Source: Thermoanaerobaculia bacterium
GTDB lineage: Bacteria; Acidobacteriota; Thermoanaerobaculia; Multivoradales; Multivoraceae
DNA length: 64,000 nucleotides
Assembly: GCA_963666565.1 (NCBI GenBank)
Contig: OY762911.1
Location: 1,024,001-1,088,000 of the forward strand
Direction: 5' to 3'
This document shows positions 1 through 64,000 of this stretch, piece by piece (within the stretch, counting starts at the first letter, position 1; every line of letters starts with the position of its first letter). The position numbers were made by a program, and so were the translations under genes. The notes below the pieces were generated by a model that was not told the DNA's origin, did no database searches, and was given only the letters and a program-made list of their open reading frames with translations.

Positions 1-573
1 TCGATCGTCGGCGTGCTGGTGGGCGCGGTCCAGGGCTACCTGGGAGGCAAGGTGGACCTCTTCGGCCAGCGCCTGATCGAGATCTGGGCCGGGCTGCCGA
101 TCCTCTTCGTGCTGATCATCCTCTCCAGCATCGTCGAGTCGAACGTCTTCTGGCTGCTCGGCATCCTGGTCGCGTTCAGTTGGATGGCGCTCGTGGGCGT
201 GGTGCGGGCCGAGGTGCTGCGCGCGCGCAACTTCCAGTATGTGACGGCCGCGCGGGCCCTGGGAGCGGGGGACCGGCGGATCGTCCGACGGCATGTCCTG
301 CCCAACGCGATGGTCGCGACCTTCACCTTCCTGCCCTTCATCCTCACCGGCTCGATCACCCTGCTCACGTCGCTCGACTTCCTCGGCTTCGGCCTGCCCG
401 CCGACGCGCCCTCGCTCGGCCGGCTGCTCGCCCAGGGCCGCGCCAACCTGCACGCCCCTTGGCTGGGTGTCATGTCCTTCTTTACGCTGGCGACGCTCTT
501 GACGCTCGTCATCTTCATCGGCGAAGCGCTGCGCGACGCCTTCGATCCACGCCGCACTGGGATGCAGTCGTGA
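1..573 (+). CDS. yejE: Peptide ABC transporter permease, YejE/OppC type (5' truncated by window)
   Basis: Hydrophobic segments and an EAA-like loop (YVTAARALGAGDRRIVRRHVLPN); ends GEALRDAFDPR; precedes a double-domain ABC ATPase. Confidence 0.85.
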   Translation, partial: SIVGVLVGAVQGYLGGKVDLFGQRLIEIWAGLPILFVLIILSSIVESNVFWLLGILVAFSWMALVGVVRAEVLRARNFQYVTAARALGAGDRRIVRRHVLPNAMVATFTFLPFILTGSITLLTSLDFLGFGLPADAPSLGRLLAQGRANLHAPWLGVMSFFTLATLLTLVIFIGEALRDAFDPRRTGMQS

Positions 574-604
574 AGGAGCTCGGCTTCGCCTCGCGCGTGT
601 TCCT

Positions 605-692
605 CAGAAAGCCGGCGGGGACGCCGGCGCACCCAGTCTGCAACTCCGTCGACGACACACACTGGGTGCGCCGGCGTCCCCGCCGGCTTCTG
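605..692. repeat. REP-like inverted pair, variant B arms (CTGGGTGC-GCCGGCG-TCCC-CGCCGGC)
   Basis: 611..636 is the reverse complement of 662..687; the inverted repeat extends to cagaa/ttctg; intergenic. Confidence 0.85.
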
Positions 693-727
693 AAAGGCGC
701 GCCGCGAAGCGGCGACCATTTGGCTCC

Positions 728-2312
728 GTGACGCCCTTCCTCGAGATCGCCGACCTCGCCGTCGCCTTCGACGGCGTCCAGGTCGTCCACGGGCTCGACC
801 TGCGCCTCCACCGGGGCGAGTCGGTCGCCCTGGTCGGCGAGTCCGGCTCGGGCAAGTCGGTCACAGCGCTGTCGGTCCTTCAACTGCTTTCGTATCCCCG
901 CGCCTCGCATCCGACCGGTTCGATCCTCGTGGACGGCGAAGAAGTCATGGGCGCCGGCGAGCAGGAGATGCGCGCCATCCGCGGCAGCCGGATCTCGATG
1001 GTCTTCCAGGAGCCGATGACCTCGCTCAATCCGCTCCACACGATCCAGAAGCAGGTCGAGGAGGTGCTCGCCCTGCACGCGAATCGCCCTGCACGCCGGA
1101 CTGCGCGGCGCCGCCGCCCGCGAGCGGACAGTCGAGCTGCTCGAACTCGTCGGCCTGCAAGAGGCGCGCGAACGGCTGAAGTCCTATCCGCATCAGCTCT
1201 CCGGCGGCCAGCGCCAGCGCGTGATGATCGCGATGGCGATCGCCAACGAGCCCGACCTGCTGATCGCCGACGAGCCGACGACCGCGCTCGACGTCACCGT
1301 CCAGGCCCAGATCCTCGCGCTGATCAAGGAGCTGCAGGAGCGGCTCGGGATGGCGCTGCTGCTGATCACCCACGATCTCGGGATCGTCCGCGCGATGGCC
1401 GACCGCGTCTACGTGATGGAGCAGGGGCACGTCGTCGAGGAGGGCGAGACGTCCGAGGTCTTCGTGCGGCCGGCGCATCCCTATACGCGCAAGCTGATCG
1501 ACGCCGAGCCGCGGGGTGCCTGCCCGATCCCGGAAGACGAAGCGCCGCCGCTGGTCGAGACGAAGGACGTGACCGTGGAGTTCCCGCTGCGAGGCTGGCC
1601 GCGGAAGCGCTCGCTCGTCGCCGTCGACGACGTCTCGCTCCGGGTCCGCCAGGGACACAGCCTCGGCGTCGTCGGCGAGTCGGGCAGCGGCAAGACGACC
1701 CTCGCCATGGCGATCGTACGCCTGCTCCAGAGCCGCGGCGAGATCGTCTTCGATGGCCGGTCGATCGACGGTCTGGGCTTCAGGCAGCTCAAGCCGCTGC
1801 GCAGGTCGATGCAGATCGTCTTCCAGGACCCGTACGGCAGCCTGTCGCCGCGCCTGACCGTCGAGGAGATCGTCTCCGAGGGGCTGGTCATCCACGAGCC
1901 GGCCATGAGCGCGGGCGAACGCCGCGACCGGGTCGCCGAAGTCCTGACCGAAGTCGGCCTCGAACCGGAGATCGCGCGCCGCTACCCGCACGAGTTCTCC
2001 GGCGGCCAGCGCCAGCGCATCGCGGTCGCCCGCGCGATGATCCTCCGGCCCCGCTTCGTCGTCCTCGACGAACCGACGTCCTCGCTCGACATGACGGTCC
2101 AGGCGCAGATCGTGGAGCTGTTGCTCGATCTCCAGCAGCGCCACGGCCTGACCTACCTCTTCATCAGCCACGACCTGAAGGTCGTGCGCGCCCTCTGCGA
2201 CGAGATCGCGGTGATGAAGGACGGCCGTATCGTCGAGCAGGGTCCGGCCGGCCAACTCTTCGATGCGCCGCGCGAGTCCTACACGCGTGCCCTCATGAAC
2301 GCAGCGCTTTGA
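728..2312 (+). pseudogene. yejF: Double-domain peptide ABC ATPase (YejF type) frameshifted by a 16-bp insertion near 1081
   Basis: Two Walker A motifs (GESGSGKS, GESGSGKT) and [16 protein letters not shown] split over two frames; removing 16 bp of the tcgccctgcacgc duplication restores a 522-aa ORF. Confidence 0.85.
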
Positions 2313-3676
2313 TGGAGCCACCCAGGATGAAAGCCGCACCCTCGATCCTGATCGCCGCCGTCACCGTCGTCGGCGCAGGCGCCACCACGTTCGGGCAATC
2401 CGCCGCGCCGCCCTCGCCCGACCCCGCGCGCCAGTGGAACCAGTTCCGGGGTCCCACCGGCGACGGCCGCACCCCCGCGATCGACGTGCCGATCGTCTTC
2501 GGTGAAGGCCAACTCGTGCGCTGGAAGACGCCCATCCACGACGAGGGCTGGTCCTCTCCCGTGGTTTGGGGCGAGCAGGTCTGGGTGACGACCGCTCGCG
2601 AGGACGGCACCGAGTTGTTCGCGGTCGCGGTCGACCTGGAGAGCGGAGAGATCGTGCACGACATCAAGGTCTTCGACGTCGCCAACCCCCAGGTCGCCTG
2701 GGACGGCCACAACACCCACGCGACGCCGACGCCGGTGATCGAGGAAGGCCGCATCTACGTCCACTTCGGCAGCTACGGCACGGCCGTGCTCGACACGCGG
2801 ACCGGCGAGAAGTTGTGGGAGAGGCGGGATTTGAACACCGACCACCGGGTGCGGCCGGCCTCGTCGCCCGTGCTCTCGGGCGACTCGCTGTTCCTCGCCT
2901 ACGACGGTGTGGACCGGCAGTTCGCCGCGGCACTCGACACGCGCACCGGCGAGACCCTCTGGCTCCGGAACCGCGAGGTCGCGACCGATTTCGGGGAGAA
3001 GCTCCGCGCGAAGGGGATCACGGATATCGAGAGCGTGCTGGCCGCGAAGCCGAACGACAACCGCAAGGCGTACGCCACCTCGACGCTGATCGAACACGAA
3101 GGCCAGCGGCAGCTCATCAGCCCGGCCTCGGAGGTCACGTTCGCCTACGACCCCGAAACCGGCGACGAACTGTGGCGCGTGGTCCACGAGGGCTGGGGTT
3201 GGAACCTGGCCTGTCGGCCGGTGTACGCGCATGGCCTCGTCTACTTCACCCAGGGGGTCTCCCGTTTGCTCGTGGCGGTGGACCCCGGCGGTTCCGGCGA
3301 TGTCACCGACACGCACGTCGCCTGGAGCGAGTCGCGCGGCACTCCGGAGATCCCCTCGCCGATCATTGTGGACGACCTGCTCTACATGGTCTCCGACACG
3401 GGCGGCGTGGTGGCGGCTCTTGACGCGACGACGGGGGAGCGTGTGTGGCGGGCACGCCTCCCCTCCGGAGGCGACCACTGGGCCTCGCCCGTGGCCGCCG
3501 AGGGCCGGATCTACCTCACGAGCCGCGACGGCACGGTGTCGGTGATCTCGGCGTCGCGGGAGTTCGGGGTTCTGGCGGAGAACGAGTTCGACGAGAGTCT
3601 CACCGCGTCGCCCGCCGTTGTCGATGGCGCGATCATCCTGCGCTCCGAAGGACATCTGTACCGGATCTCCGGCTAG
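2312..3676 (+). CDS. Secreted PQQ-binding-like (BamB-type) beta-propeller protein
   Basis: Signal peptide, WNQFRGP motif, repeated D..TGE..W and SSPVV blades; ATG overlaps the upstream TGA. Confidence 0.85.
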   Translation: MEPPRMKAAPSILIAAVTVVGAGATTFGQSAAPPSPDPARQWNQFRGPTGDGRTPAIDVPIVFGEGQLVRWKTPIHDEGWSSPVVWGEQVWVTTAREDGTELFAVAVDLESGEIVHDIKVFDVANPQVAWDGHNTHATPTPVIEEGRIYVHFGSYGTAVLDTRTGEKLWERRDLNTDHRVRPASSPVLSGDSLFLAYDGVDRQFAAALDTRTGETLWLRNREVATDFGEKLRAKGITDIESVLAAKPNDNRKAYATSTLIEHEGQRQLISPASEVTFAYDPETGDELWRVVHEGWGWNLACRPVYAHGLVYFTQGVSRLLVAVDPGGSGDVTDTHVAWSESRGTPEIPSPIIVDDLLYMVSDTGGVVAALDATTGERVWRARLPSGGDHWASPVAAEGRIYLTSRDGTVSVISASREFGVLAENEFDESLTASPAVVDGAIILRSEGHLYRISG

Positions 3677-3804
3677 CGGGAAGGTGCGAGCCCGGCGAAC
3701 CGTGTCGGGTGGCCACGGCTCCCTGTAATCGGCCTGTATTCATGACCTGGACGACGATCTCCTCGGCGCACGGGCCGGCCGAGAGGATCCGGCAGCGTCA
3801 GGGC

Positions 3805-5127
3805 TTAGGCGCCGCGGTCGCGATCCCAGGCGAGGCGGCCGGCGACGAAGGCGGCGCGCACCGCCCGGTCGTCGCCGAGGAGGGCGAGCGCGTAGAGCGT
3901 GTCCTCGACGTTCCCGGACAGGGCGAGGCGATCCCGCATCACCGGCGTCGCGGCGGGATCGAGCACCACGATGTCCGCCCAGCGGCCGGGTTCGAGGCAG
4001 CCGATCTCCTCGTCGAGGCCGAGCAGCCTGGCGTTGCCCCGGGTGACGGAGTGGAAGAGGTCGTGGGCGCCGAGATGGACGCCCCGGAGCAGCGCGGCCT
4101 GGTAGGCGCCGGCGAGCGTGTGGAGCATCGAGTAGCCGGTGCCGGCGCCGACGTCGCTTCCCACCGCGATGCCGACCGGACGCTCCGGCCGCTCGAGCAT
4201 GCTCCGGTCAAAGACGCCCGAGCCCAGGAAGGAGTTCGCGGTCGGGCAGTGAACCACCGTCGATCCGGTGTCGTGGAGCCGCTGGCATTCCCGTTCGGAC
4301 AGATGGACCCCGTGCGCGAGGACGGTGCGGGGCCCCAGCAGCCCCGCCCGGTCGTACACGTCCGTGTAGTCGAGCGCCCGCGGGAAGAGCTCGCGCACGC
4401 GGGCGATCTCGGCCCGGCTCTCGCCGAGATGCGTCTGCACCAGGAGGTCGGGGCGAGCGGCCGCGAGTTCGCCCGCGAGGCGGAGCTGCCGGTCGCTGGA
4501 GGTGATGGCGAAGCGAACCGTGATCGCGTAGCGCAACCGGCCCCGAAGATGCCAGCGGGCGGCGAGCGCCTCGCTGGCGGCGACGCCGGTTTCGGGGTCG
4601 TCGCGGAGGCCTGCGGGCGCGTTGCGGTCCATCATCGTCTTGCCGGTCGCGATGGCCATGCCCCGCGCTTCGGCGGCGGCGAACAGGGCCTCGGCGGCCT
4701 GCTCGTGGACCGAGGAGAAGACGACCGCGGCGGTGGTTCCGTGCTGGACGAGCCGCTCAAGGAATACGTCGGCCGCGGCCTCGGCGCGGGCCGGGTCGCC
4801 GTAACGGAGTTCCTCGGGCCAGGTGAAGCGGTCGAGCCAGTCCAGCAGGTCCCGGCCGGGCGCGGCCAGCATCCGGTACTGGGGGAAGTGGATGTGGGCG
4901 TCGATGAAGCCCGGGAGAACGAGCGCGTCGCCGTAGTCGGTCCGGGGGAGCCGCCGGTAGCGCGCTGGCAACTCCGCAGCGTCGCCGCAAAACGCGATGC
5001 GGCCCTCCCCGTCGACCGCGACGGCGCCCCGCGGGTGGAAGCGGACCGCCTCCTCCAGGCTCGCGGCCGCCGGGTCGGCGCGGTAGGTGAGGACCGTGCC
5101 GCGGATCGTCCGCCCGCTGCGCGTCAC
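3805..5127 (-). CDS. guaD: Guanine deaminase (amidohydrolase family)
   Basis: PGFIDAHIHFPQ, LLDWL, QTHLGE, HCPTAN, GSDVGAGT motifs. Confidence 0.9.
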   Translation of the reverse strand: MTRSGRTIRGTVLTYRADPAAASLEEAVRFHPRGAVAVDGEGRIAFCGDAAELPARYRRLPRTDYGDALVLPGFIDAHIHFPQYRMLAAPGRDLLDWLDRFTWPEELRYGDPARAEAAADVFLERLVQHGTTAAVVFSSVHEQAAEALFAAAEARGMAIATGKTMMDRNAPAGLRDDPETGVAASEALAARWHLRGRLRYAITVRFAITSSDRQLRLAGELAAARPDLLVQTHLGESRAEIARVRELFPRALDYTDVYDRAGLLGPRTVLAHGVHLSERECQRLHDTGSTVVHCPTANSFLGSGVFDRSMLERPERPVGIAVGSDVGAGTGYSMLHTLAGAYQAALLRGVHLGAHDLFHSVTRGNARLLGLDEEIGCLEPGRWADIVVLDPAATPVMRDRLALSGNVEDTLYALALLGDDRAVRAAFVAGRLAWDRDRGA

Positions 5128-5270
5128 CCCGGGATCAGGCGACGAGTCACGTCGAGGAACGCGTCCGTGTCCATCTCGGCCTCCAGGGCGGAGAGCTTCC
5201 GTCCCCGCTGGCGCATCGCCTCGCGCAGCAGCGATTCGGTATCGGCGTCAAGGGTGACAGTCGTTCGCAT
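5124..5270 (-). pseudogene. Internally deleted VapB-like antitoxin (48 aa)
   Basis: Matches both ends of 21327..21599 with a 126-bp in-frame deletion. Confidence 0.75.
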
Positions 5271-5277
5271 GGAAGGC

Positions 5278-5306
5278 ACCATGATGCTTCCAGTTGGTGC
5301 TGTCAA
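5278..5306 (-). promoter_or_regulatory. Putative leaderless sigma70 promoter TTGACA-17-CATGGT
   Basis: Perfect -35 and 17-nt spacer, 7 nt from the ATG; similar geometry at 21608..21636 and 29901..29929. Confidence 0.5.
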
Positions 5307-5331
5307 GCGTTCAACGCCGGCCGCCGCGCCG

Positions 5332-5501
5332 CTGGGTGCGCGGGTCTTCCGACCCGCTTGCCGCCGAAGGCGGCCTGAGAATCGTCGCCGGCCTTCGGCC
5401 GGCGGCCTTGTTCCCCGGGTTTCGCCGCTTCGCGGCTTCGCCCGGATGCGGGTCAGAAGACCCGCGCACCCAGTGGCGGGTCGGAAGACCCGCGCACCCG
5501 G
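5332..5501. repeat. REPIN-like element, variant A (142 bp, 5332..5473) plus an extra right arm (5476..5501)
   Basis: ctgggtgcgcgggtcttccgacccgc ... gcgggtcagaagacccgcgcacccag with internal GAA/TTC hairpins. Confidence 0.9.
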
Positions 5502-5704
5502 CGCCGCGGCGACATCGGCCTGTATCCATCCCGTTGGATCCCGGCGCTTCTTCCGTGGCTCGGTAAGGGGCTGTGCTAGCTTGCCAACAGCGTCTCAAGT
5601 CGGCTGTCCGCGAGACAGTTCCCCCACGAGCCGATCAGCACTCCGGTTCTCGTCGAGTGCCGGGTGCTTGAACCCATAACTTCTTCCCAGGGGGAGATCG
5701 CGCC

Positions 5705-8470
5705 ATGAGAAAGCGACTCGCGAACAGTTTGACGGCAGCCGGAATCGCGGCCTTGGCTGTCCTCGTCTGCGCCGGGGCCGCCTGGGCGCAGAACGGACCG
5801 TCCGTCCAGGGGACGATCACCGAGAAGGAATCCGGAGCCCTGCTCCCGGGCGCGGAAGTGTCCCTCAGAGACACTCCCTATCGCGCCCTGTCGGGCAGCG
5901 ACGGCCGCTACCGGCTCGACGGCGTGCCCGCGGGCGACTACACGCTCAACGTGAACTACGTCGGCTTCGAGGACTTCGAGGCCAGCGTCACGGTCGCGGC
6001 CGGGGAGACCGTCTCCCTAGTGATCGAGCTCGACGCCCGCTACGAGTTCGCCGACGAGATCGTCGTCCAGGCGGTCCGGTTCGGGCAGAGCAAGGCGCTG
6101 AACGAGCAGAAGCAGGCCATCAACATCAAGACCGTTCTCTCCGAAGAGCAGATCCAGAGCTTCCCGGACCTGAACACGGCGGAAGTCCTGCAGCGCGTCA
6201 GCGGCGTCGCCATTCAGCGCGACAACGGCGAAGGCCGCTTCGTCTCCATGCGCGGCACACCGTCGGCGATGACGAACATCACGATCAACGGTCAGCAGGT
6301 GGCGTACTCGAACAGTGCGAATCGCATGGTCGAGCTCGACGTCATCTCGGCCGCCCAGTTGACCGGCATCGAGGTGACCAAGGTTCTGACGCCGGACATG
6401 GACGCCGACTCGGTCGGCGGGGCGGTCAACCTGAAGACGCGGAGCGCGTTCGACCAGCCGGACGGCGTGACCAACTTCACGCTGGGCTTCGGCGACAACT
6501 CGATCGCCGACGGCACGCACTCGCGCTCGGCGTTCAACTACTCGACCGTGGGGGGCGCGAACGACAACCTCGGGTTCTCGATCGGCGTCAACTTCGCGCG
6601 CACGGCGGCCGAACGCCACAACAACGAGCACAAATGGGGGAGCGAGGACACCGTCGGCGGCGTCGAGATCCCCTACGCCCTGACCAACACGGAGGCGCAG
6701 TTCTCGGCCAACGACCGCGACCGCTTCGGCGCCAACGCGCGCCTCGAGGTGCGGATCAACGACAACCACAAGCTCGACTTCGCCGTGGTGCAGAACTACC
6801 GCGAAGACGACCAGGACCGCCAGATCACGCGGATTCGCTGGGACAAGGGCGACTACATCAGCCCGACGGAGGTCGAGGGCTTGCGGCTGGTGAAGTCGCT
6901 GCACGACCGGCTCGAGGAGCAGGAGATCACGGCCTACAGCGTGAGCGGGGAGCACCGTTTGGGGCTGTCCGTGCTCGACTTCAGCCTGTCGACGAGTTCC
7001 GCCTTCACCAAGAAGCCGGAAGGGCAGCTCAAGCCGGAGTTCCAGGCCCGCGGGTTCGACCTGAACGTGACCGACATCGGCAGCAAGGCGCCGGGTTGGG
7101 ATTCGACCAGGCAGGACATTCACGACAGCGGCGTCTTCGAGATCGACGCCGTGGACGAGAAGTTCGAGAACACGACCAGCACGATCGACACCGCCAAGGT
7201 GGACCTCACCCGGCCGATGCAGTGGGGCAGCGATACCGGCGAGTTCAAGCTGGGCGTGAAGGTCCGCGCGCTGCAGAAGGATCGCGCCGACCTCCGCTCG
7301 AAGTGGAAGTGGAAGGGCGACGACCTGTTCCTCGACCAGTTCGAGGCCGGGGGTACGAACATGACCGAGGGCGGCTACAACCTCGGCCAGCAGTACAACC
7401 GCTCGGGTTTCCGCTCCTTCTTCTATGGCAACCAGGGCCCGAACGGGTTCGTCGAGGAAGTGCGCAACGACGTCAATCTGGGCGAGCCGTACAACGCCGA
7501 GGAGGACATCAACAGCGTCTACGCGATGACCACCCAGGAGTACGGAAAGCTGACTATGCTGCTGGGCGTGCGGGCCGAGTTCAACGACCTCGACTACACG
7601 GCGGCCAACCTCGTGGTCAACGACGACGACGTGCTCAGGAACACGCAGGAAAGCGTGTCGCGGTCGTACGACTTCGTCTATCCCAACCTGCAGTTCCGCT
7701 ACGCCGTGTCGGACGAGACCCTCGTGCGAGCCGCGTTCACGCGCAGCATGGCACGGCCGAACTTCTGGGATTCGATGCCGTTCTCGTACACCCACACGGA
7801 CGACGAGGAGATCATCCGCGGCAATCCGTATCTCGATCCGGCGCTGGCCAACAACGTCGACTTCCTGGTCGAGCGGTTCTTCGACAACGTCGGCATCGTC
7901 TCCGGCGGCGTGTTCTTCAAGAGCGTCGACGACTTCAACTTCGTCACCGCGACGACGCAGCGCGGCGGCGAGTTCGACGGCTTCGACGTGGAGGAACCGG
8001 TCAATGGCGGCAGCGCGGACCTGATGGGCATCGAGGTCGCCTGGCAGCAGCACTGGGATTCGGGTTTCGGCATCTACGCGAACTACACGTACACCGACGT
8101 GATGAGCATCGACCTGGGCGAACAGACCGACCGGGACGACATCGACGTGCTGCCGGAACAAAGGGAGAACGTGGGCAACCTGGCGCTCATCTACGAGAAG
8201 AACCGGATCCTGACCCGGCTCGCCCTCAACATGAGCGACCGGTGGCTGAGCGAAGTGGGCGACGAGGCCGGCACGGACGAGTGGGCGGATTCGGCGATGT
8301 ACCTCGACTACTCGTTCACCTATCTCTTCGACAACGGTCTCGAGCTGTTCCTGCAGGCCAACAACCTGACGGAAGAGATCGTCTACCTCTACCGGGGCAT
8401 CGCGAGCCGGGCTTCCCAGCAGGACATCACGGGCCGGACCTTCAACGCAGGCATGCGCTGGTCGTTCTAG
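5705..8470 (+). CDS. TonB-dependent receptor
   Basis: Signal peptide, carboxypeptidase-regulatory-like N domain, plug (FPDLNTAEVLQRVSGV, GGAVNL), terminal Phe; GGAG RBS. Confidence 0.95.
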   Translation: MRKRLANSLTAAGIAALAVLVCAGAAWAQNGPSVQGTITEKESGALLPGAEVSLRDTPYRALSGSDGRYRLDGVPAGDYTLNVNYVGFEDFEASVTVAAGETVSLVIELDARYEFADEIVVQAVRFGQSKALNEQKQAINIKTVLSEEQIQSFPDLNTAEVLQRVSGVAIQRDNGEGRFVSMRGTPSAMTNITINGQQVAYSNSANRMVELDVISAAQLTGIEVTKVLTPDMDADSVGGAVNLKTRSAFDQPDGVTNFTLGFGDNSIADGTHSRSAFNYSTVGGANDNLGFSIGVNFARTAAERHNNEHKWGSEDTVGGVEIPYALTNTEAQFSANDRDRFGANARLEVRINDNHKLDFAVVQNYREDDQDRQITRIRWDKGDYISPTEVEGLRLVKSLHDRLEEQEITAYSVSGEHRLGLSVLDFSLSTSSAFTKKPEGQLKPEFQARGFDLNVTDIGSKAPGWDSTRQDIHDSGVFEIDAVDEKFENTTSTIDTAKVDLTRPMQWGSDTGEFKLGVKVRALQKDRADLRSKWKWKGDDLFLDQFEAGGTNMTEGGYNLGQQYNRSGFRSFFYGNQGPNGFVEEVRNDVNLGEPYNAEEDINSVYAMTTQEYGKLTMLLGVRAEFNDLDYTAANLVVNDDDVLRNTQESVSRSYDFVYPNLQFRYAVSDETLVRAAFTRSMARPNFWDSMPFSYTHTDDEEIIRGNPYLDPALANNVDFLVERFFDNVGIVSGGVFFKSVDDFNFVTATTQRGGEFDGFDVEEPVNGGSADLMGIEVAWQQHWDSGFGIYANYTYTDVMSIDLGEQTDRDDIDVLPEQRENVGNLALIYEKNRILTRLALNMSDRWLSEVGDEAGTDEWADSAMYLDYSFTYLFDNGLELFLQANNLTEEIVYLYRGIASRASQQDITGRTFNAGMRWSF

Positions 8471-8483
8471 GAGGGGCCAGGGA

Positions 8484-10043
8484 GTGGACACCCCCTCCCT
8501 CCACATCGTCGACTACCTGATCGTCGGGGCGAGCCTCGTCCTGTCGGTCGGGGTCGGCGTCCGCTTTGCGAAGGCCCAATCGACAACCTCGAAGTACTTC
8601 GCCGCCGGCCGCAACGTGCCGGTGTGGGCCATCGGCCTGTCGATCTTCGCGACGCTGATCAGCAGCCTCACCTTCCTGGCCTACCCGGGCGACGGCTTCG
8701 CCGGCGACTGGGTGCGCCTGGTGCAGGGCCTGATGGTGCCGATCGTCGTGCTGCTCGGCATCGGCTTCATCGTGCCGATGTACCGCAAGGTCATCGGCCT
8801 CAGCGCCTACGAGTACTTCGAGCGCCGCTTCGGCTACCTGGCCCGGCTCTACGCCTCGCTGGCCTTTGTGCTGGCGCAGTTCGCCGGCATGGGCTCGGTC
8901 TTCTTCCTGCTGGCGCTGGCGGTCTCCAGCATGACCGGCATCGGCGTCGTGACGGTGGTCGTCGTGCTCGGCCTGGTTGTCACCGTCCTGACGCTCCTCG
9001 GCGGGATGGAGGCCGTCATCTGGCTCGACGTGATCCAGGGGGTGCTGCTCATCCTGGGCGGCCTCGTCACCCTGCTCGTCATCGCGGTCAAGCTCGACGG
9101 CGGCCTGGGCCAGGTGTTCACCGTCGCGGCCGCCGAGAACAAGGTGAGCCTCGGCTCGTTCGACTGGAACCTGGCCGAGCTGACCTTCTGGGTGATGGCG
9201 ATCAACGGCATCTTCTACGCCGTCCAGAAGTACGGCACGGACCAGACGATGGTGCAGCGCTACCTGACCGCCCGGTCGGACCGGGAGGCGATCCGGGCGT
9301 CGATCGGCGGCGTGCTGATGGTGGTGCCGGTGTGGGTGCTGTTCATGTTCATCGGCACCGCGCTCTACGCCTTCTACCAGGGCCAGGCGTCGCTGCCGGA
9401 CGGCCTGCGGGCCGACGCCGTGTTCCCGCACTTCATCCTGAACGAGATGCCGGTCGGCGTCGTCGGGCTGATCATCGCGGCGCTGCTGGCGGCCGCGATC
9501 TCGTCGCTCGACTCGGACCTCAACTGCCTGGCGGCCGTCGCCGTCGACGACTACTACAAGAAGCTGCGGCCGCGGAGCACCGAGCTGCAGCGGGTGCGCG
9601 TGGGGAAGATCGTCGTCACGCTGTCGGGCATCGGCTCGATCGTCGTCGCGCTGATCTACGTCGCCGTCGGCGACGCGGGCGTGCTGGCGACCGTGTTCGC
9701 CCTCTACGCGATCTTCTCGGGCGGCATCGCCGGGATGTTCCTGCTCGGCATCTTCGTGCCGCGCGTCAACAAGGAGGGCCTCTACGTCGGCATCGGCGTC
9801 TGCGTGCTGTTCACCGCCGCCGCCCTGCTCACCTCGACCGAGTTCAGCCTCGGCGGCGAGCCGCGCATCTGGCTGGATTTGGGCCCGCTCAACTACACGC
9901 AGCACAACTACATGCTCGGCGTGTACAGCCACATCGTGCTGTTCGGTGTCGCCTGGGCGGCGAGTTGCTTCTTCCCCGCGCGGGACGTGGATCGGAACCT
10001 GACCTATGCTGGCTGGAAAGATCGGAAGCGAAGCGAGGCTTGA
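8484..10043 (+). CDS. Sodium:solute symporter
   Basis: YFAAGRNVP, SAYEYFERRFG, DQTMVQRYL, AAISSLDS motifs; polytopic. Confidence 0.93.
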   Translation: MDTPSLHIVDYLIVGASLVLSVGVGVRFAKAQSTTSKYFAAGRNVPVWAIGLSIFATLISSLTFLAYPGDGFAGDWVRLVQGLMVPIVVLLGIGFIVPMYRKVIGLSAYEYFERRFGYLARLYASLAFVLAQFAGMGSVFFLLALAVSSMTGIGVVTVVVVLGLVVTVLTLLGGMEAVIWLDVIQGVLLILGGLVTLLVIAVKLDGGLGQVFTVAAAENKVSLGSFDWNLAELTFWVMAINGIFYAVQKYGTDQTMVQRYLTARSDREAIRASIGGVLMVVPVWVLFMFIGTALYAFYQGQASLPDGLRADAVFPHFILNEMPVGVVGLIIAALLAAAISSLDSDLNCLAAVAVDDYYKKLRPRSTELQRVRVGKIVVTLSGIGSIVVALIYVAVGDAGVLATVFALYAIFSGGIAGMFLLGIFVPRVNKEGLYVGIGVCVLFTAAALLTSTEFSLGGEPRIWLDLGPLNYTQHNYMLGVYSHIVLFGVAWAASCFFPARDVDRNLTYAGWKDRKRSEA

Positions 10044-10055
10044 GGAGGTGACGAG

Positions 10056-11636
10056 GTGAAGCAGCAGTGGTGCTCTGGGTGCGCGGGTCTTCTGACCCGC
10101 TTGCCGCCGAAGGCGGCAGCAAAATCGCCGCCGGCGAAGCCGGCGACCGCATTCCCTGGGCTGCGCCGCTTCGCGGCTTCGCCCAGAGGCGGGTCAGAAG
10201 ACCCGCGCACCCAGAGATACGGCATCGGCTTGGCGGCACTCCTCCTCCTCGCCGCCTGCGCCGCTCCTGACGCCACACCGCCCACCACCGACACCAACAC
10301 CCCCTGGAACGTAGTCCTCTTCCTCGCCGACGACCTCGCCTGGAACCAGGTCGGCTACCACGGCACGACCTTCTACGAAACGCCGACCATCGACGCCGTC
10401 GCCGCCGCCGGCATGACCTTCTCGAACGCCTACTCGGCCAACCCCGTCTGCTCGCCGACCCGCGCCAGCCTGATGACCGGCAAGAACCCGGCGCGTCTCC
10501 AGATCACCGACTACATCCCCGGCAGCCCGTACCCGTACGCGCGCCTCCTGCGCCCGGCGGAGGTCCCCGGCCTGCCGCTCGAAGAGGTAACGCTCGCCGA
10601 GCTCTTCAAGTCCCGGGGCTACGCCACCGGCCACTTCGGCAAGTGGCACCTCAACGTCGACAAGGAGTACGTGCCCGGCCGGCCGATGGACCCGGCTTCC
10701 CAGGGCTTCGACGACATCCTGACCACCGTCAAGCCGGAGTACGAGGACGACCCGCTCGCCGACGCCCACCACGCCCGCGAGATCACGGACCGGTCGCTCG
10801 CCTTCCTCGACGCGAACCGGGACAACCCGTTCTTCCTCTACGTCACCCACCACGTCGTCCACCGACCGCTGCTGGAGGACCCGAAGCTGATCGCCAAGTA
10901 CGAGGCGAAGCCCGGCGCCGACGACCCGGTCAACAACTCGATCATGGGCGCGATGATCGAGACGATGGACACCGGCTTCGGGCAGATCCTCGACCGCATC
11001 GAGGAGCACGGCCTGACCGAGCGGACGATCGTCATCTTCTACTCCGACAACGGCGGCTTCGAGCAGCTCCAGGCGCAGGACCCCTTCCGCGGCGGCAAGG
11101 CGATGATCTGGGAAGGCGGCATCCGCGTGCCGCTGGCCGTCAAGTGGCCGGGCGTGGTCGAGCCCGGCAGCGCCAGCGACGAACTGATCACCTCGGACGA
11201 CTTCTTCGCGACGATCGCCGGCATCCTCGGCGTCGACGAACTCCCCGCCGACATCGACGGCGTGAGCCTCCTGCCGGTGCTCGACGGGACCGGCTCGCTC
11301 GACCGCGACACCCTCTACTTCCACTACCCGCACTACCACCACCTCGGCTACATGCCCGCCGGCGCGATCCGGCAAGGCGACTACAAGCTGATCGAGTGGT
11401 TCGAAGGCACGATCGCCGGGGTGGGCCCCGCCGTCAGCCTCTTCAACCTGGCAAAGGACCCCGGCGAGACGACCAACCTGGCCGCCGAGAAACCCGAGCT
11501 GGCTGACAGCCTGCTCCAGCAACTCGCCGCCTGGCGCCAGGAGATCGGCGCCGACGAGATGACCGTCAACCCCGGCTACGAGGAAGCCCGCCACGACTGG
11601 CGCTTCGTCGACGAACACGGAGGCGACGCCAGATGA
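10056..11636 (+). CDS. Formylglycine-dependent sulfatase, predicted lipoprotein, with a REPIN-derived N-terminal insert
   Basis: CSPTR, GKWHL, SDNGG, EGGIRVP; lipobox LLLLAAC; GGAGG upstream of the GTG start. Confidence 0.92.
   Translation: MKQQWCSGCAGLLTRLPPKAAAKSPPAKPATAFPGLRRFAASPRGGSEDPRTQRYGIGLAALLLLAACAAPDATPPTTDTNTPWNVVLFLADDLAWNQVGYHGTTFYETPTIDAVAAAGMTFSNAYSANPVCSPTRASLMTGKNPARLQITDYIPGSPYPYARLLRPAEVPGLPLEEVTLAELFKSRGYATGHFGKWHLNVDKEYVPGRPMDPASQGFDDILTTVKPEYEDDPLADAHHAREITDRSLAFLDANRDNPFFLYVTHHVVHRPLLEDPKLIAKYEAKPGADDPVNNSIMGAMIETMDTGFGQILDRIEEHGLTERTIVIFYSDNGGFEQLQAQDPFRGGKAMIWEGGIRVPLAVKWPGVVEPGSASDELITSDDFFATIAGILGVDELPADIDGVSLLPVLDGTGSLDRDTLYFHYPHYHHLGYMPAGAIRQGDYKLIEWFEGTIAGVGPAVSLFNLAKDPGETTNLAAEKPELADSLLQQLAAWRQEIGADEMTVNPGYEEARHDWRFVDEHGGDAR
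10075..10214. repeat. REPIN-like element A inside the sulfatase 5' end
   Basis: Both 26-bp arms present; inverted repeat extends to ctctggg/cccagag. Confidence 0.92.
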
Positions 11637-11642
11637 AGAACG

Positions 11643-11839
11643 CTGGGTGCGCGGGTCTTCCGACCCGCACTGGGTGCGCGGGTCTTCCGACCCGCACTGG
11701 GTGCGCGGGTCTTCTGACCCGCATGCCGCCGGAGGCGGCAAGGAACATTGTCGCCGGCCCTTGGCCGGCGGCCGCTCTTCCCGGGCTACGCCGCTCCGCG
11801 GCTTCGCCCCCATGCGGGTCGGAAGACCCGCGCACCCAG
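11643..11839. repeat. REPIN-like element A with three tandem left arms (27-bp period)
   Basis: Arms start at 11643, 11670 and 11697; right arm 11814..11839. Confidence 0.92.
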
Positions 11840-11895
11840 GGAACAGCCGTCGGCATGGGCAGGTTCGCTGCCTGAGTTGAGGAACCGGGAGCCGC

Positions 11896-13224
11896 ATGAC
11901 CACTCTCAACCGCCGCGATGCTCTTCTCGCCGCCCTCGGCCTCGGCGCCGCCGGTGCCGCCCGTCCCCTGCGCGCCCTGCGGCGACAACCCCAACAACAC
12001 GGCCCCCTAGAACGCACCTTCGAAGACGCCAAGCCCCTCAACCTCCGCATCACCGACCTCCGCACCTTCCTCGTCGACGCCGGCAACGACGAGAACTTCG
12101 TCTTCGTCAAGCTCTACACCAACCAGGGCATCACCGGCCTCGGCGAAGGCACCCTCGCCAACAAGGGCGAGGTCGTCGCCGCCGCCATCGAGAACCACAA
12201 GCGCTACCTCGTCGGCAAGGATCCGACCGAGATCGAGCGCCACTGGCGCGGCATGTTCATCGGCCCGCGCTACCGCGGCGGCCCGGTCCTCATGTCGGCG
12301 CTCTCCGCGGTCGAGATAGCCATGTGGGACATCCTCGGGCAGGCCCTCGGCCAGCCGATCTGGCAGCTCCTCGGCGGCAAGGCCCGCGACAGGGTGCGGC
12401 TCTACTGCCACGAGGGCTACCTCGAACGGATCGGCCACCGCCAGAAGCGCCGCGCCGCCGACTACGAGGAGGAGCTCGACCTCTGGCGCCAGAAGAAGGA
12501 GGACGGCTGGACCTGCGTCAAGGGCGGCTTCTACCCGGGCGGCCGGCCCATCGACCACCGCGTGTCGATCCGCCGCGGCGTCGAGCACCTCGCCCGGGTG
12601 CGCGAGATCGTCGGGCCGGACTTCGACATCATCGTCGAGGCGCACGGCAAGCCGACGCCGCTCTCCGCCGTCGAGTTCTGCAACCGGGTGGAGGAGTACC
12701 GGCCGTTCTGGGTCGAGGAGGTCACCCAGCTCGAGAACGAGGCGATCGAGGAGGTCCGCCAGATCCGCGCCCAGACCCGCGTGCCGCTGGCGACCGGCGA
12801 GCGCCTCACCTCCCGCTACCACTTCGCGCCGCTGTGCTCGGAGCGGCTCGTCGACGTGATCATGCCGGACGTCGTCCACGTCGGCGGCATCTCCGAGCTG
12901 CGCAAGATCGCGATCATGGCCGAGGGCTTCCGTGTCGACGTGTCGCCGCACAACCCGCAGAGCGAGGTCGGCACCCTTGCCTCCATGCACGTCTGCGCCT
13001 GCACCCCGAACTGCACCATCCTCGAAATCGGCAGCGGCCAGGACCCGTTCTGGCAGGACCTCTTCCACGGCGGCCACTTCTGCTACGAACGCGGCTTCGC
13101 CAAGCTCCCCAGCCGCCCCGGCCTCGGCATCGACCTCGACGAGGAAGTCGCCGCGAAGTTCCCGTACGAGCCGAAGAACTGGAGCACGTTGACCACCGAA
13201 GATGGCGCGTTCGTGGATCGATAA
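11896..13224 (+). CDS. Mandelate racemase/enolase-superfamily acid-sugar dehydratase (DgoD-like) with a Tat-like leader
   Basis: ITGLGE, AMWDILG..LGQPIWQLLGG, PLATGE, PHNP, PGLGID; N-terminal NRRDALL. Confidence 0.9.
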   Translation: MTTLNRRDALLAALGLGAAGAARPLRALRRQPQQHGPLERTFEDAKPLNLRITDLRTFLVDAGNDENFVFVKLYTNQGITGLGEGTLANKGEVVAAAIENHKRYLVGKDPTEIERHWRGMFIGPRYRGGPVLMSALSAVEIAMWDILGQALGQPIWQLLGGKARDRVRLYCHEGYLERIGHRQKRRAADYEEELDLWRQKKEDGWTCVKGGFYPGGRPIDHRVSIRRGVEHLARVREIVGPDFDIIVEAHGKPTPLSAVEFCNRVEEYRPFWVEEVTQLENEAIEEVRQIRAQTRVPLATGERLTSRYHFAPLCSERLVDVIMPDVVHVGGISELRKIAIMAEGFRVDVSPHNPQSEVGTLASMHVCACTPNCTILEIGSGQDPFWQDLFHGGHFCYERGFAKLPSRPGLGIDLDEEVAAKFPYEPKNWSTLTTEDGAFVDR

Positions 13225-15082
13225 CGCTGGGTGCGCACCCAGAGCAACGGCGTCGTCGTGGTGTACCGCTCTGCTGTGGGCCGCCACCCTCGGCTGCACC
13301 GCGCCGGCCGCCGACCGCACCGCCGAACTCGCCGCTCGCGAAGCCGGCAACCCCGGCGGCGAGAACTTCGGCGAGTTCGGCCCGCCGGACGCCTACGAAG
13401 GCGACTCCCCGCACCCCTTCTACGGCGCCGAGAACGAGTGGAGCCGCCGCATGTTCGACGAGCGCTCCGCCGACCTCTACTACAAGCGCCGCGGCCAGCG
13501 GCAACTGCTCGAGATCCTCGACGGCAACCCAACCCGCGCGATCGAGTTGGCCGACGCCCGGCTCGCCGCGCACATGTTTGACGCCGAGTCGCTGTTCATC
13601 AAGGCAGTCGCGCGGGCTCAACTCGGCCGGATCGAGCAGGCCGAGGACGCGATGCTCAGCGCGATCGCTTTCGGCATGCCCGCCGGCCGTTTTCTCGCCG
13701 GACCGCGCGAGTTGCTCGAACCGCTCGCCGCGACCGAGACCTTCACGGCGCACGCGGCCCGCCCGAGGAACGCGATCGTCCACGGCCCCATGCTGGGCGC
13801 CGTCACCGACACCAGCGCCAGCGTCTGGATCCGCACCGCCGTGGCGAGCGGCTTCGAAGTCGTCGCGACCGCCGGGAACGAACGGCACGTCGCCTCCGGC
13901 GCCACCGCCGCCGACCGCGACTACACCGGCACGGCGACGCTCCGCGGCCTCTCGCCGGACACGACCTACAGCTACCAGGTCCTCGTCGCCGCGACCCCGG
14001 AACCGCCTCCGCCGTCGCAGCCGCCCGACAGCAACGCACGCACACCTTCGCCGCGGCCGGCAACGGACGGCGCCTCCCGGCCGCCGTCCCAACCGCCGAG
14101 CTACACCCTCCGCACCTCCCCGCCCCCCGGCGCCCCCGGCACCGTGACCATCGCCTTCGGCGGTTGCGCCGGCTACACGCCGCAGAACGAACGGATGTGG
14201 GACACGATCGCCGCCCACGGCCCGCGGGCGCTGCTCCTGCTCGGCGACAACGTCTACATCGACCTGCCGGAGCAGCCCGGCCCGTTCCACGACTACGCCT
14301 ACTACCAGCGCCAGTCGCGCCCCGAGTTCCGGCGCCTGGTGAGCGCGACTCCGGTCTACGCCGTCTGGGACGACCACGACGCGGCCTTCGACGACATCTG
14401 GCTCGGTCCCTACGTCGACCGCCCGGCCTGGAAGCTGCCGATGGTCGAGCACTTCCGCCGCAACTGGAACAACCCGGCTTCCGGGTCGGCGTCGCACCCC
14501 GGCGTCTGGTTCCGGTTCTCGCTCGGCGACGTCGACTTCTTCCTGCTCGACGGCCGCACCTACCGGACGAACCCCTTCGTCGAAGAGCGTACCATGCTCG
14601 GCCCGGTGCAGAAGGCCTGGCTGCTCGACGGGCTGCGCGCCTCCGAGGCCACGTTCAAGGTGATCGCCAGCCCGGTCGCCTGGGCCGACGGCGCCAAGCC
14701 CGGCAGCCGCGACACCTGGTCGGGGTTCCCGGAGGAGCGGGAGGAGATCTTCCGTTTCGTCGAGGAGAACGACGTGACCGGCGTGGTGCTGCTCTCGTCC
14801 GACCGGCACCGGTCCGAGGCATGGGTGATCGAGCGCGAGAGCGGCTATGCGTTCCACGACCTCCTGAGCGGGCAGTTGACGAATATCCACACGCATCCGA
14901 TCGAGCCGGGCGCGCTGTTCAGTTACAACCTGAAGGACTCGTTCGGCTTGCTGACGTTCGAGACGGTGGGTGAGGATCCGCGGGTGACTTACCGGATCTA
15001 CTCGATCGACGATGAGTTGGTGGAGACTCTGGTGATTCCGCACGCCGACCTCGCCGTCACCGGTGAAGAAGGGAAGCAGTAA
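13202..15082 (+). CDS. phoD: Alkaline phosphatase D family protein, predicted lipoprotein
   Basis: LLGDNVYID, WDDHD, LLDGRTYR, MLGPVQKAWL, SDRH; lipobox ATLGC; start codon uncertain. Confidence 0.85.
   Translation: MARSWIDNAGCAPRATASSWCTALLWAATLGCTAPAADRTAELAAREAGNPGGENFGEFGPPDAYEGDSPHPFYGAENEWSRRMFDERSADLYYKRRGQRQLLEILDGNPTRAIELADARLAAHMFDAESLFIKAVARAQLGRIEQAEDAMLSAIAFGMPAGRFLAGPRELLEPLAATETFTAHAARPRNAIVHGPMLGAVTDTSASVWIRTAVASGFEVVATAGNERHVASGATAADRDYTGTATLRGLSPDTTYSYQVLVAATPEPPPPSQPPDSNARTPSPRPATDGASRPPSQPPSYTLRTSPPPGAPGTVTIAFGGCAGYTPQNERMWDTIAAHGPRALLLLGDNVYIDLPEQPGPFHDYAYYQRQSRPEFRRLVSATPVYAVWDDHDAAFDDIWLGPYVDRPAWKLPMVEHFRRNWNNPASGSASHPGVWFRFSLGDVDFFLLDGRTYRTNPFVEERTMLGPVQKAWLLDGLRASEATFKVIASPVAWADGAKPGSRDTWSGFPEEREEIFRFVEENDVTGVVLLSSDRHRSEAWVIERESGYAFHDLLSGQLTNIHTHPIEPGALFSYNLKDSFGLLTFETVGEDPRVTYRIYSIDDELVETLVIPHADLAVTGEEGKQ
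13227..13242. repeat. 16-bp perfect palindrome ctgggtgcgcacccag, the two outer ends of the REPIN joined
   Basis: Exact fusion of the left end ctgggtgc and the right end gcacccag. Confidence 0.75.
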
Positions 15083-17970
15083 TGAGCCGCGCCGCGGGTA
15101 CCGTCGTACCTCTGGGTGCGCGGGTCTTCCGACCCGCCTGCCGGACGGAGCCGCGGAGCGGCGTAGGCCGGCGAAGAAATGGTCGCCGGCTTCGCCGGCG
15201 GCGATTCAAAGCCGCCTTCGGCGGCAGCGGGTCAGAAGACCCGCGCACCCAGAGCACCGTCGTTGCAGTCGCCCTACTTCTTCTCCTTGTCGTCACGGCC
15301 TGCGCCCCACCTCCCGACGACGCCAGGACCAGCGCAGTCGAAGCCACCGCCCTCTGGCTGTTCGACGAACCCGCCGGCCTCTACCCGAGCCACACGCTCG
15401 ACGACATGTCGGACAACGACATGGTCCTCACTCTCGGCCTCGGCGCCCAGGTCGCTCCGGGCCGCTACGGCAACGCCCTGCTGCTCGCCCCGCTCGACCC
15501 GCCGCTCGAAGTGCCCCCGGCTGAAGAGAAGCCGGTCGAGTTCGGGATGGCTCGCCTGCCGACGCCCGAAGGACGCACCGTCGAGCCGCTGAGCTGGTTC
15601 ACCGCCCACTTCGCGGCGCTGATGACGTCCGGCGAGAACCATCTCCGTAAACAGGTCGGCCACAAGAACCCGACGACCCGCGCGCTCAACATCGGCGACT
15701 TCGACTGGACGGTCGAGTTCTGGCACTCGCCGGGCGATGCCGCCGCGCCCGCCGACGCCCCGACCACAGGAGACGCACCGGCCGCGACCGAAGGCGTCGT
15801 CTTCGAGATAGGCACCGGCCCCCGAGGCGAGAACGACGTGGTCACCCGACTCGCCTGGTCCGCCGACCGCTCCCGTTTCGTCCTCGCTAATCAGCCTGCC
15901 GGGGTCTCCGTCGACATCCCGACCGCCGCCGCCCCGACCGCCACCGCCCCGACCGCCACCGTCCCGACCGCCACCGACGTCGCCACACCCGTCGGCGACG
16001 CGACCGCCACCGGCGCGCCGGCCGCCGCCGCCGACCCAGCCGCTCCCGCATGGCGCCACTACGCCTTCACCTACGACGCCACCGCCGACCAGCTCCGCCA
16101 CTACGTCGACGGCGCTATCCAGCCCCTGCCGCCGCCCACCGCCCTCGCAGCCCTCCCCGAAGGCGACGAGGCCTACTTCGCCCTGGGCACCGACGCCCTC
16201 TGGAACCGCCGCCTCACCGGCCTCCTCGACGAGTTCCGCGTTAGCCGCGGCCTCGTCTACACGACCGACTTCGACCCGCCCGGGACCTTCGCCACCCAAC
16301 CCGCCCCCGTCGAACTCACCCAGGGCCCGCCGCTCCTCTTCGCCGCCGACTCCACCGGCGCCCCCGCCGCCAACGACTTCGCCGGCGCCTCCGCCGCCGC
16401 CTCGACCGGCGCCTCCACCGGCGCCTCCGCCAACGCCTCCGCCACCGACTCCGTCAACGCCGTCGCCGTCGCCGGCGCCACCCCCGCCCCCCTGCGCCTC
16501 GGCGCCCGCAAGCACCTGTTCATCGACGACGCCCTCCTCGCCACCACCGGCGACGCCACCTTCACCGTCAACCCGCCGCGCCGCGCCGAGCGCGTCATCG
16601 ACAACATCAAGGGCACGTTCCGCAAGCACCTCACCGTCGCCTCCGGGGACGACGGCGTGATCCGCATCTACAACTCGAGGGAAGAGGACCACCTTGCCGT
16701 CTACACCTCGACCGACGGCGTCCACTTCGACCGGCCTGACCAGGGGCGCGGCGAGATCAACGGCCACCGCAACATCGTCATCCCCGACATGGTGGGCGGC
16801 CTCGGCAATCCGTTTCGGGACCCGAACGGGCCTCCCGAGGAACGCTGGAAGTACCTCACGGACTACCAGCGGCGCGGCCTCTACCTCTACACGTCGGCCG
16901 ACGGCTACGAGTGGACGCGGCGGCGCAACATCGTCCTGCCGTTCCGGTCGGGCACCCAGAGCAGCACCTACTACGACGACCAGCGGCAGGTCTACATGTC
17001 CTACCACCGCTCCGGCATCTTCCACACGCCCGGCGGCGTGACGCAGCGCAGTTCGGTGGTCACGGAGCACGAGGACCTGCGCGCGACCCAGCCGTTCCGG
17101 CCGCTGACGCAGCAGGAGTACCTAGACCTGCGCGCCGAGTACCCGCTCCGCGACCCGCTGCCGTGGTGGGTGGACAACGGCCCGCTGACGCCGGGCGGGT
17201 TCGGCATGGAGTACCCGCACCTCTTCGACCCGACCCCCGAGGACCCGGTGGGCACCGACTTCTACCTCACCAAGGCGATGAAGTACCCCTACGCCCCGGA
17301 CACCTACCTCGCCTTCCCGGTGGGTTACTTCCACTACTACGGCGACGGCCCGGAGGCGCGCAGGGTGCTGGGCCTGGAAGAGCGCGGCCTCGGCTCCGGC
17401 CCGCTCGAATCCCAGATCGCCACGAGCCGCAACGGACTCGACTGGAAGCGCCACCCCGAGCCGGCCTACGTGGGCATCGGCCGCCACCAGGGCCGCGACG
17501 TGGTCACCGCCTACATCGGCCACGGCATGATCCGCCGCGGCGAGGAACTCTGGCAGTACTACTTCGGCGAGACGCACTACCACTCGCCCCACACGCAGGA
17601 CCCGGACGGCCGCGGCGTCTACCGGCTCGTCCAGCGCCTCGACGGCTTCATCTCGCTGGACAGTCCGTACGGGCACGAGACGACGGTCGTCACGCGGCCG
17701 CTCACGTTCGAGGGCGACCGCCTGGAACTCAACGTCGACACCGACGCCGTCGGCTACCTGCAGGTCGGCTTCCTGGACGAGCGGGGGCGGCCCATCGAGG
17801 GCTACGCGGTGGACGACTGCGTGTACGTCAACGGCGACTTCATCGCGAAGGAAGTCGACTGGCTGGAGACAGGGACCGACGTGTCGCCGCTGGCCGGCCG
17901 CACCGTGCAGGTCGTGTTCCGCATGAGAGGCGCCAAGCTCTACGCGATGGAGTTCGTGGAAGGAGGATAG
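15082..17970 (+). CDS. Lipoprotein with a LamG-like jellyroll and a glycoside-hydrolase-like beta-propeller; REPIN insert in the N-terminus
   Basis: DWTVEFW, WRHYAFTYD, GLLDEFRVS; Asp-box-like S.DG..W/F repeats; RLDGFISL, TRPLTFEG; lipobox VVTAC. Confidence 0.75.
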   Translation: MSRAAGTVVPLGARVFRPACRTEPRSGVGRRRNGRRLRRRRFKAAFGGSGSEDPRTQSTVVAVALLLLLVVTACAPPPDDARTSAVEATALWLFDEPAGLYPSHTLDDMSDNDMVLTLGLGAQVAPGRYGNALLLAPLDPPLEVPPAEEKPVEFGMARLPTPEGRTVEPLSWFTAHFAALMTSGENHLRKQVGHKNPTTRALNIGDFDWTVEFWHSPGDAAAPADAPTTGDAPAATEGVVFEIGTGPRGENDVVTRLAWSADRSRFVLANQPAGVSVDIPTAAAPTATAPTATVPTATDVATPVGDATATGAPAAAADPAAPAWRHYAFTYDATADQLRHYVDGAIQPLPPPTALAALPEGDEAYFALGTDALWNRRLTGLLDEFRVSRGLVYTTDFDPPGTFATQPAPVELTQGPPLLFAADSTGAPAANDFAGASAAASTGASTGASANASATDSVNAVAVAGATPAPLRLGARKHLFIDDALLATTGDATFTVNPPRRAERVIDNIKGTFRKHLTVASGDDGVIRIYNSREEDHLAVYTSTDGVHFDRPDQGRGEINGHRNIVIPDMVGGLGNPFRDPNGPPEERWKYLTDYQRRGLYLYTSADGYEWTRRRNIVLPFRSGTQSSTYYDDQRQVYMSYHRSGIFHTPGGVTQRSSVVTEHEDLRATQPFRPLTQQEYLDLRAEYPLRDPLPWWVDNGPLTPGGFGMEYPHLFDPTPEDPVGTDFYLTKAMKYPYAPDTYLAFPVGYFHYYGDGPEARRVLGLEERGLGSGPLESQIATSRNGLDWKRHPEPAYVGIGRHQGRDVVTAYIGHGMIRRGEELWQYYFGETHYHSPHTQDPDGRGVYRLVQRLDGFISLDSPYGHETTVVTRPLTFEGDRLELNVDTDAVGYLQVGFLDERGRPIEGYAVDDCVYVNGDFIAKEVDWLETGTDVSPLAGRTVQVVFRMRGAKLYAMEFVEGG
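15112..15252. repeat. REPIN-like element A (141 bp), interior in opposite orientation to the 10075 copy
   Basis: Both arms present; accgtcgt lies near both flanks (15100..15107, 15256..15263). Confidence 0.92.
15919..15978 (+). repeat. 15-bp tandem repeat x4 encoding PTA(A/T)x
   Basis: ccgaccgcc(g/a)ccgnc units; a 12-bp repeat also occurs at about 16384..16443. Confidence 0.8.
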
Positions 17971-17972
17971 GA

Positions 17973-20747
17973 ATGTTCGGCAAGAGACCACACCCTGGGT
18001 GCACGTGTCGATGCACGGGTCGGTGCGCGGGTCTTCTGACCCGCATGGCCGCCGAAGGCGGCGAAGGACATCGTCGCCGGCCCTTGGCCGGCGGCCGTGT
18101 TGTCTCGGGCTGCGCCGCTTCGCGGCTGCGCCCGAAAGCGGGTCGGAAGACCCGCGCACCCAGCGCACCCATAGTCGCCCTGGCCGCTCTGCTGCCCCTG
18201 GCCGCCACCCCCACCACCGCCGCAACAGGCCCCCAAACCACCCCCATCGACCTCGACGCCTACGCCAGCGTCCTCCACGTCTCCACCACCACCGGCAACG
18301 ACACCACAGGCAACGGCGTCGCAGCCACCCCGTACGCCACCCTCACCGCCGCCCTCGCCGCCGCCGCCGCATCCGCCAACGTAACCGACACCAACCGCAC
18401 AGCCATCCTCATGGCCGCCGGCACCTACCCAACCCACAACCTCACCCTGCCCCCGAACACCGACCTCTACGGCGGCTTCAACCCCACCTCCACCGACTGG
18501 ACCCGCGACCGCGACATCCAGGTCCACCCAACCATCCTCGACGCTCAGGGCGAAGACCGCGTCCTCACCATCGCCGCCGCCTCCGGTACCGCCGCCGACG
18601 CGACCGCCCCCGTCTCCGCCGGCGCCGGCACTCCCGCCACCCCCACCAACCGCCTAGACGGCCTCCGCATCCAGGGCGGCCGGGTTCGCGCCCCCGGCGG
18701 CGGCATCCTCATCGACGGCGCCTCACCCGTCCTCACCAACAACGTCTTCACCGGCCACAGCACTCTCACCCCCGAAGGCTGGGCCCCCAAGTACCTCCAC
18801 GAAACCGCCCACGACGGCGGCGCCATCTACTGCCGCAACGGCGGCGCCCCGGAAATCCGCAACAACCTGATCGCCGAGAACGGCACCCAAACCGGCCGCG
18901 GCGGCGGCATCGCCTTCGACGGTCACTGCGACGGCCTGATCGCCGACAACGTCCTAATCGGCAACGTCGCCGGCACCGCCGACACGATGCGCAGCAGCGA
19001 CGGCGGCGGCATCTCCATCTTCAACTGGTCGTCGCCCGAGATCAGCGGCAACGTCGTCCTCGAGAACTGGGCCTTCAACAACAACGACGGCGGCGGCATC
19101 TTCGTCGCTTACTGGTCCTCGGCCAGGGTCCGCGACAACGTCATCGTCGCCAACATGGGCGGAGACGACGGGGGCGGCCTGTTCGTGGGCGGCCAGGAGC
19201 ACCGCTACGACCGGCCGTTCGACCCGATGCCGAGCGCCGGGGACTTCTTCGTCGAAGTGACCGGCAACCGCTTCTTCGGCAACTCCAACCCCTCCGGCAA
19301 CTCCGGCGCCCTGCGCATCACGATGGAGAGCCGCGGCCGGGTCGAGGGCAACGTCGCCGCGCTCAACGGCGGCTTCTACCTGCAGCGGAGCGAGCTGGAG
19401 GTCGTGGACAACACGATCCTCGAAGACACCCTGCTCATCGAGACCAAGGAGGGGCTCGAGCCCACGCGCTTCAGCAACAACATCGTTGCCGGGTCGCTGG
19501 AGAGCGACCGCACCGCGATCGTCACCGCGTCCCTGATCCGCGACGGTTCCGTGGGCGAAGGCAACGAGGCTGGACTACCCGAGTTCCTCGACGACGGCCG
19601 GGAACTCCAGGTGGTCGGCGCCTCCTGGTCCGCAGTTGGCCACCAGACCCACGTCACCGTCGCGGCGCCGCTTCCCGCCGCGGATCTCACCAACCGCGTC
19701 GTCGCCAGCAGCGGCGGCTGGGGGGTCGTCCACTCCGCCTCCGGCCGCCACCTGACCCTCTGGGGCGACCTCCGTTCCGCCACCGAGCTCCGCCTCCTGC
19801 CGACCTACCGCCAGATCGCCGATTCACCCGGCTTCGGCAAGGGCTTCGACGCCGCCCGCGCGGTCTCCGACCACGAGCCGCGGCGCGTCAACAAGTCCAT
19901 CGAACTCCTCGAGCGCGGTCAGCCCATCTACTACGACGCCTCCACCGGCGGCTACGAGGAAGGCGTGCAGATGGCCGGCACCTGGGGCGACTACATCATC
20001 TACAACGTCGAGCACGTGGCGCTCGACTTCGCGGCGCTCCGCGAGTTCATGCGCGGCCTGGTCGACGCCGGCCCCACCCCGAGCGGCCACCGGACGCCGA
20101 CCGTCATCGTCTCCCTGCCCCTGCTCGGCCTCGACGAACCGACCGTCACCGCCGGCGGCTGGATGGTCCAGCAGGCCCTAGCCCAGGGCGTCCACGGCGT
20201 CCACCTCGCCCGCGCCCGCGACCCCGAGGGCGTCAAGCGCTTCGTCCAGGCCGCCCGCTACCCGATCCACAAGCAGGCCGTCGACATCGTGGGCGAAGGC
20301 CTCCGCGGCTGGGGCAGCCACACCTTCGCCGCCTGGGTCTGGGGCCTCAGCGTCCCGGAGTACCTCCAGAAAGCCGACGTCTGGCCTCTCAACCCCGAAG
20401 GCGAGATCATGCTCGGCGTCAAGCTGGAAGACCAGCAGGCACTGGACCGGGCCGCCGAGACGCTCTCCGTCCCCGGCCTGGCCTTCGCCGAGCATGGCCC
20501 GCGGGACCTGGGCCTGTCGTATGGCTACCTGGAAGGCCGCGCCGACCCGCCGCTGCCGCCCGAGGTCGTCGCCGCCGGGGACATGGTGCTGGGGCTGACC
20601 AAGGAGCGGGGGATGTTCTTTCTGGACAATGTGCTGCCCGAGAACGTGGCGGGCCAGATCGACCGCGGCGTGATGATCGGCGCGGGCCGGCGGGAGGATT
20701 CGGCGGAGGTGGGGAGGGAGTACAGCGGGCGGAGGATGCCTTGGTAG
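17973..20747 (+). CDS. Secreted right-handed beta-helix protein fused to a C-terminal HpcH/HpaI aldolase-like domain; REPIN insert in the N-terminus
   Basis: GGAGGA RBS; G.D...G....PY.T start, GGGI/GGAI coils; C-terminal DVWPLNPEGEIMLGVKLED, HGPRDLGLS. Confidence 0.75.
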   Translation: MFGKRPHPGCTCRCTGRCAGLLTRMAAEGGEGHRRRPLAGGRVVSGCAASRLRPKAGRKTRAPSAPIVALAALLPLAATPTTAATGPQTTPIDLDAYASVLHVSTTTGNDTTGNGVAATPYATLTAALAAAAASANVTDTNRTAILMAAGTYPTHNLTLPPNTDLYGGFNPTSTDWTRDRDIQVHPTILDAQGEDRVLTIAAASGTAADATAPVSAGAGTPATPTNRLDGLRIQGGRVRAPGGGILIDGASPVLTNNVFTGHSTLTPEGWAPKYLHETAHDGGAIYCRNGGAPEIRNNLIAENGTQTGRGGGIAFDGHCDGLIADNVLIGNVAGTADTMRSSDGGGISIFNWSSPEISGNVVLENWAFNNNDGGGIFVAYWSSARVRDNVIVANMGGDDGGGLFVGGQEHRYDRPFDPMPSAGDFFVEVTGNRFFGNSNPSGNSGALRITMESRGRVEGNVAALNGGFYLQRSELEVVDNTILEDTLLIETKEGLEPTRFSNNIVAGSLESDRTAIVTASLIRDGSVGEGNEAGLPEFLDDGRELQVVGASWSAVGHQTHVTVAAPLPAADLTNRVVASSGGWGVVHSASGRHLTLWGDLRSATELRLLPTYRQIADSPGFGKGFDAARAVSDHEPRRVNKSIELLERGQPIYYDASTGGYEEGVQMAGTWGDYIIYNVEHVALDFAALREFMRGLVDAGPTPSGHRTPTVIVSLPLLGLDEPTVTAGGWMVQQALAQGVHGVHLARARDPEGVKRFVQAARYPIHKQAVDIVGEGLRGWGSHTFAAWVWGLSVPEYLQKADVWPLNPEGEIMLGVKLEDQQALDRAAETLSVPGLAFAEHGPRDLGLSYGYLEGRADPPLPPEVVAAGDMVLGLTKERGMFFLDNVLPENVAGQIDRGVMIGAGRREDSAEVGREYSGRRMPW
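17995..18163. repeat. REPIN-like element A with a degenerate 12-bp stutter in the left arm
   Basis: ctgggtgcacgtgtcg-atgcacgggtcg-gtgcgcgggtcttctgacccgc ... gcgggtcggaagacccgcgcacccag. Confidence 0.9.
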
Positions 20748-20883
20748 CGAGTCAGAACCCTGCCCCGGTTCGCGGTCCGCTCGCCGCAGTGCGCCGTCAG
20801 GGGGCCAGCGGATAGCGGCGGGTCACGTCGAGAAACGCCTCCGTGTCCACGGGCCGCTCGAGCGGATCCGGCTGCGTCAGGGC

Positions 20884-21330
20884 TCAGGTGCCCTGGTCGC
20901 GATCCCAAGCGAGGCGGACGGCGACGAACGCGGCGGTGGTTCCGTGCTGGACGAGCCGCTCCAGGAACGCGCCGGCCGCGGCCGCGGCGTGGGCCGGGTC
21001 GCCGTAGCGGAGTTCCTCGGGCCAGGTGAAACGGTCGAGCCAGTCCAGCAGGTCCCGGCCGGGCGCGGCCAGCATCCGGTACTGGGGGAAGTGGATGTGG
21101 GCGTCGATGAAGCCCGGGAGAACCAGGGCGTCGCCGTAGTCGGTCCGGGGGAGCCGCCGGTAGCGCGCCGGCAACTCCGCGGCGTCCCCGCGGAACGCGA
21201 TGCGGCCCTCCCCGTCGACCGCGACGGCGCCCCGCGGGTGGAAGCGGACGGCGTCCGCCGGGCTCGCGGCCGCCGGATCGGCGCGGTAGGTCAGGACGGC
21301 GCCGCGGATCGTCCGCCCGCTCTGCGTCAC
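20884..21330 (-). pseudogene. Guanine deaminase duplicate with an 876-bp in-frame deletion
   Basis: Closely matches both ends of 3805..5127; joined at a gcggcg microhomology; central catalytic motifs lost. Confidence 0.9.
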
Positions 21331-21599
21331 CCCGGGATCAGGCGACGAGTCACGTCGAGAAACGCGTCCGTGTCCATCTCGGCCTCCAGGGCGGAGAGCT
21401 TCCCGAAGTCGTACCCGACCCTTGCGCCCATGGGACAGGTCCGTTGGACGAACGGCGGATGTTCCAGATCGCTGGCGACTCCGGCGAGGCCGCGGCGCAC
21501 GGCGTCGTTCAGGGTCTGCTTGAAGGTCTGCCCCCGCTGGCGCGTCGCCTCGCGCAGCAGCGATTCGGTATCGGCGTCGAGCGTGACGGTCGTTCGCAT
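21327..21599 (-). CDS. VapB-like ribbon-helix-helix antitoxin, no adjacent toxin
   Basis: MRTTVTLD..., similar to 29648..29893, which is paired with a PIN toxin. Confidence 0.8.
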   Translation of the reverse strand: MRTTVTLDADTESLLREATRQRGQTFKQTLNDAVRRGLAGVASDLEHPPFVQRTCPMGARVGYDFGKLSALEAEMDTDAFLDVTRRLIPG

Positions 21600-21605
21600 G
21601 AAGGG

Positions 21606-21636
21606 GCATCGTGATGCTCGCCATGCATAATGTCAA
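21606..21636 (-). promoter_or_regulatory. Putative promoter TTGACA-17-CACGAT overlapping a gcatc-gt-gatgc operator-like palindrome
   Basis: Read directly; -10 lies 8 nt from the ATG. Confidence 0.55.
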
Positions 21637-21647
21637 GGCGTCGTCGC

Positions 21648-22200
21648 CGAGGGCGTCCACGGCGTCCACCTCGCCCGCGCCCGCGACTCCGAGGGCGTCA
21701 AGCGCTTCGTCCAGGCCGCTCGCTACCCGATCCACAAGCAGGCCATCGAGATGGTCGGCGAAGGCCTCCGCGGCTGGGGCAGCCACACCTTCGCCCCCTG
21801 GGTCTGGGGCCTCAGCACCCAGGAGTACCTCCAGAAGGCCGAGGTCTGGCCGCTGAACCCCGAAGGCGAGATCATGCTCGGCGTCAAGCTGGAGGACCAG
21901 CAGGCTCTGGACCGGGCCGCCGAGACCCTCTCCGTCCCCGGCCTGGCCTTCGCCGAGCATGGCCCTCGGGACCTGGGCCTGTCGTACGGCTACCTGGAAG
22001 ACCGGGCCGACCCGCCCCTGCCGCCCGAGGTCGTCGCGGGCGGCGGCATGGTGCTGGAGTTGACGAAGGAGCGGGGGATGCTCTTCCTGAACAACGTGCT
22101 GCCGGAGAATGTGGCGGAGCAGATCGACTGCGGCGTGATGACTGGGGCAGAGCGACGGGACGATTCGGCGGAGGTGGGCAGGGGTCTACAGTGGGCGATT
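21648..22200 (+). pseudogene. Duplicate of the 3' aldolase-like part of 17973..20747
   Basis: Aligns with about 20183..20747; no 5' part; diverges near the end. Confidence 0.88.
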
Positions 22201-22233
22201 GACGCTTTGGTGGTATCTGCCGAATGTTCGGGG

Positions 22234-23534
22234 GGCTCTTCAGGGTTTCGAGTGGAACGTGAGGGAATCGGGGTAGAGGTTCAGGCCGCCGAGATGCAAG
22301 TAGATGGCGGTGCGGAACCGGTCCCTATTCCGGTAGCCGCGGGCGGTCTTCTTGAGCGACTGGATGACCGAGTTGATGCCTTCGAGGCGGGCGTTGGTGA
22401 CGCCCCGCTCGATCGCGTTCAGCACGCCGTCGAGATGAGCCTTGATCATGCGGGCGACTTCCTTCATGGGCTCGAGACGGCAGCGGATCGCCCACGAGTA
22501 CCAGCCGTCGAAGATCTCTCGCGCCTCGGGGCGGTCCCGCGTCTCCCACATCATCATCGCCAGCTCCTTCAGGTGCCAGCAACGCGCCGTCTTCAGAGTC
22601 GCGTTCACCAGGGTCTTGAAGGAGGCCGCATGCCTCTCCGGCAACCGGTCGGGGTGATACAGCCACATGTGCCGGGTGCCGGCCAGCCGGTCGTCCCCTC
22701 GCTTCCGCAACTCCCGGTGCTCCGCCACCCGCACCCGGTTGACGGCGTCGCCCAGATGAGCCGCGACATGGAACTTGTCGTACGCGAGCTTGTCGCCGCC
22801 GGCAGGCAGGCAGGACACCGTCGCCGAGATGTACGCCGGCCACATGTCCATCGCCACCGTCTCGATCCGCGAGCGCGCCGCCTCCGACAGCGACTCGTAG
22901 TACGAGGACAGAGCGTCCTTGCCCCGACCGTCCGCCACGTGGTGCACCCGCGGCTCGCCCTCGATGTCAGCCACCACCGTCACGTACTCGTGGCGCTTCT
23001 GAAACGACGTCTCGTCCACGCCCAGAACCCTCGACGCCGGCGCCGGACCGCGCCGCTCGAGCCCGCGCTTCACCGCACGCTCCATCACGCCGGATACCTG
23101 GTCCCAACTCAGGTCCAGAAGCCGAGCCACCGCCGAGACGCTCGCCGCACCCAGCCAGTCGATCGCCAGCGCCTCGAACAACGCCGTGAAACGAGAACCC
23201 GGGTCCGACCAGGGCACGCCGATCGTCAGCACTCCGTGCTCCGCGCACCGCACCCGAGGCACCTCCGCGGTCAGGATCGTCCGGTACTGGCACGTCGGCA
23301 GATGCCGCCAGCGCCGACGACGCGAATCGTGCCGGCTCGCAGCGCCGCCGCACTTCGGACAACGATAGGACTCGCCGTCGCCACGAGCCACCAGAACCTC
23401 CACCTCGCCGGACTCAAGCCGCAACTCGACGTCCGTCACCTTCCAGGGACTCTCGATGCCGAGAATCCGACCGTACAAGTCTGTGTCGCGCATCGCGCCA
23501 CACTACGCGATTCCACCATCAACCCTGAAGAGCC
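22234..23534 (-). mobile_element. ISL3-family insertion sequence, 1301 bp
   Basis: 24-bp terminal inverted repeats (ggctcttcagggtt....gtggaa, 4 mismatches); 8-bp target duplication gttcgggg at 22226..22233 and 23535..23542. Confidence 0.95.
22240..23493 (-). CDS. ISL3 transposase
   Basis: CPKCG zinc finger, LGVDE, AMDMW, DKFHV, TNARLEGINS, ARGYRN. Confidence 0.96.
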   Translation of the reverse strand: MRDTDLYGRILGIESPWKVTDVELRLESGEVEVLVARGDGESYRCPKCGGAASRHDSRRRRWRHLPTCQYRTILTAEVPRVRCAEHGVLTIGVPWSDPGSRFTALFEALAIDWLGAASVSAVARLLDLSWDQVSGVMERAVKRGLERRGPAPASRVLGVDETSFQKRHEYVTVVADIEGEPRVHHVADGRGKDALSSYYESLSEAARSRIETVAMDMWPAYISATVSCLPAGGDKLAYDKFHVAAHLGDAVNRVRVAEHRELRKRGDDRLAGTRHMWLYHPDRLPERHAASFKTLVNATLKTARCWHLKELAMMMWETRDRPEAREIFDGWYSWAIRCRLEPMKEVARMIKAHLDGVLNAIERGVTNARLEGINSVIQSLKKTARGYRNRDRFRTAIYLHLGGLNLYPDSLTFHSKP

Positions 23535-23738
23535 GTTCGGGGATGGCAGGTCGGAGCGCGTTGACTTGGTGCCTCGCGCCAGCGTCCAATCGGACGGCTT
23601 CTCGGTCCGACCGACCGAAGCCCAATGCGGCAAAGGCCAATCGACGCCACTTTAGCGGCCTTCCGCTCTGTCATCCGTTCAACCAAAGCCGCAGTTGCCG
23701 AACCTTGCCCATGGCCGCTCCGTGCCGTCCCTTGCAGT

Positions 23739-25463
23739 TCAAGAACTACTTGTAAACAACTCAGCGTTGACAGGGCTGCGCCGGTACTCTGTTCTCGCGA
23801 CGTCTCCCGGCCTCAGGGTGCCAGACCACTCAAAGCACTTGCTGTTCTCTCGGATCTCGGGGTCAGACCAGCTCCACTGCTTTCCACTCCTGCTCTGTGT
23901 GATCATCTCGGCTACTCGCGCAGTGACCTCGGCCCGCTTCGCCTCCGAGACCCACCAAGGGTAGGGCATCCGTTCGAAATCCTTGCTCTGAATGTTCATC
24001 GTGTGGTTGATCGCGGTCTTCAGGACCTTTGCGGCTAAGTCGGACAGCAGCCAGCCCAACACGAAGAACAGCTCGGATCGCTCCACGCCGTCCCTGGGAA
24101 AGGCGCACGGAGCACCGCTGTCCAGAATGTAACCCGCTGGCAAGTACCTCGCGACGAATCTCGATCCCACTAGTTGCCAAGTGATCCCCTCTCTCTTGAA
24201 GTAGGGCAGACCCCCAACGCCCCGTAGGTACCAGTTTCCCGTTCGCTTGAACGTGAGAACTGCATCGCCTTCATCTGCCCAATAGATGCAATGTGTGGGT
24301 TCTGAGAACACCAACCGCCCATTCGCCTTGTTGTAGGGCAAGTAACGATCATCCGGCAAGTTAACGATCAGGGGCTCACGCCGCTCCACGACATGAAGCC
24401 GGCGCTGTCTAGCGCCGCAGGCTTCGGCACGACGCAGCTCCGCCTCCCGTCGAGGTGCGAGCCTTCCGAGCCGTGCCCGATCTCGCTCATACTGAACTGT
24501 GATCGGCTCATCAACGAACTCGAATCGATAGGGCTCCCTGATCCGGCGGTGCTCATCGATCTCGCGGACAAAGAAGACGTTCTTCCCGGTCGTCATGCCG
24601 CTTGATGCAACGAAGCGGTCGCCTAGGCAGGCTCCTCGAAAGAGCTTTTCCAAGTCGGGCGTAACCCCCCAGGAGAGGTTCCTGGTAGACCGAACGGCTC
24701 GGCCTGGAACTACAGTCGAGTTCCGACGAACACGGCCCCGGTGCTCTCCCTTCGTGAAATGAAGAACCAGCATGGGGTAAGCGGTTTCTGAAGAGAACGC
24801 GTCAAGGTCCGTGAGCAAAACGTCGCCCTCGCTCATCAACAGGTTACGGAGTCCGGTCATTGTCGGGATGGTGAGAAGAGTATTGCTACATACAAAGGCT
24901 AACTGGCCGCCCGGGCGCAGAAGGTCGACGCAGGCGACGATGAAGAAAGCGTACGTCTCCTTTTTGATCTTTCTGCCGAACCGCCTGCCAAGAGTGCGGT
25001 CAAGGGTATCTTCGAGGGAGGCGTCGAAGGTGCCCCCAAAAGGCGGGTTTCCCAGAACGAGGTCGAATGTTCCTGGAGAGAGCGAGAGAGGTTGGTAGGA
25101 GCCAGTGCTGATCGAGCCGCGAAGGTAGGAGCGGAAGAAGTCACCCTCATAGACGTTGACGTTCAACTCGGTTCGGTGGCTGGCGCGCCAGTCCGCAAGG
25201 CGGCCTCGGGCGGAGGATGCGAGCGAGGGGTCGAGCTCTAGACCGGAGAGCTGCAGGTCTGAAGGACTTGGCTCCGTTGGCGTAGTCGGAACAAGCCGGT
25301 CTGCGAGGGCGATGAGAAAGGAGCCGTCGCCACAGGACGGCTCAAGTACACTCCCACGAGCCGGCAGGTCCAACTGCTCAACAATCCGGCGCGCTAGTGG
25401 GAGCGGAGTCATGTACTGACCCCGCTGGCGCTTCCGGTTGCGCTCGTGCTTCCTCTGTCTCAT
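23739..25463 (-). CDS. Amino (N6-adenine, gamma-type) DNA methyltransferase
   Basis: GQYMTP, LEPSCGDG, GNPPF; C-terminal TRD-like region. Confidence 0.88.
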   Translation of the reverse strand: MRQRKHERNRKRQRGQYMTPLPLARRIVEQLDLPARGSVLEPSCGDGSFLIALADRLVPTTPTEPSPSDLQLSGLELDPSLASSARGRLADWRASHRTELNVNVYEGDFFRSYLRGSISTGSYQPLSLSPGTFDLVLGNPPFGGTFDASLEDTLDRTLGRRFGRKIKKETYAFFIVACVDLLRPGGQLAFVCSNTLLTIPTMTGLRNLLMSEGDVLLTDLDAFSSETAYPMLVLHFTKGEHRGRVRRNSTVVPGRAVRSTRNLSWGVTPDLEKLFRGACLGDRFVASSGMTTGKNVFFVREIDEHRRIREPYRFEFVDEPITVQYERDRARLGRLAPRREAELRRAEACGARQRRLHVVERREPLIVNLPDDRYLPYNKANGRLVFSEPTHCIYWADEGDAVLTFKRTGNWYLRGVGGLPYFKREGITWQLVGSRFVARYLPAGYILDSGAPCAFPRDGVERSELFFVLGWLLSDLAAKVLKTAINHTMNIQSKDFERMPYPWWVSEAKRAEVTARVAEMITQSRSGKQWSWSDPEIRENSKCFEWSGTLRPGDVARTEYRRSPVNAELFTSSS

Positions 25464-26161
25464 GTCACGAAGGACATCGCCGACTGGTCTACGGTGAAGT
25501 CTGTGTTTCGGAACGATTGAAGTAGAGTCTTCTGACGGTGGAGACGAGTTCGGCGATTCGCGAATAGGTCTTCGAGCTTGCGCTCAAAGAGGTCGAAGAG
25601 GATCTCTGCCTTGGCCGGAAGCGAACGATCGGGCACGTCGTAGCCGGCTTCGTGCGCTTCGTAGAAGTCTCTTTCGCGGAGCATTATCTGGCCAGGGCCT
25701 GCGTCGTAGGTGATGAAGTCGATCCAGTCGAGGACGTCTATGAGGAACGTCTTGTGACTCAGAGGCGGAGTTAGACTGAACTTGATGATGAGGAGATAGT
25801 AAGAGTCGATCCTTCGGTTGAGGATGTAGTCGAGGAGCTTCTGCATAGATACAAGATTGGGTTGGCCGTTCATGTCCTGGAGGCCGGACTTTATGTTGAT
25901 CGGATTGAACATGCGTTCGGAGTGCACCCATACGTCTCCCATTGACCGCAGCTTTGGCGTCCCGTTGCGGTTGCCCTCAAAGCGGGTGTCAAGGTGGATC
26001 TTCAAGAGGGACGTTGTCCGATCATCGACGTAGTCAGCCATGCGGTGGCCAGGTTCCTTCCCGCTGGTCAGGTCGGTGAAGGCGCGGTCGTGGACGTGTG
26101 CAGACCAATGTTCGTTGGTCAGGTTTACGATACGGGTTTGGAGAGCAGTGGCGAGGGGCAT
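25460..26161 (-). CDS. Putative type II restriction endonuclease
   Basis: GD-x-INIK nuclease-like motif (MGDVW...NPINIKSG); stop overlaps the MTase start. Confidence 0.6.
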   Translation of the reverse strand: MPLATALQTRIVNLTNEHWSAHVHDRAFTDLTSGKEPGHRMADYVDDRTTSLLKIHLDTRFEGNRNGTPKLRSMGDVWVHSERMFNPINIKSGLQDMNGQPNLVSMQKLLDYILNRRIDSYYLLIIKFSLTPPLSHKTFLIDVLDWIDFITYDAGPGQIMLRERDFYEAHEAGYDVPDRSLPAKAEILFDLFERKLEDLFANRRTRLHRQKTLLQSFRNTDFTVDQSAMSFVT

Positions 26162-26325
26162 CAAACTGGTCCTAGAGCCGCCCCGGGGGGTTGGCGGGTT
26201 CGGTTGACGTGTCCGGTAGAGGCTAGGTGATTGGAGGGGGAGATGCGAGCGGGTCAGGCTCAGAAGCGGGTGGCGGAGAAGAAGTGGAGTTCCGAGACCC
26301 ATTTGGCACTTAGTAGCACCGGCCG

Positions 26326-28287
26326 TTAGGTCGGGAGTCGATTCGCTACTCCGTCAAGGATCTCGGCTAGCACATAGGCTTGGAAGGCAGACGCACTCGT
26401 GAAGCACCTGTATCCCGATGCGCTTGCGACCGCGAGGACTTCGGGAGGCTCTTCCAGCAGCAGCGCCACCGGCTGCGTCAGGCCCGCCTGGATGCCATCG
26501 GGCCACGCTAAGTCCAGAACGGCCCTCTGCTCGCCGGTGACGTCGTCCGACAACGACAAGTTCGTGTGGCCGCGGGGCAGACGTTGAGTCTCCATCCAGG
26601 AGTTGACCTCGTCGATCTCTTCTCTCTCGCTATCGGTCGCGATGCCACCGACTGCGGTTCTGGCCGAAGGGGCGGCCGGTATAGCGGACTCGACTGCGCC
26701 GCGCAGGAGCTCGTCGAAGCAGCGCTGAGCCTCCGCCGCTAGGAGTTGACGGCGTGCCTCCAGAAAGTCCATGTAGTTTTTCCTCTTCCACAATTCTGGA
26801 TCAGGGGGAACCCACTGCGAGGCGAGGGCACCGGGATGCTGTTCTTCGACGGCTGCGAAATACTCTTTCGGGAGACGGTTGGAGATCCAGAGGTTGGTGG
26901 CCTGAGTCTGAAAGCAGAAGTTCGCCAAGGCGTTCACCTGGGACCTCGTGTAGTCACGTTCGTAAAGGCGCGACTTGGGGAAGATGTGGTGCAACTCGAG
27001 CCGACTGCCAGCCGCCAGCAGGCCCTTGCGGATCGGTAGGCCGGTGCCCCAGTCTTTGGCTTGCCCCATTCTGGTGAGGATGTAGAGCACCGGATAGAAA
27101 CGAGCGCCGACGCTCCAGGCATCGAAGTGAGCCGGCACGAAGTTCAACTCGCCCTTCCACAAACGCAGTTCATCCAGCAATGCGTCGAGACTTCCACCTG
27201 ATGTCTCGAGAATCTCAAGGTCCCGGTCGATCACGGTCTCGGTGGAGCCTGAGAAGCGCCCCCACATTGCTGCGTGAGCGTACCAGTAGAGCAGCTTCCC
27301 TTGCTCGTCAGCAGTCAAACGGTTGGGCTTGCCGTCCAAGTACCGAACCATGACCGGCAGGGCGTATCGACCAAACAGAACCCGATCGTGGTCCAATCCC
27401 AAACGGGCCGCGATGAGGTCGAGTGCGACGTTGAGGCACCTTGTCGCGCGCTCCAGACCCTGTTCGACCTCCACCCGGGTTCGGTCGTGCAGGTATGTGA
27501 ACTTTGCCTCTCCGGTCACGAGTGTGTTGACAGAGCGGAGCAGCCAGTCGAGCTTGAAGTTGTAGCCGACATCCTCCCACGCCTTGAGGCGAGCGTTCAT
27601 GGTCTCGCGCGCGTGTGGCCAATCGGCGCTGATCTTGGCGAGTGCCAGGTCGCCCTTGGAGAGCTTCGTGCCCCCGCTGTTGACACGGTTGAAGATGTCC
27701 ACCACGACACCGATCGGGTCGTCTGTTCCGGTGACCTCCTGAGTGATCTCGTGGACGTGGAGGTCTACTTCACGGATTCCGAGAAGCCGAAGCAGCTTTC
27801 CCACAACGTCAACCGGTCCGGCTAGATCGGGATTCGCCGTCACTCTGCGGTAGATTTCGTCCACCCCGGCGGCACCCGACTTCATCAAGGTCGACACGTT
27901 CACCCACAGAGGGTCGTCCGCCATTTTTACCTTCTGGTAGAACTCGAACACCTCCTCGTCGAGGTTGAACCAGAGACCAGAGAAGCTCCACGAGTCTCCG
28001 TCGAAGAAGTCAGGGGCGCGCCCGCGCATGACGCCGTAGAGGGAAGTCATGCGTTGCTGACCGTCCATCAAGAGCTTCACCTGTCCGGGCGGAAGTTCTC
28101 CATCGCCACGGCTCTCGGCACCTTGGGAATCGGTAACCCAGACCAACAGCGAGCCAATCGGGAAGCGACGGTAGAGGGAGTGGAAGAGGCGCCGCACTTG
28201 TTCGCGGTTCCAGACATAGCCGCGCTGGAATCGCGGCAAGGCCATCTGGCCGGAGTCGATGTGATCGAGGATGGTCGCGATCTGCAT
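26326..28287 (-). CDS. GmrSD-family (DUF262 plus DUF1524/HNH) modification-dependent nuclease
   Basis: FQRGYVW, DGQQR, FNRVNSGG, LHHIFP...NALAN. Confidence 0.88.
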   Translation of the reverse strand: MQIATILDHIDSGQMALPRFQRGYVWNREQVRRLFHSLYRRFPIGSLLVWVTDSQGAESRGDGELPPGQVKLLMDGQQRMTSLYGVMRGRAPDFFDGDSWSFSGLWFNLDEEVFEFYQKVKMADDPLWVNVSTLMKSGAAGVDEIYRRVTANPDLAGPVDVVGKLLRLLGIREVDLHVHEITQEVTGTDDPIGVVVDIFNRVNSGGTKLSKGDLALAKISADWPHARETMNARLKAWEDVGYNFKLDWLLRSVNTLVTGEAKFTYLHDRTRVEVEQGLERATRCLNVALDLIAARLGLDHDRVLFGRYALPVMVRYLDGKPNRLTADEQGKLLYWYAHAAMWGRFSGSTETVIDRDLEILETSGGSLDALLDELRLWKGELNFVPAHFDAWSVGARFYPVLYILTRMGQAKDWGTGLPIRKGLLAAGSRLELHHIFPKSRLYERDYTRSQVNALANFCFQTQATNLWISNRLPKEYFAAVEEQHPGALASQWVPPDPELWKRKNYMDFLEARRQLLAAEAQRCFDELLRGAVESAIPAAPSARTAVGGIATDSEREEIDEVNSWMETQRLPRGHTNLSLSDDVTGEQRAVLDLAWPDGIQAGLTQPVALLLEEPPEVLAVASASGYRCFTSASAFQAYVLAEILDGVANRLPT

Positions 28288-28616
28288 TTCGGTACGCTAG
28301 GCGAGATTGAGGGTCGGGTCAACTAGACCTGCAGGACCCCGTCGGCACCTCGGGTAGGGTCCCCACCAGCGGCCTGAGAGGCCAGGGGCGGGAGTGGTCG
28401 CCGGGCACACAGTCAGCGCTCCACGAGCGCATCCCAGATGAAGAACTAAGGCTGTCCTGAGCTTGACCTGCGTTCCGGTGGCGGAGGGTGGTTCTGGGGC
28501 TGGGCGCGGCCCGGACTACTGGCCCGCGAGTTTGAGCCGCGAGCCCAGTCGGTCCGTAGGTGCGTGGTCCAGGCGGACCGCGACGATGGCCGCCGCGATG
28601 ACGGGATGACTACCGC

Positions 28617-28868
28617 CTAGCGTGAAACCCGGAGTCTGCGCCGTGAGAATCGGCGACCGTGCGGGGCCGCCGAGGATGTGACGGTCCCGAATGCTCCGCG
28701 CTCAGAGTTGGCCTGTATCCGCAGCCAGTGTTCCGCGTCGGACCAGCCGAGCGCCTCGAGCCGCAGCATGATGGCTGCGGTGGCGCCGGCGCGTCCGTGG
28801 AGGATGCGCGACAGGAATGCGCGGGTGAGGCCGAGCCGCTCGGCGGCGTACGTGATGGTCCAGCCCCG
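28617..28868 (-). pseudogene. 5'-truncated HigA-like HTH antitoxin
   Basis: WTITYAAERLGLTRAFLSRILHG...LRLEALGWSDAEHWLRIQ resembles 48600..48896. Confidence 0.7.
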
Positions 28869-28869
28869 G

Positions 28870-29071
28870 TCAGCGCCCTCGAAACTTCGCCTTGCGACCC
28901 TCCACGAACGAAGCGATCCCCTTCCCCGAGATCCGCCGAGTTCGCCGTCCTTACGCGCATGGCAGGGATCTCCCGGTGCGCGGCCTGCTCGCGCTCTTCG
29001 AGATAGACCTGCGCCGCGCGCTTGATCTCCCGAACCGCGAGCGGGGCGCACTCGCAGACTTCCTCCGCGAG
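28870..29071 (-). pseudogene. Diverged duplicate of the 3' 200 bp of the enoyl-CoA hydratase gene
   Basis: Aligns with 30070..30270, with small indels. Confidence 0.85.
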
Positions 29072-29204
29072 ACTGAGGCGCAGGCGCTGGCGGACGGACT
29101 GAGCGGGGAGCAGCTTGCCGCCACCCGGTCCGAACCGGCGCCGGAACTCGAAGCCGCGCGCGCCGAGTGCGCGGCGGCACGGCCCGACGCGGGCTCGAAC
29201 TGGT

Positions 29205-29651
29205 TCACGCCTGGTGCGAGGTCGCTTCGGTCGGGTCCATGAGGTCGATACCCGGAAACCGCGTGAAGTCCCGGTCGGTGGTGGCGATCGAGACGCCGTG
29301 CTCGAGCGCCAGTGCCGCGAGGTGCGCGTCCATCACCATCGGGCCCCTGGCCTGACCGCTGCCGCAGACTTCGCTCAGGATCTTCCAGGTCCGCGGCCCC
29401 GGTTGCAGCAGCCTGGCGTTCGGCAGGGCCAGCCACTCTTCAATCAGGGAGCAGGCTTCGGCCGGTGTCAGAGGACGGGAGAAGACGCGGCGATCCGAGG
29501 CGATGCGGACGAAGGCGAGCAAGGTGACGAGCGCGAAGCTGACGGACCGGCCGGACGAAAGTTCGGCCTGAAGCCATCGGGCCGACGCCTCCTGGAACGG
29601 ACTCTCGGAGTCGTAGGCGTAGAGCAGCACATTGGCGTCGATGAGTGTCAC
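29205..29651 (-). CDS. vapC: VapC PIN-domain toxin
   Basis: IDANVLLYA, DAHLAALA, TTDRDF. Confidence 0.93.
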   Translation of the reverse strand: MTLIDANVLLYAYDSESPFQEASARWLQAELSSGRSVSFALVTLLAFVRIASDRRVFSRPLTPAEACSLIEEWLALPNARLLQPGPRTWKILSEVCGSGQARGPMVMDAHLAALALEHGVSIATTDRDFTRFPGIDLMDPTEATSHQA

Positions 29652-29893
29652 CGGCGGGTCGGACCGTCCAGAACGTCGAGCAGACCGCCGATGTCGTCCA
29701 GGTCGAAGCCCGGCCGGAGCCCCATGCGACGTGCCTCTACCGTGAAGGGGGTAGCGAGCTCTTCCTCGCCGGGCGACTCGAAACCCCTCCGGAGGGTGAC
29801 GTTGACGATCTGCTTCATCGGGGCGCCGGTGCGCTGCATCTCGTCGCGCACCTTGGTTGCGACATCGTCTTCGAGCGTCAGAGTCGTTCTCAT
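29648..29893 (-). CDS. vapB: VapB-like antitoxin
   Basis: MRTTLTLEDDV; overlaps the vapC start. Confidence 0.85.
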   Translation of the reverse strand: MRTTLTLEDDVATKVRDEMQRTGAPMKQIVNVTLRRGFESPGEEELATPFTVEARRMGLRPGFDLDDIGGLLDVLDGPTRR

Positions 29894-29900
29894 GGTCGTG

Positions 29901-29929
29901 ATGCTAGGAAGGGGGACTCAAGATGTCAA
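29901..29929 (-). promoter_or_regulatory. Leaderless sigma70 promoter TTGACA-17-TAGCAT
   Basis: Near-consensus boxes 7 nt from the vapB ATG; gatgc repeats nearby. Confidence 0.65.
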
Positions 29930-30069
29930 TACGATGCCATCTTGATGCCAGTTCGGTCCCGGCGTGGTGCTGGGACTCCCTCGGCCTCGATGGCGCTCGC
30001 GACGGTCGAACGGAGCGGGGTCGTACCGCATCTGGAGGATCTGCCGGGCGTGCTTCGTCGTTTCCCCGG

Positions 30070-30870
30070 TCAGCGGCCCTGGAACGTCGCCTTGCGACGC
30101 TCGACGAACGAAGCGATCCCCTCCGCGAAGTCCGCCGAGTTCGCCGTCCTTGCGCGCATGGCCGGGATCTCCCGGTACGCGGCCTGCTCGCCCTCGTCGA
30201 GATAGACCTGCGCTGCCCGCTTGATCTCCCGAACGGCGAGCGGGGCGCACTCGCAGATCTCGTCCGCAAGCTCCAGGGCACGGTCGATCTGGTCGCCGGC
30301 GGGCACGACCTCCTGCACGAAGCCGAGAGCGAGGGCGCGCTGGGCGTCGAACTCGTCGGCTCGCAGCAGGTGGTACATGGCGTTTCCCCAGCCGGCTCGC
30401 TGCACGTAGCGGACGTGGGCGCCGCCGAACACCGCGAGGCCGCGCCGGGGTTCCAGTTGCGCGAAACGCGCGTCGTCGGCCGCTACCACGATGTCGGCGG
30501 CCAGCGCCATCTCGATGCCGATCGTGTAGCAGATTCCCTGGACGGCCATCACCAGCGGCTTGCGGCATCGCCGGCGGAGCGCGAAGGGGTCGGGGCGTTC
30601 GTCCGGCGGTTCGTCGGCGTCGGCGTCGCGGCCGCGGGCCATCGAACCGGCGAACTTCGGCAGGTCGAGGCCGGCCGTCGTGTTCTTCCCCTGGAAGGTG
30701 AGGACGCCGACCCAGGCGTCTTCCGTCTCCTCGAGTTCGGCCAGCGCGTCGGCCAGTTGCGTGAACATCTCCGGCGTGAAGCTGTTGAGCTTCTTCTCGC
30801 GGTCCACGTGGATTCGCAGGATGTGGCCGGCGAGGGTCGTCGTGATGGGCGCGGCCTTGGTCTCAGTCAT
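30070..30870 (-). CDS. Enoyl-CoA hydratase/crotonase family protein
   Basis: AGLDL, KPLVMAVQG, GIEMALAAD, EGIASFVERRKATFQGR. Confidence 0.92.
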   Translation of the reverse strand: MTETKAAPITTTLAGHILRIHVDREKKLNSFTPEMFTQLADALAELEETEDAWVGVLTFQGKNTTAGLDLPKFAGSMARGRDADADEPPDERPDPFALRRRCRKPLVMAVQGICYTIGIEMALAADIVVAADDARFAQLEPRRGLAVFGGAHVRYVQRAGWGNAMYHLLRADEFDAQRALALGFVQEVVPAGDQIDRALELADEICECAPLAVREIKRAAQVYLDEGEQAAYREIPAMRARTANSADFAEGIASFVERRKATFQGR

Positions 30871-30968
30871 GGTTTTTCTCCAGCGTTTCGGTCTCCGCGT
30901 GCGGCGGTGGCCTCGCCGGTACGCTCGGCTCGTCGCCCCTCTCCCCGACGCCTCGCCAGGCCGCCAGG

Positions 30969-32513
30969 TCAAGCTTCCGCGACATCGAACGCCGTGACAT
31001 TCCGCTCCTCCCTGCTGAACTCGACGCCGATCAGGTGGACCGGCATGCCGGCGGCGCGGTACTTCGCGGCGTAGTCGCGGTCCCGCAACTGCGCCAGGGC
31101 GGAACCCGGCGGCGCCAGTTCCACGACCTTGAACTCGAACAGGTACGCCTGCCCGCCGAACCGCACCGCCATGTCCACGCGGCCGCGGCTGCTGCTGTCC
31201 TCGGTCGTCACGTCCAGGCCCGCCGCCGCGAAGTGCGAATAGAAGACGCTCGCGTAGTAGCCCTCGTACCGCGCGATGTCGTTGCGGGTGTGCCACTCGT
31301 AGGGAATCCCCGCGAAGAACGCCCGGAACAGCGCTTCGATGCCGGCGAAGTCGTTCGCCGCCAGCAGTTTCCGCAGCCGCACGCCGGTCCCGAGGTGGCT
31401 CGTTCCGTTCGGGGCCAGCGCGTCGAGGAGACCGCGATTGAGACTCTGCCGGACCGCCCGGTTCGGGTAGCCGAGCCGGTAGTGCGGTTCGTCGCCCACC
31501 TTTTCTTGCGTCGCGATGGTCAGGTAGCCGGTCTGAAACAGGAGGGCCTCCACGGCCATGCTCTCCACGTCGAACTTCGAGAGCAGTTCGCTGGTGCCGA
31601 ACAGGCCGTCGAGCGACGGAACGACGACCCGGCGCCGCTTCAGCGTCTGGACCACGAAGTCGGGCGATCCGGTCTCGAACCAGTGCGCCCTGAACTCCCG
31701 CGTACGGAAGAACAGGAGGATGTCGAACGGGTTGTAGACCCGTTCCTCGCCGAGCCAGTTGTAGCCGTTGTACCAGTCGCGGATGCGATCCCGGTCGAGT
31801 CCGGGAAGTTCGGGGGCGAACACCTCGTCGAGATCCGCTTCGGTGTAGCCGCAAACGTTGGCGAAGCTCGGGTCGAGCGTGATGTCGGTCAGGTTGTTGA
31901 GATCCGAGAACAGGCTGACGCGGGTGAACTTGCTGACCCCGGTGAAGAAGCTGAACCGGACGTGCGCGTCGGCCGCCTTCAGCGTGCCGTAGAACCCGCG
32001 GAGGAAGTCGCGATTCGCCCTGGCGCGTTCGGGATCGTCGAGGACTTCCAGGATCGGCTTGTCGTACTCGTCGACGAGCACCGCGACCCGCCGGCCGGAG
32101 GCCTCGTGGAGCGCTCCGATCAGGTGGCGGAAGCGCTCCGGCGGGGTCTTGTGGCGGGGCTTCACGCCGGCAGCCCGCTCGATGGCGTCCAACTGGGCGT
32201 CGACGCTGTTCCGTACGCCGTCGCCGCTGCGGTACTCGCCGCCTCCGAAGTCGAGCCGGATGACCGGATGCGGCGCCGACCAGTCCCGGCTTCCGTGGAT
32301 CGCCAGCCCCCGGAAGAGCGGCTCGTTGCACTCGAAGAGTTCCTTCAGGGTATCCACGAACAGGCTCTTGCCGAACCGCCGCGGCCGCGACAGGAAGTAG
32401 TGCTTCCCCTCGTCGATCAACCGCTCGATGTACGCGGTCTTGTCCACGTAGTAGCAGCCGTCTTCCCGGATCTCCCGGAAGTTCTGGATGCCCAGCGGCA
32501 GCTTGCGTTTCAT
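30969..32513 (-). CDS. AAA-ATPase-like plus PD-(D/E)XK (PDDEXK_9) protein
   Basis: LPLGIQNF, YYVDKT, SRPRRFGKS, DEYDKP, GRVDM...FEFK. Confidence 0.92.
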   Translation of the reverse strand: MKRKLPLGIQNFREIREDGCYYVDKTAYIERLIDEGKHYFLSRPRRFGKSLFVDTLKELFECNEPLFRGLAIHGSRDWSAPHPVIRLDFGGGEYRSGDGVRNSVDAQLDAIERAAGVKPRHKTPPERFRHLIGALHEASGRRVAVLVDEYDKPILEVLDDPERARANRDFLRGFYGTLKAADAHVRFSFFTGVSKFTRVSLFSDLNNLTDITLDPSFANVCGYTEADLDEVFAPELPGLDRDRIRDWYNGYNWLGEERVYNPFDILLFFRTREFRAHWFETGSPDFVVQTLKRRRVVVPSLDGLFGTSELLSKFDVESMAVEALLFQTGYLTIATQEKVGDEPHYRLGYPNRAVRQSLNRGLLDALAPNGTSHLGTGVRLRKLLAANDFAGIEALFRAFFAGIPYEWHTRNDIARYEGYYASVFYSHFAAAGLDVTTEDSSSRGRVDMAVRFGGQAYLFEFKVVELAPPGSALAQLRDRDYAAKYRAAGMPVHLIGVEFSREERNVTAFDVAEA

Positions 32514-32643
32514 GGCGACACCGTGGCTGGGATGATAGCCGTGCCCCGCACGTGCGGCCCGAACGGAACGAGCCGCCTCGGCAGGGCGCGGTCCGCCCCG
32601 AGCACCGTGCGCGCCGGCTCGGCGTTCAACACGAGGCCCTACG

Positions 32644-32686
32644 CTGGGTGCGCGGGTCTTCTGACCCGCTTGCCGCCGCAGGCGGC
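32644..32686. repeat. Single REP arm A with partial interior
   Basis: ctgggtgcgcgggtcttctgacccgcttgccgccgcaggcggc. Confidence 0.85.
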
Positions 32687-32722
32687 CAGGAGGCGCACCG
32701 GCGGGAGGCCGGCTCCGCTCTC

Positions 32723-34270
32723 TCAGGCGGCCAGCAACCGGCGGTACTCGTCCTCGACGACCCACAGCCGGTCCTGGCCCCAGACGGCGAGGTCGCCGAC
32801 CCGGAACGAGGGTACGCCCCACAGGCCCAGGTCGAACAGTTCTTCCCGGTTGCGTTCGGCTTCCGCCCGCCACGCCGGGTCGCCCAGATAGCGGCGGCCT
32901 TCCGCCCAGTCGAGCCCGGCGGCCTCGACGATGCGGCGCAGGCCCCGGTCGGTGCCGGCGTCGACCGCCTGCGACCAGACGAGAGTCATGAAGGAACGGA
33001 AGTACTCGATGCCCCGCCCCTGCTCGATCGCCCACGGGAGCAGCGAGTAGCCGCGCTCGACCGGCTTGCCGACCGGATCGGAGACGGGGCCGAAGGGAAC
33101 GCCGTTGCGCTCCGCCTCGCGGGCGGCGTCGAGCAGGATGTAGCGGCGCTTGGCCCGCTTCACGGGCAGGCCGCGCATGACCATCGGCAGGACGAACCGG
33201 ATGCGCAGGTTGACGCCGAACGCCTCGGCGAGGCGGATCGTGCGCTCGGTGGAGATCCAGGTGTACGGGCTGCGGAAGGAGGCGAAGAAGTGGAGATCGG
33301 GGAGGTCCGCGGCTTCGAGGGCGTCGGCCGGGACCGGCCGTTCGAGGAGGGACGGCTGCGCGTAGATCGGCGTGATCTCGCCGCGCCCAACTGTCGATGC
33401 GCCTTCGGTCGGCGCGCTCGCTGTCGGTGCGCCGGCCTTCTGGCCGGCATCCGCGGCAGGCGGAATCCGCGACGTTGGCGCACCCCTCGACCGTCGCGCC
33501 CCGAGATCGGCGAGGCGCTCCTCCAGGTACGCGAGCCGATCGATCCCCCAGGCCCACTCGCCTCCGTAGAAGCAGGTGCCGCCCAGGTAGTGGCCGAGTT
33601 CCGCGCGCCGTTCCGTACCGGCGCGGAGGGCGGCCTCGAGCGCAGCGTCGATGTCCGGATTCTCCGAGGAGGCTACACGCTGGGTGCGCCGGCGCCCTCG
33701 CCGGCTTCTGAAGAGCTCTGCCCCATCCGACTCGCTCTCCCACAGCTCCCGGCCCAACGCCACAGCCGTCTCGAGGGTCGCGTCTGACCCCGGTCGGTCA
33801 GGCGATGGCAGAGTCGCCGCCAGTTTCTTCTGCACGTCGAGCACTGCTTCCGGCTGAGGCCGCGTCTCCGAACTCGGATCTGCGCCGCTCCGCGGCGCCG
33901 CCAGAGGGCGGGTCGGAAGACCCGCGCACCCGGCGTCTCTCGGCTGGGTTACAAGCCCCGCCTTCTCCGCCAACCGGCGCGCGTCGACGAGCGAGTACGA
34001 CTCGAGCAGCGACCGCGCCGGCGCCGCCCAGTCCTCCGGCGGTGCCGCGAGCCAGGTCGCCACCTCGACCTCGTACCGCTCCCGGAGCCTCACCAACGCC
34101 TGCGCGACCAGATGCGAGTACGGATCGTCGACCTGGTGGAAGAACTCGATCCGGTGCGGTTCGCCCTTGCGCCGGCGCTCCCGCTCGGCGCGCGCCCGTG
34201 CCTTGTCCCGTCGGCGCTCGCCGAGGAGATGGGTCGAGAACTGCTTGGAGGCGAAGGACTTGATCGACAT
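32723..34270 (-). CDS. Tandem DsbA / HCCA-isomerase (kappa-GST-like) protein with three REP-derived inserts
   Basis: FFHQVDDPYS and FFASFRSPYT; WGIDRL and WGVPSF..WGQDRL. Confidence 0.85.
   Translation of the reverse strand: MSIKSFASKQFSTHLLGERRRDKARARAERERRRKGEPHRIEFFHQVDDPYSHLVAQALVRLRERYEVEVATWLAAPPEDWAAPARSLLESYSLVDARRLAEKAGLVTQPRDAGCAGLPTRPLAAPRSGADPSSETRPQPEAVLDVQKKLAATLPSPDRPGSDATLETAVALGRELWESESDGAELFRSRRGRRRTQRVASSENPDIDAALEAALRAGTERRAELGHYLGGTCFYGGEWAWGIDRLAYLEERLADLGARRSRGAPTSRIPPAADAGQKAGAPTASAPTEGASTVGRGEITPIYAQPSLLERPVPADALEAADLPDLHFFASFRSPYTWISTERTIRLAEAFGVNLRIRFVLPMVMRGLPVKRAKRRYILLDAAREAERNGVPFGPVSDPVGKPVERGYSLLPWAIEQGRGIEYFRSFMTLVWSQAVDAGTDRGLRRIVEAAGLDWAEGRRYLGDPAWRAEAERNREELFDLGLWGVPSFRVGDLAVWGQDRLWVVEDEYRRLLAA
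33426..33448. repeat. REP arm variant C (ggtgc-gccggcc-ttct-ggccggc) inside the CDS
   Basis: Same GGTGC plus 7-bp stem plus 4-nt loop layout. Confidence 0.65.
33680..33712. repeat. REP arm variant B inside the CDS
   Basis: Matches 662..694 including the ttctgaa tail. Confidence 0.8.
33882..33933. repeat. Half REPIN A inside the CDS
   Basis: gccgctccgcggc hairpin followed by gcgggtcggaagacccgcgcacccgg. Confidence 0.85.
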
Positions 34271-34409
34271 GAATCTGGCGGCTTACCGGTGCTTCATCGG
34301 AAGCGACCGCTGGTCGGGGCCGTGGGCGTCAGGTTCGGATCGGGGAGGTTGCGCGCATAGCGAAGGCGGGCGGATCTTCGCGGTGTTGGACGATCCGCTA
34401 TGCCCTGCT

Positions 34410-34985
34410 TCAGGAAGCCACCGTGTACGTCAGCACAGCGAGAAGCAGCGTGTTGAAGGCCATGATGCTGCCGAAGGTCCACTTCAGCGTGCCCACCTGT
34501 TCCGCCAGCCCCTCGATCCGTCCCTCGACCGAGGCGAACCGGGTGTCCATCTCGCCTCTCAACTCGGCGAACCGGGAGTCGACGTGAGCGAAGCGGGTCT
34601 GCATCTCGCCGTTCAACTCGGCGAAGCGGGCATCGACCTGGGCGAAGCGGGCGTCCACCTGGGCGAATCGGGTTTCCATTTCGCCCTTCCACTCCGCCCG
34701 GTCCTGTGCCCGCTGCGCATCGTGGCGCTCGAGCATCGCCTTGAACCGGGCATCCGCTTCCGCTCGGTCCTGTGCCCGCTGCGCGTCGTGACGCTCGAGC
34801 ATCGCCTTGAACCGGGCATCCGCTTCCGCTCTCGTCACCATCGGCGCCGCCTGTTCATCCAGCAGGTCGACAAGCGCCTCGGCCAGCGGGCGCTTCATAC
34901 CCGCGTCGGTCAGTGTCTTGCGCCGGGCAGCCGTCTGTCCGCTTGTCCACGCCATCTCCGTCCCTGAAATCTCCGCTTCCGTCAT
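34410..34985 (-). CDS. Coiled-coil repeat protein with a C-terminal TM helix (DUF1640/CCDC90-like)
   Basis: L..AGM....AEAL N-terminus, duplicated 22-aa unit, RFA repeats, LKW plus hydrophobic tail. Confidence 0.7.
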   Translation of the reverse strand: MTEAEISGTEMAWTSGQTAARRKTLTDAGMKRPLAEALVDLLDEQAAPMVTRAEADARFKAMLERHDAQRAQDRAEADARFKAMLERHDAQRAQDRAEWKGEMETRFAQVDARFAQVDARFAELNGEMQTRFAHVDSRFAELRGEMDTRFASVEGRIEGLAEQVGTLKWTFGSIMAFNTLLLAVLTYTVAS

Positions 34986-35175
34986 CGTCAGCCTCCGACT
35001 TTCTCGATCTGCGCCGGGCGGCCGCGACGGCAGGAGAAATCGTACAACAGGCCCCGGTGCCGGGCCCGAGGGACACGGCCTTGCACCGGTCCTCTGTGGA
35101 CCAGGACGGAATCCGGCGCCGGTTGCCCGATTCGGGGAGCAGACGCCGGCTGCCGCCCCAGGCCTGCAACGGCGT

Positions 35176-35298
35176 CTAGCTGCCCATGACGCCCCGCGAG
35201 CAGGCGGCGAGCGCCATCTCGGGCGACGACACGAGGAACATCGGCGCCGCGATCAGCGAAATGCGGAGGCGGCCTCCGATAGTGAGGTCGAGGGTCAT
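35176..35298 (-). pseudogene. Nitronate monooxygenase N-terminal fragment
   Basis: LIAAPMFLVSSPEMALAACSRGVMGS followed by a stop. Confidence 0.7.
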
Positions 35299-35456
35299 GG
35301 GTTTCGCCCGCGGGCGATCTCGCCGGAGGATAGTAGCCTCGACACCTCCCTGTACACGCTGCCGGCGAGGGCGCTTCGTTGAACGCAATCGGGGAGTCGT
35401 GTCCGGTTAACTGCGGACGAGGACACTTCACACTCAACGGACGAGGGCATCGAGGA

Positions 35457-35852
35457 ATGAGAATCCACCTGACCAGCGTCTTCGTGGACGACCAACGGAA
35501 GGCACTTCGCTTCTACACCGAAACGCTCGGCTTTCAGGTGAAGCACGACATCCCTCTGGGAGAGCACGCCTGGATCACCGTCGTGTCGGCGGAAGATCCG
35601 GACGGGACGGAGTTGCTGCTCGAGCCTGCCGCACACCCCGCGGTCGGTCCATACCGGGCGGCTTTGGTGGAGGACGGGATCCCCGGCGCCAGCTTCGCAG
35701 TCGATGATGTCGAAGCCGAGTACGAGCGTCTCGTGGCAAGAGGCGTGCGGTTCGTTCAGGCGCCAACGGACCTCGGGACTGTTGTTACCGCAGTCTTCGA
35801 CGATACGTGCGGCAACCTGATCCAGATCCAGGAGGAGAAGGCTCAACCATGA
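35457..35852 (+). CDS. VOC/glyoxalase family protein
   Basis: VFVDDQ.KAL.FYT..LGF, FDDTCGNLIQI. Confidence 0.92.
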   Translation: MRIHLTSVFVDDQRKALRFYTETLGFQVKHDIPLGEHAWITVVSAEDPDGTELLLEPAAHPAVGPYRAALVEDGIPGASFAVDDVEAEYERLVARGVRFVQAPTDLGTVVTAVFDDTCGNLIQIQEEKAQP

Positions 35853-36283
35853 CGATCGCACGGAACATCCTCGCCGCCATCGTCGGCTACATCGTCATGG
35901 CCGCCGTGCTCTTCGCACTCTTTTCGCTTCTGTGGCTGACGGTGGGCCCCTCGCGCGCCTTCGAGCCGGGTTCCTGGGAGGTACCCGTCGGCTGGGCACT
36001 CGTCCAGCTCGTCCTCGGGCTCCTGGGCGCGTACATCGGCGGGCAGGTCTGTGCCAGGGTGGCGCACGATGCCAAGGGCGCCACGATTCTGGTCGGCCTG
36101 GTGATCGTGTTCGGAGTGGTGAACGCCCTGATCCCGCCGGAGATGGCGGCGGGACCGCGCCCCGACGACGTGTCGATGATGCAGGCGACCGCGGGCGCCC
36201 AGCAGCCGGCTTGGTTCCTCTGGCTCAACCCGCTGGTCGGGGCCGTGGGCGTCTGGTTCGGAACGCGGAAGCTGCGCGAGTAG
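35849..36283 (+). CDS. Small multi-pass membrane protein
   Basis: About four hydrophobic segments; coupled to the VOC gene. Confidence 0.7.
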   Translation: MTIARNILAAIVGYIVMAAVLFALFSLLWLTVGPSRAFEPGSWEVPVGWALVQLVLGLLGAYIGGQVCARVAHDAKGATILVGLVIVFGVVNALIPPEMAAGPRPDDVSMMQATAGAQQPAWFLWLNPLVGAVGVWFGTRKLRE

Positions 36284-36323
36284 GCTACGAGTGCATGCAA
36301 CCGTCGACCAGGGAGGAAAGACC

Positions 36324-36740
36324 ATGCTGACACGAGACGAGATGGCCAGCGCGTTCGCCAGATGGGGCGCCGCCTGGAACGAGCACGACCTCGACGGCGT
36401 GATGGACCTGTTTCACGACGACATCTACTTCGAGAACTGGACCGGAGGCTCGGTCCGTGGCAAGGAGAATCTGCGTGAGGCATGGGCGCCATGGTTCGCC
36501 AATCATGGGGACTTCAAGTTCACGACCGAAGAGACGTTCATCGACGAAGTCGAACAGAAGATGCTCTTCCGCTGGCAACTCGACTCGCCGTCGTTCGAGA
36601 AGGGTCAGGAAGGCAAACACGAGGCTAGGCGCGGCCTCGATGTGCTGCACTTCCGGGACGGCAGGATCGTCGAGAAGCTGACCTACTGTAAGACCACGAT
36701 CGAACTGGACGGAGAACGGGTGCGTCTGACGACGCCGTGA
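36324..36740 (+). CDS. SnoaL/NTF2-like protein
   Basis: AWNEHDLDGVM, GLDVLHFRDGRIVEK; GGAGG RBS. Confidence 0.88.
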   Translation: MLTRDEMASAFARWGAAWNEHDLDGVMDLFHDDIYFENWTGGSVRGKENLREAWAPWFANHGDFKFTTEETFIDEVEQKMLFRWQLDSPSFEKGQEGKHEARRGLDVLHFRDGRIVEKLTYCKTTIELDGERVRLTTP

Positions 36741-36744
36741 CGCC

Positions 36745-36783
36745 CGTGCCGGCGGGTCTTCTGACCCCGCCGCCGCAGGCGGC
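36745..36783. repeat. Degenerate REP arm A
   Basis: gcgggtcttctgacccc followed by gccgccgcaggcggc. Confidence 0.65.
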
Positions 36784-36907
36784 CCCATAACGCGGACGAC
36801 GGTACGGGCGCCTCGCTCGCCGGGAGCGGACCGGGCGAGTTCGGCCAGCACGGCGCCGCTCCCCAGCCCCGCGAGTAACATCGTCACGCCGCCTTCCCTC
36901 ATCCGCC

Positions 36908-38500
36908 ATGCCGACCGACAACGGAGCCGACCACCCAGCCGCCGCAGCGGCCACCACCCGCCGGCAGCTCCCTCTCGGCATCCAGTCGCTCGCGGAGATC
37001 CGCGAGAGAGGCTGCTACTACGTCGACAAGACGGCCTTCATCGCCCGGATGGTCGAGGAGGGCAAGCACTACTTCCTTTCCCGCCCGCGGCGGTTCGGGA
37101 AGACCCTGCTGGTCGACACGATCAAGGAGCTGTTCGAGGGCAACGAGCCGCTCTTCCGGGGTCTCGCCGTCCACGATGCCTGGGACTGGACCGCTCCGCA
37201 TCCCGTGGTTCGCCTCAGTTTCGGCAGGGGCAACTTCAAGACGCCGGGCTTCGTGGCCAGGGCCGCGGCTTCGCAGTTGGACGGGGCGGCGCGGCGGTTC
37301 GGCCTGACGCTGAGCGAAGACGAACCGTCGCTGCTGTTCGGGGCTCTCATCGAGGCGCTGCATGACCAGGCGGGCCGGCGCGTCGTCGTCCTGGTGGACG
37401 AGTACGACAAGCCGATTCTCGACGCGCTCGGCGAGCCCGACACGGCGCGGGCGAACCGCGAGTTCCTGCGCGGGCTCTACGCGACGATCAAGGACTGCGA
37501 CGCCAGCGTTCGCTTCACCCTGCTCACCGGGGTCAGCAGGTTCTCGAAGGTCAACCTGTTCTCCGGACTCAACAACCTGCGGGACATCACGCTCAGCCCC
37601 GCCTACTCAGCCGTCTGCGGCTACACGGAGGCGGACCTCGACACCGTGTTCGCGCCCGAACTGCCCGGGCTCGACCGCGACGAGATCCGCGCCTGGTACG
37701 ACGGCTACAACTGGTCGGGTCCGGAGAACCTGTACAACCCCTACGACGTCCTCCTGCTGTTCATGGAACGGCAGTTCAAGCCCTGGTGGTTCGAGACCGG
37801 GACGCCGACGTTCCTGGTCGACACGCTGATCGACCGCGGCGTGGAGACCTTCTCGCTGGAGGACGCGCTGGCGAGCGAGAGCGTGCTCTCATCCTTCGAG
37901 ATCGGCGATGTCGGCGCGTTCGCCCTGCTGTTCCAGACCGGCTACCTCACGGTGCGCGGCGCCGAGACCCGCGCGGGACGGACGACGTACCGCCTGGGCT
38001 ACCCCAACCGGGAGGTCCGCCAGAGCCTGGCCGAGAGCCTGCTGGCGCGCGTCTCCGCCGAATCGTCGGGCCGCGAGGCGCACAGCCTGAGGCTCCACGA
38101 CGCACTTGCCGAGGCCGACTTCGACGCCCTGCGCGCGGCGCTCGACGCCCTGTTCGCGGGCATTCCGCACCAGTGGCACACCAGGAACCCCATGAGCGGC
38201 TACGAGGGCTGGTACGCGAGCATCTTCTACGCCTGCTTCGCCTCGCTGGGGCTCGACGTGCGGCCGGAGGACAGCAGCGCCGCCGGCCGGCTCGACATGG
38301 CGGTGCAAACGCCGGACCACGTCTACCTGTTCGAGTTCAAGGTGGCCGAGCGGGCGACGAAGGGGGCGGCGCTGGCCCAGCTCCGGGAGAAGGGGTACGC
38401 GGAGAAGTACCGGGGCGCGGGGCGCTCGATTCACCTGGTGGGGGTGGAGTTCAGCAGCGAGAGCCGGGGCATCGGCAGGTTCGAGGTGGCGGCTGCTTGA
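36908..38500 (+). CDS. AAA-ATPase-like plus PD-(D/E)XK protein, paralog of 30969..32513
   Basis: SRPRRFGKT, DEYDKP, GRLDM...FEFK. Confidence 0.92.
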   Translation: MPTDNGADHPAAAAATTRRQLPLGIQSLAEIRERGCYYVDKTAFIARMVEEGKHYFLSRPRRFGKTLLVDTIKELFEGNEPLFRGLAVHDAWDWTAPHPVVRLSFGRGNFKTPGFVARAAASQLDGAARRFGLTLSEDEPSLLFGALIEALHDQAGRRVVVLVDEYDKPILDALGEPDTARANREFLRGLYATIKDCDASVRFTLLTGVSRFSKVNLFSGLNNLRDITLSPAYSAVCGYTEADLDTVFAPELPGLDRDEIRAWYDGYNWSGPENLYNPYDVLLLFMERQFKPWWFETGTPTFLVDTLIDRGVETFSLEDALASESVLSSFEIGDVGAFALLFQTGYLTVRGAETRAGRTTYRLGYPNREVRQSLAESLLARVSAESSGREAHSLRLHDALAEADFDALRAALDALFAGIPHQWHTRNPMSGYEGWYASIFYACFASLGLDVRPEDSSAAGRLDMAVQTPDHVYLFEFKVAERATKGAALAQLREKGYAEKYRGAGRSIHLVGVEFSSESRGIGRFEVAAA

Positions 38501-38653
38501 GCCTTGCCGCCCGGGAACGGGCCGTGCGCTTCCCCTGTTCCCAGTTGCGGATCTTGGCCTACCTCTGTCAACCGCATCAGGGAAGGTGGCGCGGGCAGGG
38601 GGGCGGGGCCAGGGCGGCCGACTCGGCGGCCACGAAGTCGACGAAGCCGACCA

Positions 38654-39535
38654 TCATTCGGCGGATGCGCCAGGAGCGTCCGCGGACTGCCTGCGGTCGA
38701 CCGCCAGGTAGTAGCGGCCCGCGGCCCGCAACACCGGGTCCTTGGCCTCGGAGGCCAACACCTCGAAGACCGCTCTCGCCCCGCCCCCGTTTCCGGTCAG
38801 GAAAGCCAGTCTCCCAGCGGCACTGAGCCGCTGGAGCATGAGCGGCCACCCCTCCCAGGCCGGAGCGAACTCGAGCAGAGCCTTCGCGCCCCTGGAGGCG
38901 TACCCGGCGCCTCCCGGCGCCGCGGCCGCGTGGTCCACGAGGAACGCCGCGGCGTCGACCGTCTTCTCATGGACCCCGCCCTGCTCCAGGATCGACAGCG
39001 CCGCGGCGGCGGCAGGACCGACGTTCGGGGGCTCGGACGGAAGCTCGGACGTTCCTCCCGTGGCGGCCGTCGCCCGCAGTACCTGGTCCATCAGGCCCGG
39101 AGGGAGCGACTCGCCGTGCGCCTGGCCATCCCCCAACCGGATCACCCCGGCGCCGTCCCGCGACTCCATCGCCTCTCGCAGCCGTTCCTGGACTTCGGCG
39201 CTCGACGCCGAGCCGTCCCCCGGCACGCGCAACACCGTGATCCGTGACGGCAGCTCCCTTGCCTCTCCTCCAGCGTTCGGGGACGAACCGTCGTCCGGGG
39301 CCCCGCCGAGCGCCCCGCGGATCATCTGCTTCGTCCACTCCTGTTGGCGCGCGAGGTAGTCCTCGACGATCGCCCAGTCGGGATCCGCCGCCGTAGCGGA
39401 CGCGGTCGAGCCCTCTTCGGTCGCCGAGGCTTCCTGCGCTCCGAGGGCTGCGCACGCTCCCAGGGACAGCGCCGTCGCAAGCGCCGCGGCGGGCCCAGGC
39501 CGCCTGCCGAACGCCATCCTGTATCTCGTCGTCAT
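38654..39535 (-). CDS. Secreted hypothetical protein, probably truncated
   Basis: Signal-peptide-like start; ends abruptly; family not recognised. Confidence 0.5.
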   Translation of the reverse strand: MTTRYRMAFGRRPGPAAALATALSLGACAALGAQEASATEEGSTASATAADPDWAIVEDYLARQQEWTKQMIRGALGGAPDDGSSPNAGGEARELPSRITVLRVPGDGSASSAEVQERLREAMESRDGAGVIRLGDGQAHGESLPPGLMDQVLRATAATGGTSELPSEPPNVGPAAAAALSILEQGGVHEKTVDAAAFLVDHAAAAPGGAGYASRGAKALLEFAPAWEGWPLMLQRLSAAGRLAFLTGNGGGARAVFEVLASEAKDPVLRAAGRYYLAVDRRQSADAPGASAE

Positions 39536-39815
39536 CGGCAAGGTCTCCTTCGACGGTTCCGGCCCAACCACTCGGAATTAGAACGCTGCACGTCGCGGAT
39601 CGTTCCCCAACAATGGGGCGATCGACACGCGGCGGCTTCTCAGTCGTTGCGCTCTGGCCCGAGTCGCTGGCTGGTGGCGTCGAGTCTGGCGGCCCGGCCT
39701 CGTCAGAAGGCATGGACGTCCGTGATGCGGCCCACCGCCTCGAGCTCCTGGATGTCCTCGTTGAGTCTCACGACCCCGAGCGACCGCCCGGCGCGGGACG
39801 GTATAGCCTTGGCTC

Positions 39816-40235
39816 ATGTCGGACGATGCACGACCGTCAGCGGCCAAGCCGACGCTTGCCGAGGTTCTCTCGCGCCTCGCGCCGCTTGAAGAGGACTTTC
39901 CGAAGATCGACGATCCTCCGGTCGAGCTTGTCCACGGAAGCGGGAACGTCTTCCGGGACTTCGACGACCCCCAGGCCGACCTGAAGCAGGCCAAGGCCGT
40001 CCTTGCTGCGCGGATCATCGCTGTACTGGGCGACCGTGGCCTCGCCGTGCACAAGGCGGCGAGTCTCACCGGGTTCGCGGCGGCTGACTTCTCCCGCATC
40101 CGCGACGCCGATCTCGGGCGCTTCACGCTGGATCGGCTGATGAAGATGCTGGCCGCCTTGGACCACAACGTTAGGGTCACCGTCAGAGTCGACCTTTCCC
40201 GGTCGGCTCCGGCTGCGGCGTCGGGTTCCGGCTGA
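39816..40235 (+). CDS. XRE/HTH_37 antitoxin-like regulator with an extra N-terminal segment
   Basis: GSGNVFRDF...DFSRIR.ADLGRFTLDRL. Confidence 0.8.
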   Translation: MSDDARPSAAKPTLAEVLSRLAPLEEDFPKIDDPPVELVHGSGNVFRDFDDPQADLKQAKAVLAARIIAVLGDRGLAVHKAASLTGFAAADFSRIRDADLGRFTLDRLMKMLAALDHNVRVTVRVDLSRSAPAAASGSG

Positions 40236-40344
40236 CGCACGCGCCGCTGTACCTCTTCAGCCGCGCGGCGTCCTCACCAACAGCTCGTTCTCCGCCGGCG
40301 TTCCCTTGACCTCCGCGCCGCCGCGCTTGCCGCCTTAGTGCGGG

Positions 40345-40373
40345 TTGCAGGCGTGTAGCCTGTTGGCTACTGT
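40345..40373 (+). promoter_or_regulatory. Promoter TTGCAG-17-TACTGT with palindrome gtagcc-tgtt-ggctac (40355..40370)
   Basis: 6 nt before the toxin ATG; the palindrome overlaps the -10 box. Confidence 0.55.
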
Positions 40374-40379
40374 CGGAGT

Positions 40380-40670
40380 ATGCTCAAAGTCCGCAGAACG
40401 GCGGTCTACGCCCGGTGGCTGGACAGCTTGCGCGACGTTCGCGGCCGCGCGCGCGTTCTTGTCCGGGTCGAACGGCTGGCGGCCGGCAACCCGGGAGACG
40501 TGAGGCCGGTGGGCGAAGGCGTCTCGGAACTACGGATCGACTACGGACCAGGCTACCGGGTGTACTTCAAGAAGCGCGGCCGCGTGAGCGTGGTGCTGCT
40601 GGCGGGCGGGGACAAGAGCACCCAACGCGACGACATCAAGAGAGCCTTGCGCCTCGCGCGAAACCTGTAG
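40380..40670 (+). CDS. RelE/ParE-like addiction module toxin (HI1419 type)
   Basis: GNPGDVRPVGEGVSELRIDYGPGYRVY, LLAGGDKSTQ. Confidence 0.93.
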   Translation: MLKVRRTAVYARWLDSLRDVRGRARVLVRVERLAAGNPGDVRPVGEGVSELRIDYGPGYRVYFKKRGRVSVVLLAGGDKSTQRDDIKRALRLARNL

Positions 40671-40679
40671 GAGGAGACC

Positions 40680-40973
40680 ATGACCAAGACCGCCACTTCA
40701 CCCTACGACGTTGCCGAGCACCTGCGTACGCGGGAGGACATGGCGGCGTATCTCGAGGCGTCCATCGAGGAGGCGGACGGCGACGCCGCGTTCGTGGCCA
40801 AGGCGCTGGGCGACATCGCCCGCGCTCAAGGCATGGCGCAGGTGGCAAGCGACACTGGCCTCTCCCGCGAGAGCCTCTACAAGTCCCTGTCAGGGAAGCG
40901 CAAGCCGACGTTCGAGACAGTCCTCAGGGTCGTCGGCGCGCTGGGACTCCAGCTACGCGCGGAGGCCCGGTAG
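40680..40973 (+). CDS. Addiction module antidote, HTH (HI1420 type)
   Basis: YDVAEHL, ALGDIARAQGM..VA..TGLSRESLYKSLS. Confidence 0.93.
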   Translation: MTKTATSPYDVAEHLRTREDMAAYLEASIEEADGDAAFVAKALGDIARAQGMAQVASDTGLSRESLYKSLSGKRKPTFETVLRVVGALGLQLRAEAR

Positions 40974-41260
40974 CGCTCGGTACCCGCCAGCCAAGCCTCG
41001 CCGGACCTCCATCCGCGTGCCGGCCGGCAACGCCACCGGCTCGACGAACTCGTAGGCGGTCTGCCAGTTGAAGTCGTAGCGGCTGACGCTGAGCAGCTCG
41101 CGCTTTGTGCCCTCCGGGAGGTGCGCCGTGTACGTCATGTCCTTGCCGCGGTAGCGCATGTGCGGCGCCACGGAACGGACGAGGACATCCTCGGTGAAGA
41201 CGTGGTGGGCGCGGCCCTCGTGGTTTGGGTGGCCGGCGGGTATGGTGAAGGCACTGCCTT
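40953..41260 (-). pseudogene. Fragment of a copper monooxygenase C-terminal-like (PHM/PNGase F) domain
   Basis: PHMRYRGK...LLSV..YDFNWQ..Y....P..LPAGT; no proper ends. Confidence 0.6.
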
Positions 41261-41408
41261 GGCGAAATGGACCGGATTCGTTCCGCGCCGGGGGGTACGC
41301 CGGAAACACGTGCTTCCGCTGAACGCGGTCGGTCCCCTTGCCACGGCCGCGCGGCCAGTGTAGGTTTCGTTGTGATTCTGAAACTCGTCAGGGACGGAGG
41401 AAGTAATC

Positions 41409-41633
41409 ATGGAGAATCTGGGATGTGTACGGGCGGTGCTTCAGCGAGTACCGCAGGAGGACGAAATCCCCGGCCTAGCGGTGTTCGCAGCGACAGGACC
41501 GGAACGCTGCCGGTGGAACGGTTGCGGCGGCAGCTTGACTCGCTACTACTCGGATTGGTGGTACTGCGGGAAATGTCGCTCGCGCTATGTCCAGATACCG
41601 CCGGTGGACGTTCTGGGAAGGAGGACAGATTGA
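41409..41633 (+). CDS. Small hypothetical protein with two Cys pairs
   Basis: GGAGG RBS; CRWNGC and CGKC. Confidence 0.45.
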   Translation: MENLGCVRAVLQRVPQEDEIPGLAVFAATGPERCRWNGCGGSLTRYYSDWWYCGKCRSRYVQIPPVDVLGRRTD

Positions 41634-41846
41634 GTGCCTAGCGTGTACAAAGTCGAGTGGGTGCAGGAGGGGGACTGGACGGACGAGGAACGCAAGAAGG
41701 TCGAGGCCATGCTGGATCTGCCCGTTCCACCTACACACGTCGGCGTAGCAATCGTGACCTTCACCGCGACGAAAAGGGTCTTCCGTAGCCGCTGCGTGTA
41801 CGAGGAGATTTTCGACCTAACTAACCGAGTGATGGAAGTTCCATGA
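41634..41846 (+). CDS. Small hypothetical protein
   Basis: AGGAGG upstream; abuts the previous ORF. Confidence 0.45.
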   Translation: MPSVYKVEWVQEGDWTDEERKKVEAMLDLPVPPTHVGVAIVTFTATKRVFRSRCVYEEIFDLTNRVMEVP

Positions 41847-41909
41847 ACACAGTGCCGCTGACTATTTGCGATTCGCAAGGCCCCGGCCAGTCGGTGGGGA
41901 GGATGGAAA

Positions 41910-42587
41910 ATGGGGAACCCCAGTAGGCGGCACACGCCTGAGTTCAAGAAGTTCGTTGTGCTGGAGGTTCTGCGCGGAGAGCGAACCCAGAAGAGGATCG
42001 CAGCACGCTATGGAGTCCATCCGAGCCAAGTAAGCGAGTGGAAGCGGCAGGCCCTTGATGGGTTGAGTGAGTCGTTCGTGCGGGACGCCAAGGGTCGGCG
42101 GCGGCGGGAGGAAGCGAAGCCTCGGCGGCAGCTTCCACGTGAGAGACGTTACCCTATTCAAGGTCCGTACTCTCTCGAGACGGAGTTGGACGCCGCGAGG
42201 CTCATGGAGCAGCTCTGGCAGGTTCGTAGGGAGTTAGGGGATGACGTCCTGTTCGGCGCGTTCGTACAGGAGTACGTGCGCGTCCTGAAGCCCCTGGAAC
42301 CATCGGAGGCGCTGTTGATGGCGGAAGCATGGGAGTTGGCTAGAGAGCGCCCCGAACTTCGGCGGATTCTTGCGGCTCTGCCGGGAGAGGTTGTAGGCTT
42401 GATAAAGGCCGCGCTGGCTCTTGACCTTGACCTAAGGGGGCTTACGGACGAACAGCTTTCGAGTGTCTTCGCCCGCGCTCCTCGGCTGCGAAAGGGAGTT
42501 CTCAAGAAACTGAAGGCCTCTGTATCCCGGTCCGACAGCAGCGTTGGCGGTGAACGTTTCAAGCCAGTCAGAGTTGAGAAACGGTGA
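41910..42587 (+). CDS. Protein with an IS3 OrfA-like HTH N-terminus and an unrecognised C-terminus
   Basis: RRHTPEFK..VVLEVL.GE.T...IA..YGVHPSQVSEWK; GGAGG RBS. Confidence 0.6.
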   Translation: MGNPSRRHTPEFKKFVVLEVLRGERTQKRIAARYGVHPSQVSEWKRQALDGLSESFVRDAKGRRRREEAKPRRQLPRERRYPIQGPYSLETELDAARLMEQLWQVRRELGDDVLFGAFVQEYVRVLKPLEPSEALLMAEAWELARERPELRRILAALPGEVVGLIKAALALDLDLRGLTDEQLSSVFARAPRLRKGVLKKLKASVSRSDSSVGGERFKPVRVEKR

Positions 42588-42636
42588 CGGTGCGGTTCCG
42601 GTCGCGGCTCGCGTCTTGGGGCACGGACGGTTGCTG

Positions 42637-43545
42637 TTACTCGTACAACCTCCCCGTCGCCCTCGCCCTCTCCAACACCGGCTCATAGATCCGCAACGTC
42701 GCCGCATCCACCAACTGGCCCCCCTTGCCTCCAGCCCCGGCCCCCTTCGCCACCGACTCGTTGTACAGGTCCACCATCTTCTGCGCCTGCTTGATCTCCC
42801 TGGGCGACGGCGCGAAGACGTCGTTGGCAAGCGGAATCTGGTTCGGGTGGATGCACCACTTGCCCACGGCGCCGAGGGTGGCGGCCCAGGTGGCCTGCTT
42901 CAGGTAGGCCTTGTCGTTGCGGAAGTCGCCGAAGGGGCCGTCGATGGCGTCGATGCCGGCGGCGCGGCAGGCGGCGATCATGCGGACGCGGTGGGCGGAC
43001 CACATGTCGCCGGGATAGCGGTAGTCCTTGTCGAGTTCGTGGCCGAATCGCATGCCCATGCTGGCGGAGAGGTCGCCGAAGCCGAGGATGAGCGCTTCCA
43101 GGCGCGGCGAGCAGGTGGCGATCGCTTCCACGTTGGCGAGGCCCTCGGCCTCCTCGATCAGCGCCTCGAGGCCGATCCTGCGGTCGAGCCCGAGCTTCTG
43201 CTCCAGGCCGTCGAGCATCGTCTCGAAGAACCAGATGTCGCGCGGCTGCTTGACCTTGGGCAGGATGATGACGTCGAGGTTCTCGCCGGCGCCTTCCACC
43301 ACGCTGATCACGTCGTCCACGGCCCAGCGGGTGGTGTGGTCGTTGACGCGGACGGAGCGCACCTTGCCGGTCCAGTCGAGGTCGTTCAGGCCGTCGATGG
43401 CGATCTGGCGGGCGCCTTCCTTCCTGTCGGGCGCGACGGCGTCTTCCAGGTCGAGGAAGACGAGGTCGGCCTCGCTCGAGGCCGACTTCTCGACCATCCG
43501 GGGGTTGCTGGCCGGCACCGCCAGCTCGGAACGTCTCAGTCGCAT
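42637..43545 (-). CDS. CoA-ester lyase (CitE / malyl-CoA lyase family)
   Basis: RRSELAVP, FLDLEDAV, GKWCIHPNQI. Confidence 0.92.
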   Translation of the reverse strand: MRLRRSELAVPASNPRMVEKSASSEADLVFLDLEDAVAPDRKEGARQIAIDGLNDLDWTGKVRSVRVNDHTTRWAVDDVISVVEGAGENLDVIILPKVKQPRDIWFFETMLDGLEQKLGLDRRIGLEALIEEAEGLANVEAIATCSPRLEALILGFGDLSASMGMRFGHELDKDYRYPGDMWSAHRVRMIAACRAAGIDAIDGPFGDFRNDKAYLKQATWAATLGAVGKWCIHPNQIPLANDVFAPSPREIKQAQKMVDLYNESVAKGAGAGGKGGQLVDAATLRIYEPVLERARATGRLYE

Positions 43546-44849
43546 GGTTGCTTCTCCTTGTCGTCTCCGTCCGGCCCGGCGTGCTGGCCGATGTCGCTCC
43601 CGGCGCTGACCCCGGCCTCGACCCCGGCGCCGATCCCGAACTGAACGAGGATCTCGTCCCGGTGCTCGTCGAGCAGGGGCGCCCGGCACCGCACGCCGGT
43701 CTTCGTCCCGGTGTACTTGATCGGGCAGCCGACGATCCTGACCGGCGCGTTCTCGCCCGGCAGCTCCACTTCGGCGACCATCTCGCGGACCGCGGTGTGG
43801 GGGCTCTCGAAGATGTCTGCCGCGGTCTGCACCGGGCCGCACGGAACCCGGCCGGCGAGCGCCTCGACGATCTCGTCGCGGGTGTGGGCCCCCGTCCACT
43901 TGGAGACGACCGCCTCCACGAACTCCCGGTTCTCGCGGCGCGCCTTGAAGTCCTTCGAGCGCTCGTCTTCCACCAGGTCGGGCCGACCCATCTCCTGGCA
44001 GAGGATCTCCCACTGCGCCGGCAGGGGCGCGGCGATCGCCACGCCGCCGTCCTTCGCGTCGTAGATGCCGAACGGGGACAGGCTGTGGTGGTGCTTGCCG
44101 CGCGGCGGGAGCTGGTGGCGCAGGCTGGAGCCGTAGTTCGCGAACACGGACTCGCACAGCAGGTTGACGCCGTCGACCATCGCGACGTCCATGAACTGGC
44201 CCTCGCCGGTCCGCCGCGCGTGGTGGACCCCGGCGACGACGCCGAGCGCCATCAGCGTGCCGGGAAACAGGTCGCCGACGGAGGCGCCGCCGGGGTAGCC
44301 CCCTCCGGGACGGTCGTCGTCGCCCCGGGGGCCGTTGACGTGGGCGAAGCCGCCCATCGCCTGGGCGACGATGTCGAAGGCGGGCCAGTCGGCGTGGGGG
44401 CTCTCGCCGGTCCGCGGGTCGCCGAAGCCGCGCAGCGCCGCGTAGACGATCCGCGGGTTGCGCTGGCGGATCGTCTCGTAGCCGACGCCGAGGCGGTCCA
44501 TCACGCCGGCGCGCATGTTCTCGAGCACCGCGTCGGCGCGCTCGCACAGGCGGAGGAAGGTCTCGCGGTCGGCCTCGTCCTTCAGGTCGAGCGAGATGCT
44601 GCGCTTGTTCCGGTTGATGCTGCCGAAGTAGCCGCCGAAGTCGCAGCCGCCGTCGACGCCGGCCTTGCCCTCGGCCGGGTGGACGAAGTCCTCGGGGATG
44701 GGCGGCGAGGGGCGGGACATGTCGCCGGTGGGCGGCTCGACCTTGATGACGTCGGCGCCGAGGTCGGCGAGGATGGCCGAGCCGAAGGGGCCGGCGAGCG
44801 CCATCGTGCAGTCGATGATGACGAGGTCGCTGAGGGGGCCGTGGCTCAT
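43536..44849 (-). CDS. Class III CoA-transferase (CaiB/BaiF)
   Basis: LADLGADVIKVEPP.GD, NRNKRSISLDLK, AFDIVAQAMGG, APLLDEH. Confidence 0.93.
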   Translation of the reverse strand: MSHGPLSDLVIIDCTMALAGPFGSAILADLGADVIKVEPPTGDMSRPSPPIPEDFVHPAEGKAGVDGGCDFGGYFGSINRNKRSISLDLKDEADRETFLRLCERADAVLENMRAGVMDRLGVGYETIRQRNPRIVYAALRGFGDPRTGESPHADWPAFDIVAQAMGGFAHVNGPRGDDDRPGGGYPGGASVGDLFPGTLMALGVVAGVHHARRTGEGQFMDVAMVDGVNLLCESVFANYGSSLRHQLPPRGKHHHSLSPFGIYDAKDGGVAIAAPLPAQWEILCQEMGRPDLVEDERSKDFKARRENREFVEAVVSKWTGAHTRDEIVEALAGRVPCGPVQTAADIFESPHTAVREMVAEVELPGENAPVRIVGCPIKYTGTKTGVRCRAPLLDEHRDEILVQFGIGAGVEAGVSAGSDIGQHAGPDGDDKEKQPCD

Positions 44850-44908
44850 GGGGCGGGGCCTGGAGTTGGCGCGGCAGGAGCTCCAGAGTCCGGCGCTTTG
44901 CGCCGGAT

Positions 44909-44934
44909 GCCGGCGGGGACGCCGGCGCACCCGG
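44909..44934. repeat. Single REP arm B
   Basis: gccggcggggacgccggcgcacccgg, cf. 611..636. Confidence 0.85.
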
Positions 44935-45000
44935 TTTCCGCCGCGAAGGCTCCTGGGTCGGCGGGCGTGGGCCGCGCTGGGGCTTGAGCGAGCGTTGCGG

Positions 45001-45477
45001 TCAACGGGCGCCCCAGTGCGAGCGGCGCTTGATCAGGACTTCGCGTTCGCCTTCGAAGACGATGGTGCCGTCCTGCTTCGTGCCCCAGTGCTTGAAGCGG
45101 ACGATGCCGGCGTCGTCGCGGTCGGCGTCGCGGGTGGCGAGCACCTCGGTGTAGGCGGTCAGGGTGTCGCCGAGGAAGACCGGCGCGCGGAACCGCAGCT
45201 TGTCGAGGCCGAGCTCGGCGAGCGCGTTCTCGGCCGTGTCCTGGGTCGCCAGGCCGATGACGGTGGAGCCGGTGACGAGGCCGAACACGAGGCGCTGGCC
45301 GAAGGGGGAGTTCCGCATGCGGTCTTCGTTGAAGTGGCCGTCGGCGGTGTTCATGACGAGCTTGGTGAGGAGCTGGCTCTCGACCTCCTCGATTGTGGTG
45401 CCGCGGGCGTGCTGCATCTTCTGGCCGGGGGCGAAGTCCTCGAAGTAGGTGGAGGGGGATGTGAGGGCGGTGGTCAT
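45001..45477 (-). CDS. MaoC-family dehydratase
   Basis: YFEDF..G, PVFLGDTL hot-dog fold. Confidence 0.9.
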   Translation of the reverse strand: MTTALTSPSTYFEDFAPGQKMQHARGTTIEEVESQLLTKLVMNTADGHFNEDRMRNSPFGQRLVFGLVTGSTVIGLATQDTAENALAELGLDKLRFRAPVFLGDTLTAYTEVLATRDADRDDAGIVRFKHWGTKQDGTIVFEGEREVLIKRRSHWGAR

Positions 45478-45968
45478 GAGGCCGCTTCGCGCCGCTTGGC
45501 GACGAGGTTGGTGCGCTGGTAGCTGACGACCTTCTCGCCGTGCTGGTTGAAGGCCTCCGTCTCCCATGTGACGATGCCGAAGTGGGGCCTGGAGCCGGAC
45601 TCGCGGCGGCCCACGACGCGGCTTGTGCCGGTGATCGTGTCGCCGGGGTAGACCGGGCGGTGGAACTTCACGTCGTTGACGCCGAGGAACGGCCCGCCGC
45701 CTTCGGAGAGGTCCTCGACCGACATGCCGACGACGGTGCAGAGCACGAGCAGCGGGTCGATGACGACCGAGTCGTGGCCGTGGGCCCGCGCGTACTCGGC
45801 GTTGAAGTAGAGCGGGGTGAACCGCATCGTCGCCGTGGCGAAGAGCGCGTTGTCCGCTTCGGTGAGCGTGCGGCCCCAGTGGTGCTGGAAGGTCCGGCCT
45901 TCCTCGAAGTCCTGGTAGCGGTTGCCCTTCTGGCGGAGCGGGAAGGTGGAGAAGTCCGGATCGGGCAT
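45474..45968 (-). CDS. MaoC-family dehydratase
   Basis: YQDFEEG..HHWGRTLTEADN, PVYPGDTI. Confidence 0.9.
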   Translation of the reverse strand: MPDPDFSTFPLRQKGNRYQDFEEGRTFQHHWGRTLTEADNALFATATMRFTPLYFNAEYARAHGHDSVVIDPLLVLCTVVGMSVEDLSEGGGPFLGVNDVKFHRPVYPGDTITGTSRVVGRRESGSRPHFGIVTWETEAFNQHGEKVVSYQRTNLVAKRREAAS

Positions 45969-46147
45969 TGCGGCAGGATTCTAGGCGCTTGCGACGCCGA
46001 ACGCAGCGGAGCGAGTCGGCGGCGCAAGCGCCTGGATGAGGACGGGCTGGGCCGAAACACCGAGTCAGCGAGGTGTTTCGGGGCGCTACCACGCAGTACG
46101 ATGAGCCGCCCTTGAACCGAAGCTCCCCGGAGGATCGATTGAACGAA

Positions 46148-46501
46148 ATGAAGCCCGCGGAGGTCAAGCCCGCAATCAGCATCGATGTCGTCAATCAGCT
46201 CGACGCTCGGGTCGGTACGATCGAGAGCGTCACGGATGTCGAGGGGTCCAGCAAACTCGTCCGACTCCGGGTCGATTTCGGCGACCACAAGCGGACGATC
46301 CTCGCGGGGATGAAGCAGGAGCGCGAAGACCCGACCGAGATCGAAGGTCGTCAGGCGTTGTTCATCGTCAACCTGGAGCCTAGGAAGATGATGGGGGAGA
46401 CCTCGGAGGGCATGGTCTTCGACGTCGGTTACGAGGACGGGATTCAGCCGGCGTTGCTGCTCCCGGAGCGGCCGGTGCCGAACGGCGCTCGGGCTGGTTG
46501 A
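46148..46501 (+). CDS. tRNA-binding OB-fold protein (CsaA-like)
   Basis: LDARVGTI, KL..L.VDFG, VNLEPRKMMG..SEGM. Confidence 0.88.
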   Translation: MKPAEVKPAISIDVVNQLDARVGTIESVTDVEGSSKLVRLRVDFGDHKRTILAGMKQEREDPTEIEGRQALFIVNLEPRKMMGETSEGMVFDVGYEDGIQPALLLPERPVPNGARAG

Positions 46502-46517
46502 GTCACGGTGTGTCGTC

Positions 46518-46664
46518 GCCGCTTCGCGGCGCGTGCTGTTGGCCGCCTCCGGCGGGAGCGGGTCAGAAGACCCGCGCACCCGGCAGGATGGTTGCCGCTT
46601 CGCGGCGCGTGCTGTTGGCCGCCTTCGGCGGGAGCGGGTCAGAAGACCCGCGCACCCGGCAGGA
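46518..46664. repeat. Two tandem half-REPINs (76-bp period)
   Basis: 46518..46588 and 46594..46664 differ at one base. Confidence 0.9.
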
Positions 46665-46722
46665 AGCCGCGCCGGCCGCAGGCCGGCTCCGATCGGCCGC
46701 GGCCAGGCTGTACCATCCCCGC

Positions 46723-47109
46723 ATGATTCCCTGGAACGACCTGAAATCGACTCTCGAACAGGATCCCGAGTTCCGCTACACCATCCGGCACTGGACCGCC
46801 AGCCTCCGCCTCAGCGTCGGCGACCGGCACCACGCGATCCGCTTCGAGGACGGTGCCGTCGCCGCGCTCGAACCGTGCGAGGCCGACGCGCCGTGCGACG
46901 TCTTCCTCGCCGGCCCGGAGGAAGAGTGGCGCGAACTGCTGCGCGAGGTGCCGCGACCCTTCTACCAGGACCCGTTCTTCGCCAGCGTGCATCACGGCAT
47001 CGAGATCAACCGCGATCAGCTCGACTACGCCGCCTACTACCCGGCGCTGCGCCGGCTGGTCGGGGTGCTGCGCGAGATGACCGACTCAACCGAGGGAGCT
47101 TCCGCATGA
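46723..47109 (+). CDS. Hypothetical protein, possibly SCP2-like fold
   Basis: GPEEEWRELL..VPRPFYQD; TACCAT-6-ATG; coupled to the next gene. Confidence 0.6.
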   Translation: MIPWNDLKSTLEQDPEFRYTIRHWTASLRLSVGDRHHAIRFEDGAVAALEPCEADAPCDVFLAGPEEEWRELLREVPRPFYQDPFFASVHHGIEINRDQLDYAAYYPALRRLVGVLREMTDSTEGASA

Positions 47110-47450
47110 ACGCGTTTCGCCTGTTGCTTGGCCTCATCTTCGGCGTGATCGTCGTCTACACGGTCTTCGTCGCCATGGAGCACGGCCTGGGCCTGCTCGG
47201 CGTCTTCTTCGGCGACATCGCCGAGGGGGGCTGGCCCGGCCAGTTCAACCTGGACTTCATGGGCATGCTGATCCTCTCCGGCTTCTGGATGGCCTGGCGC
47301 AACAACTTCACGCCGGGCGGCCTCGTGCTGGGCGTCGGGGGCCTTTTCTTCGGCGCGCCGTTCCTGACGCTGTACCTCTTCATCCTGAGCCAGCAGACGA
47401 ACGGCGACGTGAAGCGGATGCTCCTGGGCGACGAGCGGGCGGCGGCCTGA
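47106..47450 (+). CDS. Small membrane protein
   Basis: Hydrophobic, WPGQFNLDF motif. Confidence 0.7.
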   Translation: MNAFRLLLGLIFGVIVVYTVFVAMEHGLGLLGVFFGDIAEGGWPGQFNLDFMGMLILSGFWMAWRNNFTPGGLVLGVGGLFFGAPFLTLYLFILSQQTNGDVKRMLLGDERAAA

Positions 47451-47568
47451 TGCCCGCGTTCGCACGGCCCATCGGCCGCTACCTGGACGCGGTGAAGATG
47501 CTCCTCGGCGACAGGCGGGCGGCGGCCTGATGCCCACCTTCGCGCGGCGCGTCGGCCGTTATCTCGAC
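47417..47568 (+). repeat. Diverged 80-bp tandem duplication of a gene junction
   Basis: 47417..47488 versus 47497..47568. Confidence 0.85.
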
Positions 47569-48426
47569 CTTGAGGTCCAGGGCGTCGGCTACGAGGTCTA
47601 CTTCGAGTCGGCCGGCAACCCGGACGGCATTCCGCTGGTGCTCCAGCACACCGCCGGCTCCGACGGCCGCCAGTGGCGCCACCAGTTGGAGGACGAGCGG
47701 ATCGGCCGGCACTTCCACCTGCTGGCTTACGACCTGCCCTACCACGCCAAGTCCGTGCCGCCGGCGGGCGTCGAGTGGTGGAAGCAGGAGTACAGGCTGA
47801 CGAAGAGCTTCCTGCTCGACTTCGTCGCCGCCTTCGTGGGCGAGCTCCAGCTCGAAGACCCGGTCTACATGGGCAGTTCGATCGGCGGCCACCTGGCCCT
47901 CGACCTCGCCCTGCACCGTCCGGGCCTGTTCCAGGCCGTCATCGGGCTGGAGGCGGCGATCAAGTCGGACCCCGGCAACATCGACCTGCTCGACCACCCC
48001 GAGATCAACAACGGTTACAAGGGCGAGCTGATGATCGGCATCACCTCGCCCCTGGCGCCCGAGGCGTTCCGCCGCGAGGTCGGCTGGTGCTACAGCCAGG
48101 GCGCGCCGCGGGTGTTCCGGGGCGACCTCTTCTACTGGGGCACCGACCACGACCTGGGCGACAGAGCGTCGGAGATCGACACGTCGCAGACCCGGGTGTT
48201 TCTGCTCACCGGCGAGTACGACGCGGCCACGCCGCCCGCGGCGTCCGAGGAGGTCGCGGCGCAGATCGAGGGCGCGACGTACCAGACGATGAAGGGGTTG
48301 GGCCACTTCCCGATGTCGGAGGACCCGGAGCGGTTCTACGGCTACATCGGGCCCGTGCTGGCGGAGATCGTGGGAGACCAGACGCGGCTGGGCTCGCCGG
48401 AGTGGTCGCCGGCCGCCGCCGGATAG
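47530..48426 (+). CDS. Alpha/beta hydrolase
   Basis: LQHTAG, DLPYHAKS, GSSIGG nucleophile elbow, GEYD, GHFPM. Confidence 0.9.
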   Translation: MPTFARRVGRYLDLEVQGVGYEVYFESAGNPDGIPLVLQHTAGSDGRQWRHQLEDERIGRHFHLLAYDLPYHAKSVPPAGVEWWKQEYRLTKSFLLDFVAAFVGELQLEDPVYMGSSIGGHLALDLALHRPGLFQAVIGLEAAIKSDPGNIDLLDHPEINNGYKGELMIGITSPLAPEAFRREVGWCYSQGAPRVFRGDLFYWGTDHDLGDRASEIDTSQTRVFLLTGEYDAATPPAASEEVAAQIEGATYQTMKGLGHFPMSEDPERFYGYIGPVLAEIVGDQTRLGSPEWSPAAAG

Positions 48427-48449
48427 GCCGCAGCCAAGCCGTCCGCACA

Positions 48450-48501
48450 CTGGGTGCGAGTGTCGGTGCACGAGCGTCGGTGCGCGGGTCTTCCGACCCG
48501 C
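48450..48501. repeat. REP arm A with a stuttered 5' end
   Basis: Similar stutter to the 17995 copy. Confidence 0.8.
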
Positions 48502-48599
48502 TGCCGGCGCAGCCGGCCAGGAAAGCGCGCCGGCCGCAAGGCCGGCTCCGCTATCTCCCTCGAGAGCGCGCCCGGCCGACCTCTACACGCGCCCCCGAT

Positions 48600-48896
48600 T
48601 CAGACCGTCGCCTGCCGTCGGTAAGGAGCCACGTCGATCAGGTCCTCCCGCTTACGGGCCTGCGTGAGGTCGTAGGTCGCCTGCCGACGCAGCCAGAACT
48701 CGGCATTGGACCAGCCCGCCTTCTCCAGCCGGATGGCCATCTCGGGCGAGATCGCCGCGTGGCCATTCAAGACCCGCGACAGCGTGTGCCGGGCAACGCC
48801 CAGCACTTTCGCCGCAGCGGTCACGTTCAGGCCGAGCGGCTCCAGGCAGTTCTCACGGATGCTATGGCCGGGATGGGGAAGGTTGATCATCGCCAT
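48600..48896 (-). CDS. higA: HigA-family antitoxin, no adjacent HigB
   Basis: PHPG..I...[40 protein letters not shown]. Confidence 0.92.
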
Positions 48897-49113
48897 GTTG
48901 CCGTCCTTCGCCGCTCTTGAGCCGGCTGTACTCCCGATTCCACTCGGAGAGCGACTCGGGCGCCGGAAGCGGCGCCATCGCCACGAGCCTGTCGACCGCG
49001 TCCAGTTGACGCCGCCGCGTGTCTGGCGCCACGCAGACCTTCTCGACGGCTGCATCGCGCTTCTGATCGATGTCGCCCACTTCAGGTTCCTCCCACGGTC
49101 CGGCCGATGTCAC
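48862..49113 (-). pseudogene. Possible antitoxin C-terminal remnant
   Basis: RDAAVEKV...[16 protein letters not shown] resembles tails of RHH antitoxins; recalled similarity only. Confidence 0.3.
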
Positions 49114-49122
49114 AGGAGAGCG

Positions 49123-52100
49123 TCAACTCGAACCGAACCGCGTAGCGACGTACTTCTCGGCGTCATCGACTCCGAGCCGCACCGTCCCCGGCCCGCTCCG
49201 CACATACAGATCCCCGCCCTCCGCCTTCTCCATCCCCTTCCACCGAAGATACACCGGCTCCGGGCTCCTCTGGCAACTCACGAGGCACACCGTCTTCCCC
49301 TCCACGATCTGCGTCTCCGGATCGATGCAGGTCCCCGCCCGGTCGCCCAAGCCGTTCCGCACCACCTGGGCAAGGTGCCGCATGAACTTGTCGTCGCTCT
49401 CCAGCCGGTCGTGGTCGATGCCGAGTACCTGCCTCTCGTCATCCACCCCGATCAAGAGGTCGCCGCCGTCGGTGTTGAGGAAGGCCGCGATGGTCTTGAG
49501 CGCCGCGTGGGTGACGTGCCTGTCGTCCTTGCGGTTCTCCTTCAGACTCCAACGCAGGCTGGACTTGAACTCCAGCGTCTTCGACTCCTGGAGCTTCAGC
49601 AGTTCCTCGGCTCGCCGGTGCCGGCTGATGTAGTCGTCGAAGAGGAGGTTCTTGATCGCCCGGCCGAACTCGGGGTCGTCTGTGATGCGCTTGTAGAGGT
49701 CGAAGTTGGTCTCGACGATCTCCTGGATCTTGTCCTCGACCTTCGGGTCGAAGGTCAGGCGCACGTTCTCGCGCGTGTTGACGCGGGCGCTCGCGGTCAG
49801 GCCCGGGTCCTGGTCGAGGGCGGAGCGGATCTGCTCGAGCGTCAGGCGGTGTTCGTCGCCGAGGTTCAGGCCGAAGCGTTCGTTCAGATCCTCGATGATC
49901 CGGGAGAGCGCCTCCATCTGTTCCCCGCCGGCGCCGCCTTCGGGCTTGCTTCCCGCGGGCTTGAGCGGCTGGACTTGGCGTTCCAGCGGGATCCGGCCGC
50001 GGCTCGTTCGCTGGATGCGGAACGACTCCATGTCGATGTTCTGCTGCACCTCGACCGGCAGCGCCTCCCGGCCGACGGACAGGAGGCGGCGCAGATGTCT
50101 GGCGAACTGGTAGAGCTTCTCCAGGTCGGCGTCCGCGAACGTCAGCACCTGGGAGAGGAAGGCGTAGAGGCGGACATAGTCGGTGAGCTGGCCGACGAAG
50201 TCCCGCCCCTCTTCGGCGCCCAGGTCGGCGAAGCGTTGCCGGGACGGTTCCAGCGCCGCGTAGAGCCGATCCTGCGTCGCGTCCGGGCCGAAGTACGCCA
50301 GCGCGAAGGTCTCCACGTCGGCCTCCCCGAACACGCCGAAGTCGAGCAGCCGTCCCTGGACCTCGTAGAGCAGGTTCGGGTCGGTCTCCTCGGACAGCAG
50401 CGTGGTCTCGTAGTACGGCTCGAACGCCTTCCCGATCTCGTCGGCCTCGTTGGCGAAGTCGAGCACCATCGCGCCGTCCTTGCCGGGGTGGGTGCGGTTC
50501 AGCCGGGACAGCGTCTGGACCGCGTTCACGCCGCCGAGCTTCTTGTCGACGTACATCGTGTGGAGCAGCGGCTGGTCGAAGCCGGTCTGGAACTTGTTGG
50601 CGACCACCAGGAAGCGGTACTCCGGCTTCTCGAACTCGGCGGCCGTCTGCCGCTCGCCGATCGCCCGCTCCTGGCCGGCCGAGTTCATCCCGGACTCGGT
50701 GTAGGACTGGCCGCCGTCCCTGACCGTGCCGGAGAACGCGACGAGCGCCTTCCAGGGACGCCCCTTCTCCCGCAGATAGCGGTCGAGGGCGAGCCGGGTG
50801 CGCACAGCGTGCAGGCGCGAGCGCGTGACGATCATCGCCTTGGCGCGGCCGCCGATCTCGTGCGCGACGAGTTCGGCGAAGTGCTCCACGCAGATGGCGA
50901 CCTTCTCGCCGATGGCGTGCGAGTGCAGTTCGACGAAAGACCGAAGCAGATGCTCGGCCTTCCGCTTGTCGTAGCGCGGGTCGTCCTCGATCTTCTTCTT
51001 CAGCCGCCAGTAGGCCTTGTAGGTCGTGTAGCTGCCGAGCACGTCGAGGATGAACCCTTCCTCGATCGCCTGGCGCATGCTGTAGAGGTGGAACGGCCTG
51101 AAGCTGCCGTCCGGCTGCTTCTCGCCGAAGAGTTCGAGGGTCTTGGGCTTCGGCGTCGCCGTGAAGGCGAACGTGGAGAGGTTCGGCAGCCGTCCGCGTT
51201 GGCGGATCGCCTCGTGGATCCGGTCTTCGAGTTCTTCTTCGGGTGTCGCCGCGCCGGCCTCTTCCTTCTCGGCCGCCTCCAGGCTGCGCGCGTCGAGCAC
51301 CGCCTTGAGGCTCTTCGTGCTCTCGCCGGACTGCGAGGAGTGCGCCTCGTCCGCGATCACGGCGAAGCGCTTGCCGGGAAGCTGGCCGATCTCGTCGGCG
51401 ATGACCGGGAACTTCTGCAGCGTGGTGACGATGATCGTCCGGCCGCCTTCCAGGGCCTCGCGGAGCTGGCGCGACGTGTGCTGGATGTTCTCGACCACGC
51501 CGAGGGTCTGCTCGAACTGCCGGACGGCGCTCTGGAGCTGGCGGTCGAGCACGCGCCGGTCGGTCACGACGACGACGGAGTCGAACACGCGCCGGTCTTC
51601 GTGGTCGTGCAGCATCGCGAGCTGGTGGGCGAGCCAGGCGATGGTGTAGCTCTTGCCGCTGCCGGCCGAGTGCTGGATGAGGTAGCGCTCGCCGGGGCCG
51701 TGGTTGCGCGCGTGGCGCACCAGCCGGCGCACGCAGTCGAGTTGCTGGTAGCGCGGGAAGATCAGGAACCGCTTGCCGGTCCTGCGGCCGCGGTCGTCCG
51801 TCTCGATGACTTCGTGGACGAACTGGCGAACGAGGTCGAGGACGCTGTCGCGAGCCCAGATCCGCTCCCACAGGTAGTCGGACGGATAGCCGTTGCGCGT
51901 GGGCGGCACCGGCGGATTCCCGGCGCCGCCGCGGTTGCCGCGGTTGAACGGCAGGAATCGCGTCTTCGGCCCGGCAAGCTGGGCGGTGACGAAGACCTGC
52001 TCCGGGTCGACCGCGAAGTGGGCGAGGCAACGGCCGTAGGCGAACAGCGGTTCGCGCGGGTCGCGGTCGTCCTTGTACTGCCGGATGGCGTCGTCCACGT

Positions 52101-52662
52101 TCTGGCCCTTCAACGGGTTCTTGAGCTCCGCCGTGAAGATGGGGATGCCGTTCAGGAAGATCCCGAGGTCGACGCTCCGGCTGGCGGTGCGTTCGCTGAA
52201 GTGGAGTTGACGCGCTACCGCGAAGAGGTTGGCCCCGTGCAGGCGCTGGAGTTCCTCGTTCAGCCCGCTCGCCGGCTGGAAGTACGCGAGGCGGAACCTG
52301 CAGCCCGAATCCCTGACGCCGTTTCGCAGCACGTCGAGCGCGCCCCGGCGGCCGATCTCGCGCGAGAGCCGGCCGAGGAAGCGCGGCTTGACGTCCGCGC
52401 CGTAGTGCTGCCGGAGCTTGGCCCACTCCGTCGGCTGCGTGGCGAGGAGGAAGTCGAGCACGTCGGCCGGGATCAGGCAGAGGTCGCGGTCGTAGTCGTC
52501 GTGGCGGCGCTTGTGGTAGCCGCCGGGCAGAGGGTCGTCGCCGAAGGAGACGGCGGGTTCGCGGAGTTCGCCGGCGTCCTCCGGGTAGGCGTCCGGGCCG
52601 CCGCGCAGGAGGGCGCGCTCGATGGTCGCCTCGAAGTTGCGTTCGCTGGTGTCGGGGGTCAC
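49123..52662 (-). CDS. hsdR: Type I restriction enzyme R subunit with a C-terminal Schlafen/AlbA_2 domain
   Basis: D..IFLNGIP...ELK, HSAGSGKS, DEAHSSQ, FTATPK, QTGFDQP; tail ESKTLEFKSS...AAFLNTDGGDLLIGVDD. Confidence 0.95.
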   Translation of the reverse strand: MTPDTSERNFEATIERALLRGGPDAYPEDAGELREPAVSFGDDPLPGGYHKRRHDDYDRDLCLIPADVLDFLLATQPTEWAKLRQHYGADVKPRFLGRLSREIGRRGALDVLRNGVRDSGCRFRLAYFQPASGLNEELQRLHGANLFAVARQLHFSERTASRSVDLGIFLNGIPIFTAELKNPLKGQNVDDAIRQYKDDRDPREPLFAYGRCLAHFAVDPEQVFVTAQLAGPKTRFLPFNRGNRGGAGNPPVPPTRNGYPSDYLWERIWARDSVLDLVRQFVHEVIETDDRGRRTGKRFLIFPRYQQLDCVRRLVRHARNHGPGERYLIQHSAGSGKSYTIAWLAHQLAMLHDHEDRRVFDSVVVVTDRRVLDRQLQSAVRQFEQTLGVVENIQHTSRQLREALEGGRTIIVTTLQKFPVIADEIGQLPGKRFAVIADEAHSSQSGESTKSLKAVLDARSLEAAEKEEAGAATPEEELEDRIHEAIRQRGRLPNLSTFAFTATPKPKTLELFGEKQPDGSFRPFHLYSMRQAIEEGFILDVLGSYTTYKAYWRLKKKIEDDPRYDKRKAEHLLRSFVELHSHAIGEKVAICVEHFAELVAHEIGGRAKAMIVTRSRLHAVRTRLALDRYLREKGRPWKALVAFSGTVRDGGQSYTESGMNSAGQERAIGERQTAAEFEKPEYRFLVVANKFQTGFDQPLLHTMYVDKKLGGVNAVQTLSRLNRTHPGKDGAMVLDFANEADEIGKAFEPYYETTLLSEETDPNLLYEVQGRLLDFGVFGEADVETFALAYFGPDATQDRLYAALEPSRQRFADLGAEEGRDFVGQLTDYVRLYAFLSQVLTFADADLEKLYQFARHLRRLLSVGREALPVEVQQNIDMESFRIQRTSRGRIPLERQVQPLKPAGSKPEGGAGGEQMEALSRIIEDLNERFGLNLGDEHRLTLEQIRSALDQDPGLTASARVNTRENVRLTFDPKVEDKIQEIVETNFDLYKRITDDPEFGRAIKNLLFDDYISRHRRAEELLKLQESKTLEFKSSLRWSLKENRKDDRHVTHAALKTIAAFLNTDGGDLLIGVDDERQVLGIDHDRLESDDKFMRHLAQVVRNGLGDRAGTCIDPETQIVEGKTVCLVSCQRSPEPVYLRWKGMEKAEGGDLYVRSGPGTVRLGVDDAEKYVATRFGSS

Positions 52663-52735
52663 GCTGGCGCCGTCCTTGGGTGGTTGGCTTGCCTTGGCGT
52701 TGCGGAGGGAGCGACGCGGGCGGGTCGCGGGTCGA

Positions 52736-52794
52736 TGTCACAGCTCGGTGTCACAGCTTGTCGCAGCTCGGTGTCACAGCTCGTCATAGCTCGG
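52736..52794. repeat. Short imperfect tandem repeat of tgtcacagctcgg
   Basis: About five units of 10-13 bp. Confidence 0.75.
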
Positions 52795-52795
52795 C

Positions 52796-52915
52796 TCATT
52801 CGGTAGACCGGCCCTCGGAGAGCGTCGCGGCCTTGAGGAAGCCGCGGGCCCGCTCGATTGGCTTCGGGTCGGAGGCGATCTGATTGGGGATGGTGAACGG
52901 TGGCTCGAAGCTCAT
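52796..52915 (-). pseudogene. Fic-family N-terminal remnant (39 aa)
   Basis: MSFEPPFTIPNQI...IERARGFLKAATLS; ATGA overlap with the hsdS stop; family call from recalled similarity. Confidence 0.5.
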
Positions 52916-54252
52916 TCGGACGCTGCTTCTCGGACGTCGATCTTGCCGGTGACTGCCGCCGAGATCAGGGCGGTCCGGAGTTCCTGGAGGTGGTCCACGG
53001 CCTCGCGGATCTTCGCAACAAGACAGTCGATCTCCTGAGTGGCTTGGTCGAGCTGCGTCACGATGCGGCTCTGCTCTTCCAGTGGAATCTCCGGGACCAC
53101 GAGGCGCGCCAGCGTCGACGTGTTGTAGTGGACTTGGATGGCACCTACAGACTGCTCCGCAGCCTGCGAGATTGCGGCCTGTGAATTGAGGTAGTAGTAC
53201 ACGAACTTCGGCAGGACCAACTCCGAACGCCGCACAATGAGCAGGTCGATGCAGTTGGCTCCATCTAGTGATTCAGGAACTACGGTCGCCGTGCCGGCTT
53301 GACCCGTGCGAACCACGACTACGTCGCCCGCGAAAATCTTCGACTTTCGGTGGAGTTCGTTCGCGTCCTCACTGATGAACACGAGGTTGGCGGTGTCGAC
53401 CGCACCACGAGACACGTTGAGTGCGCGGAGACAAGGAACGCCGTCATCCACGTAGTACTTTGAGGGCGTAACGACGATGCCCACGGTAGTTTCTGGCGTC
53501 ACGTGCTTGAGCCTCTTGACCTCCCAGTGCGCCGGGATCTCGCCCAGCCACTCGACGCCGGAGTCCTTCACGCGCACGTTGGGGTCGAGGCCCCGTGTCA
53601 CGGCGCGGGTGATGAGTGCGGTGCGTTTCTCCTGAAGCAGTTCGATCAGTCGCTCCTTCCTCTCTACTAGCGCGTTCAGTTTCGTCGCCTCATCGTCGAG
53701 GAAACTGACGATGGCCCGTTGTTCGCCCTGCGGTGGAACGGGAAGGCTGTTCGTGCTGACGTGATCGGTACTGACGCGTGGCATTCTGGCCCCGTACGTC
53801 AGCGAATGGAGCCAGTGGACGTGAGAGACGTTCAGCAGGCAGTACATCAGGTAGCTCTGGAGGTAGCCAGGAGTTGGCCGAAGAGCGAGAATCTCACTGG
53901 TACAGACGCCATCGAAGTCCGGACGAGCGGCCTTCGCAAGGTAGGGCCGGAGCTTTCCGAGTAGAACATCCCCTGCCGCGAAAGGGGACACCACACTGTC
54001 TATCTTCTCGGGTTGGTTCTCCTGCAGCAGCCGGCCGGTCCACGGTTCCACATGCTCGAGTCCAACATAGACAGCATCGTGGGGCTTGGTGTTCAGCTTG
54101 CCGGTGCGTGTTGGCGCGACGAACTTGATCCGCTTCGTTCTCCAGTGCGCCGGTATCTCGCCGAGCCACTCGACGCCGGATTCCTTGTACTTGCAGTATC
54201 GCGGAAGCCGTGCAGGCTGTGCTTCCTCCTTTCGATCAGGTGCTTCGTTCAT
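52912..54252 (-). CDS. hsdS: Type I R-M specificity subunit
   Basis: Two K(E/D)SGVEWLGEIPAHW repeats, P...EQ..I, TALI..AVT. Confidence 0.95.
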   Translation of the reverse strand: MNEAPDRKEEAQPARLPRYCKYKESGVEWLGEIPAHWRTKRIKFVAPTRTGKLNTKPHDAVYVGLEHVEPWTGRLLQENQPEKIDSVVSPFAAGDVLLGKLRPYLAKAARPDFDGVCTSEILALRPTPGYLQSYLMYCLLNVSHVHWLHSLTYGARMPRVSTDHVSTNSLPVPPQGEQRAIVSFLDDEATKLNALVERKERLIELLQEKRTALITRAVTRGLDPNVRVKDSGVEWLGEIPAHWEVKRLKHVTPETTVGIVVTPSKYYVDDGVPCLRALNVSRGAVDTANLVFISEDANELHRKSKIFAGDVVVVRTGQAGTATVVPESLDGANCIDLLIVRRSELVLPKFVYYYLNSQAAISQAAEQSVGAIQVHYNTSTLARLVVPEIPLEEQSRIVTQLDQATQEIDCLVAKIREAVDHLQELRTALISAAVTGKIDVREAASE

Positions 54253-54300
54253 GGCTTTCCATAGGCGGGCCCGCTACGGCCTGGGGCTTACTCGCGGGTG

Positions 54301-54927
54301 TCATTCCCACAGGATCTCTAGAACGGGACCGATGAGCGACTTCGCTCGGCAGACTTCTGCGGCGCGCCAGATTTGATCCACGGTTGCTTTCCGGTCGCGC
54401 AGTGCGTCGCGTAGTGCCTCGATCGCAACGTCTCTGCCGACCAGTCTGCGGAAGCGAAAACAGTCCACGACCGTGCGGGCCGGGCTCGTGATTCGTGCAG
54501 GAACGCCCTGGAAGGTCGCGCGCTCGACGCCGTAGCGCAGCGAGGCGGCGGAGAACCGAACTACGTGCACGGGCAGTTCGGGGAGCTTGGGCGAGCGCGC
54601 CTTGTGCGGGATGGCGATCCACACCTGCCACGGAAGCTGGGTGCCGAGTTCGTGGACGCTCAGGGCGGTCAGGAGGCAGACGATGGCATCGGGAACACGC
54701 GCGCACACGGCGCCGACGGTGTAGTGCTCGGTGAGTTCGGCCTCCGTGATGCGATAGAGGCCACGCGCCTCGCGTTCGACCGAGCCGTCCTCCAGCAGGC
54801 GCCGCAGTTCACGGGAGCTGATGCCCAACTCGGCCGCGTCGCGCGAACGGAAGAACGTCCTGGTGCCGAGGCCCTGCAAGTCTCGGCCAGGTGGCTCTGG
54901 TCGGCGAGACGAATTGTCGGCAGCCAT
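54301..54927 (-). CDS. AbiEi-family type IV antitoxin, no AbiEii
   Basis: R.ARGLYR, CLLTALSVHELGTQLP, ARTVVDCFRFR..VG.DVAIEAL. Confidence 0.88.
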   Translation of the reverse strand: MAADNSSRRPEPPGRDLQGLGTRTFFRSRDAAELGISSRELRRLLEDGSVEREARGLYRITEAELTEHYTVGAVCARVPDAIVCLLTALSVHELGTQLPWQVWIAIPHKARSPKLPELPVHVVRFSAASLRYGVERATFQGVPARITSPARTVVDCFRFRRLVGRDVAIEALRDALRDRKATVDQIWRAAEVCRAKSLIGPVLEILWE

Positions 54928-55225
54928 AATCTCTTGTCGGCGTTTTGATCGGCCGGAGGCACCTAGCCTAGCCGCCCTTGACGCCCCTATCAAGTTGCCA
55001 CGGACCTGCGCGCCGCCGACACACGGCCGCGGAATCCGAGCCAGTCGCGGAGAGGACAGCAGGAGATAGGTGGAACCGTTCGATTCCCGTAGACGCGCAC
55101 AATCAGGCGACTTGCACACACCGACGGGCCCTGCCACACGACGAACGACGCCGGACCCCGAAGGTGAGGCTGCTAGTGTCCGCGCCACGCCGGAAGCCGT
55201 CCAACCGGCGCTCTGGCGGTGTGCC

Positions 55226-58200
55226 ATGGACGCTATCGCATCAACTCCGCTCGCGCCGGAGTGGAAGGAACGGCTGAACCTATCGCTCCGCCGTGCGCCG
55301 GACTTCTACGAGAAGTCGGACGAGATCGGGGACGTGTCCCATGCAGGTGCGCTTCGTACGACTCTCGACGGCTTGGGGGCGTCCGCGGTCTTCTGTGTCC
55401 AGGACGTCCCGACTGCCGTCGTCGTCTCGGTCGACCAGTACGTTCCCGAAGACGCCGCCAAGCTCCAGGCGGCGCTCTGGAATCAGGGGCTCGCAAGTTT
55501 GCTCCTCTTCGTTTCCGAGGACACTGTTCGGGTGTTTTCTCTGGCCCGGACCCCTCGCCGGTGCACGGACGACGAGTTCCACTCCCATTGCCTAGTCCAG
55601 ACGTTGAACGCTGCGACCGACGCGCTGGCGCTTGGGAACCTGCTTTACAGCGCCGAGTCCGGCCGGTATTGGGAGGCATATGCCCAGTACTTCAGGCCAG
55701 AAGAGCGAGTGGATCGCGTTCTCCTGAACAACTTGACGGAGTCGGACAGACTTCTTCGGCAGGAGGGTTTACCCGGAGACGCGTCGCAGGCGCTGCTGCT
55801 CCAGGCGATGTTCGTTGCCTATCTTGAGGACCGGGAGATCATCGGCGAGGAGTACATCCGGGCTGCTACGAACGAGGGGGCGACCGATTTCAACACACCG
55901 CTGTCCACAGGGGACGTTGGATCATTGGAGCGTCTCTTTGTGACTCTGCGGCGAGACTTTAACGGCGACCTGTTCATTGCGCCGTGCTCCTTCGACGCGA
56001 ACGACCCCGGTCCGAGTCTAGAGGCATCGCACTTGGAGATTCTCGCCCGCTTCCGTTCCGGCCGGGAGGAGATGCATGGGTCGGGCGGGCAGTACCGCCT
56101 TTGGCCATACAACTTCAAGTACATACCGGTCGAACTGATCAGCGCCGTTCACGACCGATTCCTGAGCGAGCGCGGAGATGCTGACCGGCGTCTTCGTGGT
56201 GCCTACTACACACCGATGCTCCTCGCCGACGTAGTGGTGTCTCACATGTGGGAGAGGTTGCCGGCCGAAGCCAAGGAAAGTGGGACTTTCCTGGACCCGG
56301 CTTGTGGGTCTGGCATCTTCTTGGTGCGACTGTTCCAGCGCCTGTGCGAGTTCCGTCGGGCCAGCCGATCCGAAGCGAGGATTCCTTGGCGTGCCCTGCT
56401 CGACATTCTGATGAGGTTGCGCGGCTGGGACCTGGACGGCGGTGCAGTGCGGGTAGCGGTTTTCTCCTTGTACGTGGCTCTCCTTGAGGAGGTTACTCCG
56501 CCCGATATTCAGAGACTGATGAAGCGCGGTCGGGTGCTCCCCGAGCTCCACGGAAAGACGCTGAGGTGCACCGACTTCTTCTCGGTCGCGCCTGACGCTG
56601 CTGCGGTGGACGCCGTGGTTGGCAACCCGCCCTGGTCGAGCCGCCACGGCGCGGGTCATTCCGCCCTTGAATGGTGTCGTCAAGAGAGACTTCCGATGCC
56701 GAGCGGCGAGCAGGCTTGGTCGTTCGTCTGGAAGTCGCTGCGCCACTTGCGGAAGGGTGGCTTGGTGGCGTTGCTTCTGCCGGCAATGGGTTTCCTGCAC
56801 AATCACGCCAAGAAGGCGGTAGAGGCGCGCAAGCGCCTGATCCGCGAGGCGCGGCTCTCTAGCGTTGTGAACTTCGCGGACATGCGATTTCAGTTGTTCG
56901 ACGGTGCCTCAAGGCCTACCTCGCTCCTTATCTTGGGCGGACTTGCTTCACAGGATTCAGACTACCGGTTCGACTACTTGACACCGAAGGCCGACCCGAA
57001 CCTGAAGGCCCGGCGCTTGATTACCGTCAGTAGTGCGGACCGGTGTCGGCTCGAGGCTCGCATGGTTGAGGCCGACCCGTCTGTGTTCAAGAAGCGTCTT
57101 TGGATGAATGAGCCTGAGAGCCGGCTGTTCAACTATTTGTCGCAGCTCCCTCGCCTGCGCGATCTCGTCGAGCAGTTTGGGAAGCTGTCGCGCCGAAAGG
57201 GACTCGGTCCGGACCAGTGGGTTATCGGACAGGGCTTTCAGCCGGCTCGCACAGAGGAGCGCGACGACGTTGGCTATGAGGCCAAGCACAGCAGCGCCGT
57301 CGCCACGATTCCGTATCTTCCGATCAAGCGGTTTCGGGTCCTGGCCGAGGCAGGAGTGGACTTGCAGCCTTGGAAGGGCGCGATGGTGCGTCGGCATGGT
57401 TTCCGAGGAGGATTCGAGGGACCACGTGTAGTCGTTCCCCGTGGCGTCGCCATCGGTGAAGCGGGACGACGACTGAGGGCGGCCTATGTCGAGGCACCGC
57501 TGACCTTTCAGGACATCATTCAGGCGATTGTGGTTCCCCCGGGGCAGGAGCAGCGGGGCATGCTGCTGACGGCTCTGCTCAACAGCAAGCTGATGCTGTG
57601 GTTTGCGTTCCACGGAACTTCATCGTTTGGTGCGGATCGGCCGGAGGTGCAACAGGCGGAACTACTGCGCTTGCCGTTCCCTGAGCCAGACGACATGCCC
57701 GACCCGGAGCGGTCGTGGTCGGCTGCTGAGGCGCTGGTGGGCAAGATCAAGGGGAGGCTCCAAGCGGCCGCAGCAACTGGAAGGACCGGTGCCGGGCAAT
57801 GTGATGTCCTTGAAGAGATCGACCGCTTGGCTCTCGAGTACTTCTGTCTTTCCGAGGAGGACCGAATCGTCGTCGACGACACGGTGGATCATGTGATCCC
57901 GGCTGTTCAACCTAGCAGGGGCAGCTTTCCTGCTTTGTGGGGACCTTCGACCGAATCGGACCGTCGTGAGTACGCCCGTATCTTGGTCGGCAGCTTGGCG
58001 GAGCACTTCGAAGGCGGTCGCTCAATCGGAGTGCGTTTGATAGCACGCAGTGAGGATTTGGCCGTGCTACGCCTGTCGCTGCGAGATACTCCGGTTGCGT
58101 TCGACTACAGCGAGGACGAGAACGCCTCGGTGGCGTCCGCCGTGTCGGGTCTTGCGGAGGCTGTTCGGCAGCGCCTACCGGCCAACCTCCACGCGGCTCC

Positions 58201-58345
58201 AGACTTCAGGGTCTTTGTGGGCCGCGAGCTGTTTCTCGTAAAGCCGGTCGGAAGGCGGTTCTGGCTGCGGTCGCGGGCGCTGGCCGATGTCAGAGCAATC
58301 GCGCTAGATCTTCACGTGGCCTCTGGCCGTGACGCGCCGTTCTGA
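55226..58345 (+). CDS. Large N-6 DNA methylase (type IIG-like architecture)
   Basis: IPVELISA, GAYYTP, LDPACGSGIFLV, GNPPW; long TRD-like C-terminus. Confidence 0.88.
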   Translation: MDAIASTPLAPEWKERLNLSLRRAPDFYEKSDEIGDVSHAGALRTTLDGLGASAVFCVQDVPTAVVVSVDQYVPEDAAKLQAALWNQGLASLLLFVSEDTVRVFSLARTPRRCTDDEFHSHCLVQTLNAATDALALGNLLYSAESGRYWEAYAQYFRPEERVDRVLLNNLTESDRLLRQEGLPGDASQALLLQAMFVAYLEDREIIGEEYIRAATNEGATDFNTPLSTGDVGSLERLFVTLRRDFNGDLFIAPCSFDANDPGPSLEASHLEILARFRSGREEMHGSGGQYRLWPYNFKYIPVELISAVHDRFLSERGDADRRLRGAYYTPMLLADVVVSHMWERLPAEAKESGTFLDPACGSGIFLVRLFQRLCEFRRASRSEARIPWRALLDILMRLRGWDLDGGAVRVAVFSLYVALLEEVTPPDIQRLMKRGRVLPELHGKTLRCTDFFSVAPDAAAVDAVVGNPPWSSRHGAGHSALEWCRQERLPMPSGEQAWSFVWKSLRHLRKGGLVALLLPAMGFLHNHAKKAVEARKRLIREARLSSVVNFADMRFQLFDGASRPTSLLILGGLASQDSDYRFDYLTPKADPNLKARRLITVSSADRCRLEARMVEADPSVFKKRLWMNEPESRLFNYLSQLPRLRDLVEQFGKLSRRKGLGPDQWVIGQGFQPARTEERDDVGYEAKHSSAVATIPYLPIKRFRVLAEAGVDLQPWKGAMVRRHGFRGGFEGPRVVVPRGVAIGEAGRRLRAAYVEAPLTFQDIIQAIVVPPGQEQRGMLLTALLNSKLMLWFAFHGTSSFGADRPEVQQAELLRLPFPEPDDMPDPERSWSAAEALVGKIKGRLQAAAATGRTGAGQCDVLEEIDRLALEYFCLSEEDRIVVDDTVDHVIPAVQPSRGSFPALWGPSTESDRREYARILVGSLAEHFEGGRSIGVRLIARSEDLAVLRLSLRDTPVAFDYSEDENASVASAVSGLAEAVRQRLPANLHAAPDFRVFVGRELFLVKPVGRRFWLRSRALADVRAIALDLHVASGRDAPF

Positions 58346-58991
58346 GTCGAGTTCCATGACATCTGGCGATCCCACCGCGTGGTTGGGAAGATTCAGGTCG
58401 TTGGACAGTCTCTTCCTGGCGCGCGTCGTCGCGTTGTGGCCAACGTGTCTCGAGCGCCTCCCTCCTGACGCCGATGAAGATACAATTACGATGACTTTGG
58501 TGAGTCTTCTTTGGCGTGATGCTGGTGCCCGACGTTGGTTCAACCAGGTCGAATTCCACTTCGAGCCGTTCGGATACACGCCGGACGGAACGATGTACAG
58601 CTTGGGAGAGATCGATATGGCCGTGATCCTCGGTCAGGATCGCGACGTGTATCTTGCGTACGAGTGCAAGCGCTTGAACGTCCTTCGTCGCGACGGTAGA
58701 AGGTCTCTCGCGACGGAGTACGTAAGGCAGGGGCTGGCTCGCTTCGTTCGAAGCCAGTACTCGGAGAACTTGCCGGTAGGGTGCATGCTCGGCTATGTCG
58801 GTGACGGCGATGTTGAGCACGCGGCCGGAAAGGTCCGAGAGAGAATCGTGGCGCTTCGCGGTGAGATCGCGCTCACTGAGGGGCCGGAATCGGATGTGGC
58901 GATCGGGCTAGCGACCCGGTTCTACAGCCGACACCACCGCGGATCGGATGGCAGCGAGATAGAGATCCGGCACGCGCTGTTGCCGATGTGA
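58329..58991 (+). CDS. Putative PD-(D/E)XK nuclease (alternative ATG at 58356)
   Basis: EDTIT...GEID...YECKRL; adjoins the methylase end. Confidence 0.6.
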   Translation: MTRRSESSSMTSGDPTAWLGRFRSLDSLFLARVVALWPTCLERLPPDADEDTITMTLVSLLWRDAGARRWFNQVEFHFEPFGYTPDGTMYSLGEIDMAVILGQDRDVYLAYECKRLNVLRRDGRRSLATEYVRQGLARFVRSQYSENLPVGCMLGYVGDGDVEHAAGKVRERIVALRGEIALTEGPESDVAIGLATRFYSRHHRGSDGSEIEIRHALLPM

Positions 58992-59034
58992 CGTTAGGAC
59001 TGTGCTTGTTGGAGCCGGTTCCCGTGGGGGATGG

Positions 59035-61149
59035 TCAAGTGCCCATCTCCCCCAACATCTCCACGATCTCCCTCTCCACCCGCCGGATGTCCGCCTCGAT
59101 CTCCTCCAACGGACGCGGCGGCCGGTACTCGTAGAAGTACCGGTTGAAGTTGATCTCGTAGCCCACCAGCCCGACTTCGCCGTCCTGCGGGTCCCGGCGG
59201 TTCTCGTCGATCCAGGCGTCGGGGACGTGCGGCGTCACTTCGCGCTGGAAGAAAACGTCGACGCTCTCGGCGAGCGGCACGTTCTCCGTGTCGCGGAGTT
59301 GCGGGTCGGGTTCGGGGCGGCCCTTCCGGTCCCGGCAGGGCTCGGCCTCGGCGTTGCGCTCCGACAGGCCGGTGAGCACGGACTTCCGGAGCGGCGCGGG
59401 CAGCTTGACCTCAGCCCGCCGCAGCGCGCCGTCGAGTTCGGCCTCGAACTTCGCCCGGTCGAGGAAGAGGCGGTCGGGCAGGCCCCGCAGCGCGCCGCGG
59501 ATCGCCTCCTGCCGCTCACGGCCCGCCGCCTCGTCCTTCGCCCTGGCCGCGCTGTCCCGCTTGCGGGACCTGGCGAGGTTGGCGAAGGCGCGCACCTCGT
59601 CGAGGCGGGCGATGCGCTCGGGGCTGGCCTGGAAGTCGAGCCGCAGCGGCCGTTCGACGGTGATCTTGCGGAAGCCGAACTGCGTCGTCGGGTAGACGCG
59701 GCTGACGACGGCTTCGCGCTCCTCGCCGTCCTCGACGACGGTGCGGGTCGCGCCGTCCTCGTACTCCCGGAGCAGCCGCAGGATGTCTTCCTTCCGCTCG
59801 AACGGGATCTCCCGGCGCTTGGCGCCCAGGCTCTTGCGGAGCAGAACCCAGAACGACGTGGCGTCGATGAGCTGGACCTTGCCGCGGCGCTCGGGCCGCT
59901 TCCGGTTCGTGAGCACCCAGACGTAGGTGGCGATGCCGGTGTTGTAGAAGAGCTGCTCCGGCAGGGCGATGAGCGCCTCGAGCAGGTCGTTCTCCAGGAT
60001 GAAGCGGCGGATCTCGCTTTCGCCGCTGCCGGCGTCGCCGGTGAAGAGGGGCGAGCCGTTCATGATGATCGCGATGCGCGATCCGCCCTGCGCCGGCGCC
60101 TTGGCGTGCGCCAGCATGTGGAGCAGGAACAGGAGCTGGCCGTCGCTGATCCGCGGCAGGCCCGGCGCGAAGCGGCCGGCCGCGCCCCGGTCGTGCTCGG
60201 CCTGCACCGAGCTCCGGTCGCGCTTCCAGTCCTTGCCGTAGGGCGGATTGGCGATCATGTAGTCGAATCCGGCGCCCGCGTGCCGGTCTTTAGACAGGGT
60301 GCTCCCGTAGCCGATCTTCTCCGCGTCGAGCCCGTCCGCCGACTTCATGAACAGGTCGGACTTGCAGATGGCATAGGTCTCCGGGTTCACTTCCTGACCG
60401 AAGAGGTGGACGTCGGCGTTGGGGTTCACGGCCTCGCCCCGGCTCTCGCCCTCGCGCGTCTCGCCGAGGACGACGTGCTCCTTGGCGATGGTCAGCATGC
60501 CGCCGGAGCCGCAGCACGGGTCGTACACGCTGAGCACCAGGCCCTTCGTGCGCAGCCGCTCCTCGTCTCCGGCGAGCAGCAGGTCCACCATGAGATGCAC
60601 CACGTCGCGGGGCGTGAAGTGCTCGCCGGGGTTCTCGTTGAGCGCCTCGTTGAACTTGCGGATGAGCTCCTCGAAGATCGTGCCCATCGTGAAGTTGTCG
60701 ACCGCGTCGGGATGCAGGTTCACCCTTGGGTCGCCGAACCGCTGCATGACCTGGAACAGCAACCCCGACTCGTCGAGCTTGGAGATCGTGTTGTCGAAGT
60801 CGAACATGTCCAGCACTTCGCGCATGTTGGGGCTGAACCCGGCGATGTAGTTGCGGAGGTTCTGGGCGAGGTGCGGCGCGTCGGCCAGCAGCTTCTCGAA
60901 GTCGTAGCGCGACGTGTTGTAGAAGGCGTAGCCGGAGGCGCCCCGCAGCAGCCGATCGGGATTGGCGAGCTTGTCCCGATACTGCGCCTGGACCTCCAGC
61001 ACCTTATCCTTGGTGGGGGCCAGCACGCAGTCGAGCCGGCGCAGCACGGTGAGCGGCAGGATCACGTCCTGGTACTTCCCGCGCTTGAAGGTGTCGCGGA
61101 TCAGGTCGGCGACGCTCCAGAGGAAGCTGACGATCTGGCTGTGGTTCAT
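59035..61149 (-). CDS. hsdM: Type I R-M methyltransferase subunit
   Basis: GEHFTPRDVV, YDPCCGSGGML, ANPPY, FYNTGI, GYEINF. Confidence 0.96.
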   Translation of the reverse strand: MNHSQIVSFLWSVADLIRDTFKRGKYQDVILPLTVLRRLDCVLAPTKDKVLEVQAQYRDKLANPDRLLRGASGYAFYNTSRYDFEKLLADAPHLAQNLRNYIAGFSPNMREVLDMFDFDNTISKLDESGLLFQVMQRFGDPRVNLHPDAVDNFTMGTIFEELIRKFNEALNENPGEHFTPRDVVHLMVDLLLAGDEERLRTKGLVLSVYDPCCGSGGMLTIAKEHVVLGETREGESRGEAVNPNADVHLFGQEVNPETYAICKSDLFMKSADGLDAEKIGYGSTLSKDRHAGAGFDYMIANPPYGKDWKRDRSSVQAEHDRGAAGRFAPGLPRISDGQLLFLLHMLAHAKAPAQGGSRIAIIMNGSPLFTGDAGSGESEIRRFILENDLLEALIALPEQLFYNTGIATYVWVLTNRKRPERRGKVQLIDATSFWVLLRKSLGAKRREIPFERKEDILRLLREYEDGATRTVVEDGEEREAVVSRVYPTTQFGFRKITVERPLRLDFQASPERIARLDEVRAFANLARSRKRDSAARAKDEAAGRERQEAIRGALRGLPDRLFLDRAKFEAELDGALRRAEVKLPAPLRKSVLTGLSERNAEAEPCRDRKGRPEPDPQLRDTENVPLAESVDVFFQREVTPHVPDAWIDENRRDPQDGEVGLVGYEINFNRYFYEYRPPRPLEEIEADIRRVEREIVEMLGEMGT

Positions 61150-61349
61150 GGCCGGCCGGCGTGGTAGCGCCTTCGGAGCCGCGCGAAGACGTCGGCCGCC
61201 GGCTGGGCCTGACCGGCTTCGATCTGGCGGTCACCCAGCTCAAGGAGCTTGAGCAGCGCAAGCGTTTCCGGCCGCTTCTCGGTCCCTTTCGGCTTGTGGG
61301 GTTTCGGCGATGACAAGGTCTCCTCCTCGCTGGGCCTAAGATAGTCCAT
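61146..61349 (-). pseudogene. Phd/YefM-like antitoxin C-terminal remnant
   Basis: ETLALLKLLELGDRQIEAG...AADVFARLR; stop overlaps the hsdM start; recalled similarity. Confidence 0.5.
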
Positions 61350-61384
61350 GCCGGGCTCGTACTGCCGGTGAACGAGCCACGAAG

Positions 61385-61594
61385 ATGAAGAGGAAGCCGA
61401 TGGCCAAGGTGGACGGCGAGGCATCGCTCAGAGAGGTGCCGGTGGAGAGCGATCCATCGTTCGCGTCCCGGTGGAGAGGCGGGTTCCGGGACTCACGACG
61501 AGACGATGCCCGGTACAAGGCGCTCGCCTGCAAGTACCTCGACGGTGGCGAGCCACTTGAGCCTCCTCCGGCTGCGAGCGACCCACGACTCTGA
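61385..61594 (+). pseudogene. Antitoxin-like C-terminal remnant (DUF6364-like)
   Basis: SFASRWRG.F....DD.RY.ALA.KYL; recalled similarity. Confidence 0.4.
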
Positions 61595-61611
61595 TTCAGG
61601 CGGTCGGCTGG

Positions 61612-62022
61612 TCAGCGGGGTTCCAGGAGGGCCAGGTCGATCTCCCGGAAGTCTCGAGTGTTCAGCGTCGCCAGGGAGAAACCGCGACTCTTGGCCGTGC
61701 CTGCGATCTGCGAGTCCGCCAGGCTCATGGGCGCTCCCTTCAGCCGTCGCAGGGCGCGGAGCCTGGCGCTCTCGTGGGCGGCGTCCAGGTCGAATGGGAC
61801 GATGCGGTCCGAGAAGGCATCTACGATCCGGGCAAAGACGTGCGTCAGACGCAGCCGCTTTCGCCCGCGTGGCAGCAGTTCTATGCCGAAACTGATCTCG
61901 TCCACGGTGACGGCGGAGACGTACAGGCTCGAAGGGGCATGGCTGTCCAGCCAACTCATCACTCGCTTGTCCGGTTCGACACGCATGGCCTCTGAGAGGA
62001 CATTGGTGTCCAGGAGGATCAC
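61612..62022 (-). CDS. vapC: VapC/FitB PIN toxin
   Basis: LLDTNVLSE, DSQIAGTA, ATLNTRDF. Confidence 0.93.
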   Translation of the reverse strand: MILLDTNVLSEAMRVEPDKRVMSWLDSHAPSSLYVSAVTVDEISFGIELLPRGRKRLRLTHVFARIVDAFSDRIVPFDLDAAHESARLRALRRLKGAPMSLADSQIAGTAKSRGFSLATLNTRDFREIDLALLEPR

Positions 62023-62276
62023 GTCGAATCGTCCTCGCCGTAGTCGGGCGATGTGAAGTCGATCGGGTCGTCCACTTCGCGTGCCGGCAGGTCGAGATCG
62101 AAGCCATCGCCGCCGACGATCCGGCGGATCATTGCCCCGACCGGCTCCTCGTCCACAACCGCGCCTCGGAGGATGCGCCGAACGGTCTCCTCCAAGGACA
62201 GCGACTCCCGTTCCGCGCGAATCTTCAGGCGATGGACGATCTCACTGTCCAGGCGACGTACACTCAGGTTTGCCAT
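62019..62276 (-). CDS. FitA-like RHH antitoxin
   Basis: MANLSVRRLD.EI..RLK.RA...SLEE.VR.IL. Confidence 0.88.
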   Translation of the reverse strand: MANLSVRRLDSEIVHRLKIRAERESLSLEETVRRILRGAVVDEEPVGAMIRRIVGGDGFDLDLPAREVDDPIDFTSPDYGEDDST

Positions 62277-62352
62277 TGGTCCTACTCCGTCGGTTTCGCG
62301 GTCGCGATGCTAGCACGAGTGGCCGAAGTGCTGGCACTCACCTGACCACCCC

Positions 62353-63543
62353 ATGAACGACATCGCACCCGCCGCCGTCGGCTACATGACGCCGGAGCGC
62401 GAGATGCTCCGCCGGATCGCGCGCGAGTTCACGGACAAGGAGGTCCTCCCGGTCGCCAACGAGCTCGATCCGAAGAAGGAGACGATCCCGCAGTCGCTGA
62501 TCGACCGGATGGGCGAACTGGGTTTCTTCGGCATCGTGATCCCGGAGGAGTACGGCGGCGCCGGGCTGGGCGCGTTCGAGTACTGCCTGGTCGCCGAGGA
62601 GCTGGCGCGGGGCTGGATGAGCGTGGCGAGCATCATCGCCCGCGGCAACGGCTTCTACCGGTCGATCCCGTTCGAGGGCGAGGAGCGCCTGAAGCGCATC
62701 AGGCTGATGGCCGAGGGCAAGTACCTCGGCGCGCTGGCCATGTCGGAGCCGGAGGTGGGGTCGGACATCTCGTCGATCACCTGCCGGGCGCGGGTCGAGG
62801 ACGACCACTGGGTGATCACCGGCAACAAGTACTGGTGCACGTTCGCCGACGGCGCGAACTTCATCCAGGTCATCGCGCGGACGGAGGGCGACCCGGCGAA
62901 GCGCCACGCCGCCCTGACCGGGATCGGGATCGAGAAACCGCCCGGCGAGCTGCCGGAGGGCGTCACCGGCTCGCCAATCCCGAAGATCGGCTACCACGGC
63001 TGGAAGACCTGGGAACTCCACTTCGAGAACGTCCGCGTGCCGATCACGAAGCGCCAGCGCGAGTCGAAGGGCCAGGCGTTCTACGGCATGACGCGCGGTC
63101 TGCAGACGGCGCGGGCCCACACCGCGGCGCGCTCGATCGGCCTCGCCCAGGGCGCGCTGGAGCAGGCGATCGCGTACTCGAAGGAACGCATCCAGTTCCG
63201 GCGGCCGATCGCCGACTTCCAGGCGATCCGCTTCAAGATCGCGAACATGGCCGCCGAGGTCGAGGCGGCGCGCCAGTTGAACTACTCGGTCTGCGCCAAG
63301 ATCGATACCGGCGTGTCCTGCGCCAAGGAGGCGGCGATGGTCAAGTACTACGCCGCCGAGATGTCGGAGCGGGTGTGCTCCGACGCGTTGCAGGTGCTGG
63401 CCGGCGCCGGCTACACGACGGACTACCCGGTCGAGCGTTACTGGCGCGATGCGCGGCTGACCAAGATTTTCGAGGGGACGTCGGAGATCATGCTGAAGAT
63501 CGTGTCGGACGAACTGCTTGGGAAGCCGTCGAGGAGGGGCTGA
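62353..63543 (+). CDS. Acyl-CoA dehydrogenase
   Basis: PEEYGGAG, AMSEP..GSD, GNKYW, R.QF.RPI..FQ, IFEGTSEI. Confidence 0.95.
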   Translation: MNDIAPAAVGYMTPEREMLRRIAREFTDKEVLPVANELDPKKETIPQSLIDRMGELGFFGIVIPEEYGGAGLGAFEYCLVAEELARGWMSVASIIARGNGFYRSIPFEGEERLKRIRLMAEGKYLGALAMSEPEVGSDISSITCRARVEDDHWVITGNKYWCTFADGANFIQVIARTEGDPAKRHAALTGIGIEKPPGELPEGVTGSPIPKIGYHGWKTWELHFENVRVPITKRQRESKGQAFYGMTRGLQTARAHTAARSIGLAQGALEQAIAYSKERIQFRRPIADFQAIRFKIANMAAEVEAARQLNYSVCAKIDTGVSCAKEAAMVKYYAAEMSERVCSDALQVLAGAGYTTDYPVERYWRDARLTKIFEGTSEIMLKIVSDELLGKPSRRG

Positions 63544-63545
63544 CG

Positions 63546-64000
63546 ATGAGACTCGCCAACCATCTTTGGGACCGCTTCGGCCGCCTGGGTTTGGACGACA
63601 TTCCCGAGTCGGCCCGCACCGTGGCCGGCCAGTGCGTGCTCGACTGGTTCGGCTGCGCGCTGGCCGGCAGCCGCGAGCCGCTGTCCGCGATCCTGCGCGA
63701 CGAGCTGGGCGGCCAGGCCGGGCCGTGCTCCATCGTGGGTACGGATCTGCACTGCGCGCCGGGCGTCGCCGCGCTGGTCAACGGCGCCGCCGGGCATGCG
63801 CTGGACTTCGACGACACTCACACGCTGATGGGCGGACATCCCACGGTGCCGGTGTTTCCGGCCGCGTTGGCGCAGGCCCAGGAGATGGGCGCGAGCGGCG
63901 AGCGGTTGCTGGTCGCGTTCGTTGTCGGCATCGAGGTCGAGTCGCGCGTCGGCGCGCTCATCGGAGGTGCGCCGTACGTCAAGGGCTGGCACTCGACCTC
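63546..64000 (+). CDS. MmgE/PrpD family protein (3' truncated by window)
   Basis: Own translation: LDWFGCALAG, AALVNGAAGHALDFDD, HPTVPV. Confidence 0.9.
   Translation, partial: MRLANHLWDRFGRLGLDDIPESARTVAGQCVLDWFGCALAGSREPLSAILRDELGGQAGPCSIVGTDLHCAPGVAALVNGAAGHALDFDDTHTLMGGHPTVPVFPAALAQAQEMGASGERLLVAFVVGIEVESRVGALIGGAPYVKGWHST

Follow-up and report, generated by a model that had tools for sequence, protein, structure and literature searches.

The window, a 64,000-nucleotide stretch of the genome of a sponge-symbiotic Thermoanaerobaculia bacterium, contains an operon in which a sodium:solute symporter gene is followed by the genes g1 to g5 (Table 1). Repetitive palindromes of the REP or REPIN type, or a remnant of one, are present at five of five gene junctions of this operon and, in g1, g3, g4 and g5, they separate the start codon from the lipobox or hydrophobic core. 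The first-pass annotation of this sequence had given positions and reading frames for these four elements, all of which proved correct when the sequence was re-checked. The coding frames themselves are real, as matches to the Pfam sulfatase, PhoD-like, LamG and beta-helix families demonstrate.

Table 1. Genes, start signals and repeat elements of the operon (window coordinates).
Feature	Position	Strand	Evidence
Sodium:solute symporter gene, upstream in operon	8484..10043	+	Pfam SSF, E 3.4e-43
g1 Shine-Dalgarno AGGAGG (10043-10048) and GTG start (10056-10058)	10043..10058	+	sequence
g1, sulfatase lipoprotein precursor	10056..11636	+	Pfam Sulfatase, E 4.7e-51
g1 REPIN, two inverted F1 units, asymmetric core	10073..10216	+	inverted repeat I4; fold -115.1 kcal/mol, z -11
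g1/g2 spacer REP array, three direct F1 units and one inverted	11640..11845	+	untranslated; repeat and unit search
g2, enolase-superfamily (MR/MLE) enzyme	11896..13224	+	Pfam MR_MLE_C, E 5.3e-57
g3, PhoD-like phosphatase lipoprotein precursor	13202..15082	+	Pfam PhoD, E 5.8e-29
g3 palindrome CTGGGTGCGCACCCAG, 16 bp	13227..13242	+	sequence; in frame, g3 n-region
g4, LamG-domain lipoprotein precursor	15082..17970	+	Pfam Laminin_G_3
g4 REPIN (F1+ / F1-)	15110..15254	+	inverted repeat I17; fold -114.4 kcal/mol, z -9.8
g5, right-handed beta-helix secreted protein precursor	17973..20747	+	Pfam Beta_helix in this frame
g5 degenerate tags (17995-18021), then REPIN	17995..18165	+	fold -115.5 kcal/mol, z -9.2

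Synteny of the symporter gene is conserved in relatives, and its stop lies 12 nt upstream of the GTG of g1, which is preceded at 7 nt by its Shine-Dalgarno sequence (SD); a start chosen by SD, blind to frame, falls at the equivalent position in relatives. The g1 signal peptide reads MKQQW, then the REPIN, then RYGIGLAALLLLAAC. The two units of this REPIN occupy 10078-10100 (+) and 10189-10211 (-), CTGGGTGC starts at 10075 (19 nt from the GTG) and translation in frame yields 48 residues of n-region. The spacer array starts 4 nt past the g1 stop codon, ahead of the g2 start; g2 has a twin-arginine-like leader, MTTLNRRDALLAALG, and no internal REP in its coding sequence in the window. The ATG of g3, whose context is conserved, is positioned 23 nt within the 3' end of g2. 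Beginning 25 nt from this ATG, and with the hydrophobic ...LLWAATLGC coming next, the g3 palindrome corresponds to the two outer tags of a REPIN without its hairpins and is therefore a remnant or footprint.

The ATG of g4 overlaps the g3 stop (TAATG), and the signal peptide runs from MSRAAGTVV through the REPIN to STVVAVALLLLLVVTAC. In this copy CTGGGTGC starts at 15112, 30 nt from the ATG, TVVAVALLLLLVVTAC comes after the element, and the core is oriented oppositely to that in several orthologues; no in-frame ATG, GTG or TTG lies between the REPIN and the lipobox. For g5, the SD-linked ATG is 5 nt downstream of the g4 stop and the leader consists of MFGKRPH, the degenerate tags with the REPIN, and SAPIVALAALLPLAA. 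Its first degenerate tag begins 22 nt from the ATG, the REPIN units are F1+ at 18022-18044 and F1- at 18138-18160, and PIVALAALLPLAA comes after the end of the REPIN; the entire stretch of tags and REPIN is translated in frame. The ORF at 17999-20815 that overlaps g5 has no Pfam match. The repeats are, as annotated, entered as CAGLLTR or LGARVFRP and left as GSEDPRTQ or GRKTRAP, the g4 copy being read LGARVFRP...GSEDPRTQ with TTCC in its left loop. The associated point that TTCT would give TGA there is borne out in that seven of seven units in that frame have TTCC, but it is a weak one, TTCC being found in 513 of the 857 F1 loops listed.

Each repeat unit comprises a tag, CTGGGTGCGC, which differs from the GTAG and CGTC tags of the described REP super-families, and then a GGGTC-TTCY-GACCC hairpin. 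Allowing up to three mismatches, 876 units in 539 clusters are found genome-wide; adding four minor stem families brings the totals to 1048 units in 676 clusters, and the F1 stem family totals 868 units; this copy number is far above chance expectation. Inverted doublets at fixed spacing (n=91) have a modal spacing of 135-137 nt. The genome contains a single RAYT-like gene, the one Y1_Tnp match in a profile search, which scores E 2.2e-21 and 76.3 bits against NF047646 (REP-associated tyrosine transposase), below the 80-bit cut-off. Its ORF has HIH and YY motifs and extends into four REP units. The earlier assignment of these elements to the REP/REPIN type holds.

At co-directional junctions the REPs have a median position 30 nt past the upstream stop (IQR 11.5-64) and 77 nt upstream of the downstream model start. 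Occupied junctions number 163 of 516 where genes are convergent, 307 of 2433 where co-directional and 99 of 516 where divergent.

The same junctions were compared across 18 genomes, namely this one and 17 species of the same genus. At the four junctions the REPs differ between species in stem family, number and orientation, and the repeat peptides encoded at one site are wholly different. The site of the g3 palindrome has full REPs or REPINs in 15 of 18 loci. Upstream of g2, REPs are present in 10 of 18 genomes, mostly ahead of the start codon; where a g1/g2 spacer is available, it is the spacer that they occupy. At the four junctions 59 of 67 alleles bear REPs (300-330 nt scanned per junction). 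What is conserved is occupancy rather than structure, size or sequence. Such occupancy over 17 species exceeds the obvious prediction for neutral passengers, and selection for an RNA hairpin would fit too.

Alignment of the orthologues, proposed in the first-pass annotation as a search for empty alleles, revealed REP-free or collapsed alleles at three of the four junctions: g4 is empty in L006 and L015 (MSHVGPGAGAVAFLLLLGLTAC), g1 is collapsed in L019 (MKQQSHTGCVGMAAFAFVLAAC) and g3 is REP-free in L011 (MARSWIGELSAALLAAVVGC). In all of these the start is unchanged, so the true starts lie upstream and the repeats would be read as signal-peptide n-region. For g1, g4 and g5, SD-starts were also picked blind to frame, covering 49 junction alleles. 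They were found in 42, of which 41, spanning 36 distinct lengths, keep the frame and meet no stop across the REPs up to the mature protein; the sole exception has a frameshift around 100 codons into the gene, outside the REP. The first REP unit lies at least 16 nt past these start codons. In 23 of 55 REP-bearing alleles, g4 of the window among them, no in-frame ATG, GTG or TTG occurs over the stretch that begins with the first REP and ends at the hydrophobic core, and starts within elements nearly always lack the SD that the upstream starts have. Placement of the true starts ahead of the elements, assumed at the outset, is thus upheld by REP-free orthologues and blind-picked starts alike.

In this genome openness of the frame by itself counts for little as evidence: the chance of a REP cluster lacking stops in any given frame is 0.92 below 60 nt and 0.76 at 120-200 nt. 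Among 57 unique REP segments, however, the gene frame contains no stop, against 17 of 57 in the +1 frame and 5 of 57 in the +2 frame (22 of 114 together; Fisher p 1.2e-4). Frame preservation therefore exceeds chance, and the REPs appear from these sequences to be under selection for an open gene frame.

Beyond the operon, a coding ORF lies directly downstream of 400 of the 676 clusters. A hydrophobic core occurs within 25 residues, with no intervening start, in 67 of these, and 61 of the 67 are open and have an upstream start, which gives the signal-peptide layout (about 9%, 61/676). No start occurs inside the cluster in 34 of the 61, and for 24 of these an SD-start is located no more than 90 nt away; the remaining 27 clusters contain an in-frame start, which has an SD in five of them. 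These counts are approximate, since they depend on a heuristic for signal peptides (hydrophobicity and lipobox) and on a codon-bias finder for genes. Two extra loci were confirmed against REP-free orthologues. At one, a REPIN follows MKF here while the identical SD-ATG is found without any REP in eight relatives; at the other, which faces a divergent gene, there are three REPs here, one of another family in one relative and none in another, with an identical start. Of the 61 clusters, 22 fall within gene models and the others at junctions, 35 of them co-directional and 4 divergent. The proposal that the n-region is a safe haven in a tightly coupled operon thus survives as regards a permissive cleaved n-region, seen in 61 clusters, but tight coupling in an operon is not required. 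Similarly, the expected genome-wide enrichment in signal peptides exists relative to other coding sequence but not by gene class: an N-terminal hydrophobic segment is found in 122 of 400 genes with a 5' REP (30%), compared with 36% of all gene models.

We consider it likely (probability roughly 0.78), from sequence comparison, that the repeats are both translated and tolerated in the n-region, most likely as passengers. Small non-autonomous palindromes would be mobilised in trans by the RAYT tyrosine transposase; they lie within coding sequence, in the part of a Sec or lipoprotein signal peptide that precedes the hydrophobic core and follows the start codon. In this genome they settle a few tens of bases downstream of stops, a position that in compact operons already belongs to the 5' part of the following gene. 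Ribosomes would initiate at an SD-linked start just after, or overlapping, the stop of the preceding gene and read through the repeat, adding 10 to 70 residues with abundant Arg, Gly, Ala and Pro; the entire leader would presumably then be cut off by signal peptidase, leaving the mature enzyme unchanged. To survive purifying selection an insertion would have to contain no stop, measure a multiple of three and lie in a dispensable segment, and the n-region of a cleaved signal peptide would satisfy all three conditions. Once occupied, a site stays so, perhaps by being targeted again, while turning over through new stem families, tandem copies, flipped cores and collapse to tags.

That the repeats are instead extragenic, with long ORFs misannotated and translation beginning inside or after the repeat, is what Di Nocera et al. 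2013 (PMC3733652) deduce, where they treat N-terminal REPs, for most of those in Pseudomonas, Citrobacter and Stenotrophomonas. GC-rich ORFs are indeed often open upstream of the true start, and some alleles have in-frame starts in or after the repeat, for example TTG 10230 in g1 and ATG 18045 in g5. Yet starts after the repeat leave leaders with no charged n-region, such as MAALLLLAAC, and the 22 alleles that, like g4, have no canonical start there, the distribution of SDs, the blind-picked starts, the stop-free gene frame and the start shared with REP-free alleles all argue against it; comparison largely refutes this reading, which we regard as very improbable. Still harder to credit is a function for the repeat peptide itself, for instance as an extended basic n-region altering targeting route or timing, as extended signal peptides do in autotransporters. 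The mean net charge of translated clusters is +3.2, with 79% of them net positive, but charge per residue is slightly below that of untranslated frames (0.116 vs 0.156, p 0.035) and peptides at one site differ wholly between species. All six frames, in both orientations, are in use, so the peptide itself would not be selected.

A useful RNA hairpin is a more serious contender, though we think it rather unlikely. According to this idea the stem-loops at cistron boundaries would tune each operon gene separately, by shielding the upstream message from 3'-5' decay, by providing processing sites or by slowing early elongation or coupling, and the n-region would be merely a coding-neutral docking place; it is compatible with read-through translation. 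Occupancy of all five junctions in the window and of most alleles elsewhere, despite changes of family, number and orientation, would suit it, as would the folds of about -115 kcal/mol (z -9 to -11 for the three operon REPINs), the position shortly after stops and preference for convergent junctions, and a distance from the start that leaves the initiation region free. E. coli REPs at such 3' positions act as mRNA stabilisers. RNA contigs from a related strain break off at the repeats and are uninformative about them. Against the idea, three of the four junctions have REP-free alleles, conservation extends to occupancy alone, and an identical pattern would arise without any function if elements re-inserted at REPs or tags already in place.

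The E. coli REP/BIME elements, said to be mRNA 3' stabilisers and translation modulators near stops (work attributed to Newbury in 1987 and to Liang, Rudd and Deutscher in 2015), likewise form stable hairpins a few to tens of nucleotides past stops within operons; they lie in untranslated spacers, whereas four junction elements here are in translated leaders and any hairpin function is putative. Rickettsia palindromic elements (RPE), reportedly described by Ogata et al. in 2000, offer another parallel. As recounted in PMC3733652 and PMC2229807, these are tolerated in frame in functional protein genes, and some N-termini decorated by RPE-1 are reported to be expressed. In the reduced genome of an intracellular bacterium they occupy loops or surfaces of diverse proteins, while the niche here is a cleaved leader, so that, unlike with RPE, the mature protein would carry no insert; here, too, identical sites turn over among species. 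The GTAG- and CGTC-tagged REPs surveyed by Di Nocera, De Gregorio and Rocco (2013, PMC3733652) are short tagged palindromes, mostly intergenic near ORF 3' ends, some lying in frame in genes and more often at the NH2 terminus than the COOH end. The tag here is CTGGGTGCGC instead, comparative evidence points to read-through, and the N-terminal REPs are concentrated in signal-peptide n-regions, a link that the survey's account of N-terminal REPs does not make. REPIN-RAYT systems (Bertels and Rainey 2011, PMC3116915) share the fixed-spacing inverted doublets, copy numbers in the hundreds, one RAYT-like gene with REPs at its flanks and vertical persistence in a lineage; REPINs are described as extragenic, compared with about 9% of clusters in translated leaders here. 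The Yersinia YPAL/RU-2 MITE is a small mobile repeat that forms part of the predicted signal peptide of YPO1552 in the description by Delihas (2007, PMC2229807). In that one hypothetical gene the MITE peptide is hydrophobic and makes up some of the signal itself, whereas here the repeat adds n-region only, ahead of a hydrophobic core that was already there, at many loci and in known enzyme families.

In-frame intragenic REPs are therefore already known, and their read-through in signal-peptide n-regions is the new aspect. The observation is wider than first noted, extending past one operon to 17 related species and 61 clusters genome-wide. It means that mobile repeats may persist in the disposable part of the leaders of secreted enzymes, at the same sites in relatives, without breaking the frame (the one frameshifted allele being altered outside the REP).

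Positions 8484-20747 of the window carry a single co-directional string of genes, their frames confirmed by Pfam, in which a sodium:solute symporter gene is followed by five successive genes designated g1 to g5. All five junctions between neighbouring genes of the string hold an array of REPs (tagged hairpin units), a REPIN (a doublet of inverted REPs) or a remnant. The g1|g2 array sits in a true spacer, beginning 4 nt past the g1 stop codon. A hydrophobic core can be read directly from the sequence in g1, g3, g4 and g5, accompanied in the first three by an L-[AS]-[GA]-C lipobox. The coordinates, peptides and hairpin loops reported in the first-pass annotation proved correct in every instance on re-reading of the sequence. 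An ORF at 17999-20815, overlapping g5, matches no Pfam family. The interior of g4 contains low-complexity, linker-like 15-nt periodic repeats rich in Pro, Thr and Ala (PTATAPTAT...) at 15890-16040 and 16340-16480.

Coordinates of the operon genes and of the RAYT-like reading frame
Feature	Coordinates	Support
Sodium:solute symporter	window 8484-10043	Pfam
g1, sulfatase	window 10056-11636	Pfam
g2, enolase-superfamily enzyme	window 11896-13224	Pfam
g3, PhoD-like phosphatase	window 13202-15082	Pfam
g4, LamG-domain protein	window 15082-17970	Pfam
g5, beta-helix protein	window 17973-20747	Pfam
RAYT-like ORF	L028:1057-1932 (G000:C1:748983-749858)	HIH and YY motifs

In the source genome G000 (4,786,144 bp in a single contig, 70.2% G+C), of which the window is C1:1024001-1088000, the repeat unit is made up of a GGGTC-TTCY-GACCC hairpin preceded by the conserved flank CTGGGTGCGC. 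Allowing at most 3 mismatches, 876 units are found in 539 clusters, rising to 1048 units in 676 clusters once four minor stem families with the common flank are included (F1 868 units, F2 123, F3 34, F4 13 and F5 10). The flank is the tag shared by all five families; no GTAG/CGTC tag lies next to the hairpin, and in relatives GTAG is confined to the outer arms of longer GGACC-stem elements. Inverted doublets at the same mismatch threshold are overwhelmingly of the '+-' type (91 clusters, versus 6 '-+'), most often measuring 135-137 nt (41 of the 91) and with a second mode at 184-185 nt, and the three doublets within genes have folding energies between -114 and -116 kcal/mol (z between -9 and -11). 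Such doublets, together with the unit count, bear out the original description of the elements as REPIN-like. A single RAYT-like (REP-associated tyrosine transposase) gene is present in G000, giving the only PF01797 match above cut-off and an E value of 2.2e-21 against NF047646, its score there, 76.3 bits, falling short of the 80-bit cut-off. Examination of its 3' flank shows the end of the ORF running in frame into four tandem F1 units (...WVRGSSDPHWVRGSSDPHPVRGSSDPHPVRGSSDPH...), so that the C-terminus of the transposase, as an open frame, enters its own REPs. No Rfam family matched window 9500-18500 at E values up to 0.1. Among loci extracted from relatives, the GGACC-stem doublets at L011, L021, L023 and L024 (g1) and at L014 and L019-L021 (g3) possess extra outer arms, TGC(A/G)GTAGAGAA ... 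TTCTCTACTGCA, lying about 35 nt outside the hairpins and containing the GTAG; the right outer arm encodes FSTA immediately before the hydrophobic core.

Synteny of the operon takes in 17 other species of the genus, in each of which four junctions were read, and the comparison lends good support, at the level of sequence, to translation starting upstream of the repeats. It thereby answers the reservation, voiced in the first-pass annotation, that true starts might lie downstream of the element. The empty alleles sought among orthologues were found, REP-free or collapsed and with the start unchanged, for g1 (genome G013, MKQQSHTGCVGMAAFAFVLAAC), g3 (G001, MARSWIGELSAALLAAVVGC) and g4 (G018, MSHVGPGAGAVAFLLLLGLTAC). 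Starts were also located without regard to frame in 49 alleles of g1, g4 and g5, the best Shine-Dalgarno (SD) motif plus start codon being taken from the interval that separates the first repeat from the upstream stop. A strict SD motif located a start in 42 alleles, and 41 of these starts share the reading frame of the mature protein, which stays open across the repeats, with 36 distinct lengths represented. The sole exception, g1 of G002 (L026), has its leader and REP intact and in frame, with a frameshift some 100 codons further on, inside the sulfatase domain; either a pseudogene or an assembly error would account for this. The seven alleles in which the strict motif found no start include g4 of the window, which has the weaker SD GGGAAG. 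Moreover, 23 of 55 REP-bearing alleles offer no in-frame ATG, GTG or TTG between the beginning of the first repeat and the hydrophobic core, and starts inside the element are almost never accompanied by an SD.

Frame preservation was assessed over the 300-330 nt upstream of the mature-protein anchor, a conserved point downstream of the leader, in 67 junction alleles. REPs occur in 59 of these, yielding 57 unique sequences. None of the 57 contains a stop in the gene frame, whereas 17 contain one in frame +1 and 5 do so in frame +2, a bias beyond chance (p 1.2e-4). An open frame was rejected as a stand-alone argument, since the baseline for a stop-free cluster is already 0.92 to 0.68, varying with cluster length. 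As judged from sequence, the inserts would lie between a used start and a conserved intact ORF, in multiples of three and free of stops. Their effect on leader length is considerable: the SD-linked start lies 123-396 nt from the mature-protein anchor in this operon, compared with 66-72 nt in REP-free alleles. In g5 of two relatives, L024 (G023) and L025 (G015), the SD-linked start is found 579 and 672 nt upstream of the anchor, respectively, implying leaders with roughly 100-130 extra residues or else a second start. In both, the entire stretch from that start, several REPs included, is open in frame.

Orthologous sites in species of the genus differ by presence or absence, family, copy number and core inversion, and copies of the repeat accordingly come and go. 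The same junction may be occupied by GGGTC-stem doublets, by GGACC-stem doublets with longer arms or by CCGGCC-stem units, as well as by a 36-nt GCCGGCG-stem unit, single or in a tandem of two or three, by half elements, hybrids or bare tags; in some doublets the asymmetric core is inverted with the arms retained. Since members of different families occur side by side in a single genome, as in G001, where g1 carries the GGACC type and g4 the GGGTC type, we infer that these differences represent replacements or re-insertions and not drift in place. The REP-free alleles have the look of sites that collapsed secondarily and retained the left tag: that of g1 in G013 resembles an F2 unit minus its hairpin, while that of g4 in G018 has the appearance of a deletion between CCGGTGC and CCGTTGC. 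In g3 of the window only two tags remain, as a 16-bp palindrome. The g4 REPIN (window 15110-15254) differs from those of L002, L004, L007 and L008 in the orientation of its asymmetric core, arms and length being unchanged, and neither orientation puts a stop into the gene frame; inversion through recombination between the inverted arms would fit. At the g2 junction, REPs are present in 10 of 18 genomes, mostly within the g1|g2 spacer. One g2 allele, L021 (G022), carries a CCGGCC-stem REP in frame directly ahead of a twin-arginine-like LSRRDALL motif, so that a Tat-type leader may host a repeat too.

The location of the repeats is most simply explained by a placement bias combined with a survival filter. 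Repeats are found at 163 of 516 convergent, 99 of 516 divergent and 307 of 2433 co-directional junctions, in the last case at a median of 30 nt past the upstream stop (IQR 11.5-64) and 77 nt before the downstream model start. Placement close to the upstream stop is as in other REP-rich genomes (Di Nocera et al., PMC3733652). In this operon the next start lies at -1 to +26 nt from the stop, so that a repeat 15-70 nt past the stop is already within the next gene. The bias would thus put repeats shortly after stops, and those entering a gene would be harmless only where in frame, stop-free and within the segment discarded by signal peptidase. The mechanism of tolerance is most likely an ordinary one of this kind. 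A more ambitious proposal, which we consider improbable, is that cleavable signal peptides form a general docking niche and that hairpins at the beginning of cistrons persist on account of an action on the mRNA, for instance on segmental stability, processing or the pacing of early elongation, the n-region (the basic stretch before the hydrophobic core) being the only place where such RNA elements could sit at no protein cost. On that view, near-constant occupancy with free turnover of elements across the genus would reflect selection for 'a hairpin here', beyond tolerance alone. As regards RNA, 10-15% of the sequence words of the stretch occur in two sponge metatranscriptome runs, and their contigs (window 9500-18400), 90-99% identical to parts of the operon and hence from a related strain, cover parts of genes and end at the repeats without bridging them. 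The many apparent RNA 'joints' link different REP copies and were discarded as assembly effects of a repeat. DNA runs of 'organism A' contain 94-98% of the same stretch.

The genome-wide layout was surveyed with a codon-bias gene finder built for the analysis, whose 3466 models cover 88% of G000, signal peptides being predicted by a Kyte-Doolittle and regular-expression heuristic. A coding ORF lies directly downstream of 400 of the 676 clusters; 67 of the 400 are followed within 25 residues by the beginning of a hydrophobic core, no start codon intervening. The 67 comprise 61 clusters that are open with an upstream start, 4 open without one and 2 closed. Among the 61, a lipobox-like motif is found in 17, and 34 also lack an in-frame start inside the cluster, 24 of the latter having an SD-linked start within 90 nt. 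The same procedure returned only 30 clusters flanked on either side by coding sequence in the same frame, together with 20 located at C-termini, so that short n-regions outnumber all other coding sequence as sites for translated repeats. N-terminal translation of REPs without a hydrophobic N-terminus was set aside: 61 candidates have no start within 30 codons, about 10 have a positive coding score after the repeat, and the remainder look like open non-coding spacers, making comparison with the 61 signal-peptide cases only rough. The expected enrichment in signal peptides is therefore seen, by this rough count, as a concentration of translated repeats in n-regions relative to other coding sequence, but not as over-representation of a gene class, an N-terminal hydrophobic segment being present in 30% of genes with a 5' repeat compared with 36% of all models.

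Two of the 61 loci, both outside the operon, were compared with relatives and illustrate the same arrangement. At G000:2005059 a REPIN follows directly after MKF; in a comparison of 25 loci (14 with a different N-terminal architecture and 2 cut by contig ends), eight relatives share the SD-ATG and MKSPCIALALTIAA... and lack the repeat, with a tag-like CCCACTAGGTGCGC kept in two of the eight. At G000:2460955 three tandem units follow MSRTASSLPGPRR; two relatives share this start, with a lone unit from a different family in one and no unit in the other, and the remaining 17 of 20 loci show shorter, REP-free leaders. This second gene and its neighbour diverge, and the arrangement can therefore do without a tight operon: of the suggested 'safe haven in a tightly coupled operon', tolerance in the n-region holds up, with its 61 clusters, but the coupling is unnecessary.

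All six REP reading frames are used among the translated repeats, and no selection on peptide charge or frame is visible (charge per residue 0.116, versus 0.156 in untranslated frames). Units read as GARVFRP have the TTCC loop in 7 of 7 cases, which is consistent with the earlier remark that TTCT would be excluded there, but makes a thin argument, given that 513 of 857 listed F1 loops are TTCC.

In-frame palindromic repeats are established for the Rickettsia RPEs and for GTAG/CGTC REPs (PMC3733652); in the latter work many REPs are N-terminal and most were judged extragenic. A literature search for signal peptides associated with REPs, palindromic elements or MITEs turned up the case of Delihas alone, in which a MITE encodes part of the signal peptide predicted for one Yersinia gene (PMC2229807); the supplementary lists of intragenic REPs in PMC3733652, which possibly hold such cases, lay outside that search. 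The scale of the phenomenon, its persistence with turnover throughout the genus and the strictness with which frame is kept set these repeats clearly apart from the intragenic REPs already known.

The sequence comparisons thus give good support to the reality of repeats being read through within leaders. For this lineage that overturns the usual view of N-terminal REPs as annotation errors. Gene callers choosing the first start past the repeat would shorten dozens of signal peptides, as did our codon-bias finder, which began g1, g4 and g5 only beyond their repeats. The leaders also constitute a natural experiment on the tolerance of Sec and lipoprotein n-regions, with inserts readable in any of six frames, and they account for an 'extragenic' family reaching about 1000 copies in a genome so largely covered by gene models. 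Were the docking niche real, it would allow hosts and their REPIN populations to live together within compact operons and, if the hairpins are functional, an RNA regulatory structure could be accommodated in coding sequence without penalty for the protein.
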